The notes under the pieces were generated by a model. That model ran no database searches. It worked only from the letters and a program-made list of their open reading frames with translations, and was not told where the DNA came from. A stretch of DNA of 64,000 nt from Frankiales bacterium. GTDB taxonomy: Bacteria > Actinomycetota > Actinomycetes > Mycobacteriales > SCTD01. The position numbers were made by a program, and so were the translations under genes. Each line of letters opens with the position of its first letter. The stretch's first letter is position 1. Location: positions 55,102-119,101 of the forward strand of contig JAODND010000007.1 of assembly GCA_025465465.1 (NCBI GenBank), written 5' to 3'. Below, piece after piece: positions 1-64,000 of the stretch.

Positions 1-9692: not shown

Positions 9693-11089
9693 GAGTTGTT
9701 GCCTCCGTCAGAGCAGTCGCCGTTGCAGCCCCACGTGCCGACGGACCAGGAGGACGCGGACCACGAGGACGCAGACCACGAGGACGCAGACCAGGACGAC
9801 GCGGACCACGAGCTGGCGTCGAAGTCGGCCTCGCCGGAGGCGTCCCCACTGCCGTCGAGAGCCTTGCCGTCGGGACCGGCGCACGGGGTCGTCGTGGTCT
9901 CCACGAGGCCGGCGCCATCGCGCTTGCCGTGGAGGTCACCGGCGGCGCAGCGGATCGCTGACTTCACCTGGAGCGCCGTGGATCCCGGGTTGGCGGCAAG
10001 GTAGATCGCGGCGAGGCCGGAGGTGATGGCAGTCGCCTGGCTCGTACCCGAACCGCGGAACAGCCCGTTCGCGAGGTGCTTGGTGGACGAGGCCCGCTCG
10101 ATGACGGAGCCCTTGGGCAGCAGTCCCAGCACGTTGACACCGCTCGCGACGACGTCCGGCTTGGCATACCCGTCGACGACGTCGGACCCGCTGAAGGGAG
10201 CCACCCGCCCGTTGTCGAGGTTCGCTGCGCCGACGGTCAGGACGCGCGGGTCGAAGCCCGGGTCCCCGACCTTGCCCGGCTCGTTGCCCGAGGCGACCAC
10301 GACGGTCACTCCCGCAGCCCGCACCTTTTCGACGGCGTCGGTGAGCGGGTCGGCTCCGTACGCCTTCTGCGGTCGGTCATGTGAGAGCGCGAGGTTGGCG
10401 ACGTCGACCTGGCTGGCGTGTCCCCGGACCCAGTCGAGGCCTCCGAGGACGCGGGACAGCGAGGTGGTGCCGTCGCTCTGGGCGACGCGCACGTTGAGCA
10501 CCGTCGCACCGGGAGCAACCCCGAGCGCCTTGCCTCGGGTGCCGTTGACCGCGGCGCCCGCGATCACGGAGGCCATGAACGTGCCGTGGCCGTAGCCGTC
10601 TTCGTAGACCCCACCGGTCCGGAGGTCGCCGGGAGTCGACGCGTCGACCGCGTCGACCAGCCGGCCCGAGGCCCGGTTGAGGGCGGGGGTGTCGGTGACG
10701 CCGGTGTCGACCAGGGCGATGCGGATGTGCGCGCCGGCGCCGGCGAGACCCGCGCTGCCACCGAGGCCCTGCGACGCGAGCCAGGCGCCGGACGTGTCGT
10801 CGTCGTGACGGCTGTCCAGCTGCACCGGGTTGTCGAGGTCGAGGCCGCGGACGCCAGGGGTCCGGGCCAGCTGTGCGAGCGCGGCCTCCGGGCCACGGAC
10901 GACAGCCATGTCGAGGTGCGGGAGCCGGCCGATGACGGTCACACCGGCGACGGTGCGGGGTGCCCCGTCGAAGGAGACGACGGCCTGAAGCTCGGGCCCG
11001 GCTGGGAGCGCCAGCAGTGCGCCCGACCCCAGGACCACCCCGACGATCGCGCCCGCGGAGGCGCGGCGTACGGCAGCTGATCGGGTCAC
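9689..11089 (-). CDS. secreted S8 (subtilisin-like) serine peptidase with repeat tail
   Basis: Catalytic motifs VDTGV, HGTFMAS, GTSQATA. N-terminal signal/TM. C-terminal (ASSWS)x5 tail. Confidence 0.85.
   Translation of the reverse strand: MTRSAAVRRASAGAIVGVVLGSGALLALPAGPELQAVVSFDGAPRTVAGVTVIGRLPHLDMAVVRGPEAALAQLARTPGVRGLDLDNPVQLDSRHDDDTSGAWLASQGLGGSAGLAGAGAHIRIALVDTGVTDTPALNRASGRLVDAVDASTPGDLRTGGVYEDGYGHGTFMASVIAGAAVNGTRGKALGVAPGATVLNVRVAQSDGTTSLSRVLGGLDWVRGHASQVDVANLALSHDRPQKAYGADPLTDAVEKVRAAGVTVVVASGNEPGKVGDPGFDPRVLTVGAANLDNGRVAPFSGSDVVDGYAKPDVVASGVNVLGLLPKGSVIERASSTKHLANGLFRGSGTSQATAITSGLAAIYLAANPGSTALQVKSAIRCAAGDLHGKRDGAGLVETTTTPCAGPDGKALDGSGDASGEADFDASSWSASSWSASSWSASSWSASSWSVGTWGCNGDCSDGGNNS
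9744..9818 (-). repeat. 5 x 15-bp in-frame tandem repeat encoding ASSWS
   Basis: Plus-strand units are gaccaggaggacgcg / gaccacgaggacgca / gaccacgaggacgca / gaccaggacgacgcg / gaccacgagctggcg. Confidence 0.95.
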
Positions 11090-11365
11090 GCGGTCCTCCT
11101 GAGGGCTGTGTTCGTCACTGCTTCGGCAGGCAAGGGGGCCGACTGCAGCCCTGGCGCGTCTTGTCAGCCGATCGGCCTAACAGGCTTCCTTGGGCCAACT
11201 GGAGCAACTTCCCGCTACAGGAGTGGCGCCGGGCAGCCGAAAGAGGGTGTAGATCGCGGGGATCGACCCCGCAACGAAGTGGTGGAGGACGCGGTGGCAG
11301 CCGGTCTCGAGGGCGCGCTGGAAAGCATTCCGGCGCAGGCTGGGGAGAACCCTGGCTTCTCCGCC

Positions 11366-11983
11366 ATGGTCGTGGACGACCACCCGCTGGTGCGGGAGTC
11401 GATGGTGAACCGCCTCAAGATGATGGGCGCTCGCGAGGTCGTCGAGGCAGCCACCATCGGTGAGGCCCGCGCCCGCGCGAACCTCTCCGGTCCGCGTGAG
11501 CTGTGCGTCCTCGACCTCGGTCTGCCGGACGGCTCCGGCCTCGACCTGCTCGCCGACCTGCGCTCCGCGGGCTGGCAGCGCCTCGTCGTGCTGTCCGCAG
11601 CCGACGATCCCTACAGCGTGCGCGCCGCTTTCGTGGCCGGCGCCCAGGGCTACCTGCTGAAGTCCGCCTCCCCCGTCGTCGTCGCCGACGGCGTACGCCG
11701 GGTGCTCGACGGCGGCGTCTACGCCGACCCGTCGGTCGCCTCGCTGCTCGCCGCGGGACTGCGTGGCGGCCCGGTCGACACCGGCGTCTCCGAGCTCTCC
11801 GGCCGCGAGGTCGAGGTGCTCCGGCTGGTGGCCGACGGTCAGTCCAACAAGCAGATCGGCGACGAGCTCGGCCTGTCGGCCCTGACCGTCAAGTCGCACC
11901 TGGCCCGGATCGCCCGCAAGCTGGGCACCGGTGACCGCGCCGAGATGGTTGCCCTGGCGATGCGCGCGGGTGTCATCCGCTAG
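11366..11983 (+). CDS. LuxR/NarL-family response regulator
   Basis: Receiver motifs (VVDDHPLV, LDLGLPDGSG) plus GerE HTH (LSGREVEVLRLVADGQSNKQIG); ATG at 11366. Confidence 0.85.
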   Translation: MVVDDHPLVRESMVNRLKMMGAREVVEAATIGEARARANLSGPRELCVLDLGLPDGSGLDLLADLRSAGWQRLVVLSAADDPYSVRAAFVAGAQGYLLKSASPVVVADGVRRVLDGGVYADPSVASLLAAGLRGGPVDTGVSELSGREVEVLRLVADGQSNKQIGDELGLSALTVKSHLARIARKLGTGDRAEMVALAMRAGVIR

Positions 11984-12049
11984 GTCGATCCGGCCTGACT
12001 CAGTAAGGTTCGGCCACCTCCCTCCCTCCTGCTCCTACCCGGAGTCTTC

Positions 12050-13180
12050 GTGCGCCTGCCCCGACGCGCGCTGATCGCTGCGACCGCCGCGACGGCGGCC
12101 TGTCTCGCCCAGCCCTCGCCCGCGGCCGTACCGCCCGGCCTGCACGTGTCGGGCAACCGGATCGTGAACAGCACCGGCCACACCGTCGTGCTGCGCGGGG
12201 TCAACCGCGCCGGCACCGAGGGAGGCGGCGACTCGAGCGGGGTGCCGGTGACGGCGGCCGAGATCGGCTGGCTCGGCAGCGACCACGCCACCTCCTGGCA
12301 CGCCGGTGCCGTGCGGGTGCTCGTCGGCGAGGCGCAGTGGACCGGGGCCTGCACGGCCCTGGCGGACCAGCCGTCGACCTACCGGAAGAGGATCGACGCC
12401 GAGGTCCGCTGGATCACCGCGCGCAGCATGGTCGCGCTCGTCGACCTGCACACCGGCACGGCCGGGTGCGCCAACGTCGGCCGGCACGCCATGCCCGACG
12501 CGCCGGTGGCCCAGCAGTTCTGGAGCTCGGTCGCGAGGCACTTCGCCGCCAATCCGCGGGTGGCCTTCGAGCTCTACAACGAGCCGCACTGGGTCTCGGA
12601 GCAGATCTGGCGAGACGGTACGCCGAAGGCGACCTTCCAGGACTGCGACCCGACGCTGCCACTGACCGCCCGGGTCGTCTGTCAGGCCACGCAGCCGAGG
12701 TACCGGGCCGCCGGGATGCAGGAGCTCTACGACCTCGTGACCAGGACCGCACCCGGCCACCTGGTGGTCGTCGACGCCTACGACTGGGCCACCGCGCCGC
12801 CCGTCCAGCTGCTGCGCGGCCATCCCGTCTACGCCATGCACCCGTACTCCTGCCCCGGTCCCGGAGCGTGCCAGAACGAGGGCTATGCGCACGCCAACCT
12901 CGACCTGCTCAAGCGCTGGGTGCCGATCGCGAAGAAGGCACCGGTCTGGGTGACCGAGTTCGGCTGGCCCTCGAAGGCCGGAGTCCGCGATATCGACGGC
13001 TCCGGCTACTACCGCGAGACGCTGTCGTTCCTGGAGTCCCAGAAGCCCGCGTGGGGCTGGCTCGCCTTCGCCTTCGACGGCTCGGACAAGGGTGCGTTCA
13101 CCCTCACGTCGGACACCTCCACCTATGCCCCGAACTCGACCGGCGTGCCGGTCTACCGCGCGTTGCGCCGATTCTCCTGA
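12050..13180 (+). CDS. secreted glycoside hydrolase family 5-like (cellulase family)
   Basis: Signal peptide; FELYNEP acid/base motif and VTEFGW nucleophile motif. Confidence 0.7.
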   Translation: MRLPRRALIAATAATAACLAQPSPAAVPPGLHVSGNRIVNSTGHTVVLRGVNRAGTEGGGDSSGVPVTAAEIGWLGSDHATSWHAGAVRVLVGEAQWTGACTALADQPSTYRKRIDAEVRWITARSMVALVDLHTGTAGCANVGRHAMPDAPVAQQFWSSVARHFAANPRVAFELYNEPHWVSEQIWRDGTPKATFQDCDPTLPLTARVVCQATQPRYRAAGMQELYDLVTRTAPGHLVVVDAYDWATAPPVQLLRGHPVYAMHPYSCPGPGACQNEGYAHANLDLLKRWVPIAKKAPVWVTEFGWPSKAGVRDIDGSGYYRETLSFLESQKPAWGWLAFAFDGSDKGAFTLTSDTSTYAPNSTGVPVYRALRRFS

Positions 13181-13202
13181 GGCCGCACGTAGTCTGGCCC
13201 GC

Positions 13203-14426
13203 GTGACCGAACCGGAGGAGCCAGAGGTCATCCCCCTGCTCGTGCCCCGCGAAGGGGTCCCGCCGGTCACCGAGACGGCCGCCGGCCTCGCCGAGGTCGT
13301 CGCCCGCTTCGCGGGCGGCACCGGACCGGTCGCCGTCGACGCCGAGCGGGCCTCCGGCTACCGGTACTCGCAGCGCGCCTACCTCGTCCAGCTGCGCCGG
13401 GAGGGGTCCGGCAGCGCGCTGGTCGACCCGATCGCCTGCCCCGACCTGTCGTTGCTCGGCAAGGTGCTGCAGGACGCCCCCTGGGTGCTGCATGCCGCAT
13501 CGCAGGACATCCCCTGCCTGGCCGAGGTGGGCATGGTCGCGCCCGAGGTCTTCGACACCGAGCTCGCCGGCCGGCTCGCCGGGTTCGAGCGGGTCGGGCT
13601 GGGCGCGATGGTCGAGAACGTCCTCGGCTACCGCTTGGAGAAGGGCCACTCCGCCGCCGACTGGTCGACTCGCCCGCTCCCGCGCGACTGGCTGGTCTAT
13701 GCGGCGCTCGACGTCGAGGTGCTGCTCGAGCTCCGTGACGCGCTCGAGGAGGAGCTGCGCTCGCAGGGCAAGCTCGCCTGGGCCTACGAGGAGTTCGAAG
13801 CGGTCCGGCTGGCTCCCCCCGCCCCGCCGCGGACGGATCCCTGGCGCCGCACCTCCGGGATCCACCGGCTGCGCACCCGCAGCCAGCTGGCGGGCGTGCG
13901 GGCGATGTGGGAGGTCCGGGACGCGATGGCCCGGCGCCGCGACACCGCCCCCGGCCGGATCCTTCCGGACGCCGCCATCATCAGCGCTGTGGCAGCCGCA
14001 CCCGCCACGCCGGCGGACCTGCTGGCGCTGCCGGTCTTCGGCGGCCGCTCGACCCGGCGGCACGTCGACACCTGGTGGGGCGCCCTGCAGAAGGCCGCGC
14101 TGCTGCCCGACGACCAGCTCCCCCAGCCCGCTCCGGCCGGCGACGGTCCGCCGCCGCCCAACCGCTGGGCGGAGCGCGACCCCGAGGCTGCCCGCCGACT
14201 GGCCCGGGCCCGCGCGGCCGTCGCCGCCCTCGCGCAGGCCCACACCCTGCCGGCCGAGAACCTGATCGGGCCGGAGGCCGTCCGCCGGCTGGCCTGGACC
14301 CCGCCTTCGCCCATCTCGGTGGACACCGTGACCGCCTGCCTGACGAAGTGGGGCGCCCGACCCTGGCAAGTGGGGCTGGTGGCCGCGGACCTGGCGGCGG
14401 CACTTCCCGAGCCTCCCGCCGAGTGA
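13203..14426 (+). CDS. rnd: ribonuclease D (DEDD 3'-5' exonuclease + HRDC)
   Basis: VAVDAERASGYRY, LHAASQDI and YAALDV exo motifs; GTG at 13203. Confidence 0.8.
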   Translation: MTEPEEPEVIPLLVPREGVPPVTETAAGLAEVVARFAGGTGPVAVDAERASGYRYSQRAYLVQLRREGSGSALVDPIACPDLSLLGKVLQDAPWVLHAASQDIPCLAEVGMVAPEVFDTELAGRLAGFERVGLGAMVENVLGYRLEKGHSAADWSTRPLPRDWLVYAALDVEVLLELRDALEEELRSQGKLAWAYEEFEAVRLAPPAPPRTDPWRRTSGIHRLRTRSQLAGVRAMWEVRDAMARRRDTAPGRILPDAAIISAVAAAPATPADLLALPVFGGRSTRRHVDTWWGALQKAALLPDDQLPQPAPAGDGPPPPNRWAERDPEAARRLARARAAVAALAQAHTLPAENLIGPEAVRRLAWTPPSPISVDTVTACLTKWGARPWQVGLVAADLAAALPEPPAE

Positions 14427-14857
14427 TCTCCCTCGAGCCGGTCACGCTGGAGCTGGCGCGGGCCGTCCTGTCCTACTCCGCTGTCGACGTGCCCCATGCC
14501 GGCGACTGGCCGCACGAGGACAGCTACGACGCGCTGCGGCCGTTCGCCGAACACGGCGGCGGCCTGGGCACGTTCCTGGTCCTGGAGGACGGCGTCGTCG
14601 TCGGCGACTGCGGCTGGTTCGGACCGCCCGACGAGGACGGCGAGGTCGAGATCGGCTACGGGCTCGCCCCGTCTGCTCGGGGCCGCGGCGTCGGCACCGA
14701 AGCGGTCCGGCTGCTCGTCGCCTGGGTCCGCGCGCAAGGCGCCCGGTCGGTGCGGGCCGAGGTGCTGCCCGGCAACGAGACGTCGCTGCGACTGCTGGCC
14801 CGGCTCGGGTTCGAGGACATCGGCGAGCGCGCGGGCCACCGGATCCTCGTCAGCTGA
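14423..14857 (+). CDS. GNAT family N-acetyltransferase
   Basis: RGRGVGTEAV acetyl-CoA loop; GTGA overlap with the rnd stop. Confidence 0.75.
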   Translation: MISLEPVTLELARAVLSYSAVDVPHAGDWPHEDSYDALRPFAEHGGGLGTFLVLEDGVVVGDCGWFGPPDEDGEVEIGYGLAPSARGRGVGTEAVRLLVAWVRAQGARSVRAEVLPGNETSLRLLARLGFEDIGERAGHRILVS

Positions 14858-15039
14858 GCGGAGCGTGCCCGCCGGGGGGTCACTGTCCCCGCCGGGCCGA
14901 TATGCGATCGCGCATCGGCATACCTGATCGCGTATGGCCTCGCGCACGACCCGCCTCCCGGCGAGCCGCCCGCGCGGCCGTGAAGGACTCGTGGCCGCGG
15001 CGTCGAAGACTGCCGGCGTAACACGCAGGAAAGTCGGCC

Positions 15040-17403
15040 GTGAGGAGAAGTCTCATCGTGCGCATCCACGTGGCATCGCTCAGGATCTCGCTGATCACCG
15101 CCCTGCTGGCCGGCCTCCTCGGTGCCGTCACCAGCTCCGCGGCGACGGCGCACGCGAGCGCGTTCACCGCGCACGGCAGCGCGAGGCAGGTCTACGTCAC
15201 GGGCCTGCCCGCCGGGGCCCAGGCGACGCTGCTGGACCGCGCAGGGCACCGGGTCGCCACCAAGCCGGCCGACTCGTTGGGGGGCCTGGTGTTCTACGGC
15301 GTCACGCCCGGGTCCGGCTACCACGTGCGCCAGCTGCCCCGTGGGCCGCAGTCCGGGCCGATCACCGTGCACACCGAACAGTCGGCGCCGTGGGACCCCA
15401 AGGTCTACGACCAGTCGGTCAAGGACCAGGGGTACGGCTACCTCACGACTCGTGACGGCACGCAGCTCGCGATCAACGTCTGGCCTCCCACCACCCCGGC
15501 CGGGCAGGGCACGCCCGCCTTCACGCTGCCGAGCGGGCTGCCCGACTACGCCCCTCCGTACCCCACGCTCATCGAGTACTCCGGCTACGGCTATGCCAAC
15601 CCGGCGGGCCCGGAGAGCGGCATCGCCGTGCTGGCCAACCTGATGGGCTTTGCCGTCGTCGACGTCAACATGCGGGGCACCGGCTGCTCAGGTGGCGCCT
15701 TCAACTTCTTCGAGCCCCTGCAGAGCCTCGACGGCTACGACGTGGTCGAGACGATCGCCCGGCAGCCCTGGGTGCGCGATCACAAGGTCGGCATGATGGG
15801 CATCTCCTACGGCGGGATCAGCCAGCTGTTCACGGCACAGACCCGCCCGCCGTCCCTCGAGGCGATCTCACCGCTGTCGGTCCTCGACGCCACCGCCACG
15901 ACGCTCTATCCCGGTGGGATCCGCAACGACGGGTTTGCCGTGGCCTGGGCCAAGGAGCGCCAGGAGCAGGCCAAGCCGGCCGGGCCGCACGGCGGGCAGG
16001 CGTGGGCCTACCAGCGCATCCAGAACGGCGACACCACCTGCAAGGACAACCAGGTCCTGCATGGTCAGGCCCAGGACCTGCTGGCCACCATCCGGGCGAA
16101 CGCGCACTACCGCCCCTCGGTCGCCGACCCGCTGGACCCCATCACGTTCGTCAACAAGATCAACGTCCCGGTGTTCATGGCCTGCCAGTTCGAGGACGAG
16201 CAGACCGGCGGTCACTGCCCCAACCTCGCTGCGCACTTCACCGGCACGAAGAAGAAGTGGTTCACCTTCACCAACGGCGCGCACATCGACTCCCTCGACC
16301 CGGAGACCTACAACCGCTGGTACGACTTCCTCCAGCTCTACGTCGCCCACCAGGCACCGGCTGAGAACGCCGCGGTGACCGCGGCGGCGGCTCCGGTCAT
16401 CTACCAGGCGGCGATGGGTCTGCCCCAGGACGACGTGGTCACGCTGCCGCCCGACCCGATCCAGACCATGCCCACCTACGACGCGGCCCTGGCCGCCTTC
16501 GAGAAGCTGCCCCCGGTCCGGGTGCTGTTCGACAACGGGGCCGGCAGGTCACCTGCCGGGCAGGCGACCGCCGGCAACCCCTACCCCGGGTTCGAGCACT
16601 CGTTCTCGCAGTTCCCTGTCCCTGGCACGGTTGCCCGGCAGTGGTACCTCGGGCCCAAGGGGACGCTCACGGACCGGGCGGGCGGCACGGGCGCCGACGA
16701 GTACACCTCCGACGCGAAAGCCCTGCCGCTCAACGACTTCGGCAGCAACACAGGCGGCGGCGGGCTGTGGGGCAATGCCTCCCAGTGGCAGTGGAACTGG
16801 AAGCAGAACCCGTCGGGCACCGCCGTTTCGTACCTCACGGCGCCGCTGAAGACCGACACCACGGTGATCGGCGCGGGCTCGGTGCACCTCTGGGTCCGCT
16901 CTTCGACCCCCGACGTCGACCTGCAGGCGACCGTCAGCGAGGTCGCTCCCGACGGCCACGAGACCTTTGTGCAGAACGGCTGGCTGCGCGCCAGCGAGCG
17001 CACGCTGGCCACCGGATCGAACACGATCTTCAAGCAGCCCAGCACGCTGCTCGAGCCGATCCCGAGCATGCTGGCGGCCGACGTCCGACCGATGCCGAAG
17101 GACGCGTTCAGCGAGCTGACCATCCCGCTCTACTACGAGGGCCACGCCTACCGCACCGGCAGCCGGATCCGCGTGACGATCGCTGCGCCGAACGGCACCC
17201 AGCCGATCTGGTCGTTCTACGAGACCCAGCCCAAGGGCACCGGCACGGTGTCGATCGCCTTCTCTCCGAGGATGCCCTCGAGCCTGGTCCTGCCGGTCGT
17301 CCCTGGCGTCACGGTGCCCACCGCGCTGCCCGCGTGCCCGAGCCTGCGCAACGAGCCGTGCCGGCCCTACACGCCGATCGTCAACCGGCGGTCGACGCGT
17401 TGA
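15040..17403 (+). CDS. CocE/NonD family hydrolase (S15 X-Pro dipeptidyl-peptidase-like), secreted
   Basis: VDVNMRGTGCSGG and GISYGG nucleophile elbow; signal peptide; AGGAAAG 8 nt upstream of the GTG. Confidence 0.8.
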   Translation: MRRSLIVRIHVASLRISLITALLAGLLGAVTSSAATAHASAFTAHGSARQVYVTGLPAGAQATLLDRAGHRVATKPADSLGGLVFYGVTPGSGYHVRQLPRGPQSGPITVHTEQSAPWDPKVYDQSVKDQGYGYLTTRDGTQLAINVWPPTTPAGQGTPAFTLPSGLPDYAPPYPTLIEYSGYGYANPAGPESGIAVLANLMGFAVVDVNMRGTGCSGGAFNFFEPLQSLDGYDVVETIARQPWVRDHKVGMMGISYGGISQLFTAQTRPPSLEAISPLSVLDATATTLYPGGIRNDGFAVAWAKERQEQAKPAGPHGGQAWAYQRIQNGDTTCKDNQVLHGQAQDLLATIRANAHYRPSVADPLDPITFVNKINVPVFMACQFEDEQTGGHCPNLAAHFTGTKKKWFTFTNGAHIDSLDPETYNRWYDFLQLYVAHQAPAENAAVTAAAAPVIYQAAMGLPQDDVVTLPPDPIQTMPTYDAALAAFEKLPPVRVLFDNGAGRSPAGQATAGNPYPGFEHSFSQFPVPGTVARQWYLGPKGTLTDRAGGTGADEYTSDAKALPLNDFGSNTGGGGLWGNASQWQWNWKQNPSGTAVSYLTAPLKTDTTVIGAGSVHLWVRSSTPDVDLQATVSEVAPDGHETFVQNGWLRASERTLATGSNTIFKQPSTLLEPIPSMLAADVRPMPKDAFSELTIPLYYEGHAYRTGSRIRVTIAAPNGTQPIWSFYETQPKGTGTVSIAFSPRMPSSLVLPVVPGVTVPTALPACPSLRNEPCRPYTPIVNRRSTR

Positions 17404-17406
17404 GCA

Positions 17407-18462
17407 TCAGCGTGCTGTGAGCAGGGCGTTGTAGAGCGTGAGCCCTGGCCCGAAGGCCATGGCCACCACAGGTTGCCCCGGCTCCGGGGGGTCGGCGGCA
17501 AGCAGCCGCTGCAGGACCAGCAGCACGGTGGCTGACGAGCAGTTGCCCACCTCGCGCAGCGTGTCGTAGGAGGCCTCGACCGCCGCTTCGGGCAGCGCGA
17601 GCTGCTCCGCGACGACCTCCACGATCCGGCGGCCGCCCGGGTGGATCGCCCACCGACCGACGTCGGTGGTCCTCAGACCGTGTCGGTCGAGCAGCGTGTC
17701 GATGACCGGTGCGGCGTGCCGAGCCAGCACCCCGGGGACCTTTGGCGACAGGCCCATGCGGAAGCCCAGATCCGTGACGTCCCAGGTCATGTGGTCCAGC
17801 GTCGTCGTGTCGGTGCGGGCCGTCACGTCGACGACATCAAGACCGGTGCGCGGGTCGGCCTCACCAGCGGGTACGACGACGACGGCCGCTGCGGCATCGG
17901 CAAACAGTGCGTGCGCGACCATCTGCTGCAGCTCGTCGGTCGCTGGCTGGATGTGCAGGCTCGTCAGCTCGACACAGAGCAGCACCGCCGGCTTGCCGCG
18001 CGCGACGACGTAGTCCGCGACGGCGCCCAGGCCCGGGATCGCGGCGTAGCAGCCCATGTGCCCGATGTGCAGCCGCAGCACGTCGGGGCTCATCCCGAGG
18101 TCGCGTGCCAGCAGGATGTCGAGGCCGGGTGTGGCGTATCCGGTGCACGACACGACGGCCAGCATGCCGATGTCCTCGGCGGCGACGCCCGCGTCGGCGA
18201 GCGCCTTTGCCACGGCCTCGTGGCCCAGGGGCAGCGCCTCCTCGACGAACCGGCGCATCCGGGCGCCCGTGCCCCAGCCGGAGACGTCCTCGACCCGCGG
18301 GTCGACCACCGCGTGCCGGGTGTCGATGCCGGCGCTGCGCCAGACCTTCTCCGCCGTTGCGTTCCCGCCGTAGTGCTGGGCGAAGAACCCGTCCCACACC
18401 TCGGAGTGGTCCATCGCGGGGGGCAACGCCGCCCCGTGTCCGACGATCCTGGCCGTCACCAT
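17407..18462 (-). CDS. type III polyketide synthase
   Basis: Cys-His-Asn triad contexts VVSCTGYATPG, WAIHPGGRRI, GNCSSATV; ATG at 18462. Confidence 0.85.
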   Translation of the reverse strand: MVTARIVGHGAALPPAMDHSEVWDGFFAQHYGGNATAEKVWRSAGIDTRHAVVDPRVEDVSGWGTGARMRRFVEEALPLGHEAVAKALADAGVAAEDIGMLAVVSCTGYATPGLDILLARDLGMSPDVLRLHIGHMGCYAAIPGLGAVADYVVARGKPAVLLCVELTSLHIQPATDELQQMVAHALFADAAAAVVVVPAGEADPRTGLDVVDVTARTDTTTLDHMTWDVTDLGFRMGLSPKVPGVLARHAAPVIDTLLDRHGLRTTDVGRWAIHPGGRRIVEVVAEQLALPEAAVEASYDTLREVGNCSSATVLLVLQRLLAADPPEPGQPVVAMAFGPGLTLYNALLTAR

Positions 18463-26639: not shown

Positions 26640-27496
26640 GACCCGAGCGCCTTCTCGAGGATCGCCTGGGCGAGCTCGTCAGGTGTGCGGCCCTGCTCGG
26701 CGGCGAGCCGCTCGAGCCGGCGCACGTCGACCCCGGCGAGCGACACCGGCACCTGCTGCCGGGCGTCGCGCGGCGCACCGGGCAGCTTGGCGGCGTCGTC
26801 GGACCCGAGGTAGGCCGCCCCGATGTCGGCCGCGGACAGCTCCGACGGCCGACCGGCCGCGGCGACCATGCCCTGCTCGATGACGACGGCCTGGTCGGCG
26901 ACCTTGAGCGCCTGGCCGACGAACTGCTCCACCATGACGACAGCCATCCCTTCGTCGGCCAGCTTGCGTACGAGGGCGAACAGGTCGGTGACGACCGTCG
27001 GCGACAGGCCCATGCTCATCTCGTCGAGCATGAGGAGCTTGGGTCGCTGCACGAGCGCGCGGCCGATGGCGAGCTGCTGCTGCTGGCCGCCCGACATCGT
27101 CCCGGCCGGTTGGGTGCGGCGCTCCCGCAGGATCGGGAACGCCTCGAGGACCTCCTCGACGGCCTGGGTGTCGCCGTCCCTGCCGGCGCCGTAGAGGCCC
27201 ATCCGCAGGTTGTCGGAGACGGTGAGCCCAGGGAAGATCCCGCGGCCGGCGGGGACGTGCGCGATGCCGAGCCGCGCGACCCGTTCCGGCGCCAGGCCCA
27301 GCAGCGAGGTGCCCTCGAAGTCGACGTGCCCGTCCCGGGCCCGCACCAGCCCGGAGATGCCGAGCAGCGTCGTGGTCTTGCCGGCGCCGTTGGCACCGAG
27401 GACGGCGGTGATCTGCCCTGGCTGCACCGACAGCGAGACATCGCGCACGGCGACGACCCCGCCATAGGCGACCTTGAGGTGGGAGACGGTGAGCAC
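26636..27496 (-). CDS. livF: branched-chain amino acid-type ABC ATPase (LivF-like) with ~50-aa C-terminal RHH-like extension
   Basis: Walker A GANGAGKTT, signature MSGGQQQ, Walker B LLMLDE. Extra tail is VPVSLAGVDVRRLERLAAEQGRTPDELAQAILEKAL. Confidence 0.85.
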   Translation of the reverse strand: MLTVSHLKVAYGGVVAVRDVSLSVQPGQITAVLGANGAGKTTTLLGISGLVRARDGHVDFEGTSLLGLAPERVARLGIAHVPAGRGIFPGLTVSDNLRMGLYGAGRDGDTQAVEEVLEAFPILRERRTQPAGTMSGGQQQQLAIGRALVQRPKLLMLDEMSMGLSPTVVTDLFALVRKLADEGMAVVMVEQFVGQALKVADQAVVIEQGMVAAAGRPSELSAADIGAAYLGSDDAAKLPGAPRDARQQVPVSLAGVDVRRLERLAAEQGRTPDELAQAILEKALGS

Positions 27497-28266
27497 TAGT
27501 GCACCTCCTCCCCCAGGTAGGCCGCGCGGACCGCGGCGTCCTCACGCACGACGCGCGGCTCGCCCGAGGCCAGGACCTTGCCGAAGTCCATGACGACCAC
27601 GTGGTCGCACAACGGCATCACGACGCCCATGTCGTGTTCCACCAGCAGCATGGCGCATCCGAGGGTCGCGCGGACGTGCGCGAGCAGCGCCACGAAGTCG
27701 GCGGTCTCGGCGGGATCGAGTCCGGAGGCCGGCTCGTCGAGCAGCAGGCACTTCGGGGTGAGGCACAGCGCCCGGGCCAGCTCGACGAGCCGGGCCTGGC
27801 CCACGGGCAGCGTCGTCACCTCGACGTCCGCGAGGTGCGACAGCTCGAGGAAGGCGAGGACGGCCCGGGAGCGCTCCTCGGCCTGCCGCAGCGCACGGCC
27901 ACGCCCCGGCAGCCGCAGCGCGTCCACGACGACGCCGGCGTGGGTGTGCCGGTGGGCCGCGACCATGAGGTTCTGCAGCACGCTCATGCCGGAGAACAGC
28001 TGCACCACCTGGAAGGTGCGCGAGAGCCCCATCGCGGTGCGGACGTGGGCCGGCTGCCTCGTGACGTCGGCACCGTTGAGCAGCACCTGGCCGCGGGTCG
28101 CCGGCTGGAGCCCGGTGATGACGTTGAACGTCACCGTCTTGCCGGCACCGTTGGGCCCGATGAGGCCGACGACCTCGCCGGCGTTGACGGTGAGGGAGAC
28201 GCCGTCGACGGCGTTGAAGGCGCCGAACCGGACGCCGACGTCACGGAGCTCGAGGATCGCGGTCAT
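27496..28266 (-). CDS. livG: branched-chain amino acid-type ABC ATPase (LivG-like)
   Basis: GPNGAGKT, LLLDEPASGL. Confidence 0.9.
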   Translation of the reverse strand: MTAILELRDVGVRFGAFNAVDGVSLTVNAGEVVGLIGPNGAGKTVTFNVITGLQPATRGQVLLNGADVTRQPAHVRTAMGLSRTFQVVQLFSGMSVLQNLMVAAHRHTHAGVVVDALRLPGRGRALRQAEERSRAVLAFLELSHLADVEVTTLPVGQARLVELARALCLTPKCLLLDEPASGLDPAETADFVALLAHVRATLGCAMLLVEHDMGVVMPLCDHVVVMDFGKVLASGEPRVVREDAAVRAAYLGEEVH

Positions 28267-30167
28267 GCTGCCGCCACCAGCTCTGGTTGCCTGCGGACGG
28301 TCCTGCTGAGGAACCCGGTGATGCCCTCCGGGGTCAGGGCGAGGATGCCGATGAGGATCGCGCCGGTGAAGAAGGTCGTGAGCGACACCTGCGAGCCGTT
28401 CGCGACGTCACCTGTGCTGCCGAAGTCGAGCGTGGTCAGGGTGACGATCATCCCGCCGAGCACCGCACCCGGGACGCTCCCGACGCCGATGATGACGGCA
28501 TAGGCGAGCAGCGTGATCGACCGTGTGAAGTCGAAGGCCGCCCCGGAGGCGCCCTGCACCAGCCCGGCGTACAACGCACCGGCGAGGCCCGCGACGAACC
28601 CTGAGGCGGCAAACCCGCGGAGCTTCACCGACACCACCGAGAAGCCCATCGCCGCGGTGGCGGGCTCGGAGCTGCGCAGCGCCGTGAGGGCCGCTCCGGT
28701 GCGCGCCCGCCGCAGGCTCGCGACGGCGAAGCAGGCCACGACGAAGATGCCGAGCACCAGCCACGCATAGGCCCGTTGGCCGTCGGCGACGTGTCCCGGG
28801 TCGACGCTGGCGAAGCCCGGCCGGGTGACCGGGCGGTTGCCGTCGTTCGACGCGAGCGGCGGCCACGCATAGAGGAAGCGGTCGGCGGTGAACGACAGTG
28901 ACAGCGTCGCGATGGCGAGCTCGAGAGGTTCGAGCCGCAGCGCCGGCAGACCCACCAGCGCCGCCACCCCGGCGGCGAGGGCCGCGCCGATGAAGATGGC
29001 CAGCAGGAACGGCGCGCCGTGACCCATGGCGATGCCGGTGCCGTAGGCGCCGCAGCCCATGAACACCGCCTGGCACACCGAGACCTGCCCGACCACCCCG
29101 ACGAGCAGCACCAGCGAGAGGGTGGCCAGGCCCCAGATGGCGACCTGGCTGAGGTTGTAGTGCGAGACGTTGCCGCGGTCATCGACGATCAGCGGGGCCA
29201 CCAGCACGACGAGAGCGACACCGGCAGCCGCGGCCAGTGCCGTCCGCCCGCGCGGCAGCGGCTGCAGCGGCGCGGGCAGCAGGCCGCCACCGACGTCGCT
29301 TCGTCCCGTCTTTCGCATGAACAGCAGCGACAGCAGCACCACCGCGAACGCCGTCAGCTCCTGCGTGCCCTTGATGCCGTCGAACTGCTGCAGTGCACGC
29401 GCAGCCATCGGCTGCAGCAGGCCCAGGGTCACACCGCCCGCAAACGTCAGCGGCAGCGACGACAGCCGCCCGACCAGCGCCGCGGCGAGCGCCTGGACGG
29501 TGAACACGACCAGCTTCGTGGTGTCGAGGCCGCCGAGCAACGGGGCGACGAGGACACCGGCGAGCCCACTCACAGCACCACCGAGCGCCCACGCGACGAG
29601 GTTGACCCGGTTGACGCCGATGCCGAGCAGCCGAGCGGCGTCGGGTGACTCGGAAACGGCGCGGGTCGCCGTACCCAAGGCTGTTGCGTTGAAGAAGACC
29701 GCGAGCCCTGCGGCGAGGACGGCGGCGACGAGCAGCAGCAGGACCTGCTGGTTGCTGTAGAGCAGCACGCCGCCCCAGTCGACGAAGTTGCCGTCGCTGA
29801 CGACCTGCACGGGCTGGTTGGTGGCGACCTGGGTGCCGTAGATGAAGCCCACCAGGCCCTGCAGCACCAGCAGCCACCCGAGCGTCACGATCGTGCCCGT
29901 CAGCGCGCCCTTCGCCGGCCGCACCGTGACCTCCATCAGCACGCCGATCGCCGCGCCGAGCACGACCGCGAACGCGACAGCGAGCAGCGTCGGCATCCCG
30001 TGGTGGTGCAACGTGCTGGCGAAGTACGCACAAGCCAGGCCGATCGCACCCGCGGCGAAGTTGAAGACCTTTGAGGTCTTGAACACGATCACGATGCCCA
30101 TCGCGGACAGGGCGTACATCGCCCCGATCGGCAGACCCGAGAGCGCGAGGGAGACATAGAGCTTCAT
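28263..30167 (-). CDS. fused LivH/LivM-type ABC permease
   Basis: 634 aa, about 18 hydrophobic segments; two BPD_transp_2-like halves. Confidence 0.85.
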   Translation of the reverse strand: MKLYVSLALSGLPIGAMYALSAMGIVIVFKTSKVFNFAAGAIGLACAYFASTLHHHGMPTLLAVAFAVVLGAAIGVLMEVTVRPAKGALTGTIVTLGWLLVLQGLVGFIYGTQVATNQPVQVVSDGNFVDWGGVLLYSNQQVLLLLVAAVLAAGLAVFFNATALGTATRAVSESPDAARLLGIGVNRVNLVAWALGGAVSGLAGVLVAPLLGGLDTTKLVVFTVQALAAALVGRLSSLPLTFAGGVTLGLLQPMAARALQQFDGIKGTQELTAFAVVLLSLLFMRKTGRSDVGGGLLPAPLQPLPRGRTALAAAAGVALVVLVAPLIVDDRGNVSHYNLSQVAIWGLATLSLVLLVGVVGQVSVCQAVFMGCGAYGTGIAMGHGAPFLLAIFIGAALAAGVAALVGLPALRLEPLELAIATLSLSFTADRFLYAWPPLASNDGNRPVTRPGFASVDPGHVADGQRAYAWLVLGIFVVACFAVASLRRARTGAALTALRSSEPATAAMGFSVVSVKLRGFAASGFVAGLAGALYAGLVQGASGAAFDFTRSITLLAYAVIIGVGSVPGAVLGGMIVTLTTLDFGSTGDVANGSQVSLTTFFTGAILIGILALTPEGITGFLSRTVRRQPELVAAA

Positions 30168-31543
30168 GAGTCGAAGCTCTTCGCGTCACAGCTGAAGGGC
30201 TTGTACGGGGAGAGCCGTCCGCTCGCGACCTTGCTCAGCTGCAGGCACTGGTTGGGGTCGTGCTCCTGGGTCGGGCCGAAGTGCAGCCCCTGCGGGGTGA
30301 ACTGGCCGCCGACGGCTGCGGGCAGGCTGTTCATGACCTTGAGCAGGTTGTCGCGCGTGATGGTGTCCCCCATGCGTCGGAGCGCCTCGACGAAGATCTT
30401 CGCGCTGAGCCAACCACCCTGGCCGATGTAGCTGATCTGCGCGCGCGACCCGAACTCCGCCTTCACGGTGCGGACGTACTCCTGCACCTCGGGGCCGCCC
30501 TGGTCGAGCGTGGCGAAGTCGCTGGCCACCAGCGTGCCGTCGGTCGACGACGACTGCACGACCGTGGGGTCGGTGAACAGCGGGTCGGCGACGTGCACAG
30601 GGTGGTAGTTCTGCCGGTCGAAGGCCTGCTGCAGGCGGTTGTAGGCGGTCTGGTCGATGAGCGTGGCGAGCCCGTTGACGCCGTTGAGGCGGAACTGCGT
30701 CACCACGTCGTCGTAGGAGGCCTGCGTCACGTCGACCTGCCGGATGTCGCCGCTGGCCAGCGTCTTGCCGGTCGACGCGACGCCCGCTGTGAAGGCCCGG
30801 ACCTGTGCGGAGTTGACGGCCGAGGAGCTGTTGGAGATGAAGATGACACCGGGGTGGGTGACCTTGCTCTTCAGCCCCAGGAAGCGCCCCATCTCATAGC
30901 CGTAGTGGTGCGACTGGAACGCATAGGACCAGGGCGAGTGGTACTCAGCGCCGACGCCGTAGCTGCCGACGAGCGGGATCTTGTTCTGGGCCAGGAAGGG
31001 CGTGATGTCGGCCTCCGTCAGCGGCGCCTGCCAGCCCATGAAGCAGAAGACGCCGTCGCTCACCAGGGCCTGCGCCTGCGACTTGCCGCGCACGCCGCTG
31101 AGCTGGTCGTCGCGCAGGTCCAGCTCGATCTTGTGGCCGTTGACGCCGCCCTGGCTGTTGACCAGGTCGATGTAGGCCTTGGTGCCCTGGGCGCTCGCGC
31201 CGAAGTTGATGGCGCCGGTCTGGCTCACGATGGCACCGACCTTGATGGCTGCGCCCTTCTTGACGGTGCCTGCTCCGGAGTTGTCCGCGGCCACCGGTGC
31301 CTGCGTCGCGCCGCCGACGACCGACGTCGTGGTCCTGCCCTGGGTCCCCGCCGAGCCCTGCGTGGTCAGCGCGTTCGGCACGCCGCTCGGCACCGCACCG
31401 CCGGCGCCGTTGACGTAGACGGTCTTGGTGGTCTGGGTGCTGGTGAAGTGCGTGCCCTGCAGCAGCAGGCTCCCGAAGACGACGAGGGCGACCAGCTGGA
31501 GGGCGAACAGGCCCGCCAGCAGCCGGTCGCGACTACTCAGCAT
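30164..31543 (-). CDS. Leu/Ile/Val-type (Peripla_BP_6) substrate-binding protein, N-terminal TM anchored
   Basis: KVGAIVSQTGAINFG...GGVNGHKIEL motifs; 459 aa; paralogue of the 34309-35688 protein. Confidence 0.8.
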   Translation of the reverse strand: MLSSRDRLLAGLFALQLVALVVFGSLLLQGTHFTSTQTTKTVYVNGAGGAVPSGVPNALTTQGSAGTQGRTTTSVVGGATQAPVAADNSGAGTVKKGAAIKVGAIVSQTGAINFGASAQGTKAYIDLVNSQGGVNGHKIELDLRDDQLSGVRGKSQAQALVSDGVFCFMGWQAPLTEADITPFLAQNKIPLVGSYGVGAEYHSPWSYAFQSHHYGYEMGRFLGLKSKVTHPGVIFISNSSSAVNSAQVRAFTAGVASTGKTLASGDIRQVDVTQASYDDVVTQFRLNGVNGLATLIDQTAYNRLQQAFDRQNYHPVHVADPLFTDPTVVQSSSTDGTLVASDFATLDQGGPEVQEYVRTVKAEFGSRAQISYIGQGGWLSAKIFVEALRRMGDTITRDNLLKVMNSLPAAVGGQFTPQGLHFGPTQEHDPNQCLQLSKVASGRLSPYKPFSCDAKSFDS

Positions 31544-32966
31544 CGGACTTCGGGGTGAACAGCAGACCGAGGAACTCGATCAGCAGCCGCTCGCGCAGCC
31601 GCATCGGCATCTTCTCGAGCAGGGTGTTGATCGCGGCCATCCGCTCCGGCAGGCCGGCCCCGGGCTCGATGCCGGCCAGCGGGAGCAGGGTGCCGAGCAC
31701 GTCGTCGCCGAGAGTCTCGGGGTCGAGGTCCTGCACCGCGGCGAGCAGCGCAGGGTCGCCGACGGTGACGCCTCGGGAAGCCTCGACCGCGACGGCGAGG
31801 TCGACGAGCAGGTCGTCCACGACCGCCTCGCTCGAGGCGGTCAGCGTGAGGTGCATCGACGCCGGCAGGCCGCGGTAGCCGAGCTGCGCCTGGACATACC
31901 AGCCGCGCGCGTTCATCTCGTCGCAGAGCACGAACACGTCGACCTCGTCGCTGGCGATCGCCACGAGGGCCAGCTCGGGGTCGCCCAGCACCCGCAGGCC
32001 GTCGATCTTGTCGACGCCCTCGAGCAGGCGACGCGTCGCGGTCAGCGTCTTCTGCGCCAGCTCGACATAGCCGTCGTCACCGACGGCGTGCAGCACCGCC
32101 CACGCCGCCGCGAGCGGCCCGCCGCTCTTGGTGCTCTGCACCGTCGCGTTGATCATCGTGTAGCCGGTCCAGTCGGCACAGGCGTAGAACTGCTTGCGGC
32201 GCAGAGCGGCGTCGTCGTAGAGCACGACCGAAGCGCCCTTGGGGGCGTAGGCGTACTTGTGCAGGTCGACCGACATCGACGTCACACCCGGCACCCGGAA
32301 GTCGAAGGCGGGTACGTCGACACCGAGCCGCGCGAAGTAGGGCAGCAGCCAGCCGCCGATGCAGCCGTCGACGTGCACCGGGACGCCCCGCTCCAGGCCG
32401 AGCGCCGCGATCTCCTCGACCGGGTCGACGACGCCGTGCGCGTAGGACGCCGCGCTGGCGACCAGCAGCACCGTCCGGTCCGTGATGGCCGCCTCCACGA
32501 GCGACGGAACGGCGCGGAACGTCTGCGGGTCCACGTCCACGAGAACGGCCTCGAGGCCCAGGTAGTGGCAGGCCTTCTGAAAGGCAGCGTGCGCGGTGAC
32601 CGGCAGCACGACCTGGCCGCCGACGATCCCGGCGCGGTCCCGCGCGGCCTTGACGGCAAGGATGATCGACTCGGTGCCACCGCTGGTGAACGAGCCCACC
32701 GCTGTGCTCGACCCGAGGTGCCGGCGGGCGATGTCGACGACGTCGTTCTCCATCGCCAGCAGTGAGGGGAAGACGGTCGGGTCGAGGCCGTTGACGTCGA
32801 GGTAGGACGCATAGACCTCGTGCCCGAGCTCGTCGATGTCGGGGCGCGCCGGGTCATAGACGTAGGCGAAGGTGCGGCCCCCGCGGGCGGCGAGGTCCTT
32901 TGACCGCAGGGCGGTCAGCCGGGCGAGCACCTCCTCGCGCGGCAGTCCGGTGGCGGGCAGCGTCAT
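31533..32966 (-). CDS. sphingosine-1-phosphate-lyase-like group II PLP-dependent enzyme
   Basis: TSGGTESI, HVDGCIGG, FDFRVPGVTSMSVDLHKYAYAPKGASVVLY (PLP Lys) closely track the SPL family signature. Confidence 0.85.
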   Translation of the reverse strand: MTLPATGLPREEVLARLTALRSKDLAARGGRTFAYVYDPARPDIDELGHEVYASYLDVNGLDPTVFPSLLAMENDVVDIARRHLGSSTAVGSFTSGGTESIILAVKAARDRAGIVGGQVVLPVTAHAAFQKACHYLGLEAVLVDVDPQTFRAVPSLVEAAITDRTVLLVASAASYAHGVVDPVEEIAALGLERGVPVHVDGCIGGWLLPYFARLGVDVPAFDFRVPGVTSMSVDLHKYAYAPKGASVVLYDDAALRRKQFYACADWTGYTMINATVQSTKSGGPLAAAWAVLHAVGDDGYVELAQKTLTATRRLLEGVDKIDGLRVLGDPELALVAIASDEVDVFVLCDEMNARGWYVQAQLGYRGLPASMHLTLTASSEAVVDDLLVDLAVAVEASRGVTVGDPALLAAVQDLDPETLGDDVLGTLLPLAGIEPGAGLPERMAAINTLLEKMPMRLRERLLIEFLGLLFTPKSDAE

Positions 32967-34309
32967 GCCGTCTCCAGCACTCGGCTCGAGAGGTCGTCGT
33001 CGATCTCCCGGTACCGCTGCAGGAACGGCAGGCTCGCCAGCGTGAGAAGCCCTGGCAGCACGGAGAACCCGAGCACCAGCCCGAGCACGGCGGTGTCGGT
33101 CTGGACAGGGGCCCTGGTGCCGGCGTCATAGGAGTGGTAGCCGCTGATCGCGAGGATGACCCCGAACAGCGCCGGACCCACGGCGAACGCGATGGTCTCG
33201 CCGCCCTGCCAGACCCCGGTGAAGATGCCCGCGCGGCCGTCGTGCTCGTCGGTGATGAGGTCCGGCAGGATGGCGTAGGGGAACAGCTGCATCCCCGCGT
33301 ACCCGACCCCGAGCAGGATCATCTGGACATAGATGACGACCTCCGCCTCGTCGCGGGCGAAGACGAGTGACGCGGCGGTGAGACCGAAGATGCCGGTGGC
33401 CAGCAGGTAGCCGAGGAGCTTGCCGCGGGTGCGGGAGAACCGCCGCCAGAGCGGCACCATCACCGCGCACGGGGCGACCAGGAACACGAACAGCAGCGTC
33501 GACTTCTTGGCGTCGTGCAGGACGTAGACGGCTACGTACTGGGCGCCGGTGAGCATGGCGGCGGTCGCCGCCGCCTGCAGGTTGTAGCCGAGGAACAGCG
33601 TCACGAACGGCTTGTTGGCGCGCACGACGTCGTACTGCTGGCGCAGGGTCGCGCGTGGGCCGGTGAGCGGCGCCGTCGTCCGGGCCTCGCGGGTGCCCCG
33701 CCAGGCGGTGAGGAAGGCCACCGCGAGGATGCCGGCGACGACGACGGACATCCAGGCATAGCTCGACGCCGAGCCGCCCTTGCCCTCGTTGTCGGCGCCC
33801 GCGATGGTCGGCGCGAGCGCCCCGCCGACCAGGATGCCGACGGTCAGCAGCACCATGCGGACGCTCGTGATGCGGGTGCGCTCGTGGTAGTCGTCGGTCA
33901 TCTCCGGCGGCATCGCCGACCAGGGCACGCAGAAGACGGCGTAGAACGTCATCGCGACCGTGAACACCGCGGTCACGTAGATGGCGCTGGCCAGGTGGCT
34001 CCCGAGCTTGGGCGCGGTGAACAGCAGGACGAACGCCAGCGACGTGCCGAGACCGCCGACGAGCATGAACGGCCGGCGCTTGCCGTAGCGGTTGGTGGTG
34101 CGGTCGGAGATGCCGCCCATCAGCGGGTTGGCGAACGCGTCCCAGAGCTTCGGGACGAACAGCGCGGCACTCGCCAGCCCGGCGCCGATGCCGAGGATGT
34201 TGGTCATGTAGAACAGCAGCAGCAGGCCGGGCACGGTGACGAAGACGCCGTTGCCGATGGCCCCTGCGCCGTAGGAGACGGTCAGCCGGCGGGAGAGCTG
34301 CGCCGCCAT
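32963..34309 (-). CDS. GPH/MFS_2 (MelB/MFSD2-like) cation symporter
   Basis: DAFANPLMGGISDRTTNRYGKRRPFML motif; 12 TM; ATG at 34309 overlaps the upstream stop (TGATG). Confidence 0.8.
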   Translation of the reverse strand: MAAQLSRRLTVSYGAGAIGNGVFVTVPGLLLLFYMTNILGIGAGLASAALFVPKLWDAFANPLMGGISDRTTNRYGKRRPFMLVGGLGTSLAFVLLFTAPKLGSHLASAIYVTAVFTVAMTFYAVFCVPWSAMPPEMTDDYHERTRITSVRMVLLTVGILVGGALAPTIAGADNEGKGGSASSYAWMSVVVAGILAVAFLTAWRGTREARTTAPLTGPRATLRQQYDVVRANKPFVTLFLGYNLQAAATAAMLTGAQYVAVYVLHDAKKSTLLFVFLVAPCAVMVPLWRRFSRTRGKLLGYLLATGIFGLTAASLVFARDEAEVVIYVQMILLGVGYAGMQLFPYAILPDLITDEHDGRAGIFTGVWQGGETIAFAVGPALFGVILAISGYHSYDAGTRAPVQTDTAVLGLVLGFSVLPGLLTLASLPFLQRYREIDDDLSSRVLETA

Positions 34310-35688
34310 CAGAACGGCTGCCCGTCGCAGCGCCAGTCGGTGACGCGGTTGACCCGGCCGCTGGCGACCTTGCCGAACTTGATGCACCGGTTGATGTCGC
34401 GGTTGCCCGGCGCGAACTGCAGGTCGCTGGTGAAGCCGAAGCCGCCCTTGCCGTTGAGGCCGTCCATCACCTTGAGCAGGTTGGCGCGGGTGATCGTGGT
34501 GCCCATCGCCTTCACGGCGGCCACGAAGATCTCGGCGTCGACCCAGCCCTGCTCGCCGAAGTAGTTGATCTGCGCCCGGCTCCCGTAGGCCGCCTTCACG
34601 GTGCTCACGTACTTCTGCACCTGGGCGCCACCGCCGTCGATGAACTCGTAGTCGGTCGCGACGAACACGCCGTCGGTCGCCGACGACTGCTGCACCGACG
34701 GGTCGACGAACAGCGCGTCGGCCGCGTGCTTCGGGTGGTAGGACTGCCGGGCCTGCGACTGCAGCAGCCGGTTGTAGGCGGTCTGGTCGAGCAGGCTCGC
34801 GAAGCCGTCGACGCCGTCCAGCCGGTACTGCGTGACAAGGTCGTCATAGGTGGCCTGCGTCGGCTGCTCGCTCACGATCTCCTTGTCGGAGAGCGTGACC
34901 CCCTTGCTCGCGAACCCTGCCTTGAAGGCCTTCACCAGGTTGGCGTCGGCGGTCGCCTCGTTGTTGGTGATGTAGACCAGGCCCGGCTTCTTGACGCCCT
35001 GCTCGGCCAGGAACCGGCCCATCTGATAGCCGTAGTGCCCGTAGCTCGCGCTGAAGATGTAGCTGTACGAGGAGTGGTACTCCGCGCGCTCGCCGTACCC
35101 GCCGATCAGCGGGATCTTGTTCTGCTCGAGGAACGGCACGATCTGGTTCTCCGTGTTGGGCGCGTTCCACCCCGTGAACGCGAACACACCGTCGCCGACC
35201 ATCTGCTGGGCCTGCGACTGACCGCGTGGCTGGTCGAGCTGGTCGTCGCGAAGGTCCAAGATGATCTTGTGACCGTTGACACCGCCCGCGCGGTTGACCA
35301 TGTCGAAGTAGGCCTTGGTGGCCTGCGCGCTGCTCGCGAAGTTGATCGCCCCGGTCTGCGTGACGATCGCGCCGACCTTGATCGGGGCGCCGGCCGCGAT
35401 GACCTTGGTGTCGGCCTTCGCGGGCGGGACCGTGGTCCCGGGAGCGGGTCCGCTCGTGGTCGTGATGGTCGAGCCCTTGGTCCCGGGGGCTCCCGTCGCG
35501 CCGGCGCTCGCGCTCGTCGTCGGCTGGGCCGCCACACCGGGGTTGCCACCACCCGGGGTCTGCGTCAGCGCGACAGGGCGGTTGTTGTCGGTGTTCAGGT
35601 CGTGCACGAGGATGCCGCCGAACACGGCGGCGACGAGCAGCTGAAACGCGAACAACGCGGCCAACAGGCGATCACGAGGGCTGAGCAA
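34309..35688 (-). CDS. Leu/Ile/Val-type (Peripla_BP_6) substrate-binding protein, N-terminal TM anchored
   Basis: 459 aa; same architecture and many identical blocks as the 30164-31543 protein; TTG start inferred from the paralogue N-terminus MLS(P/S)RDRLLA. Confidence 0.8.
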   Translation of the reverse strand: MLSPRDRLLAALFAFQLLVAAVFGGILVHDLNTDNNRPVALTQTPGGGNPGVAAQPTTSASAGATGAPGTKGSTITTTSGPAPGTTVPPAKADTKVIAAGAPIKVGAIVTQTGAINFASSAQATKAYFDMVNRAGGVNGHKIILDLRDDQLDQPRGQSQAQQMVGDGVFAFTGWNAPNTENQIVPFLEQNKIPLIGGYGERAEYHSSYSYIFSASYGHYGYQMGRFLAEQGVKKPGLVYITNNEATADANLVKAFKAGFASKGVTLSDKEIVSEQPTQATYDDLVTQYRLDGVDGFASLLDQTAYNRLLQSQARQSYHPKHAADALFVDPSVQQSSATDGVFVATDYEFIDGGGAQVQKYVSTVKAAYGSRAQINYFGEQGWVDAEIFVAAVKAMGTTITRANLLKVMDGLNGKGGFGFTSDLQFAPGNRDINRCIKFGKVASGRVNRVTDWRCDGQPF

Positions 35689-35714
35689 GTCTGGGCGCTC
35701 CTCACAGCAATTCT

Positions 35715-35731
35715 TGTCGAGGTACTCGACA
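35715..35731. promoter_or_regulatory. 7-3-7 perfect palindrome TGTCGAG-gta-CTCGACA (candidate TetR operator)
   Basis: Lies in the divergent intergenic region between the operon start (35688) and the TetR gene. A related palindrome TGTCGACA sits at 35794-35801. Confidence 0.35.
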
Positions 35732-45591: not shown

Positions 45592-46914
45592 GTGCTGACC
45601 GCGGACGACCTGCTGGCGGTCGTTCGCGTGCACGCGGACAGGGTGCACGACGCGGTACGCCGACTGGGCTGCGGGCCGGAGGACGCGGTGGCCGTCGTGG
45701 AGCGCAGCGCACTCGACCTCGTCGAGGCCGCGCGCACCGAGGACCTCGCCGATCCCGTGGGCTGGTGGTTCGCCCGCGCCCGGGTGCTCGCCCGCCAGGT
45801 CGCGGGCACCGGCGACGACGACCTGCCCGTCGGCGGCGGTGTGCTGGGCGGCGACGCCAACCAGGCCCGGCTCGCGGAGGCGCTCGAGGCCCGGCCGGAG
45901 CGCGAGCGGGCGGCCCTGCTGCTGCGCGACTCCTATGACCTGCCCGCCGCCTCGGTGGGCACCGTCCTCAACCTCGACGCCAACAGCGCGATGGAGGTCG
46001 TCGGGGCCGCCCGGCTGGCCTTCCTGCCGGCCCTGCTCGGCGGTCCGTCGCTGTCGCTGGCCGGCCACGTCGTCGACCTCGCGTCACTCGCCCGGCTCGC
46101 CGAGGGCGGCCAGCCCGCCGCCCGCGACGCGACGACCCGCCGGCACGCCCAGTCCTGCGAGCGCTGCGCCAACGCTCTCGACGCGATGGAGCGGGCCCGG
46201 CGCCTGCTGAGCGGACTCACCGTCGTCGCGCTGCCCGACGCCGAGCGCGACGGCCTGCTCGGTCGCGTGGATGCCCATGCCCAGCAGGCCCTGGCCTCAG
46301 CCGTCCCGTTCGAGGAGGACGACGAGGAGTGGGAGGACGAGGCCCGTCGGCCCTACTCGGTGTCCCTGATCACCCTCGGCCTGATCGTCGCTGTCGGCCT
46401 CGGCATCGGCGGGGGTGTGCTGGCGTCGCAGGCACGCAACGCGTCCGTCGAGGCCCAGGTCAAGAACTTCCCGCTGGTGACGCAGGCACCGGTCATCGTC
46501 GTACCCGTGATGACCCCGTCGCCCACTGTGCCGCCGGCCGTGTCCCCTCCACCCCGTGTGACCTATCTGCCGCCGTCACAGACCCCCGTCTCGACGGCGA
46601 CCGCGACGGCGACCGCAACGGCCACCGCCACCGCGACCCAGAACCAACCGGTCGTCACGATCGACCCGACGAGCGGACCGAACGACACCCAGATCACGGT
46701 GACCGGCAACTTCTGGACCCCGAACGCGACGATCACCGTGACCTATGTGACCCAGATCAACGGTGCCGGCGACACCGTGACGGCGACGTCTGACGCCTTT
46801 GGGTTCTTCTCGACGACGCTGCGTGCGCACGACCCGCAGCCGATCCCCGGGCCGCGGCAGGTCGCCGTGACCGACGGCGCCAACAACAGCAGCGTCACGT
46901 TCACGCAGACCTGA
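45592..46914 (+). CDS. fused sigma-70-like (region 4) / zf-HC2 anti-sigma / TM / extracellular Ig-like domain protein
   Basis: ERERAALLLRDSYDLPAASVGTVLNL HTH; HAQSCERC (Hx3Cx2C); one TM; Pro-rich stretch + (TA)7 + beta-rich C-terminal domain. Confidence 0.65.
   Translation: MLTADDLLAVVRVHADRVHDAVRRLGCGPEDAVAVVERSALDLVEAARTEDLADPVGWWFARARVLARQVAGTGDDDLPVGGGVLGGDANQARLAEALEARPERERAALLLRDSYDLPAASVGTVLNLDANSAMEVVGAARLAFLPALLGGPSLSLAGHVVDLASLARLAEGGQPAARDATTRRHAQSCERCANALDAMERARRLLSGLTVVALPDAERDGLLGRVDAHAQQALASAVPFEEDDEEWEDEARRPYSVSLITLGLIVAVGLGIGGGVLASQARNASVEAQVKNFPLVTQAPVIVVPVMTPSPTVPPAVSPPPRVTYLPPSQTPVSTATATATATATATATQNQPVVTIDPTSGPNDTQITVTGNFWTPNATITVTYVTQINGAGDTVTATSDAFGFFSTTLRAHDPQPIPGPRQVAVTDGANNSSVTFTQT
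46594..46638 (+). repeat. (ACS GCS)n hexanucleotide repeat encoding TATATATATATATAT
   Basis: Read directly from the sequence; in frame within the 45592-46914 ORF. Confidence 0.9.
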
Positions 46915-46915
46915 G

Positions 46916-50173
<3,258 letters not shown>

Positions 50174-50206
50174 GAGCATTCCGCTCCGCGTGAGAGGCTC
50201 GCCCTC

Positions 50207-50629
50207 ATGACCACAGCTCGCAAGTCAACAGCTCGCAAGTCAACTGCTCGCAAGGCGCCCGCCCGCAAGGCAACTGCCCGCAAGGCGGTCAAGAAGGCGC
50301 CGGCCCGCAAGGCAGCACCACGCCCTGTTGCGACGGCCGCCTCGGCAGCCAAGGCCACTGCACCCGGAGCCGCCGACCTGGCAGGCGGTCTGCGTTCCTA
50401 CCTGGCTTCGGTCGAGGCCGAGGTCCGCGCGGTGAGTGCGCTGTCCGAGCGGATCGACGCACTCGTCGTCGACCTCAACGACCTGCGCGACCAGCAGGCC
50501 AAGCGGCTCATCGTGCTCGACACGCTCCGCGGGTCGGTCAACGACAAGAGCCTCGGGTCGTTCCTTGACAGCGCGATCCGGCCCCGCAAGACGCGGGTGC
50601 CCGAGGTCATCCCGGCCCGCCTGACCTGA
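50207..50629 (+). CDS. small basic-repeat (xARKx pentads) + coiled-coil protein, unknown function
   Basis: MTTARKSTARKSTARKAPARKATARKAVKKAPARKAA... then a helical heptad-like region. Confidence 0.6.
   Translation: MTTARKSTARKSTARKAPARKATARKAVKKAPARKAAPRPVATAASAAKATAPGAADLAGGLRSYLASVEAEVRAVSALSERIDALVVDLNDLRDQQAKRLIVLDTLRGSVNDKSLGSFLDSAIRPRKTRVPEVIPARLT
50213..50317 (+). repeat. about 7 x 15-bp in-frame repeat encoding T/P-A-R-K-x pentads
   Basis: acagctcgcaagtca x2, then degenerate units actgctcgcaaggcg, cccgcccgcaaggca, actgcccgcaaggcg ... Confidence 0.9.
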
Positions 50630-50631
50630 CC

Positions 50632-51657
50632 TCAGCCGAAGAAGACCTCGGCCTCCTTGTAGCGGTCCAGCGGGACCAGCTTGAGCTCCTTGGTCGCCGC
50701 CGACAGCGGCACCCGCACGATGTCCGCGCCCTGCAGCGCGACCATCACGCCGCTGTCGCCCTCGTGCACGGCGTCGATCGCGTGCAGCCCGAAGCGGGTC
50801 GCGAGGATCCGGTCGTACGCCGTCGGCGTGCCGCCACGCTGGACGTGACCCAGCACCGTCTGCCGTGACTCATACCCGGTGCGTGCCTCGATCTCGCGCT
50901 CGAGCACCTGACCGATGCCACCGAGCCGGACGTGCCCGAACGCGTCCAGCTCGCCCTCCTGCATCGCCATCGTGCCCTCGGCCGGCGTCGCTCCCTCCGC
51001 CACCACGATGATCGGCGCGTAGTGCCGCTCGAAGCGCTGCTTGACGTATTCGCAGACCTGGTCGATGTCGAAGGGCCGCTCCGGGATGAGGATGACGTTG
51101 GCGCCGCCGGCGAGCCCGGAGTGCAGCGCGATCCAGCCGGCGTGCCGCCCCATCACCTCGACGATCAGCGCCCGGTGGTGGGACTCGGCCGTCGTGTGCA
51201 GCCGGTCGATCGCGTCGACGGCGATCTGCACGGCGGTGTCGAAGCCGAACGTGTAGTCCGTCGCGTTGAGGTCGTTGTCGATGGTCTTCGGCACCCCGAC
51301 GACGTTGAGCCCCTGGTCGGCGAGCGCGGTCGCGACGCCCAGGGTGTCCTCGCCGCCGATGGCGACCAGGGCGTCCACCCCGAGCGCCTCGAGGTTCTCG
51401 CGGATGCGGGCGACGCCGCCCTCCACCTTGAGCGGGTTGGTCCGGGAGGAGCCGAGGATCGTGCCGCCGCGCGGCAGGATCCCGCGGACCGCGGGGACGT
51501 CGAGCGGCATGGTCACGCCCTCGAGCGGTCCCTTCCAGCCGTCCCGGAAGCCCACGAACTCGTGTCCGTAGACCTCCGCTCCCTTTCGCACGACCGCGCG
51601 GATGACCGCGTTGAGACCGGGGCAGTCGCCCCCTCCTGTGAGCACACCGATACGCAT
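50632..51657 (-). CDS. pfkA: 6-phosphofructokinase
   Basis: MRIGVLTGGGDCPGLNAVIR, GGEDT, PKTIDND, MGR motifs; ATG at 51657. Confidence 0.9.
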   Translation of the reverse strand: MRIGVLTGGGDCPGLNAVIRAVVRKGAEVYGHEFVGFRDGWKGPLEGVTMPLDVPAVRGILPRGGTILGSSRTNPLKVEGGVARIRENLEALGVDALVAIGGEDTLGVATALADQGLNVVGVPKTIDNDLNATDYTFGFDTAVQIAVDAIDRLHTTAESHHRALIVEVMGRHAGWIALHSGLAGGANVILIPERPFDIDQVCEYVKQRFERHYAPIIVVAEGATPAEGTMAMQEGELDAFGHVRLGGIGQVLEREIEARTGYESRQTVLGHVQRGGTPTAYDRILATRFGLHAIDAVHEGDSGVMVALQGADIVRVPLSAATKELKLVPLDRYKEAEVFFG

Positions 51658-51709
51658 GAGCCCAGCCTTGCAGGTCAAGAGCCGGCTGCAACAGGTCGAA
51701 GCACCAGAC

Positions 51710-52744
51710 GTGCGTGTCCGCCGGTTGTTGACTGCTGCCCTGGTGGCGGCAGCGCTGCCGTGCCTGCCCACCGCAGCGCACGCCGCACCTGCGCCTCCGC
51801 GCCCTCTCACCAGTGCCGACCTGCCCGCCCTCACCGCGGAGCTGGCGCGGATCACGACGCACGCGCAGCAGCTCGCCGACGAGCTGGACCGCGCCGCGGC
51901 GCAGGACGGTGGCCTGCGGGTCGCCTACGCCCGTCTGGACGACGCTCGGTATGCCGCGCAGCAGGCCCTCGACCTCCGCGCCCGCGCGGTCTACATGGCC
52001 AGCGGCACCCAGCAGTTCAGCACCTGGCAGTACCAGCTGGCCGCGCCGACGGCTCAGGCCCTCGCGCAGCACGCGGCCGAGGCCGGGATGACCGTCGACC
52101 AGAGCCTCGTCGACGACGTCGCGCTCCAGACCCGGGCCGTCGCGCAGCTGCAGCGGCAGGCGGAGGCGTTCCGCAAGCGGCTCATGACGCAGGCCCGCGG
52201 CGTCCTGGCCGAGGAGGAGACGGCCCGCGACCTCTACCTGCAGGCCAAGGCGATCGCCGACGCCGAGCACCTGGCCGCCGTCCAGGCCCAGCTCGAGGCG
52301 CAGCGCAGCCTGCTCGACAGCGTCTCGACCGCCGTCACCCTCTCGTTGACGCCGGCCCAGACGGAGCGGGCGCGACAGGCGCTGGAGATGCAGGCGCCGG
52401 TCATCGCGCTGCTGGAGCAGGCCGCTGGCGCCATCCCCGCGGGCTACCGGTCGACCGGCCAGACGGCCTCGGGCGTGGCGTCGTGGTACGGCCCCGGCTT
52501 CGTCGGCCGGCCGACCGCCTCCGGGGCGCCCTATGACCCCGAGCGCCTGACCTGCGCCAACAAGGAGCTCCCGCTCGGCACCGTCATCCACGTGACCGGC
52601 AACGGGTTTGCGGTGAACTGCCTCGTCAACGACCGCGGGCCCTATGTCGACGGCCGCATCCTCGACCTGAGCCGGGCCGGCTCACGTGCCCTCGGCTACT
52701 CCGGCCTCGCCCAGGTCACCCTCGAGGTCCTCACCCCAGCCTGA
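51710..52744 (+). CDS. secreted coiled-coil + RlpA-like (DPBB) lytic transglycosylase-like protein
   Basis: Signal VRVRRLLTAALVAAALPCLPTAAHA. C-terminal ASWYGPGFVGRPTASG...NDRGPYVDGRILDLS. An alt ATG at 51656 shares CATG with pfkA. Confidence 0.75.
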   Translation: MRVRRLLTAALVAAALPCLPTAAHAAPAPPRPLTSADLPALTAELARITTHAQQLADELDRAAAQDGGLRVAYARLDDARYAAQQALDLRARAVYMASGTQQFSTWQYQLAAPTAQALAQHAAEAGMTVDQSLVDDVALQTRAVAQLQRQAEAFRKRLMTQARGVLAEEETARDLYLQAKAIADAEHLAAVQAQLEAQRSLLDSVSTAVTLSLTPAQTERARQALEMQAPVIALLEQAAGAIPAGYRSTGQTASGVASWYGPGFVGRPTASGAPYDPERLTCANKELPLGTVIHVTGNGFAVNCLVNDRGPYVDGRILDLSRAGSRALGYSGLAQVTLEVLTPA

Positions 52745-52755
52745 CCCCCCTGCGC

Positions 52756-52816
52756 GTGGATGTGAACTGGGCGGGTCGCGGAGCTCGCTCCGGCGACCCC
52801 GCCAGTTCACATCCAC
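52756..52816 (+). repeat. long hairpin element, copy A (24-nt arms, 22/24 paired, 13-nt palindromic loop)
   Basis: GTGGATGTGAACTGGGCGGGTCGC ... GCGACCCCGCCAGTTCACATCCAC, preceded by TGA-CCCCCC. Confidence 0.9.
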
Positions 52817-53038
52817 CGGGGCGCTGATGAGCTTCTGTGCCTTTCGTACTAGGGACACGTCGGTGAATGCTGGGATCTGTCGCGTCGGGCGCGGGCACAC
52901 GTCGGAGTCAGCAATGACCATCTTCGACGGGATCGTTGCTGCGTGCTGGAGCCCGGCCTACCGTCCGGCCGGGGCCCGACAACTGCGCGCCGGTCAAGGT
53001 CCCGAAGCCATCGCCGGCGAAAAGCCAGGGGGAGATCC

Positions 53039-53800
53039 GTGACCGGTCCAGGAGCACACGCGAGGGTCGTCAGATACACGGTCGCGGGGGGCCTTGCGGC
53101 GTCGCTCGTCCTGCTGGCCCCGGGAGCTTCCGCCGCTCCCCCGAGCAGTTCGCTGGTCGCCACGCCGACCTCGGTCAGCCTGGACATCGGCGGGCCGACG
53201 AGCGCGCCGGTGTCGGTCGGCCTCGACGCGGGCTGTCTCAACGTCTTCATCCACGGACAGGCCTACAGCGTGGCGTCGGTCAGCCAGAACACAGCGGTGG
53301 CCACCGCGAGCCCGGACGTGTCCCCCGGCATCCACTGCGGTGACACCACGTCGGTCACCGTGGCGACGTCCGCCTACTCGGCTAACCCGACTGCCGCCTG
53401 TGCCGCTGTGGCTGCCAGTCCGACCACGGTGACGTTCACGCCGGTCGCAGGTCCCAGCGGGATCCAGAAGAAGCTCGTCGGCACCAGCATCCAGGTGACG
53501 GTCACCAACACCGGAGGCCTCCTGTGCGGCGGCGGTGGTGGTGGCGGTGGCGGTGGCGGTGGCAGCAACCCGGCAGCGCCGGCAGTCGCCAACGCCTACC
53601 TCAACGCCAACGCAGCGCTGTCCGCGGCCTGCAAGGCGGCGTTCGGCAACAGCAAGTCCTGGCGGGGTGCTCTCATCAGCTCCATCGCGGGCTGGATGCC
53701 CAAGCCGGAGAGCGTCAAGGACGACGCCTCGCTCTACCCGGACTGGGTCGGGTTCGTCCAGGACCACGTGAACACAGTGTGCGGATACACGCCGGTCTAG
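53039..53800 (+). CDS. secreted two-domain protein with Gly12 linker, unknown function
   Basis: GTG at 53039 preceded by GGGGGAG; signal ...LVLLAPGASA; the N-terminal part of the track ORF is Arg-rich non-coding. Confidence 0.6.
   Translation: MTGPGAHARVVRYTVAGGLAASLVLLAPGASAAPPSSSLVATPTSVSLDIGGPTSAPVSVGLDAGCLNVFIHGQAYSVASVSQNTAVATASPDVSPGIHCGDTTSVTVATSAYSANPTAACAAVAASPTTVTFTPVAGPSGIQKKLVGTSIQVTVTNTGGLLCGGGGGGGGGGGGSNPAAPAVANAYLNANAALSAACKAAFGNSKSWRGALISSIAGWMPKPESVKDDASLYPDWVGFVQDHVNTVCGYTPV
53528..53563 (+). repeat. (GGY)12 tract encoding Gly12
   Basis: ggcggcggtggtggtggcggtggcggtggcggtggc. Confidence 0.95.
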
Positions 53801-53858
53801 CAGTGCCGAGGGGTGACCCAGCAGCTCGCCGCTGCTCCAGCGTGACGGCGGACCCCGA

Positions 53859-54344
53859 TCAGACGGAGAGGCCGAGGCGATAGGCGGCCTCGGCCATCGC
53901 TTCCCACTTCACCTTCACGTGGCGGGCGTCCTGCAGCGCGTCGTGCAGCCCGTCCTCCTGCACGGGCAGCCGCGGCCGCCCCAGGTGCTCCCACAGCTGC
54001 CGGACGTCGAGCATGAACCGCGGGAACTGCCGCGGCAGCGACGGCATGTCGCCCCAGAGCTGGCACAGCGCGACGTGGTCGTAGGCACCGAACCACGCCC
54101 ACCACACCGGCTCGTCGCCGAAGAACTCCTCGAGCTCGGCAGCGATCTGCCGGCGCGGCTTCCACCGCGCCACCGGCGGGAGCTGGGGTAGCACGTTGTC
54201 CGCGACCCACGGATGCACCGCGAGCGGGTCGAACTCCGACGACACCGCGTAGTACTCGCGCCCGTCCTCGGCGACCGCCGCGACCGACACCAAGGTCACC
54301 ACCGAGGCGGTGTCGCCGAACTCGAGGTCGATGAAGAAGCGCAC
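53859..54344 (-). CDS. DEDDh 3'-5' exoribonuclease (RNase AS-like)
   Basis: VRFFIDLEF...DGREYYAVSSEFDP...WAWFGAYDHVALCQLWG...HDALQDA resembles mycobacterial RNase AS. GTG at 54344 (alt ATG 54365). Confidence 0.8.
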   Translation of the reverse strand: MRFFIDLEFGDTASVVTLVSVAAVAEDGREYYAVSSEFDPLAVHPWVADNVLPQLPPVARWKPRRQIAAELEEFFGDEPVWWAWFGAYDHVALCQLWGDMPSLPRQFPRFMLDVRQLWEHLGRPRLPVQEDGLHDALQDARHVKVKWEAMAEAAYRLGLSV

Positions 54345-54349
54345 TCCCC

Positions 54350-54355
54350 TAGTGT
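54350..54355 (+). promoter_or_regulatory. putative -10 box (TAGTGT) for a leaderless DUF1028 mRNA
   Basis: TANNNT 8 nt upstream of the ATG at 54364; same 12-mer CTAGTGTCCCAG as at 48291-48302. Confidence 0.4.
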
Positions 54356-54363
54356 CCCAGGAC

Positions 54364-55155
54364 ATGACCTTCTCGATCGTGGCCACCGCCGACGGGCAGT
54401 GGGGCGTCGCCGTCGCCAGCAAGTTCCTCGCGGTGGGTGCGGCAGTACCTGCCGCGCAGTGGGACGTCGGCGCCGTGGCGACCCAGTCCTTCGCGAACCT
54501 CGCCTACCGCCCCGACGGGCTGCGGATGCTCGCCGACGGCAAGACGGCCCAGCAGACCCTGGACGCCCTGACCGCTGCCGACGAGCTGCGCGAGCAGCGG
54601 CAGGCCGGGATCGTCGACCGCACCGGAGGATCTGCCACCTGGACCGGCAGCGAGTGCCACAGCTGGGCCGGCGGGCGCACCGGTCCCGGCTGGGCCGCGC
54701 AGGGCAACATCCTCACCGGCCCGGAGGTGGTCGACGCCCTCGCCGAGACGTTCGCGAGCACCGCGGGCCCTCTGAGCAGCCGACTGGCAGCAGCACTGCT
54801 CGCCGCCGACCGGGCGGGCGGCGACCGGCGAGGCCGGCAGTCCGCCGTACTGCTCGTGGTCAGTGAGGGAGGCGGATACGGCGGCGGCTCCGATGTGCTC
54901 GTGGACCTGCGCGTCGACGACCACCCCGACCCCGTGCTCGAGCTGGGACGGCTGCTCGACCTGCACACGTTGTACTTCGGCAAGCCTGAGCAGACGCTGC
55001 CGCTCGAGGGCGAGCTCGCCGAGGAGGTCGCGGCGAAGCTGAAAGCCCTGGGATACAACGACTTGGACGACTGGGCCGGCGTCGAGAACTACGAGGAGCG
55101 CATGGTCCCGGGGGCGATCGACGTGCTCGTCCTGCAGAAGCTGCGCGAGGCATGA
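54364..55155 (+). CDS. DUF1028 (Ntn-hydrolase-like) protein with C-terminal peptidoglycan-binding-like domain
   Basis: Starts MTFSIVA (Thr2 nucleophile typical of DUF1028); C-terminal LAEEVAAKLKALGY... segment. Confidence 0.8.
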   Translation: MTFSIVATADGQWGVAVASKFLAVGAAVPAAQWDVGAVATQSFANLAYRPDGLRMLADGKTAQQTLDALTAADELREQRQAGIVDRTGGSATWTGSECHSWAGGRTGPGWAAQGNILTGPEVVDALAETFASTAGPLSSRLAAALLAADRAGGDRRGRQSAVLLVVSEGGGYGGGSDVLVDLRVDDHPDPVLELGRLLDLHTLYFGKPEQTLPLEGELAEEVAAKLKALGYNDLDDWAGVENYEERMVPGAIDVLVLQKLREA

Positions 55156-55165
55156 CCGTGCTTGC

Positions 55166-55183
55166 CTGCTCACGTGTGAGCAG
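55166..55183. promoter_or_regulatory. 8-2-8 inverted repeat CTGCTCAC-gt-GTGAGCAG upstream of glpK
   Basis: Read directly from the sequence; the spacer is too short for an RNA hairpin, so a protein-binding site is more likely. Confidence 0.3.
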
Positions 55184-55228
55184 CTGCCGTTCCGGCACGC
55201 TCAGCGGACGAGCAGGGAAGGGTCGGCG

Positions 55229-56689
55229 ATGAGCGTTCTGGCGGTCGACTGCGGGACGACGGGAGTGACTGCGCTCGTGGTCGGCGAGGACGGCCAGGTC
55301 GAGAGCCGTGGCTATCAGGAGTTCCCGCAGCACTTCCCAGAGCCCGGCTGGGTCGAGCACGAGCCGGAGGAGATCTGGGTCGCCGTCATCTCCGCGTGCC
55401 GGCAGGCCCTCGACGGCCACCACGTCACGGCCCTCGGCATCACGGTCCAGCGCGAGACCGCGTGCTTCTGGGACCGCACGACGTTGCAGTCGCCGCGCCG
55501 CGCGATCGTCTGGCAGGACCGGCGCACGAGTCACCTGTGCGACCACATGAGGGAGCACGAACCGCGCATCGCCGAGCTCACCGGGCTGCGCCTCGACCCC
55601 TACTTCACGGCGACCAAGCTGGCCTGGGTACGACAGCACGACCGTCGCACGTGGGAGGGCGTCACGGCCGGGCGTACGGCGGTGGGCACCGTCGACTCCT
55701 ATGTCGTGGCGCGGCTGACGGGCGGGCGCCGGCACGTGACGGATGCGAGCAACGCGTCCCGCACCCTGCTCTATGACCTGCGCCGGGGGCAGTGGTCCGA
55801 CGAGCTGTGCGAGCTGTTCGACATACCGCAGAGCGCGCTGCCCGAGGTGGTGCCGAGCTGGGGCGAGGTCGGACGGACGGACCCCGTCGCCTTCCTCGGC
55901 CTCGACCTGCCGATCGCCGGGATCGCCGGCGACCAGCAGGCGGCGTTGTTCGGGCAGGGCTGCTATGAGGAGGGCCGCAGCAAGTGCACCTACGGCACCG
56001 GGTCGTTCGTGCTGATCAACACCGGCAGCACGCCGGTGCTCAGTGCGCGGCTGCTCACGACGGTGGCGTGGATGGCGCCGGACGGTGCGCTGACCTATGC
56101 CCTCGAGGGCGCGGTCTTCGTCACCGGCGCGGCGGTGCAGTGGCTGCGCGACGGGTTGCAGGTCATCCAGTCCGCGGCCGAGATCGAGGCCCTCGCGCGG
56201 CAGGTACCCGACAGCGGTGGCGTCGTCTTCGTCCCGGCCCTGACCGGGCTGGGCGCTCCGCACTGGGACCCCGACGCCCGCGGCACGGTGCTCGGCATCA
56301 CCCGCGGGACGACCCGTTCGCACCTCGCCCGGGCGACCCTCGACGCGATCGCCTTCGAGGTACGCGACGTGGTGGACGCCATGACGTCGGAGGCCGGCTG
56401 CGAGGTGCCGAGCCTGCAGGTCGACGGCGGCGCATCCGGCAACGACCTGCTCTGCCAGCTGCAGGCCGACCAGCTCGGCGTCCCGGTGCAACGGCCGCAG
56501 GTCCGGGAGACGACGGCGCTCGGCGCCGCCTTCCTGGCCGGGCTCGGTACGGGCGTGTGGTCGGGTACGGCGGAGCTGGCGCAGACCTGGCGGCTCGAGC
56601 GCCGGTTCGAGCCGACAGCCGGAGTACGCGACGACGGCACCCACGACCGCTGGACCCGCGCCGTCGAACGGTCCCTCGCCTGGGCCTGA
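55229..56689 (+). CDS. glpK: glycerol kinase (FGGY family)
   Basis: AVDCGTTG, PGWVEHEPEEIW, WDR.T, GDQQAALFGQ, YGTG motifs. Confidence 0.9.
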   Translation: MSVLAVDCGTTGVTALVVGEDGQVESRGYQEFPQHFPEPGWVEHEPEEIWVAVISACRQALDGHHVTALGITVQRETACFWDRTTLQSPRRAIVWQDRRTSHLCDHMREHEPRIAELTGLRLDPYFTATKLAWVRQHDRRTWEGVTAGRTAVGTVDSYVVARLTGGRRHVTDASNASRTLLYDLRRGQWSDELCELFDIPQSALPEVVPSWGEVGRTDPVAFLGLDLPIAGIAGDQQAALFGQGCYEEGRSKCTYGTGSFVLINTGSTPVLSARLLTTVAWMAPDGALTYALEGAVFVTGAAVQWLRDGLQVIQSAAEIEALARQVPDSGGVVFVPALTGLGAPHWDPDARGTVLGITRGTTRSHLARATLDAIAFEVRDVVDAMTSEAGCEVPSLQVDGGASGNDLLCQLQADQLGVPVQRPQVRETTALGAAFLAGLGTGVWSGTAELAQTWRLERRFEPTAGVRDDGTHDRWTRAVERSLAWA

Positions 56690-56756
56690 GCCCGATCCGC
56701 CGCGCCGACGAGCGACTCGCCGTGGCATCGTCTGCCCGAACGTGGAGGAGACACGA

Positions 56757-57386
56757 GTGCCAAGACTGCGCGTGCACTGCCTGTCGATGTCGCTGGACGG
56801 CTTCGTCGCCGGACCCGACCAGGGACCTGACGACCCGCTCGGGAAGGGCGGCCCGGGCCTGCACGAGTGGGTGTTCGAGACCCGCGCCGGCCGAGCCATG
56901 ACCGGCGGCGAGGGCGGCACCGAGGGCCTCGACCACCGGATGGTCGCTGACGGCTTCACCGGGATCGGCGCGACCCTCATGGGCCGCAACATGTTCGGAC
57001 CCATCCGCGGTCCGTGGACCGGTGACTGGCAGGGATGGTGGGGGCCCAACCCGCCCTACCACCACCCGGTGTTCGTGCTGACCCACCACCCGCGGGAGCC
57101 GCTCGAGATGGACGGCGGCACCACGTTCCACTTCATCACCGACGGGCTCGAGTCCGCGCTGGAGCAGGCGTTCGCGGCCGCCGGCGGTCAGGACGTCCGA
57201 CTCGGCGGCGGTGCGGCGACGGTCCGCGCGTGCCTCGACAAGAAGCTCGTCGACGACCTGCACCTGGCCGTCGTCCCCATGGTGCTCGGCACCGGCGAGC
57301 AGCCGTTCGGGTCGCTCGCCGGCTACCGCGCCCTCCCGGTCGAGTCGGAGGGCGCGGTCGCGCACGTGCGCTTCACGAAGGCCTAG
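56757..57386 (+). CDS. RibD_C / dihydrofolate-reductase-like family protein
   Basis: LSMSLDGFVAGP...MGRNMF...; GGAGGAG 6 nt upstream of the GTG at 56757 (alt 56742). Confidence 0.75.
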   Translation: MPRLRVHCLSMSLDGFVAGPDQGPDDPLGKGGPGLHEWVFETRAGRAMTGGEGGTEGLDHRMVADGFTGIGATLMGRNMFGPIRGPWTGDWQGWWGPNPPYHHPVFVLTHHPREPLEMDGGTTFHFITDGLESALEQAFAAAGGQDVRLGGGAATVRACLDKKLVDDLHLAVVPMVLGTGEQPFGSLAGYRALPVESEGAVAHVRFTKA

Positions 57387-57742
57387 TAGTAACCGATCTC
57401 CTGCAGGCTCGTGACATAGCTGCCCATCAGCTCCTGCACGGCCTGGTCGGTACCACCGCCGTACACCTGGACCGTGAAGTCCTGCACGATGGCGGCGGCC
57501 TTCGCGTTGAGCGCGAGGGTCTCCGGCTCGACGGAGATCCGGACGAGCTCGTCGAGGTCGCCGCGGACGAGCATGAAGCCGCCTTCGCTGCCGGTGACTG
57601 CGAAGTACTCCTCGTGGGACTGGATGCGGCCCTGCTTCAGCAGCCCCTCGAACCGCTCGAGCGCCGCCCCGAAGACCTCCAGGCCCTTGGCCTCACGGCC
57701 TGGGACGCTGGACTTCCAACTGATGTGAATCGCACCGTTCAT
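57383..57742 (-). CDS. hypothetical protein (119 aa)
   Basis: ATG preceded by GAAGGGGGG; high GC3; no motif recognised; its stop overlaps the convergent gene by 4 nt. Confidence 0.55.
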   Translation of the reverse strand: MNGAIHISWKSSVPGREAKGLEVFGAALERFEGLLKQGRIQSHEEYFAVTGSEGGFMLVRGDLDELVRISVEPETLALNAKAAAIVQDFTVQVYGGGTDQAVQELMGSYVTSLQEIGYY

Positions 57743-57864
57743 GGGTGCCCCCCTTCAGGTACGACGGACTCTCCTCCGGCGCCCGGCACCCGACAAGGGT
57801 CAGCCGAGCCGGCGTTCCAGGGCATAGCGGACGAGGTGGTACCTGTCGTCCGGCAAAGGCTGCG

Positions 57865-58602
57865 TCAGCTGGCGCGGCGCTGCGAGGGTGCATCGCTGAC
57901 GAGGGCCTCGCCGGCCGCCAGCCGCGCGTCCTCGATGTCAGCCTTGGCCTTCGTGGCGTACTGGTCGACGTACTCCTGGCCGGACAGCAGCATCAGCTCG
58001 TACATGATCTCGTCGGTGATGCTGCGGAGGACGAAGCGGTCGCCCTCCATGCCCTGGTACCTCGAGAAGTCGAGCGGTCGGCCGACCTTGATGCCGACCC
58101 GGCCGAGCCGCGGGATGACCTTGCCGGTGGGCTGCACGACATCGGTGATGATCATGGCGACCGGGATGACAGGGACGCCGGCCTCGAGCGCCATCCGGGC
58201 CACGCCGGTCTTGCCGCGGTAGAGCCGGCCGTCGGGGCTGCGGGTGCCCTCGGGATAGAGCCCGAGCAGGTTGCCGTCGGCGAGGATGCGCTTGGCGGTG
58301 CGCAGCGCGGCGTCGGACGCGGCCCCGCCGGAGCGGTCGATCGGCACCTGGCCGACGCCGGCGAAGAACGCCTTGTTGAGCCTGCCCTTGATGCCCTTGC
58401 CCGTGAAGTAGTCGGCCTTGGCGAGGAAGGTCACCCGGCGCGGGATCACGAGCGGCAAGAAGATCGAGTCACTGAAGCTCAGGTGGTTGCTGGCGAGGAT
58501 CGCCGCGCCGTCGGACGGGATGTGCTCGGGGTGGTCGATCCACGGCCGGAAGAGGGTGCGCAGGATGGGTGTCAAGATCGCCTTGACCACCCAGTAGAAC
58601 AC
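57865..58602 (-). CDS. plsC: 1-acyl-sn-glycerol-3-phosphate acyltransferase
   Basis: NHLSFSD (HX4D) and YPEGTRS motifs. Confidence 0.85.
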   Translation of the reverse strand: MFYWVVKAILTPILRTLFRPWIDHPEHIPSDGAAILASNHLSFSDSIFLPLVIPRRVTFLAKADYFTGKGIKGRLNKAFFAGVGQVPIDRSGGAASDAALRTAKRILADGNLLGLYPEGTRSPDGRLYRGKTGVARMALEAGVPVIPVAMIITDVVQPTGKVIPRLGRVGIKVGRPLDFSRYQGMEGDRFVLRSITDEIMYELMLLSGQEYVDQYATKAKADIEDARLAAGEALVSDAPSQRRAS

Positions 58603-58700
58603 CCGAGACTCCTTCTCTGAACCATCAGCCGACCCCCTCGACCCTAAGCCCTCCGGCGTCCCCTACGCCACGGCCGTGGCCGACGTGCGACGATCCGGGG

Positions 58701-59453
58701 GTGCCAGAACTCAGCGTGATGCCGGGCGCCGAGCCCATCGACCTGCCCGGTGGCCCGGTGGGGGTCGTGCTCAGCCACGGCTTCACCGGGACCACCCAGT
58801 CCATGCGCCCCTGGGCCGAGCACCTGGCCGCTGCGGGCTTCACGGTCAAGGCCCCCCGGCTCCCCGGCCACGGGACCTCTGTACAGGACATGAACACCAC
58901 CCGCTTCGCGGACTGGTACGCCGAGGTGGAGCGGTCCTTCGACGACCTGCTGACGCGGTGTACGACGGTCTTCGCGATGGGCCTGTCGATGGGCGGCACC
59001 CTGGTGCTGCGGCTGGCCGAGCTGCGCCCCGAGGTGGCCGGTCTGGTCATCGTCAACGCCTCGCTCGCGACCGAGCGCAAGGACGCCAAGCTGCTGCCGC
59101 TGCTGGCCAGGGTCGTGCCGTCATTCCCGGGCATCGCGAGCGACATCAAGAAGCCCGGCGTCACCGAGCTCGCCTACCCGAAGATCGCGCTGAAGGCCGC
59201 GCTGTCGATGCAGCAGAGCTGGCCGGTCGTCCGGGCCGACCTGCCCAAGATCACCTGCCCGGTGCTGGCCTTCCGGTCTGCCGTCGACCACGTCGTGGAG
59301 CCGGTCTCCGGCCGGCTGCTGCGCGAGGGCTGCGTGCACGCCGAGGAGGTCGTGCTCGAGGACAGCTACCACGTGGCCACCCTCGACAACGACGCCCCAC
59401 GGATCTTCGAGGGCTCCGTCGAGTTCATCCGCAAGCACACTGCACAGGCATGA
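58701..59453 (+). CDS. alpha/beta hydrolase (carboxylesterase / monoacylglycerol-lipase-like)
   Basis: HGFTG oxyanion motif, GLSMGG nucleophile elbow, late His (SYHV). Confidence 0.8.
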   Translation: MPELSVMPGAEPIDLPGGPVGVVLSHGFTGTTQSMRPWAEHLAAAGFTVKAPRLPGHGTSVQDMNTTRFADWYAEVERSFDDLLTRCTTVFAMGLSMGGTLVLRLAELRPEVAGLVIVNASLATERKDAKLLPLLARVVPSFPGIASDIKKPGVTELAYPKIALKAALSMQQSWPVVRADLPKITCPVLAFRSAVDHVVEPVSGRLLREGCVHAEEVVLEDSYHVATLDNDAPRIFEGSVEFIRKHTAQA

Positions 59454-59462
59454 CGAAGCCCC

Positions 59463-60320
59463 ATGACCGTTCCCGCTGACGGCGGCCGCCGCGACAACGG
59501 CCTGCATGCCACCGAGTGGGGAGCCCTCGTCGACCTCGACCCGCGGCTGTCCGACTCGCTGCTCGACAGTCTCGCCGCCGAGGGCGTACCCGCCTATGTC
59601 GAACCAGCCCACGACACCGACAGCTATACCCGCGCGACGACCCTGCCCAAGCGGCCGCTCGACCGGCTCTGGGTCGACCCGTCCCAGGCCGACCTGGCGC
59701 GGGCCTGCGTCGCCGCCGAGGTCGCCGACCTCGCTGCGCTACTGGAGCCGGGCACGTCACCCTCCGGCCTGGTCCGGCCGGTTCCGCGTACGGCGGCAGC
59801 GCGGGTCCTTGCCCCGCCCGAGCTGCCGACCGCCGCCACCAGCCCCGTCGAGCCACCCGTCGGCGGCGACGCGCTGCCCAGCGACGACGAGCTGTTCCGG
59901 CAGATCGTGGCGGGCTTCAGCGCCGACACCGACGACCCGGTGCCGCGCTGGCCGGTGTCGGAGGATGTCGACCCGTCCGCGCCGACCGAGGCGCCTCGGC
60001 GGCGTCGGGCTGACCGCTCCTCCTCCTCCGAGGGCCTGCCCTCGTGGGTCGAGCCGGACGCCCTCCCTGACGAGGGCCACTACGAGCCGCCGCCGGCACC
60101 GCGGATCGGACGACCGCGGCCGCGCACGATCGGCGCCGTGCTCATGATCGTGCTCGGCTTCGCCGCGATCTTCGCGCCGTTCGCCCTCGGGCTCTCCGAC
60201 GACGGCCTGTCCCTCGTCCTCGGGCTCGTCCTGACCGTCGGGGGTGCCGCCGTGCTCGTGGGGTCGATGCGCGATGCTCCTCCGACCGACAGCGGACCTG
60301 ACGACGGAGCCGTCGTCTGA
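59463..60320 (+). CDS. Pro/Asp-rich protein with two C-terminal TM segments, unknown function
   Basis: High GC3; C-terminal IGAVLMIVLGFAAIFAPFALGL...LVLGLVLTVGGAAVLV. Confidence 0.5.
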   Translation: MTVPADGGRRDNGLHATEWGALVDLDPRLSDSLLDSLAAEGVPAYVEPAHDTDSYTRATTLPKRPLDRLWVDPSQADLARACVAAEVADLAALLEPGTSPSGLVRPVPRTAAARVLAPPELPTAATSPVEPPVGGDALPSDDELFRQIVAGFSADTDDPVPRWPVSEDVDPSAPTEAPRRRRADRSSSSEGLPSWVEPDALPDEGHYEPPPAPRIGRPRPRTIGAVLMIVLGFAAIFAPFALGLSDDGLSLVLGLVLTVGGAAVLVGSMRDAPPTDSGPDDGAVV

Positions 60321-60336
60321 TCACGAGGGAGTGCCT

Positions 60337-61566
60337 GTGACCGCCAGTGAGAGCCTGGAAGCCCGTGGGCACCTGATGGACTCGGGCGTGCTGGCGTCGG
60401 TGCTCGACGACGTGCTGGCCTACGGCGGCGACTACCGCATCGACCAGCTCGACGTCGGCAAGCGGCACGAAGACGAATCGTATGCCCGGATCATCGTGTC
60501 GGCCGACGACGACGAGTCGCTGCAGCGGCTCCTGATGCGGCTGCAGATCCACGGCATGAACCAGGTCGACCCGGGTGAGGCGGTGCTGCGGCCGTGCGAC
60601 CGCGACGGCGTCTTCCCCGACGACTTCTACTCGACCACCAACCTCGAGACCGTCGTCCGGCTCGGCGGTCAGTGGGTGCCGGTCGAGCAGCCCGAGATGG
60701 ACTGCGGCCTCGTCGTCAAGGGCGAGCGGGTCCACACCGTGCCGGTGTCGGACGTGCGCACCGGCCAGCAGGTCGTGTGCGGAGCCTCCGGCGTCAAGGT
60801 GGTGCTGCCGGTGCGGGAGCACTCGACGTCGGAGGACGCCTTCGGGTTCATGGGCTCGACCGTCTCGTCGGAGAAGCCGCAGGCCCTGCTGGTACGGCAG
60901 ATCGCGCAGCGGATGCGCGAGGTCAAGGGCGACGGCCAGAAGGTCCTGTGGGTCGGCGGACCCGGCATCGTGCACACCGGCGCGGCGCCGGCGTTCACCA
61001 CCTTGGTCGAGGCGGGCTATGTCGACGTGCTGTTCGCCGGCAACGCCCTGGCCACCCACGACATCGAGGCGGCGCTCTACGGCACGTCGCTGGGCGTCGA
61101 CCTCACGATGGGCCGGGGCGTCGAGCACGGCCACGAGCACCACATCCGCGCCATCAACACGATCCGCCGTGAGGGCTCGATCGCGGCCGCCGTCAACAGC
61201 GGCGTGCTGACGAGCGGCATCATGCACTCGTTGGTCAAGGGCGGCCACAAGATCGTGCTCGTCGGCTCCGTGCGCGACGACGGCCCGCTGCCCGACGTCT
61301 ACACCGACGTCATCGAGGGCCAGCGCGCGATGCGGGCCGAGCTGCCCGGCGTCGGCTTCGCCATCATGGTCGCGACGATGCTGCACTCCATCGCCACCGG
61401 CAACATCCTGCCCGCATCGGTCCCGCTGGTCTGCGTCGACATCAACCCGGCGACCGTCACCAAGCTCGCGGACCGCGGCAGCGCCCAGGCCGTCGGCATC
61501 GTCACCGACATCGGCCTGTTCCTCGAGCAACTAGCCCGCGAGCTCGTCCCTTCGTACCGCTCCTAA
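60337..61566 (+). CDS. LOR/SDH-domain (TIGR00300-like) protein, putative ornithine cyclodeaminase-type enzyme
   Basis: GHLMDSGVL...YRI N-domain and deoxyhypusine-synthase-like C-domain (VLWVGGPGIVHTG...LFAGNALATHD); GAGGGA SD before the GTG at 60337. Confidence 0.7.
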   Translation: MTASESLEARGHLMDSGVLASVLDDVLAYGGDYRIDQLDVGKRHEDESYARIIVSADDDESLQRLLMRLQIHGMNQVDPGEAVLRPCDRDGVFPDDFYSTTNLETVVRLGGQWVPVEQPEMDCGLVVKGERVHTVPVSDVRTGQQVVCGASGVKVVLPVREHSTSEDAFGFMGSTVSSEKPQALLVRQIAQRMREVKGDGQKVLWVGGPGIVHTGAAPAFTTLVEAGYVDVLFAGNALATHDIEAALYGTSLGVDLTMGRGVEHGHEHHIRAINTIRREGSIAAAVNSGVLTSGIMHSLVKGGHKIVLVGSVRDDGPLPDVYTDVIEGQRAMRAELPGVGFAIMVATMLHSIATGNILPASVPLVCVDINPATVTKLADRGSAQAVGIVTDIGLFLEQLARELVPSYRS

Positions 61567-61575
61567 CCCCCCGCC

Positions 61576-61636
61576 GTGGATGTGGACAGGTGGGGTGCCT
61601 GGACGCACTCTCGCGACCCCATCTGTCTACATTCAC
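61576..61636 (+). repeat. long hairpin element, copy B (21-nt arms incl. 3 G-U pairs on the plus strand, 19-nt loop)
   Basis: GTGGATGTGGACAGGTGGGGT ... ACCCCATCTGTCTACATTCAC, preceded by TAA-CCCCCC. Confidence 0.85.
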
Positions 61637-62553
61637 GGCGTGATCCGGGTGCCGGCCTTGCCGGACAGGATGGCGGCGGCATCGGAGAGGGCACCGATGG
61701 CGGCCGCGCCACCCGCGCGTACGAAGGACACGCAGGCCTCGACCTTCGGGCCCATCGAGCCCTCGGGAAACTCCCCGGCCCGCAGCCAGCCCAGAGCCTC
61801 CGCCACCGTCATCGTCGACAGCCCGCGCGCGGCAGCCGTCCCGTAGCCGATCTGCACCTGCGCCGCCTCGGTCAGCACCAGGAGCAGGTCGGCGCCGACG
61901 GACGTGGCGAGCAGCGCGGCGGTGCGGTCCTTGTCGATGACGGCCTCGACACCGCGCAGCTGCCCGCGGTACTCCACGACCGGCACCCCACCGCCACCGG
62001 CCGCGACGACGACGTGGCCGCTGTCGACGAGTGCCCGCAGCGGCTCGTCCTCGACGATCCGCAGCGGTCGGGGTGACGCGACGACCCGGCGCCAGCGACC
62101 GTCGGGCTGGATCGCGAACACATGGCCCGAGGCCTGCGCGATCGCCTGCGCCTCCGGCCGCTCATAAGAGGGGCCCACCGGTTTGGAGGGCCGACGGAAC
62201 GCAGCCGACCGGCCGTCCACCACCACCTGGGTGAGGAGCGACAGCACCCGCGTCGGGCGGGGCAGCGCGTTGTCGAGCGCCTGGGCGACGAGGTAGCCGA
62301 GCTGCCCTTGCGAGAGCGCCCCGCAGACGTCCATCGGCATGGGGGGTACGTCGGCCGCGGCCCGCTCCTGCTGCAGCAGCAGCCGGCCGACCTGCGGCCC
62401 GTTCCCGTGGGTGAGCACGAGCGAGTGCCCGTCGGTGACCAGTGCGGCCAAAGCGGAAGCGGCCACCGACAGCGACGAGCGCATCTCCTCGACGGAGCCG
62501 GTGCCGCCGGCAGGGGACAGCGCGTTGCCCCCGAGGGCGACGACCAGCCGCAC
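61633..62553 (-). CDS. arcC: carbamate kinase
   Basis: VVALGGNAL, THGNGPQVG, GGGGVPV, IDKD motifs; GTG at 62553. Confidence 0.85.
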   Translation of the reverse strand: MRLVVALGGNALSPAGGTGSVEEMRSSLSVAASALAALVTDGHSLVLTHGNGPQVGRLLLQQERAAADVPPMPMDVCGALSQGQLGYLVAQALDNALPRPTRVLSLLTQVVVDGRSAAFRRPSKPVGPSYERPEAQAIAQASGHVFAIQPDGRWRRVVASPRPLRIVEDEPLRALVDSGHVVVAAGGGGVPVVEYRGQLRGVEAVIDKDRTAALLATSVGADLLLVLTEAAQVQIGYGTAAARGLSTMTVAEALGWLRAGEFPEGSMGPKVEACVSFVRAGGAAAIGALSDAAAILSGKAGTRITP

Positions 62554-62554
62554 G

Positions 62555-63499
62555 TCAGCCGAGTCGAGCGAGGTCGGCCGCGCCGACCATGCCGGCCCAG
62601 TTGCCGAGCGACGCGTGCCGGATCTCCGGCCGCGGGCGGAAGCCGGTGCCGGTGAGGACGTGCCCGAAGTGCCGGCGGGCGGGGTCGAGCAGCAGGTCGC
62701 CGGCGTCGGCGACGCCGCCACCCACGACGAAGGCGCCTGGGTCGAGCATGGCCGCAAGGTTCGCGAGCCCCTGGCCGAGCCAGTGCCCGACGACGGAGAA
62801 GCACTCGAGCGCGGCGGGGTCGCCCTCGATCGCGGCCTTCGTGACCTCGGGCGCCTCGATGCCCTCGGGCTTGCCGTCGCCGAGCTCGAGCAGCCGCCTG
62901 CCATAGACCTTCTGCACGTCGGCGATCTCGCGGGCCTCGTGCAGCAGCGCCCGCCCGGAGCAGTACTGCTCCCAGCAGCCGCTCTGGCCGCACCCGCACC
63001 GCCGCCCGTCCTCGACCACCTGCATGTGCCCGAACTCCGCGCCGATGCCGAACCGCCCCCGGAACAGCGCGCCGTCGAGCACCATGCCGCCACCGATGCC
63101 GGTGCCGACGGTCACGCACACCATGTGCGACTCGCCCTGGCCGGCGCCGAAGCGGTATTCGCCCCAAGCGGCGGCGTTGGCGTCGTTCTCGACGACGACG
63201 GGCAGGTCGACGAGCTTGGCGACCTCGTCGCGCAGCGGCTCGTCACGCCAGGCGAGGTTGGGCGCGAACAGCACCGTGGAGCGGCCCGCGTCGATGAAGC
63301 CGGCCGCGCCGATGCCGACCGCGACGACGTCGTGGTCCTTGCGGAGCCGCTGCACGCAGTCGGCGATCGTCTTTTCAACGGCGGCGGGGTCGGTGCTGGG
63401 CGTGGGCTGGCGCAGGTCGGCGATGACCCGGCCCTTCTCGTCGACGACCCCCGCGGCCACCTTGGTGCCGCCGACGTCGACGCCGATCGCGAGCGACAC
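62555..63499 (-). CDS. glk: ROK-family glucokinase
   Basis: GVDVGGTK, ENDANAAAWGE, GTGIGGG, CGCGQSGCWE zinc motif; GTG at 63499. Confidence 0.9.
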   Translation of the reverse strand: MSLAIGVDVGGTKVAAGVVDEKGRVIADLRQPTPSTDPAAVEKTIADCVQRLRKDHDVVAVGIGAAGFIDAGRSTVLFAPNLAWRDEPLRDEVAKLVDLPVVVENDANAAAWGEYRFGAGQGESHMVCVTVGTGIGGGMVLDGALFRGRFGIGAEFGHMQVVEDGRRCGCGQSGCWEQYCSGRALLHEAREIADVQKVYGRRLLELGDGKPEGIEAPEVTKAAIEGDPAALECFSVVGHWLGQGLANLAAMLDPGAFVVGGGVADAGDLLLDPARRHFGHVLTGTGFRPRPEIRHASLGNWAGMVGAADLARLG

Positions 63500-63500
63500 G

Positions 63501-63797
63501 TCAGCCCTCCCGGATGTCGATGGGTTCCACCCGTGACGAGGATCCACCCGCGGTGGCAGGTGCGGCTACTGCTGACTTCAGCGCGGCGACGAACGAGGCG
63601 ACGGCGTCGAGCAGGTGCTCGGTCGTCTCGGGCTTCACCTGGCGCAGCAGCGCGATGCCCTGGCACACCGGGCAGACCTGGCACTCCGCCCCGCCGGTGG
63701 CGAGGTGCTCGCCGTCGAAGCGGGTGCGCGCCCACTCCTGTACGGCCGACAACAGCCGCGCCGCCTCTTCGGCGGCGCTCCCCACCTGCTCAGACAT
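63501..63797 (-). CDS. small conserved protein (DUF5304-like) with CxxCPxC motif
   Basis: 98 aa; ECQVCPVCQ; sits upstream of glk as in other actinobacteria (recollection). Confidence 0.5.
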   Translation of the reverse strand: MSEQVGSAAEEAARLLSAVQEWARTRFDGEHLATGGAECQVCPVCQGIALLRQVKPETTEHLLDAVASFVAALKSAVAAPATAGGSSSRVEPIDIREG

Positions 63798-64000
63798 GGG
63801 CCCTCCACTGCGCGGGGTCTGGTTCGAACCGCACGACCAGCCGGTCCTCGACGAGCCGCGCTCCGGCGACCGAGCAGCGCCGCAGCGCCGCAGGCAGCGA
63901 CAGCAGCCGGCGGTGTCCGCCCAGCGTCACGACGAGGTCGTCGCCGCTGCGGGCCAGCTCGAGGTCTTCGATGCGGGCGAGCGGGAGCGCCAGCGACAGC
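63790..64000 (-). CDS. ArsA-family ATPase, C-terminal HSP20-like domain (partial, runs off the window)
   Basis: My translation is ...IEDLELARSGDDLVVTLGGHRRLLSLPAALRRCSVAGARLVEDRLVVRFEPDPAQWRAHV*. The TGA overlaps the next ATG (ATGTCTGA). Confidence 0.5.
   Translation of the reverse strand, partial: LSLALPLARIEDLELARSGDDLVVTLGGHRRLLSLPAALRRCSVAGARLVEDRLVVRFEPDPAQWRAHV

What the first reader, a model, noticed from the sequence alone, without database searches (positions are those of the whole stretch)
52745..52816. Hairpin element family, copy A: TGA-CCCCCC followed by a 61-nt near-perfect hairpin
Directly after the stop of the RlpA-like gene the sequence reads TGA CCCCCC TGCGC, then GTGGATGTGAACTGGGCGGGTCGC - GGAGCTCGCTCCG - GCGACCCCGCCAGTTCACATCCAC. 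That gives 22 of 24 arm positions paired, and the 13-nt loop is itself palindromic.

A second element with the same layout and the same arm ends (GTGGATGTG ... CAyATyCAC) occurs at 61564-61636. It also starts with stop-CCCCCC.

Between the two copies the interior of the stem differs at paired positions: AACTGG/CCAGTT versus GACAGG/TCTGTC. Arm positions 10 and 13 change on both sides. This compensatory behaviour is expected for a selected structure.
Basis: seen in the sequence. Interest (0 to 1): 0.6.

Follow-up and report, generated by a model that had tools for sequence, protein, structure and literature searches.

The report
Mobile 61-nt gene-end hairpin repeat family
The two hairpins belong to a small family of 61-base palindromic DNA repeats that sit just behind stop codons in a group of uncultured soil actinobacteria and come and go between close strains, a new example of a known kind of bacterial repeat (REP/TRIT-like).

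Summary
Both hairpins are real: A at 52756-52816 and B at 61576-61636. Each is exactly 61 nt, they align without gaps (42/61 identical), and fold z is -6 to -7.

They belong to a dispersed family. I recovered seven full copies at six loci and saw two more in metagenome contigs, all in one species complex (window genome; Frankiales MAG BP_344, 95% identical; JGI/soil relatives).

- **Anatomy:** the basal 21 bp are sequence-conserved. The apical 19 nt are unrelated between loci, yet total length is always 61.
- **Position:** copies lie 2-40 nt behind stop codons, mostly in a CC-TGA/TAA-CC context, in either orientation. No U-tract follows.
- **Turnover:** copy A is missing from close strains (62 nt absent, ATCCAC retained). 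The copy between rne and rplU in BP_344 is absent from all relatives and outgroups, so it is a derived gain without target duplication.
- **Pairing:** 88% of cells pair and four pairs change on both sides. G·T asymmetry follows element orientation, not transcription.

Verdict: a mobile, or at least copy-and-paste, REP/TRIT-like gene-end palindrome. It probably serves as a transcript 3'-end hairpin, which is inferred. How it spreads is unresolved. It is a new member of a known kind.

The parts
52742..52744 (+). TGA stop of the RlpA-like (DPBB_1) gene, in the context CC-TGA-CC
   Evidence: ORF 51602-52744 with Pfam DPBB_1, E = 3.9e-15; sequence
52745..52755 (+). C-rich spacer CCCCCCTGCGC between stop and hairpin. 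Its first four C (52745-52748) are present in strains that lack the element.
52756..52816 (+). Element copy A, 61 nt. 5' arm 52756-52779, palindromic apex 52780-52792, 3' arm 52793-52816.
   Evidence: 79.5 bits
52749..52810 (+). The 62-nt segment absent from related strains. The empty allele reads ...CCTGACCCC|ATCCACCGGGGC...
   Evidence: Contigs of soil runs X2 (546 nt, depth 30), X3 (789 nt, depth 43) and X4 (220 nt) join 52747/8 to 52810/1
52817..52821 (+). CGGGG, partner of the upstream C-run (outer stem). It is present in the empty allele, so it is part of the pre-existing site.
   Evidence: Fold; empty allele; L190 has TGACCCCC-TTTTTTG-CGGGGTCA
61564..61566 (+). TAA stop of the ArgZ/LOR-SDH-like (TIGR00300-type) gene, in the context CC-TAA-CC
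61567..61575 (+). C-rich spacer CCCCCCGCC. CGCC pairs with GGCG at 61637-61640.
61576..61636 (+). Element copy B, 61 nt. It has three G·T pairs on the + strand and an unpaired apex. It is conserved in BP_344 (L107 1046-1106) and in soil strains X2/X3.
   Evidence: (88 bits)
61633..61635 (-). Stop codon (TGA on the minus strand) of the convergent amino-acid/carbamate kinase gene, lying inside the 3' arm of copy B
   Evidence: ORF list, Pfam AA_kinase, sequence. Relatives L203/L204 end the protein at the same position.

Best explanation
**What it is.** A and B are members of a lineage-specific family of 61-bp palindromic intergenic repeats, of the REP/TRIT kind. It is carried by a species complex of uncultured soil Frankiales-like actinobacteria.

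**Anatomy.** Each copy has an invariant 5' end (C)GTGGATGTG and about 21 sequence-conserved basal stem pairs. The 19-nt apex differs from locus to locus, but total length is always 61.

**Shown.**
- The family is dispersed over unlinked loci.
- It sits in the short gap just behind stop codons, mostly CC-TGA/TAA-CC, often inside a pre-existing C-run...G-run mini-hairpin.
- It occurs in either orientation.
- It is gained and lost between strains that are at least 94% identical. At least one copy (rne-rplU) is a derived insertion without target-site duplication.

**Inferred.**
- It spreads by copy-and-paste. Three junctions show a C-run on one side and CAC/ATCCAC/TCA on the other, matching the element's own end. 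This fits microhomology-guided template switching or ectopic conversion, or an unidentified hairpin-specific enzyme.
- Once inserted it is transcribed into the 3' UTR. There the 21-29-bp stem would act as a 3'-end hairpin: an exonuclease barrier, an RNase III substrate, or an aid to two-way termination between convergent genes. This is what is now proposed for TRIT and REP.
For: **Family and distribution.**
- The pattern scan of 185,579 species genomes gave real hairpin hits only in MAG Frankiales bacterium BP_344, at 4 loci.
- The covariance model finds another copy in JGI contig L191, 15924-15984, at 55.7 bits.
- Two further paralogues appear in soil-run contigs.
- All 7 full copies are exactly 61 nt.

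**Position.** Distance from the nearest stop is 11 nt (A) and 9 nt (B). It is 2 nt after the rne stop (L063), 3 nt (L191c), 34 nt (L062) and 39 nt (L039).

**Orientation.** Three copies are forward and three reverse relative to the upstream gene.

**Turnover.**
- Empty site A is seen in X2, X3 and X4.
- The empty rne-rplU site is seen in X1, X3, L191 and L192. The more distant L193-L202 also lack the element. All carry TGACC-G(T/A)GC-CGGGG or TGA-(A)GG(C/T)GCCG there, so the BP_344/X14 copy is a gain.

**Pairing.** 88% of cells pair, against 35-46% when the partner is slid. The covariation score beats 500 of 500 shuffles. Paralogue P2 has fully compensated 'type II' arms, ACATATGGGCT/AGCCCATATGT.

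**Not a canonical terminator.** No U-tract follows any copy.

**Analogy.** TRIT is a sequence-conserved, palindromic, stop-codon-hugging hairpin with 147 copies in M. tuberculosis (PMC3152330). It is now suggested to be RNase III-processed (PMC13714241).
Against: - Only 8 loci are documented.
The JGI metagenome scan found no member.
- No transcript data exist for any copy, so the RNA role is pure analogy.
- The two empty-site junctions are not uniform. At A, 62 nt are inserted cleanly. At rne, 62 nt replace 4 nt. This does not fit one precise transposition chemistry.
- The polarity of site A is ambiguous. The retained ATCCAC could be a deletion remnant.
- The two polymorphic copies have unrelated apices, so they are not fresh copies of one master.
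- A strain variant of the L062 copy shows 3 uncompensated arm changes, so constraint on each single copy is weak.
Confidence: 0.7

Rival explanations
1. The family is a REP/REPIN-type non-autonomous element. It would be mobilised in trans as single-stranded DNA by a dedicated HUH/Y1 transposase (RAYT or IS200/IS605-type) encoded elsewhere in the genome.
For: - It is an extragenic palindrome with invariant ends and a variable centre, found in both orientations.
- Neither empty site shows a target-site duplication.
- Insertion lies next to a short specific sequence, CC-stop-CC on one side and (ATC)CAC on the other.
- REPINs are likewise two inverted conserved arms around a spacer (PMC3116915, abstract seen).
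Against: - The element starts CGTGGATG, with no GTAG or CGTC tag (PMC3733652 defines these tags).
- The two junctions differ: a clean 62-nt insertion at A, and 62 nt replacing GTGC at rne. Peel-and-paste chemistry is seamless.
- The apices of the two polymorphic copies are unrelated.
- No transposase appears among the called genes of about 80 kb of related contigs.
- The genome itself could not be searched.
Confidence: 0.2
2. The hairpins are ordinary, vertically inherited gene-specific transcription terminators or 3'-UTR stabilisers. They would resemble one another only through convergent selection.
For: - They lie directly behind stop codons or between convergent genes.
- The stems are very stable.
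- Compensatory changes occur between A and B and between the B orthologues.
Against: - A 21-nt arm sequence is shared by unlinked loci. The pattern is expected 0 times by chance.
- All copies have the identical length of 61 nt.
- There is no U-tract. Mycobacterial RNA polymerase needs one in vitro (PMC3993855, abstract).
- The rne-rplU copy is a recent gain.
- Orientation is not tied to transcription.
Confidence: 0.07
3. The palindrome is a double-stranded DNA binding site. A dimeric regulator or nucleoid protein would bind two inverted half-sites GTGGATGTGRAC at fixed spacing.
For: The outer 12 bp of both arms are invariant and their spacing is strictly constant, since all copies are 61 bp.
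Against: - The sites lie at gene 3' ends, not at promoters.
- The half-sites are about 49 bp apart.
- Interior arm positions vary in a mirrored, pairing-preserving way. Independent half-sites would not require this.
- Copies are strain-polymorphic.
Confidence: 0.03

Closest known systems
TRIT, the 'Tuberculosis Rho-independent terminator' motif of Mycobacterium (Gardner et al. 2011, PMC3152330; re-examined in PMC13714241 and bioRxiv 10.1101/2022.06.01.494293)
   Same: - A sequence-conserved palindromic hairpin repeated through an actinobacterial (Mycobacteriales sensu GTDB) genome.
- Tightly tied to stop codons, bidirectional by its palindromy, and lacking a U-tract.
- Conserved stem sequence, which suggests a trans-acting factor.
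- A long perfect stem suited to RNase III.
   Different: - TRIT is reported as restricted to Mycobacterium. It mostly overlaps the coding end (about -8 from the stop) and has 147 copies.
- The present family is in Frankiales-like MAGs. It lies 2-40 nt after the stop, is 61 nt long with a variable apex, and has unknown copy number.
- Sequence homology could not be tested, because no TRIT consensus or model was available.
REP / REPIN elements with RAYT transposases (Pseudomonas, Enterobacteria; PMC3116915, PMC2817692, PMC3733652)
   Same: Extragenic palindromes with conserved arms and a less conserved centre, found in both orientations, without target duplication, polymorphic between strains, with proposed 3'-UTR roles.
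   Different: - There is no GTAG/CGTC tag.
- No RAYT has been identified, and this could not be tested.
- The apex is unrelated between copies rather than family-conserved.
- The junctions are not seamless.
Correia elements (CREE) of Neisseria and ERIC/IRU of enterobacteria
   Same: Small palindromic insertions in transcribed intergenic DNA that differ between close strains. Correia elements are RNase III substrates that shape 3' ends (PMC13714241).
   Different: Those elements are 100-155 bp (Correia, PMC13714241) or about 127 bp (ERIC; from my own knowledge). Correia elements have terminal inverted repeats and a TA target duplication (my own knowledge); no duplication is seen here.
Other stop-codon-hugging palindromic repeat families noted earlier in this scan (Gaiellales, Acidimicrobiia and other uncultured actinobacteria)
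   Same: Same general kind: lineage-specific hairpin repeats at gene ends, with compensatory arm variants.
   Different: Their sequences and lengths differ. Those notes are unchecked AI leads.

Membership tests
TRIT (Mycobacterium) | Match to the TRIT sequence/structure consensus (RNIE covariance model) | not testable with these tools
   The consensus exists only as a figure. No supplement is held, TRIT is not in Rfam, and no Rfam family reached its gathering score.
TRIT (Mycobacterium) | Restricted to the genus Mycobacterium | tested here: not met
   The carriers are Frankiales-labelled MAGs and soil contigs.
TRIT (Mycobacterium) | Narrow placement at the stop codon, palindromic and bidirectional, no U-tract | tested here: met
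   Copies lie 2-40 nt after stops or overlap a stop (copy B), fold on both strands, and have no T-run.
REP/REPIN-RAYT | GTAG or CGTC tag at one end of the palindrome | tested here: not met
   All copies begin (C)GTGGATGTG.
REP/REPIN-RAYT | Cognate RAYT (Y1 transposase) gene in the genome, flanked by REPs | not testable with these tools
None appears among the called genes of L190, L191, L203 and L204.
REP/REPIN-RAYT | High copy number (over 100 per genome), extragenic | tested here: inconclusive
   All copies are extragenic. Only 8 loci are documented, about 3 copies per 105 kb of clade DNA searched with the model.
MITE | Terminal inverted repeats plus target-site duplication | tested here: not met
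   Neither empty/filled pair shows a duplication.
Canonical intrinsic terminator | GC-rich hairpin followed at once by a U-tract | tested here: not met
   The terminator scan does not call either hairpin, and the downstream sequences are CGGGGCGC and GGCGTGAT.
Integron attC site | R''/R' core sites RYYYAAC...GTTRRRY, cassette array, integrase | tested here: not met
   The arms read TGTGAAC...GTTCACA, which violates the R/Y pattern. The neighbours are conserved housekeeping genes (rne-rplU, RlpA).

The most novel reading that the evidence does not exclude
The element may be a non-autonomous mobile hairpin that finds its landing site by base pairing. Its invariant 5' end (GTGGAT...) would pair with a CAC/ATCCAC already present in the loop of a small C-run/G-run hairpin right behind a CC-stop-CC. 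The last 3-6 nt of the 3' arm would then be supplied by the target.

This reading would explain three observations:
- the 5' end is invariant while the 3' end varies (CCAC, TCAC, CCAT, CGAC);
- there is no target duplication;
- the two strain-polymorphic copies are near-perfect palindromes to the tip, whereas fixed copies have decayed apices.

The engine could be transposase-free template switching, or an undescribed hairpin-guided enzyme that also fixes the length at 61 nt.
Probability: 0.15. Interest if true: 0.65.

Novelty: new member of a known kind. Interest (0 to 1): 0.4.

Why it matters
Stop-codon-adjacent palindromic repeats (REP, TRIT, Correia) are common, but their origin and function are still debated. 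TRIT in particular has no known way of spreading.

This family offers nucleotide-level filled and empty sites among natural strains, with outgroups that polarise one event as a gain. That is the raw material needed to work out how such hairpins spread in high-GC actinobacteria.

It also bears on annotation. These elements mark gene ends, can supply or overlap stop codons (the kinase gene at copy B), and break short-read assemblies.

Tried and rejected
- **Exact-protein look-ups.** Look-ups of window proteins (RlpA-like, ArgZ-like, several start codons) found nothing on record.
- **JGI metagenome pattern scan.** It gave 69 hits, all chance matches without a hairpin.
- **Rfam.** There were no gathering-level hits. 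The permissive hits are generic miRNA-precursor hairpins far below threshold.
- **Plasmids and phages.** Only 21-27-nt apex-level chance matches turned up.
- **RNA evidence.** Metatranscriptome runs hold only contigs of conserved coding parts of relatives, with depth 0 at the hairpins.
- **Element-only bait.** Laying an 81-nt element on run X3 to fish for paralogues laid nothing.
- **Origin of the apex.** A test of whether apex sequences derive from flanking or target DNA found only chance 10-mers.
- **Target motif in the window.** CTGACC-N-CGGGG is not enriched in the window as a whole: 2 found against 2.2 expected. CCTRACC is mildly enriched: 29 against 16.9.
- **Considered and rejected on the membership tests:** attC, CRISPR, MITE and operator readings.

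Full report
**Observation**

- Copy A is a 61-nt hairpin at 52756-52816. It lies 11 nt behind the TGA of an RlpA-like DPBB gene.
- Copy B is a 61-nt hairpin at 61576-61636. It lies 9 nt behind the TAA of an ArgZ/LOR-SDH-like gene.
- Arm complementarity is 92% over 24 nt for A and 88% over 25 nt for B.
- Both fold far better than shuffles, with z of -6.1 and -7.3.
- A and B align without a gap, and 42 of 61 positions are identical.
- The shared end pattern is expected 0.00 times by chance.
- The stop of the convergent amino-acid-kinase gene (61633-61635, minus strand) lies inside the 3' arm of B.
- No U-tract follows either hairpin, and the terminator scan calls neither.

**Is it a family?**

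Only four carried a hairpin, and all four are from MAG 'Frankiales bacterium BP_344'.
- One of the four (L107) is the orthologue of copy B. BP_344 is 95.2% identical to the window over 2.7 kb.
- A covariance model built from the six sequences finds nothing more in the window.
- The model does find a further copy in a JGI contig of a 94%-identical relative: L191 15924-15984, at 55.7 bits.
- Laying soil-metagenome contigs on the L039 copy revealed two more paralogues, P1 and P2, with their own flanks.
- The JGI metagenome scan, plasmids and phages gave no member.
- The family is therefore real. It has at least 8 loci and, as far as could be searched, is confined to one species complex.

**Anatomy**

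- All seven full copies are exactly 61 nt.
- (C)GTGGATGTG at the 5' end is invariant. The basal stem of about 21 bp is conserved.
- The 3' terminus varies: CCAC, TCAC, CCAT, CGAC.
- The central 19 nt are unrelated between loci.
- On 7 sequences, 88% of cells pair, against 35-46% when the partner is slid. Four pairs and seven cells change on both sides. The covariation score is 0.208 against 0.144, and 0 of 500 shuffles reach it.
- P2 carries fully compensated 'type II' arms (ACATATGGGCT/AGCCCATATGT). B, L039 and L191c are intermediates with G·T or mismatches at the same positions.

**Context and orientation**

GC3-based gene calls and Pfam place every copy in a short gap behind a stop codon.

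| Copy | Position relative to the stop | Neighbours |
|---|---|---|
| A | 11 nt after | RlpA-like gene upstream |
| B | 9 nt after; overlaps the convergent gene's stop | ArgZ-like and amino-acid kinase, convergent |
| L063 | 2 nt after the RNase E stop | about 100 nt before rplU |
| L191c | 3 nt after | glyoxalase-family gene upstream |
| L062 | 34 nt after | 67-aa gene upstream |
| L039 | 39 nt after | DUF5667 gene upstream |

- Five of the eight loci have CC-TGA/TAA-CC at that stop.
- Relative to the upstream gene, three copies are forward and three are reverse.
- The G·T asymmetry and the fold-energy difference between strands follow the element's own orientation, not the mRNA strand.
- This argues against a strand-specific RNA gene. 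It fits a DNA element inserted either way round.

**Gain and loss**

*Site A.*
- Contigs of three soil runs join 52748 directly to 52811. The empty allele reads ...CCTGACCCC|ATCCACCGGGGC... with flanks 93-99% identical.
- A 94%-identical relative (L190) lacks the whole stretch 52750-53858. It has a compact stop-to-stop palindrome instead, TGACCCCC-TTTTTTG-CGGGGTCA.

*rne-rplU site.*
- BP_344 and run X14 are filled.
- Runs X1 and X3 and contigs L191 and L192 read TGACC-G(T/A)GC-CGGGGAGGG.
- The more distant L193-L202 read TGA-AGGCGCCG-TTTGAGC or TGA-GGTGCCG-TTTGAGC.
- The empty state is therefore ancestral, and the element is a derived insertion. Sixty-two nt replace GTGC and there is no target duplication.

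*Other sites.*
- Copy B is present in all close strains seen. It is absent from relatives with 91-94% ArgZ-protein identity, where the gene order differs.
- A strain variant of the L062 copy has three uncompensated arm changes.

**Mechanism (inference)**

- At all three sites that can be compared, the target already carried a C-run on one side. On the other side it carried CAC, ATCCAC or TCA where the element's 3' end now lies.
- The outer C/G runs extend the stem.
- This pattern, the non-uniform joints and the variable 3' terminus fit microhomology-guided copy-and-paste into small stop-proximal hairpins.
- A dedicated hairpin enzyme cannot be excluded, because no genome could be searched.
- The two polymorphic copies (A and L063) are near-perfect palindromes to the tip, while fixed copies have unpaired apices. 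With n = 2 against 5 this is only suggestive. It hints that copies are born fully paired and that only the basal stem is maintained.

**Function (inference)**

- No usable transcript data exist.
- By position and structure the elements must be transcribed into 3' UTRs.
- Stems of 21-29 bp without a U-tract are poor intrinsic terminators for actinobacterial polymerase (PMC3993855). They are good exonuclease barriers and RNase III substrates, which is the role now proposed for TRIT (PMC13714241).

**Comparison and verdict**

- The closest known families are TRIT (PMC3152330) and REP/REPIN.
- TRIT membership fails on taxon. It could not be tested on sequence.
- REP membership fails on the end tag. 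The RAYT criterion could not be tested.
- Earlier notes of this scan list many similar lineage-specific families. I treat those only as leads.
- A relative (L204) carries a different, shorter hairpin family at the same kinds of places: CGTGAACCTGTGCA...TGCACAGGTTCACG, three copies.
- Verdict: a new member of a known kind, of moderate interest. Its most useful feature is the set of natural filled/empty sites with outgroups.

Noticed in passing
window 52750-53858 versus L190 11081-11097: A 94%-identical relative lacks about 1.1 kb: hairpin A, the 220-nt non-coding stretch and the Gly12 secreted-protein gene. There the RlpA-like and RNase AS (Rv2179c-like) genes converge on a stop-to-stop palindrome, TGACCCCC-TTTTTTG-CGGGGTCA.
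   Followed up: partly
L204 11251-11302, 11325-11376, 12403-12454: A relative (ArgZ-like protein 91% identical) carries a different, shorter hairpin repeat, CGTGAACCTGTGCA(Y)G...C(R)TGCACAGGTTCACG. Two copies lie in tandem behind the ArgZ-like stop and one lies between convergent genes. It shares only GTGAAC with the present family.
   Followed up: partly
L203 about 12885-12945 (behind the amino-acid-kinase stop): Another long hairpin, CATGAACGGAC...GTCCATTCATG, lies 10 nt from a CC-TGA-CC stop. It has loose similarity to the family's arm (ATG..GAC.GG). The model did not detect it. It may be a diverged relative.
   Followed up: no
window 42488-42535; L190 816-875: An unrelated perfect 21-bp inverted repeat (GCGCCTACAACAATTGCTGCC) is conserved in the 94% relative. 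It scores only 16-19 bits with the family model.
   Followed up: partly
window 61633-61638: The carbamate/amino-acid kinase gene ends ...T-R-I-T-P-stop, with its TGA inside the element's 3' arm. L203 has the same C-terminus followed by CC-TGA-CC, so the element abuts or reuses the ancestral stop.
   Followed up: partly
L062 22-126: The L062 copy sits inside an outer inverted repeat, CTCCTCGGCGTCCCCC...GGGGAGACGCCGGGGAG. The composite hairpin spans 105 nt, which is consistent with insertion into a pre-existing hairpin.
   Followed up: no
window 38186-38292 (minus strand): TPP riboswitch, the only Rfam family above its gathering score in the window (66.1 bits).
   Followed up: no
window 52756 in run X1: A contig in run X1 enters the palindrome from the reverse-complemented downstream flank. 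This is a de Bruijn-graph flip at the palindrome, and Logan contigs tend to break at these hairpins (depth 0 over copy B in X1).
   Followed up: no
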